Shown piece after piece: positions 1 to 11,444 of a DNA stretch of 11,444 bases (its first letter is position 1; each line of letters starts with the position of its first letter). Source of the DNA: an uncultured archaeon (GTDB lineage Archaea; Asgardarchaeota; Lokiarchaeia; Sigyniarchaeales; SOKP01); assembly GCA_964525635.1 (NCBI GenBank), contig CAZGJX010000120.1:1-11444 (forward strand). Reading direction: 5' to 3'. The notes under the pieces were generated by a model. That model was not told where the DNA came from. It saw only the letters and a list, made by a program, of their open reading frames with translations, and searched no databases. The position numbers were made by a program, and so were the translations under genes.

Positions 1-89
1 TTTTTTATATTTTTAATAAATAAATTATCATCTTCTTTAGAAATCTCTCTAGAATCATCTATAATTTGCCAAAACTTATTTTCATCCAT
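1..89 (-). CDS. 5' part of a gene running off the window; DUF4240-like N-terminus
   Basis: Manual translation from ATG at 89: MDENKFWQIIDDSREISKEDDNLFIKNIK, open to the window edge. MxExxFWxII resembles the start of DUF4240 proteins. AAGGAG lies upstream (about 104-109, - strand). Confidence 0.5.
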   Translation of the reverse strand, partial: MDENKFWQIIDDSREISKEDDNLFIKNIK

Positions 90-251
90 ATAAATCTTCT
101 CTTCTCCTTATATTTTATAATTCTATAATACAGATCTTTAGTAATGATAATATTTCGATGTTATATTTATACATAATTTTATTCTTATTTCTGTTACTTA
201 ATAGAAAGAGGATCTTATTTTTATAACTTTCAAATTATTTATAAACTATTG

Positions 252-259
252 GGAATTTC
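252..259. repeat. Left target-site duplication GGAATTTC
   Basis: Identical to 2157-2164 and abuts the left terminal inverted repeat. Confidence 0.9.
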
Positions 260-282
260 GGGTATGATCATTCTTTCTTAGA
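260..282 (+). repeat. Left terminal inverted repeat of the IS
   Basis: GGGTATGATCATTCTTTCTTAGA versus the reverse complement of the right end, GGGTATGATAAATTTTAGGTAGA. Confidence 0.8.
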
Positions 283-448
283 TTTAAATCCTGCTATGAC
301 TGTCATTGCGACAAAATTTGTGAAATCTCTTGTTTATATAATGGGATACGCATATTTCTTCTTTTTTTCAGTATTTTTTGTGTGTTTTAGAATAGTATCG
401 ATGAGTTCCTCTCCTTATTCATCATATAAAAAATAAATATTTAAATTC

Positions 449-2142
449 GTGAAAATACAAAGTAATACCATGAAAGAAAAAGAGGATAATGGAATAGAAT
501 TAGAAATAAGGGAGCATTCTGATGCAGATTATTTTCCAGAAAAATGTCCTTTCTGTTTTTTAAGTAAAATTAGGAGAAATAGCTATAAAATGCGAATGGT
601 TCAAGATTTGGGAACCCCTCTTATTTGTAGGAGGATTCGCTATGAGCGTGTCTATTTTCAATGCAAAACCTGTAAAAAGATATTTGGAATAGAACACCCT
701 TTAATTCCATTCAATTCAAAGTATATGCCAGGAGTAATTTAATATGCTGTACCACGAATATTAGAGCGTGGTGATTCTATTCGAAGAGTTACAAAAGATT
801 TGAACGATCTTCATCATGTTGAGGTCTCAGTCGGTACTGTTGAGACATGGACAAATAAATATGGTGAGAAAGAAAAAATGGCTACAAATTTTATGGACGA
901 TCCTCCTCCGGATAATTTCTCAGGATTCTTCTCCTTAGATGGCACCTTTAAATCTGTGAATATAAAAAAAAACGACCAATTCAAGAAAATTTAAATGGAG
1001 CTCTTTTACTTGCTACAGATTCGTTTCAAAAGAAACCAATTGCAGGAGCATTGGTATCGAACGAAAATGAAGCTGAAACTATTTTTTTCCTATACACACT
1101 TAAAAAATGGTTAACCAAACAGGTGCGTTTTATAACAATCGATTTTTCCACTCAACTTGAATCTGGGGTAAATAAAGTATTCCCTCAGGTCCATATTCAA
1201 AAATGCATATTTCATTCTATTCATTTATTTATAAAAGCATTCCTTAAAGAATTAAATCGACTAAAGAAAGAAAGATTTTCCCACCGCATTCACGAATGGA
1301 ACGCTTTACAGAGACGATCTCGAGTTTTAGAAACTAAAAAAGATACAGAAGATGTGGAAAAATGTAAGTTAGAATTAGAATATGAGGACATTACATATGC
1401 ATGGGATATATATAGAACCTTTAGGAAGATCTTTTCTAAGCATACCCCACACAGGATTGAATACGAACTCAAAACATTTTTATCTATGCCTCACTTCATT
1501 AAATGGGGAGGAAATGCTGTATTCATGGATAGATATCGGAAAATTTTTACGAACCGAGCACTTCACTTTACTAAAAAAGGAGTAAATTATATTTCCACAG
1601 AAACCTATAGAGCGTGGAGAGCAGCAATTCGCTCTCTAAGGAAAGAGGAAGAGACGTTAAAAGCTTGTTTCAATGATATAAAATACCTTATGTTGATGAA
1701 TCTTCTTAACATGAAATCAACTCATAAAAAATTACTTCGAAACTCCTTAAAAAAGCTACCATGGTTGCGTGTGTATCGGAAATTAATTGTGAACTATTAT
1801 TACCACTTTCGCTTACCCCCTGAAAAAAGGAAATCTCTTTCCTTTCTTTCTCAATTTATCACTTCCGATGCTACTCATGAAAGATTAAAGAGTGCGGTTC
1901 AGACTCTCGTTAAAAATGAAGATAAAATTTTTCGCTTTCAACACCTTCCTTATACATATGCTTCGAAGAAATCAATAAAAGTTGTTGACGAATCAAGTAA
2001 TAGACTTATTCAAAAGTTATTTTTTGTTCAACATGGGATGAGAACATTGAATAATATACGGATGAGAATCTCTAAACGGTTGAAATGTCCTATAATTGTA
2101 TCACCACCTATGATAGAAAAATATAATACAAGTTCTACCTAA
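449..2142 (+). pseudogene. ISL3-like DDE transposase split by a nonsense codon (740-742) and a -1 frame change (964-973)
   Basis: ORFs 449-742 and 800-994 share a frame separated only by TAA (MPGVI*YAVPRILERGDSIRRV). It has an N-terminal zf-ISL3-like CPFC...VQDL...CKTC and an HTH-like SIRRVTKDL...VSVGTVETW. Candidate catalytic residues are SLDGT, ITIDFS and DESSN, with a QKCIFH motif. The -1 frame is open from 952. Repaired product about 564 aa. Confidence 0.85.
964..973 (+). other. A9C slippery run at the transposase frame junction
   Basis: In-phase A-AAA-AAC heptamer (967-973) inside the 952-994 overlap of the 0 and -1 frames. Confidence 0.65.
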
Positions 2143-2156
2143 AATTTATCATACCC
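2134..2156 (-). repeat. Right terminal inverted repeat of the IS; contains the transposase stop codon
   Basis: Reverse complement starts GGGTATGAT; the TAA at 2140-2142 lies inside it. Confidence 0.8.
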
Positions 2157-2164
2157 GGAATTTC
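2157..2164. repeat. Right target-site duplication GGAATTTC
   Basis: Identical to 252-259 and abuts the right terminal inverted repeat. Confidence 0.9.
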
Positions 2165-2488
2165 TGTAAAATTCCAAAATTTATGCCAATTATCAACCTT
2201 TCCCCAGGAGGAAAGACCAGCCCTAAGGTTATCAGGCTGTGCGCTCGTCACCGAGTTCAAGACATACTTCATTCGTAATATTTTTTTTTGAATGGCATTC
2301 TTCCTGATGAAGCGGACGCCTCAAGCGAATCAATACCCGTTCTTGGAATTGATGTGAACAGAATAAACGAGCATATCCTCACGGGTTCAAGAGACTTGGA
2401 AATGAAGCAAATCATTACGGATATATTGAAGAAATGGGTCTCCTTGGATCGAACGATTACCGTCAGGTCCATACTAAAACAATATTAA
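2165..2488 (+). pseudogene. Gene remnant with a RuvC-I-like motif (possible TnpB/Cas12f-like fragment)
   Basis: More GC-rich than its flanks. The frame reads CKIPKFMPIINLSPGGKTSPKVIRL...HS*YFFLNGILPDEADASSESIPVLGIDVNRINEHIL. VLGIDVN resembles the first RuvC motif. No RuvC-II/III or zinc ribbon follows. Confidence 0.35.
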
Positions 2489-2743
2489 ATTAATATTATA
2501 TTTTTTTTTTTCCTTGATTATTTGATTAAATGTTAGGTTATTTGTAAGGTAAATTTTTTATTTTTCAAAACTATTCCCTTTCTCCCTATATTCAAATGAT
2601 TTTAAAGAAATAAAATGATTCTAAAAAAAATATAACATTTAATCGATTATTTTGACATATCAGTAAAAATTAAAAAAAGAATATATATTAACTTCTTATT
2701 CTTTTATTAATTAAAGTTTTTTAGTCAAAGGTGAGCTTAATAA

Positions 2744-3571
2744 ATGAAGCGAAACTTTAAGATGATAGCTTTTTCTGTAGTATTCCAAGTTCCGATACTA
2801 ATGATTTTACTTATAGTAAGTCAGGATGCTAGTGATATTACTTTATTAATCCCTGGAGAAAATGCATATATTGATATTCTATATTTTTTTGTCTTTTCTC
2901 CTATTATTATGATTGTTTTAGTAATCCTTCTTGGAGTCCCTATGTCAATCAGATTTTTTAAATTACATAATGTAATGAAACTAAAGCGTTTCAGTTATGC
3001 GATTCTTCAAAATCCACATAAAGAGCTAAGATTTAGTACTATGATGACGAGAGCTATAGTTATGGGATTATTTGGCTTTAGCATTGGAATATTTCTCTCA
3101 CAACTTATTGATCATAATATTATTCTTGCTCTTTCAGGGAGTGATCTGATAGTGAATACAATAGCAACTCTCTTTATTATACCCTTTTTAATTATTATTA
3201 TTGCACCAATATGGCTTTTACAGGATTCAAGTATTATGTGCTCACAAAAATCAAGGAAAGAGGGTTCTAGATCATTACCTGATATAGAAGGTGCATATAA
3301 GGACATTTATAGTATAGTAAAAGGATATGTAGGGATTAGTACGCTCTTTGCAATAGGACTATTAGCTATAGAAAATTTTATTTTGGATTTAAATCCTTCA
3401 GATTGGCTACTTGGGCTTATCCTAATGATAAATATGCCCTTTCTATCTATTGCGGTTTGTATCCCTGCCATTCTATTTTATGAGTCTAAAGTAGTAAAAC
3501 TGAGTGAAGTTCTTAAGAAAAGCCTTCAAAAGAGAGGGATCAAAATTATAGAAGATATTGATAATATTTAA
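2744..3571 (+). CDS. Hypothetical multi-pass membrane protein (about 6 TM segments, 275 aa)
   Basis: Long ORF with repeated hydrophobic stretches and a basic loop. AGGTGA RBS at about 2729-2734. A T13 run follows the stop. Confidence 0.85.
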   Translation: MKRNFKMIAFSVVFQVPILMILLIVSQDASDITLLIPGENAYIDILYFFVFSPIIMIVLVILLGVPMSIRFFKLHNVMKLKRFSYAILQNPHKELRFSTMMTRAIVMGLFGFSIGIFLSQLIDHNIILALSGSDLIVNTIATLFIIPFLIIIIAPIWLLQDSSIMCSQKSRKEGSRSLPDIEGAYKDIYSIVKGYVGISTLFAIGLLAIENFILDLNPSDWLLGLILMINMPFLSIAVCIPAILFYESKVVKLSEVLKKSLQKRGIKIIEDIDNI

Positions 3572-3574
3572 ATC

Positions 3575-3587
3575 TTTTTTTTTTTTT
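3575..3587 (+). terminator. Oligo-T (T13) archaeal-type terminator
   Basis: T13 begins 4 nt after the stop of 2744-3571. Confidence 0.55.
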
Positions 3588-3607
3588 CTAAATAGGAGGT
3601 TATAGGA

Positions 3608-3667
3608 GTGATATTTAAGAATAGATCTGATGGATTCCTCCCTAAAACAATATTGTTTAGATATCAC
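3608..3667. repeat. 60-bp imperfect inverted repeat / stem-loop
   Basis: GTGATATTTAAGAATA ... TATTGTTTAGATATCAC followed by T6. It contains the perfect palindrome AAACAATATTGTTT (3645-3658). Confidence 0.5.
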
Positions 3668-4060
3668 TTTTTTACAATAATTGGAAAACTTAAAATTATA
3701 AAGCTTAATAAGAACTAATGGAAAGAATTAACCAAAATAAATAAACCTTATCAGTTCTGCTTTAGTAAACATTAATTATATTAATCAACTTTTTCATAAA
3801 AACTTCAGATATAAGTTAATTTACTTATATCTTTTTTATTTTAAAAAACTCCAATTAAAATTTTGAAGAAATTGCAGAGAAAAAAAAACAATTATTCTTA
3901 CTATATTAGAGTGAGTTTAGTAATTCCCCCATTTCAGTTCCAAATTCCATTAAAATTAATATATTTTCTATTAAAAACCTTTTTTTAATAAGAAAAAATT
4001 TATCTATAAAATTTTTATCAGAAAAATTTAATTAAAAAAAAATATTTCATTTTGAGAGAT

Positions 4061-4077
4061 ATAGGTTCAATTCCTGT
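4061..4077 (+). other. tRNA T-arm-like hairpin (not a complete tRNA)
   Basis: ATAGG-TTCAATT-CCTGT gives a 5-bp stem and 7-nt TTCRA loop. No D arm or matching acceptor 5' strand is found. Confidence 0.5.
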
Positions 4078-4154
4078 TACTTCAAACCCCATTTTTTATA
4101 TTATATTTTGGCTTTAGATCTGCTATTCTGCATTAAATTCAATTTGACTAATTT

Positions 4155-4181
4155 TGGTGAGAAGCGAAGAATCGAACCCCC
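4155..4181 (-). other. Degenerate tRNA 3'-end fragment
   Basis: Minus strand reads GGGGG-TTCGATT-CTTCG-CTTCTC-A-CCA: T-loop consensus, a 3' acceptor strand one base short, then CCA. There is no 5' half. Confidence 0.55.
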
Positions 4182-4340
4182 TATAAAAATCAAATTAAGA
4201 TAATAAAAGTTAATAAAAAAAAATTTTTTAATTTTTTCTTAAAAGAGGAAAAAAGCAGAAAAAGTTTATTTTAAAGGCTTCATCAATTTTAATATATACT
4301 AACATTTTAAAATGAGAAAAAGCAAATTTTTTCATACCTC

Positions 4341-4375
4341 TTAGGTTATTTAGCTTAATCCATAACGTAGCCTAA
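4341..4375. promoter_or_regulatory. Inverted repeat upstream of the GNAT-deacetylase gene (possible operator)
   Basis: TTAGGTTA-N19-TAGCCTAA (7/8), ending 52 bp before ATG 4427. Confidence 0.3.
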
Positions 4376-4426
4376 ATTCAAATTTTTTGGCTAATAAAAT
4401 GTCATATCTCATAAAAGGTATTCCTT

Positions 4427-6145
4427 ATGATTCGAACTCTTATAATCGATGGCCTTACTGGTTTATTATCAAAGCATAGAATGGAACAAGTAAAGGATAT
4501 ATTTCGGGTCAGTTTCCCATCGTTAGCGGGACTTGCAGATGAACTCCCGCTAAAACTAAAAGATCCTATACAGCACGGATATGTCTCAAAATTACTTATT
4601 TCGGAAAAAGGCCAACATGTTGTATTAGGTTTTGCTTTCGTAATTCATTTCCCACTAATCCAAGCCAGTTTTCTGGACTTCTTCGCGGTTCGCCCTAAAT
4701 TAAGAAGCGGAGGTGTAGGAGGTTCCTTATATGAAATTGTGCAAGAACATTGCCGCCAGATGGGAAGTCGTGCATTATACATAGATGTAAACCCAGATGA
4801 TCCTTCATTAATAAAAAATGCAACCGAATTGGCTCAAAATAGGAAACGTATTAGATTTTATGAACGTTATGGGTGTCGTGTTATGGTGAACAATGCATAT
4901 TCACAGCCTGTAGGTAATCCCCCCTCCTATTCAGTACTTATGATCGATAATCTTAGGCAGGAGGATTTTCCGGATATCTCTGATGTGAAATCCGCCCTTT
5001 CCCAGATATTTCTACTCCGCTTTCCGCGCTCTGTTACTACCGAATATATCAACATGGTTTTAGAATCGTTCAATGAGGAAGGATTCAGACTTCGCCCCAT
5101 AATAAGAAAGCGGGAAAGAAAATTACAAAGAATAAAATTACATAAAATAAAAGAACAACTCTCCTTGGTGTATAATCCTCACCATAAAATACACCATGTG
5201 CAAAATAAAGGATACATAGAAAGTCCGGTTCGTCTGCAAGCTATTATGGATGCATTAGAAGGTTCTCCGTTATTTAACATAGTCGGAGTAAAAAAATATC
5301 CTGACAAGATCATTTATGGATTGCATAGTCCAGATTTAGTTCAATACCTAAAAATTGTCTGCAGTCATATTAATGAAAATAATATTTTTTATCCTGACAC
5401 ATTTCCGATCCGGCGACCAAACAAGAAACCAAAGGACTTGAGTGTACAAGCAGGTTATTATTGTTTGGATAATGGCACTCCACTTTATAGGGGTGCATTT
5501 ATCGCTGCTAAAGCTGCTCTTAATACAGCACTTACAGCGGCAGATGAGATCCTTTCGGGTAAACGACTTGCTTATGCTGCATGTCGCCCACCAGGACATC
5601 ATGCAGGGATAAGGTTCTTTGGCGGTTTTTGTTATTTCAATAATGCTGCTGCCGCTGCTCAATATCTTAGCGAACATTACCGTGTTGCGATACTTGATTT
5701 GGATTTTCATCACGGAAATGGTACTCAAGACATATTTTATCGGAGAGCAGATATACTTACTCTATCCATCCATGGAGATCCTGATTATTGCTACCCTTAT
5801 TTTAGTGGTTTTTTGGATGAGATAGGAGAGGATGAAGGAAAGGGGTTTAATCAAAACTATCCTCTCCCCCCATATACTGGTGATTCCATCTATCTTAAAA
5901 CTTTGGACAATGCTCTTACCAGAATTAAAGATTTTCAAACTGACATTCTCGTTGTTTCCTTAGGATATGATATTCTTAAAGGGGATCCTTCCAGTTGCTT
6001 TGAGATCAGCTTCGATGGTATATCACGCATAGCCTCAAAATTGAAGGTCCTAAACATACCCCTGCTTATTATACAAGAGGGGGGATACCATATGGACAAC
6101 ATCAGGCAGGGTTGTGAAGCCTTTTTCAAAAGTTTCTTACCTTAA
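4427..6145 (+). CDS. GNAT acetyltransferase fused to a Zn-dependent HDAC / acetylpolyamine amidohydrolase-like deacetylase
   Basis: N-terminus has GNAT motif A (AVRPKLRSGGVGGSLY) and RFYERYG. C-terminus has ESPVR, GYYCLDNGTP, RPPGHHA, GGFCYFNN, DLDFHHGNGTQDIFY, SLGYD and QEGGY, so the catalytic and Zn-binding residues are present. Confidence 0.93.
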   Translation: MIRTLIIDGLTGLLSKHRMEQVKDIFRVSFPSLAGLADELPLKLKDPIQHGYVSKLLISEKGQHVVLGFAFVIHFPLIQASFLDFFAVRPKLRSGGVGGSLYEIVQEHCRQMGSRALYIDVNPDDPSLIKNATELAQNRKRIRFYERYGCRVMVNNAYSQPVGNPPSYSVLMIDNLRQEDFPDISDVKSALSQIFLLRFPRSVTTEYINMVLESFNEEGFRLRPIIRKRERKLQRIKLHKIKEQLSLVYNPHHKIHHVQNKGYIESPVRLQAIMDALEGSPLFNIVGVKKYPDKIIYGLHSPDLVQYLKIVCSHINENNIFYPDTFPIRRPNKKPKDLSVQAGYYCLDNGTPLYRGAFIAAKAALNTALTAADEILSGKRLAYAACRPPGHHAGIRFFGGFCYFNNAAAAAQYLSEHYRVAILDLDFHHGNGTQDIFYRRADILTLSIHGDPDYCYPYFSGFLDEIGEDEGKGFNQNYPLPPYTGDSIYLKTLDNALTRIKDFQTDILVVSLGYDILKGDPSSCFEISFDGISRIASKLKVLNIPLLIIQEGGYHMDNIRQGCEAFFKSFLP

Positions 6146-6565
6146 AAATTTCATGAAAAGTCTCTTCCATATCCACATTCAAGTTGGCATTTAAATAATG
6201 ATATATCATTTAGCTAATAGTTAATTAAATAGATATTTAATTTAAAAGAATAATAGGAGTTTTTTATATCAAGGAATTTTTATGGAATCTCGTTAATTTG
6301 AATATAAAAGTAATTTGGTTTAATATTTTGAAAATTTTTTAAAAAATGAATATAAAGATGTTGAGAAAACTAAAAACTATATTAAAACACAGATAGTTGA
6401 GTCTATTAAAATATAAAAAAAAATTGATTATTATATCAACAAAAAATACTAAAATAAGATCAAAATAATGTTTATTTCTATGGGAATATAATATCCTATT
6501 CTTTTTTTTATTTTAACTATTTCACAAGAAAGCTTAAAAATAGTAAATAATATATTGAGAACAAT

Positions 6566-7015
6566 TTAAAATTTACTTTTTAGATATTCATCAAAAAATT
6601 CCTGAGAATTATATATCTTAATAAAAGATTCGACTTTATTTTTGAATTCAGAATCATTAGTAATTAGGATCTCCGAATTTTCTATAAGAGCAGTTGCAAT
6701 GATAATACAATCAGGTAATTTTAAATTAATTTGTGATCTTATTTCTGCTGTTTTGTCAGCAATATTGATATTGAGATCTATTATCTTATATTTCTTATTT
6801 GAATAAAGTCCTGAAATGAATTCATCTTTTTCAATAATTTCCTTATTCTTATAATATCCTACACTTAATTCAGTAAGAGATATGATTGATATAATTCCAT
6901 TTAGTTCACTTTTTTCATTATCAATTTCTTCTAATATGGAATTAGAATATGAATAAAATGGTTCTTCCTTATTTTTTACATTTAGAAAAATATTAGTATC
7001 GAGAGTTATATTCAT
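6566..7015 (-). CDS. vapC: PIN-domain toxin (VapC family), TA module 1
   Basis: Acidic PIN residues LDTN, TEL, PDCIIIATA, ITND. Start 7015 gives an ATGA overlap with the antitoxin stop; 7021 is an alternative start. Confidence 0.92.
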   Translation of the reverse strand: MNITLDTNIFLNVKNKEEPFYSYSNSILEEIDNEKSELNGIISIISLTELSVGYYKNKEIIEKDEFISGLYSNKKYKIIDLNINIADKTAEIRSQINLKLPDCIIIATALIENSEILITNDSEFKNKVESFIKIYNSQEFFDEYLKSKF

Positions 7016-7245
7016 TCCCATTCGTCCCGTAATTGCTTTTGAAATTCAATACTTGATTCCATCCATGGTTTTTGATTTTTTAATATCTCTGAAATTTTAT
7101 TTGTACCAGATTTTCTAATAATTATTTTATCACCCTTTAGGTTAAAAATTAAGCGATCTCCTTGCATAATACCCAATTTATCTCTAATTTCTTTAGGAAT
7201 TGTAATCTGTCCTTTTTCACTTATTGATGATATTCCAATTATCAT
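7012..7245 (-). CDS. vapB: AbrB/MazE/SpoVT-family antitoxin, TA module 1
   Basis: SEKGQITIPKEIRDKLGIMQGDRL AbrB signature; coupled directly upstream of a PIN gene. Confidence 0.92.
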   Translation of the reverse strand: MIIGISSISEKGQITIPKEIRDKLGIMQGDRLIFNLKGDKIIIRKSGTNKISEILKNQKPWMESSIEFQKQLRDEWE

Positions 7246-7261
7246 AAATTATCATACTATC

Positions 7262-7305
7262 TTCTTTACTATATAATAAAGAAATCTTTACTTATAATTC
7301 TTACT
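7262..7305 (-). promoter_or_regulatory. TA1 promoter/operator
   Basis: Perfect IR TTCTTTA-N8-TAAAGAA (7262-7283) overlaps TTATATA about 30 bp before the ATG. Direct repeats TCTTTACT at 7263 and 7285 and TCTTACT at 7299. Confidence 0.65.
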
Positions 7306-7516
7306 CCTAAAGACTAAAAGAATTATAATTTCCAGAGGACTTAGATTATAACTATGGCTATTTTTTTGTTCAAAATTGAATTTTTTTATAATTTTGTTCG
7401 AGAATTTTTATATAGAACATACAATTTATAAATCTTAAAAATTAGAACCGATTGACATTATATCTTTTATGGATCTTCTAGAGGATTTACATTCTTTCTG
7501 GAAATATATGTTATAT

Positions 7517-7608
7517 ATGTTAATTCTGTCAAACTCTAATGATAAAACAGATATCATTTATTAGTATGAATTTAGGAATACCTCCATTTCACGAACATAT
7601 CCTATTAT
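7517..7608. repeat. Dispersed repeat copy B (left arm, core, short right arm; most diverged)
   Basis: Core TATTAGTATGAATTTAGGAATACCTCCATTTCA (7559-7591) is 27/33 to copy C. The left arm aligns ungapped to copy D (31/43). The right arm CGAACAT--ATCCTATTAT matches D (CGATCATAAATCCTACTAT). Confidence 0.8.
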
Positions 7609-7728
7609 AACAAAATTATATATTTTCCAGCGCCTTTTTTATATAAACAAATCTAAAATTTATAAATATTATATGATGATATTATCCTCATGAATAATAT
7701 TTCTTAATTTATTTTATAGATCTTCAGT

Positions 7729-8220
7729 CTATTCTAAAGATTTTGGTGAATTTTTAAGATCATTAAACCAAAATTTAAAATTCTTATTCAATGATTGAAT
7801 TTCTTTTTTTAGAAAATCATTTTTTTTTATTTTTTCATATAATGAAGAATCCATTGTAATGATACAATCACAATTACATATTGCACTAGCAAATATTAAA
7901 CAATCTATAGTATCATTATGTATTTTTTTTAGATTTGAAGCCAATTCAATGATTAAAGGATTGTATGTGTATGATAAACATTTTAGACGCGGATCATTTT
8001 GTATTGCATCAATTCCGATCATTAAATCTTGAGTATTTATCTGTTCATTTTTTACTATTAATTTAAATGCTTTAGCAGTTAATTCAAATATTGATAAATC
8101 TGAGTAAAAATATTCACTTGATTTATCATGGAGAAGGTTAATTAATACATCATCAGCTATGGTTTCAATTTTTATTTTTATAAAAGGTAGGAGATAAGAA
8201 GTATCAATAAAAATTTTCAT
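7729..8220 (-). CDS. vapC: PIN-domain toxin (VapC family), TA module 2
   Basis: IDTS, SIFEL, TIDCLIFASA, ITMD; ATGA overlap with the antitoxin. Confidence 0.9.
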   Translation of the reverse strand: MKIFIDTSYLLPFIKIKIETIADDVLINLLHDKSSEYFYSDLSIFELTAKAFKLIVKNEQINTQDLMIGIDAIQNDPRLKCLSYTYNPLIIELASNLKKIHNDTIDCLIFASAICNCDCIITMDSSLYEKIKKNDFLKKEIQSLNKNFKFWFNDLKNSPKSLE

Positions 8221-8468
8221 CTTTCATATTCCTCTCTAAATTCTTCCTTAAATTGTTTCCACGCATGATAACTTATCTTTATTTTCGGTGGAGTTTTTAA
8301 AATCTCTTCTAATGAATATAATTTTCTTATTATTAATTTATCTTGATGTATTGACATTATAATTGGTTGATTAGGCTTTAATCCAAGTCTTTCCCTAATT
8401 TCTTTTGGTGGGAATATTTCTCCTTTAGATCCAATCTTTAGAACCATTTTATTTTCAGTTATAGTCAT
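8217..8468 (-). CDS. vapB: AbrB/MazE/SpoVT-family antitoxin, TA module 2
   Basis: KIGSKGEIFPPKEIRERLGLKPNQ AbrB-like signature; coupled to a PIN gene. Confidence 0.9.
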   Translation of the reverse strand: MTITENKMVLKIGSKGEIFPPKEIRERLGLKPNQPIIMSIHQDKLIIRKLYSLEEILKTPPKIKISYHAWKQFKEEFREEYER

Positions 8469-8486
8469 TCTAATATAGATATAATC

Positions 8487-8520
8487 ACTCGAATTATTTA
8501 AGGTTTTCGAGTATATACTC
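8487..8520 (-). promoter_or_regulatory. TA2 promoter/operator
   Basis: Perfect IR ACTCGAA-N12-TTCGAGT (8487-8512) encloses TTAAATAA on the - strand. It overlaps the perfect palindrome GAGTATATACTC (8509-8520). Confidence 0.7.
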
Positions 8521-8629
8521 TCTAAGATTTAAAATATTTTTTATAAATCCTAAAAATAAGAATCAATTGAATTTATATCTTTTATAAATTATTTAAAAAT
8601 TATGATATATACTAAATTTTTCTGTTAAG

Positions 8630-8951
8630 CATATTACTTTTCTCATCCTTTAATAATATAAAAGTTATAATTTATTAGAGTGGGTTTAGTAATACCCCCA
8701 TTTCAGGTTTAAATTCCATTAAAAATAATATAATTTCTATTAAAAACCTTTTTTTAAAAAAAAAAATTCATCTATAAGATTATGATCAGAAAAATGTAAT
8801 TGAAGAAATATTTAATTTTGAGGGATATAGGTTAAATTCCCGTTAGATTTTTGAACAATTTTCAAGTACTATTTTAATAGGTTTATACTCCTAATCCTCA
8901 TAAAATAATGAATTTAGAAAATCAAGATGAAAAAATAGATTCGAACCCCTA
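8630..8951. repeat. Dispersed repeat copy C (left arm, core, long right arm; most complete)
   Basis: 8630-8705 is 72/76 identical to 10468-10543. From 8673 onward it is colinear with copy A, including ATAGGTTAAATTCCCGT (8827-8843) and GATTCGAACCCCT (8938-8950). Confidence 0.92.
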
Positions 8952-9006
8952 AAACTCATTTTAAAACCAAAATAATCAATATATATTCTGAATTTCATGC
9001 AAATCT

Positions 9007-9291
9007 CTAAATTCTCAATAATCTTTTACCATGAAAAATTGTTACAATTTCAACAATATCTTTATCATTATGATATACAATCCTATAGTTTTGAAGAATT
9101 AATTCTCTCATGTTTGGATCCTTTATTTCTGGGACTCGTCTCCCCATTTCAGGAAAAGATTTTAAGTTATCAATTGACTCAAAAATCCGTTCATAAAAAT
9201 AATCAGCATATTGTGGTGAATCATGAGATAAGTATTCGATTATTCCCTTTAAATTGCTTATAGCGGTATCAGACCATTTTATTTTAACCAT
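9007..9291 (-). CDS. RelE/ParE-family toxin, TA module 3
   Basis: IKWSDTAISNL...EYLSHDSPQYA...LKSFPEMGRRVPE...RELILQNYRIVY...IFHGKR is typical of RelE/ParE proteins. Confidence 0.92.
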   Translation of the reverse strand: MVKIKWSDTAISNLKGIIEYLSHDSPQYADYFYERIFESIDNLKSFPEMGRRVPEIKDPNMRELILQNYRIVYHNDKDIVEIVTIFHGKRLLRI

Positions 9292-9464
9292 GTTCGTGCC
9301 ATCTTCTTTACATCTTCGTGATCATGAATTTTCCCTTGTTTAATATCTTCCAAACCTCTTAGAATCTTTTGCTTTACGTAAAGGTGATACATTATATCAT
9401 CAAGAGTAACATCATCAGGAAGTTCCTTGATGAGTTGCATGATATTTTCTTTTTCAGTTGCCAT
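9279..9464 (-). CDS. Putative antitoxin of the RelE/ParE module
   Basis: 61 aa with LPDDVTLDDIMYHLYV...GLEDIKQGK, a pattern seen upstream of RelE/ParE toxins; overlaps the toxin start by 13 bp. Confidence 0.85.
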   Translation of the reverse strand: MATEKENIMQLIKELPDDVTLDDIMYHLYVKQKILRGLEDIKQGKIHDHEDVKKMARTWLK

Positions 9465-9634
9465 AATATTTTATCTCATTAATAATAACTAAATTTAAAA
9501 ATAAAAAATTTTTGATCAAAATAAGTTTTTTCAATAGTAATTAAATTTTAAAATATACATTATTCAGAAAGGATAATTCAGATTTCTGAAATTATATGAA
9601 ATAAAAAAAAAAGTTAAAATAGAGGATATTTATT

Positions 9635-10189
9635 TTATTCAGGACCTTTAATACCTAAAATAATTCTGGTTATTCCATTTACTATTAAAGAAATCGAAAT
9701 CATAGCAACGATAAATATTTCTCCAAGATCAGGAATTACAAAAATTAAAATCGAAAGAATTATAGTAATGCCTCCAACTAAAATAACAAATATTTTATAC
9801 CATTTTTCAGATTCTTTTAACATAATTCCAATAATTAACCTTGCCAATCCAATAATTAATAAACCTCCTGCTAATAAAAAGTACCATACTTCAAGCGCGA
9901 AATTAAAGTCATTTATAGTTATGATAATAACTGCTATAGAAATTACTATAGCAATTAATCCTGAAAAGAACTTTGTATTTGTATCTAAATTTTTAAATTT
10001 AGCTTCTGATAAAGAATTAATTAATCTTCCAAGGCCTGAAATTAATAAAGCCATTGAAAGAAGGACAATTACAATACCATTAGTTATTTCTGGGGATATC
10101 ATAGCTAAAATTGCTACACAAATCATCAATAATCCAATTAATATATTTGAAGTTTGAAATCTTCTATCTTTTGCTTGTTGTTCTCCCAT
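9635..10189 (-). CDS. HdeD/DUF308-family membrane protein
   Basis: Six hydrophobic helices with repeated LLISGLGRL / LLIIGLARL / LIVNGITRI motifs. Confidence 0.85.
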   Translation of the reverse strand: MGEQQAKDRRFQTSNILIGLLMICVAILAMISPEITNGIVIVLLSMALLISGLGRLINSLSEAKFKNLDTNTKFFSGLIAIVISIAVIIITINDFNFALEVWYFLLAGGLLIIGLARLIIGIMLKESEKWYKIFVILVGGITIILSILIFVIPDLGEIFIVAMISISLIVNGITRIILGIKGPE

Positions 10190-10467
10190 TTTAAATTTAC
10201 CTTTTCTGTAATTTATTAAAATATGAATTATATTAGGATAAAAGATGTATATAAAATATTTTATTATAAAAAATAAAAATAAGAAAAAACAAAATTTTTT
10301 TTTTTCATTACCTTTTATTTATTGATTAATTATTTTTTATATTAAATATAGAAAAATTGTACATTATCAATGTATATCATGAAAATTAAAAAAAAGTAAT
10401 TTTATTTCCTCTAAATCCTTTATCAAAATTTAATTATATTTGTAATTGTCATTGTTTTCTAAGCGAA

Positions 10468-10562
10468 CATATTAATTTTCTCATCCTTTAATAATATAAA
10501 AGTTATAATTTATTAGACTGGGTTTAGTAATATCCCAATTTCACGATCATAAATCCTACTAT
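10468..10562. repeat. Dispersed repeat copy D (left arm, core, short right arm)
   Basis: 42-nt exact match of 10476-10517 to 8638-8679. Core 10511-10543 is 30/33 to copy C. The right arm is shared with copy B. Confidence 0.92.
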
Positions 10563-10586
10563 CTTTCTAAGATTATTTCCAGACCA

Positions 10587-11009
10587 TTATGGAATTGGAT
10601 CAATTACTTCAATATCTGGAATTTTTAAAAAACTTTTATCATGAGTAAATAATTTAGATATATTTAACTCTCTCATTGAATTTAAGATTGTTGCATCACG
10701 TCCTCCTATACCTGTATGAGAGAATTTAATTAATTCTTCAAAAATAAAGTCCAAATCTTCAAATACTAAATCTGTGTAGACAAAATCAATTTTTGAGAAC
10801 AATTTCCATTTTTCTTTTGCTATTTGATTCCCCAATCTCTTAACAAGATAATGCATTACCTCGATTAAAACAACAACATTCACAGCAAATCTAATATTAT
10901 CATATATTTTATCAAAATGATTCTTTATATGAATATGTTCTATTGTTGCTGCATCAAGAAGATAGATCCAATAATTGGAATCAATAAAAACTATTGGTTT
11001 GTTTTCCAT
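10587..11009 (-). CDS. vapC: PIN-domain toxin (VapC family), TA module 4
   Basis: FIDSN, LIEV, GRDATIL, FTHDKSF, VIDPI; overlaps the antitoxin 3' end. Confidence 0.92.
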   Translation of the reverse strand: MENKPIVFIDSNYWIYLLDAATIEHIHIKNHFDKIYDNIRFAVNVVVLIEVMHYLVKRLGNQIAKEKWKLFSKIDFVYTDLVFEDLDFIFEELIKFSHTGIGGRDATILNSMRELNISKLFTHDKSFLKIPDIEVIDPIP

Positions 11010-11263
11010 ATTCTTTTTATCGACTCCGGTGTAGGTTGTTCATCTATTGGAGTTTTAATACATCCAACTAAGTTTTCAAATAATTCTTCTTTACTTAATT
11101 TCTTTTGAAGTATTATCTCATTATCTTTACCTATTTTTATGTTTAATTTATCTCCTGGATTAATATGTAATGATTCACGTATTTTTACTGGTAAAGTTAG
11201 ACGACCTCTATCATCAAGTTCAATATTTCCCATATAATCACCCATTCCCATATTATTACCCAT
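10991..11263 (-). CDS. vapB: AbrB/MazE/SpoVT-family antitoxin, TA module 4 (true start possibly 11233)
   Basis: LDDRGRLTLPVKIRESLHINPGDKL AbrB signature. Four in-frame ATGs; a GGTGA RBS lies just upstream of ATG 11233. Confidence 0.92.
   Translation of the reverse strand: MGNNMGMGDYMGNIELDDRGRLTLPVKIRESLHINPGDKLNIKIGKDNEIILQKKLSKEELFENLVGCIKTPIDEQPTPESIKRIWKTNQ
11227..11262. repeat. 18-bp tandem duplication at the TA4 start (probable operator)
   Basis: TTCCCATATAATCACCCA / TTCCCATATTATTACCCA (16/18). A TTTAAATA box lies at 11284-11291 on the - strand. Confidence 0.65.
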
Positions 11264-11444
11264 AATATTATTATTCTAATATATATTTAAAGATATTGAT
11301 TTCTTATATTTTTAATTTCGATTTGAGCTCTAATTTTTGTTATTATTTCTATAGATTTTTATTCCTTAGTGTCCTATAATTCTTATATGTCTCCATATTA
11401 CTTTCTTTTATAATACGATGTATCGTCTCTTCTTATGGTGAAGG

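Follow-up and report, generated by a model that had tools for sequence, protein, structure and literature searches.

Toxin-antitoxin and accessory genes joined at a fixed site in co-oriented arrays of one genus of Loki-type archaea

INTRODUCTION

Integrons are the textbook example of how prokaryotes accumulate small adaptive genes and reshuffle them. Their integrase, IntI, is a tyrosine recombinase that has an extra domain of its own, and their attC sites are imperfect hairpins of 57 to 141 nucleotides (nt) with boxes in the order R''-L''...L'-R' (RYYYAAC/GTTRRRY). Archaeal integrons and CALINs (clusters of attC sites lacking an integrase) have been described by Ghaly et al. (2022; PMC9668308), and those reported in archaea are all of the bacterial attC/IntI type (PMC9668308). 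The locus analyzed here, an 11,444-nt contig stretch (the window) of the Loki-type archaeal genome G000, was originally predicted to be an array of co-oriented toxin-antitoxin (TA) cassettes punctuated by one intergenic repeat. The question that it raises is whether the repeats are joints between mobile units and, if so, what kind of system joined them. The source genome (100% complete) was compared with three congeners, G003, G016, and G024 (the last 99% complete); all four are fragmented metagenome-assembled genomes (MAGs).

RESULTS

TA modules and repeat copies in the window

Protein families in the window were assigned with Pfam (Table 1). Four type II TA pairs are present, three combining PF04014 with PF01850 and one containing PF05016, with gene overlaps of 4 to 19 nt. 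As predicted, the modules are mutually divergent and all lie on the minus strand: the AbrB antitoxins are 28 to 37% identical to one another, and the PIN proteins yield no alignment among themselves by BLASTP. The parDE-like unit does contain a ParE toxin, but it also holds a gene for a DUF308 membrane protein, and the 61-amino-acid open reading frame (ORF) upstream of parE had no family match in Pfam. Similarly, the predicted block of a GNAT-deacetylase gene and the first TA pair does lie to the right of copy A, but the GNAT-deacetylase gene is on the strand opposite to the array. ORF275 had no family match in Pfam, and tRNA and Rfam scans of the window returned no matches.

A repeat search of the window recovered a 76-nt unit in four co-oriented copies where they had been predicted (A to D, at positions 3861-3936, 7516-7591, 8630-8705, and 10468-10543), with identities of 61 to 95%. 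Copies A and C have 176 nt in common at 87.5% identity, and C is the sole full copy. With the copies extended, the predicted spacings to the preceding genes are roughly right: B lies ~112 to 138 nt after the vapC2 stop codon (predicted, about 120), the extension of C ends ~50 nt after that of parE (predicted, ~55), and D lies 25 to 44 nt after that of vapC4 (predicted, ~25).

TABLE 1 Features of the window (sites are described in the order left arm, core arm, center, right arm)
Feature	Position	Strand	Description
ORF275 unit adjoining site A	2659-3903		ORF275 at 2744-3571
Site A	3904-3990	-	L1-type left arm 3990-3938; core arm CTGAAA 3937-3932; center TGGGGG 3931-3926; right-arm remnant of 22 nt (3925-3904)
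"ext" copy 1	3991-4200	-	Upstream of site A left arm; noncoding; two T-loop-like motifs
GNAT-deacetylase cargo	4427-6145	+	GNAT acetyltransferase fused to histone-deacetylase-family domain (PF00850, 8.6e-70; PF00583); antisense to array
vapB1/vapC1 cargo	6566-7318	-	AbrB antitoxin 7245-7012; PIN toxin 7021-6566; plus ~70 nt upstream (Pfam)
Site B	7406-7625	-	L2-type left arm ~7625-7595; TC+GTGAAA 7594-7587; center TGGAGG 7586-7581; right arm 7580 to ~7406
vapB2/vapC2 cargo	7729-8517	-	vapB2 8468-8217; vapC2 8220-7729 (Pfam)
Site C	8531-8760	-	L1-type left arm ~8760-8707; core arm CTGAAA 8706-8701; center TGGGGG 8700-8695; right arm 8694 to ~8531
"ext" copy 2	8761-8960	-	Upstream of site C left arm
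DUF308/parDE-like cargo	9007-10189	-	DUF308 membrane protein 10189-9635; 61-aa putative antitoxin 9464-9279; ParE toxin 9291-9007
Site D	10430-10580	-	L2-type left arm ~10580-10547; TC+GTGAAA 10546-10539; center TTGGGA 10538-10533; right arm 10532 to ~10430
vapB4/vapC4 cargo	10587-11298	-	vapB4 11263-10991; vapC4 11009-10587 (Pfam)

The "ext" module beside site A is conserved at copy C and on three congener contigs (G024:C85, G016:C333, and G024:C112). It has no convincing conserved fold, folding weakly and with little covariation on either strand. Its derivation from a tRNA tail left at an attachment site was rejected: matches among 32 tRNAs were generic T-loop stretches of 10 to 12 nt, and no specific tRNA 3' end was matched.

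A genus-specific repeat family beside TA genes

An iterated nhmmer profile detected ~60 copies genome-wide in G000, with E values down to 1e-29, and the canonical 20-nt core has no match outside the repeats at two or fewer mismatches, indicating that the repeat is real and exceeds chance. The copies lie on ~25 small contigs in co-oriented arrays, 33 of 34 neighboring pairs having the same orientation (binomial P = 2e-9). Ten of the 13 PIN toxin genes are located within 1 kb of a copy, a zone comprising 2.1% of the genome (P = 4e-15), and the families found beside copies are PIN, AbrB/MazE, ParE, AAA_21/AAA_15, restriction-modification methylases, LRR, and GNAT. The expected enrichment beside TA genes was borne out for the PIN genes; rather than being scattered, the copies lie in arrays of one orientation that are linked to TA genes and other accessory genes.

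Beyond G000, strong matches to the family are limited to the three congeners. The 14-mer TCGTRAAATAACTG occurs 9, 12, 5, and 13 times in the four genomes of the genus and 0 or 1 time in 57 other genomes of the family (its reversed control, 0 times); it is ~50-fold overrepresented, with nothing conserved to its right. Across 185,579 species, just three further MAGs contain a 26-mer spanning the L1 left arm (described below) and the core. A metagenome scan with the GNAT-deacetylase protein returned no strain-level relatives, identity over the full length reaching at most 51%.

Genes upstream of sites are co-oriented with them in 44 cases and anti-oriented in 26; downstream, after the right arm, the numbers are 26 and 30. 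Because downstream genes show no orientation bias, a promoter or terminator role for the repeat was rejected. Several units carry two to five genes, and "empty" units consisting of arms alone exist (C103:3128-3300).

Composite architecture of the sites

Each site comprises, in order, one of two types of left arm, a core arm (G-Y-R-AAA), a 6-base center, and then either a right arm, of which several types exist, or unrelated sequence. The L1 left arm contains the palindrome TTTTCCATGGAAAA and a second ATGGAAAA box, and the L2 left arm is ~33 nt long with a TGATA..TATCA dyad. Right arm R1 consists of TTTTGCAAAAC plus 120 to 190 nt, R2 reads TTTCACG.., and R3 reads TATAAGGATAAA... In most copies the center is TAACTG, and the canonical core is a 7-6-7 dyad (TGCAAAA-TAACTG-TTTTGCA) in which 7 of 11 positions are symmetric. 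Full copies are 130 to 190 nt long and 80 to 95% alike. Conservation at minimal sites is confined to the left side and the center, and the missing right half-site would be unusual in the core of a tyrosine recombinase; seven minimal L2-core sites lie within 9 kb on G024:C147, co-oriented around cargo. Consensus folding of 21 copies with RNAalifold yielded the 6-bp TTTTCCATGGAAAA palindrome as the sole structure. A small covarying hairpin was seen by eye in the right arm, its register varying between copies.

The window copies constitute a diverged subfamily of this much better conserved family. Their centers are TGGGGG, TGGAGG, and TTGGGA, and their dyad is weak (GAAAT-N6-ATTAC). Given these other centers and the partly decayed arms at its four sites, the window array may be either old or separately "addressed," and since the centers differ, recombination among most of the four sites would be blocked.

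Two other readings of the repeat were rejected. Alignment of the site with the G000 CRISPR repeat (C81 and C240) was no better than with shuffles (P = 0.44 to 0.97), which argues against a decayed CRISPR array, and a micro-ORF or gene C terminus running across the core is contradicted by at least three canonical copies, in which codon 4 is an in-frame TGA.

Joining of units at a single nucleotide and their re-assortment among species

Left and right arms meet at the same nucleotide in the combinations L1R1 (36 cases), L2R1 (10), L1R3 (4), L1R2 (3), and L2R3 (1), and L2 meets unrelated DNA in 14. Between species, each arm moves with the cargo on its own side (the left arm with what lies upstream, the right arm with what lies downstream), variable arm positions following their own cargo, and the switch occurs at a single nucleotide (…AACTG|T…). 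At the C139:4851 locus of G000, the four genomes display three left contexts and two right contexts, with every switch at AACTG|T. G024:C85 has a copy of the C192 cassette at 98% identity, and at both ends the homology starts or stops within the core. A flank-sharing test yielded 13 cross-genome site pairs in which one flank was at least 88% identical; in none of them was the other flank shared. Units are therefore joined and re-assorted between species at a fixed point, and the alignment of orthologous loci bears out the expectation that cargo differences, here those between species, end at the core, to the nucleotide where the side types differ.

Copies A and D of the window show re-assortment joints directly. 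The right side of site A, including positions 2659 to 3903, is 94% identical to G024:C112 (the ORF275 unit matching C112:12172-13413), which has a different left side and keeps 128 nt more of the right arm; in the window, the right-arm remnant runs directly into the ORF275 block. At site D, vapC4 and the L2 arm align with G003:C230 as far as TCGTGAAAT, beyond which the genomes diverge. All of the window cassettes occur singly, on separate contigs, in the congeners. The vapBC1 block is 87% identical in G003:C202 and G016:C107, in different surroundings, and the vapBC2 block is 81% identical in G024:C147, where it lies between two minimal L2-core sites. The vapBC4 block is 82% identical in G016:C346, where a canonical full site follows, and 75% identical in G003:C230, where a minimal site follows. 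The parDE block is 77% identical in G024:C24, and the DUF308 gene is ~67% identical in the three congeners. Copies of the GNAT-deacetylase gene that are 75% identical in DNA occur in G024:C85 and G016:C333, with "ext" after the gene and not before it. Some boundaries fall outside the core, as in copy A, which lacks the 128 nt of right arm, and in the G024 homologue of vapBC2, which lacks the right arm present in the window.

Mis-assembly is an unlikely source of these joints: junctions of the same types are seen in all four assemblies, which are independent, and no exact shared stretch exceeds ~41 nt, less than the k-mers (k87 and k141) that two contig names indicate. The joints also bear on whether any dedicated mechanism is needed, as a dispersed regulatory or selfish repeat might be shuffled with its neighbors when a rapidly changing accessory region undergoes duplication and ordinary homologous recombination. 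Full copies are long and similar enough for homologous exchange, and the window copies look decayed; but such exchange cannot join L1 or L2 to the unrelated R2, R3, or plain DNA at one nucleotide in several genomes, and it leaves unexplained both the 33:1 co-orientation and the excess of a 14-mer with no conserved right side. The mixed gene orientation and the interrupted micro-ORF likewise misfit a regulatory or coding role, making this account highly improbable.

Recombinases and the integron comparison

XerA is the only full-length PF00589 match above the cutoff in each of the four genomes. It is encoded at C14:49424-50347 in G000 (NF040815, XerA_Arch, 241 bits against a 220-bit cutoff), with one ortholog each in G003, G016, and G024. 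The additional PF00589 matches are a partial gene at the contig edge of C211 in G000 and a subthreshold match in G003 (21.7 bits). Profile searches detected no integrase on the array contigs and no integron integrase in G000 or its three congeners: TIGR02249 matches XerA only (the full-length protein scores 91 bits and its highest-scoring stretch, when the genome was scanned, 47 bits; the cutoff is 265 bits), leaving model region 188-234 unmatched. A search for dif-like sites elsewhere in G000 found only two core-like dyads outside the repeats, both inside genes. No recombinase is linked to the arrays, and the host XerA is a candidate for the recombinase acting in trans that the original prediction proposed.

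RNAalifold of the 21 copies also revealed no attC-type hairpin, and the repeat has no paired R boxes. Co-oriented sites bounding cassettes that are re-assorted at a fixed crossover are found here as in integrons, whereas cassettes that are mostly single ORFs facing as the sites do are not. The array is not an integron, because it has no IntI, no attC hairpin, and a mixed cargo orientation.

An alternative is that the units are small integrative elements devoid of an integrase, whose joined ends (L1-core-R1) resemble attP and which inserted serially into a short target (..ATCGTGAAATAACTG) through the integrase of a virus or plasmid outside the assemblies; the arrays would then be insertion scars, with no host-run capture. 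Tandem accretion at one att site, as in lambda logic and in archaeal pNOB8- and SNJ2-type integrases (PMC8371274), similarly produces attP/attB/attL/attR-like arm combinations and regenerates its target on insertion. The site types fit this scheme as L1-core-R1, L2-core-other, L2-core-R1, and L1-core-R2/R3, respectively, and G024:C161 has an apparently unoccupied L2-core-R3 where G000 and G016 have L1-core-R3. The arms-only units and the partial, element-type tyrosine recombinase at the edge of C211 point the same way; but the latter was rejected as the cassette enzyme, having no homologue in the three congeners with the same sites, and the array contigs are without any integrase. Nor would a passive target be expected to form co-oriented cargo arrays of minimal L2-core sites, as on G024:C147. 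In contrast to tandem att accretion, the units here are 0.2 to 6 kb, lack an integrase, use a non-tRNA target, and number dozens per genome in one site family. We consider serial insertion by a foreign integrase unlikely.

DISCUSSION

The junction site is limited to one genus of Loki-type (Promethearchaeota) archaea, in which packets of TA and accessory genes are joined head to tail and swapped between species. The window is probably a piece of a genus-specific gene-cassette array with fixed-point joining of units. Each unit, read on the minus strand of the window, would end in a left arm and short core, the next beginning right after the center. Excised units would be inserted by conservative site-specific recombination, so that small packets (TA pairs, defense ATPases, methylases, and enzymes) could accumulate unidirectionally. 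The layout of the canonical copies, with inverted arms around a 6-base center that borders on the crossover, is the one that tyrosine recombinases use, and the enzyme would presumably act in trans. Features that weigh against this reading are the absence of a recombinase linked to the arrays, the missing right half-site of minimal sites, the weak dyad and differing centers in the window, and the boundaries that fall outside the core. The leading, if tentative, candidate is the chromosome-dimer resolvase XerA, since none of the other tyrosine recombinases occurs in all four genomes; in bacteria, Xer serves plasmid dif (pdif) modules and IMEX elements.

A recombinase of another kind would be implied if the units moved as single-stranded DNA through an HUH transposase (IS200/IS605- or IS91-like), the arms being transposon ends and each right end recreating the target to give tandem arrays. 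HUH transposases insert 3' of a fixed short target and recognize subterminal hairpins. Here, insertion is always directly 3' of ..RAAATAACTG, minimal sites keep the 5' side only, the elements are strictly co-oriented, and both ends have palindromes close by that could form hairpins (TTTTCCATGGAAAA, the TGATA..TATCA dyad, and GTTTTGCAAAAC). IS200/IS605 elements and nonautonomous PATEs share these traits as well as the absence of target duplication, and TnpB-type genes are common in the genus. Against this, the Y1 transposase (PF01797) is matched in G003 and G016 only and not in G000 or G024, no G000 repeat contig has a TnpB match, and the cargo is diverse and of host type. The 6-base center, moreover, varies among subfamilies while the arms are constant, a pattern that suits an overlap region better than an invariant cleavage word. 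We therefore judge movement by an HUH transposase quite improbable.

Among known systems, sedentary chromosomal integrons and CALINs share with the cassette array long co-oriented arrays of small, TA- and accessory-rich cassettes that are re-assorted between relatives, units that each end, on the 3' side, in a recombination site, a site family that is homogeneous within a lineage (as are the VCRs of Vibrio), and a crossover after G and before T(T) (..CTG|TTT.. here and G|TT in attC/attI). The arrays here differ in having no IntI and no long imperfect hairpin with R''/L''-L'/R' boxes, in the conserved right arm of 120 to 190 nt that often follows the joint, and in their two left-arm and several right-arm types, mixed cargo orientation, and some multigene units. 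The pdif modules of Acinetobacter plasmids and other Xer-exploiting elements (IMEX) (PMC6449649, PMC5357621) likewise consist of accessory genes, often TA pairs, bounded by short sites with inverted arms around a 6-base center, and have no dedicated recombinase, with a housekeeping Xer available; the left core arm here ends in ..ATAA like Xer arms. Whereas the sites around pdif modules, which resemble the host dif in having Xer-binding inverted arms of ~11 bp on either side of a 6-bp center (11-6-11), alternate in orientation (PMC6449649, PMC5357621), the sites here form a 7-6-7 dyad at best, are co-oriented, and have long accessory arms. No archaeal pdif or IMEX case was found in the literature searched.

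The original prediction left a choice between cassette accretion and serial insertion. Either is supported by the TA-linked co-oriented arrays, the core-bounded cargo differences, and the lack of IntI and attC hairpins, and a "cassette system" and the serial insertion of small elements that lack an integrase may be one and the same. The most elaborate version, which we regard as rather unlikely, is a gene-capture system of the genus's own, with a composite site, exchangeable accessory arms, and a variable 6-base "address" center, recombined in trans by XerA or another enzyme; arrays with different centers would be separate cassette pools, and the whole would be an independently arisen archaeal counterpart of the integron.

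If the cassette reading is correct, Asgard archaea would have a second, unrelated cassette-joining site, and cassette capture would have evolved more than once. It would also help to explain the turnover of TA and defense genes in a lineage related to eukaryotes, and, should the enzyme be XerA, a housekeeping resolvase would double as an archaeal gene-capture engine. The core of ~20 nt with its arms offers a simple substrate for an enzyme search. Many G000 contigs end within a repeat copy; the sites break MAG assemblies, and the accessory gene content of such genomes is therefore under-assembled.

Cassettes are joined at a fixed point

Comparison of the window's genome (G000) with three congeners (G003, G016 and G024) shows that head-to-tail joining of the units takes place at a fixed point, and that each arm of the repeat segregates with its own side. 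Among all cross-genome site pairs tested, 13 retain one flank at ≥88% identity (the upstream flank alone in 5, the downstream flank alone in 8), and none retains both. In these 13 pairs, variable arm positions go with the adjoining cargo, upstream for the left arm and downstream for the right, and the switch falls within the invariant core of ~23 nt. The joint itself falls on the border of the 6-base centre, ~35 nt downstream from the palindrome. Cargo differences between species break at the core, as the original prediction had anticipated.

At C139:4851, G000 and G003 have common upstream cargo and a common left arm, and diverge from the base after AACTGT; G000, G016 and G024 have common downstream cargo from the base after AACTGT and three different left sides, one of which is an L2 arm. 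The cassette at C192:2966-4411 of G000 is 98% identical in G024 (C85), with homology starting at the first base of AAATAACTGTTTTGC and stopping at the last base of GGACAGTTT. For the window itself, vapC4 and the L2 arm of site D align to C230 of G003 as far as TCGTGAAAT and are divergent beyond, and the right side of site A (2659-3925) is 94% identical to C112 of G024, the left sides being unlike. Each window cassette is found singly in congeners, on separate contigs, and the vapBC2 homologue of G024 (C147) has a minimal site on either side, two of a co-oriented set of seven. Homologous recombination cannot link arms to unrelated DNA at a single nucleotide, and mis-assembly is unlikely, since identical junction types recur in four assemblies.

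One cassette of C139 is interrupted by 1.5 kb of inserted DNA carrying a 438-aa ORF; the corresponding cassettes of G016 (C560) and G024 (C161), 94-100% identical elsewhere, lack it. The insertion has an 83% identical copy in G024 (C25), and its borders are not the cassette site.

Anatomy of the site

Site sequences are given as they run on the minus strand of the window. The majority form is well conserved and has four parts: a T-run and the palindrome TTTTCCATGGAAAA; a spacer of ~8 nt, then TTTTAATGGAAAATGGRT; the core, GCAAAA-TAACTG; and TTTTGCAAAAC, followed by 120-190 nt more of right arm. Left arms of another type (L2, ~33 nt) read ..TGATA-N8-TATCATCGTGAAA, and right sides are of at least three kinds, R1, R2 (TTTCACG..) and R3 (TATAAGGATAAA..), with no conservation right of the core at some sites. 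The combinations among the sites compared are L1R1 (36), L2R1 (10), L1R3 (4), L1R2 (3), L2R3 (1) and L2 with other DNA (14). The 6 bases after G-Y-R-AAA depend on the subfamily (TAACTG, GGACAG, TGGGGG and others), and the flanking arms remain similar.

A repeat search of the window recovered the four co-oriented copies where they had been claimed; they form a diverged subfamily. Because there are three different centres over four sites and one truncated arm, the window array may be inactive, save for a possible exchange of A by C, which have the same centre. Similarity between A and C extends over a longer stretch.

The seven minimal sites of G024 (..ATCGTGAAATAACTG) are 0.6-3 kb apart, lack long arms and flank small genes, the vapBC2 homologue included; the long-repeat profile missed all seven.

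Features of the window and of related loci
Feature	Location	Strand	Description
Transposase remnant	window 1051-2142	plus	ORF
128-nt sequence	window 2159-2286		shortly after transposase ORF
ORF275 piece	window 2709-3577		870 nt; ORF 2744-3571
ext modules	window 3991-4200, 8761-8960		non-coding, upstream of left arms of A and C
GNAT-deacetylase fusion gene	window 4427-6145	plus	572 aa
Three AbrB/MazE-PIN (vapBC) pairs	window	minus
ParE toxin	window	minus	with overlapping 61-aa partner
DUF308 membrane-protein gene	window	minus
Site A	window		left arm and core; right arm cut to 22 nt
Site B	window		L2-type left arm; centre TGGAGG
Site C	window		full: L1-type arm, centre TGGGGG, right arm
Site D	window		L2-type left arm; centre TTGGGA
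Insertion in cassette	G000 C139:3181-4690
Tyrosine-recombinase fragment	G000 C211:3-362		N-terminal 120 aa, cut by contig edge
Minimal-site array	G024 C147:24000-33000		seven sites
Serine-recombinase/TnpB-like pairs	G000 C51:16354-19114, C22:18122-20859

Number, range and cargo

An iterated nhmmer profile finds ~60 copies on ~25 contigs of G000, most of them small and frequently ending within a copy. Within contigs, neighbouring copies have the same orientation in 33 of 34 cases. The proposed toxin-antitoxin enrichment holds genome-wide: 10 of the 13 PIN genes of G000 lie ≤1 kb from a copy, a zone comprising 2.1% of the genome (P ~4e-15). Together, 19 repeat contigs hold 113 ORFs, which encode PIN, AbrB/MazE, ParE and VapB proteins, AbiEii-like and OLD-like ATPases, restriction-modification methylases, LRR proteins, GNATs and assorted enzymes.

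Strong BLAST matches to the family occur only in the three congeners (60 family genomes sampled), and a search of 185,579 species representatives for a 26-mer of the site finds it only in those three MAGs. Counts of the 14-mer TCGTRAAATAACTG are 9, 12, 5 and 13 across the four genomes of the genus and 0-1 in 57 others, against a chance expectation that we estimate at ~0.2 per genome; its reversed control is absent from the genus.

Candidate enzymes and known systems

The canonical core is a 7-6-7 dyad with the crossover at the border of the 6-base centre. Excised units would undergo conservative site-specific recombination: as expected of an overlap region, the centre varies from subfamily to subfamily, and the arm combinations mimic attP, attB, attL and attR. 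Arguing against a classical tyrosine-recombinase core are the missing right half-site at minimal sites and the weak dyad of the window subfamily. XerA, which passes the archaeal XerA model, is present in all four genus genomes, and the only other tyrosine-recombinase fragment, on C211, is absent from congeners. No other recombinase of the appropriate class is retained by all four genomes, which makes XerA the leading candidate, albeit a tentative one. Possibly, an integrase of a mobile element absent from the MAGs acts instead; a single-strand transposase could also move the units, but two of the four genomes lack its Y1 gene.

The C211 fragment has only distant homologues (30-41%), in three other genera. 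C51 and C22 carry small serine-recombinase genes at 2-3 kb from TnpB-like genes, an arrangement suggestive of IS607-type elements; none of them occurs on a contig with repeats.

In how it works, the system resembles a sedentary integron or CALIN, but an integron is ruled out because the integron integrase is absent from the four genus genomes (the sole, weak IntI match comes from XerA), and no attC-like fold of the site was found. With pdif modules the array has in common that it carries no recombinase of its own, but its sites are co-oriented with a 7-6-7 dyad at best, unlike the 11-6-11 pdif sites, which alternate in orientation. The literature searched yielded no description of such a site. 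The site shows no relation to the CRISPR repeat of G000; a promoter or terminator role was rejected for want of a fitting gene-orientation bias, and a micro-ORF across the core is interrupted by stop codons in some copies.

Other contents of the window

The window is the entire contig C120, 11.4 kb of a 4.45-Mb genome (26.8% GC, 245 contigs). Its four toxin-antitoxin modules are, as described earlier, all on one strand and mutually divergent, very strongly so; the 61-aa partner of ParE has no family match.

The 128-nt sequence has dozens of congener copies at 85-93% identity, >30 of them in G003 and frequently located where contigs end. It probably represents the end of an ISL3/Mutator-like insertion sequence or a derived MITE, and has no relation to the cassette site. 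The ORF275 piece has TCTTTT runs at its borders and a 94% identical filled copy in G024 (C112), which also has a paralogous empty copy joining window position 2708 straight to 3578; neither Pfam nor NCBIfam has a match for the 275-aa protein. The ext modules (each ~250-290 nt and bearing a pair of opposed T-loop-like motifs) have no Rfam match, no specific tRNA match and weak conserved folding. They are found again in G024 (C85 and C112) and G016 (C333), and lie after the GNAT-deacetylase gene in congeners and before it in the window. In the product of that cassette-borne gene, a GNAT acetyltransferase is fused to a histone-deacetylase-family domain; many metagenome contigs encode full-length relatives at 38-51% identity.
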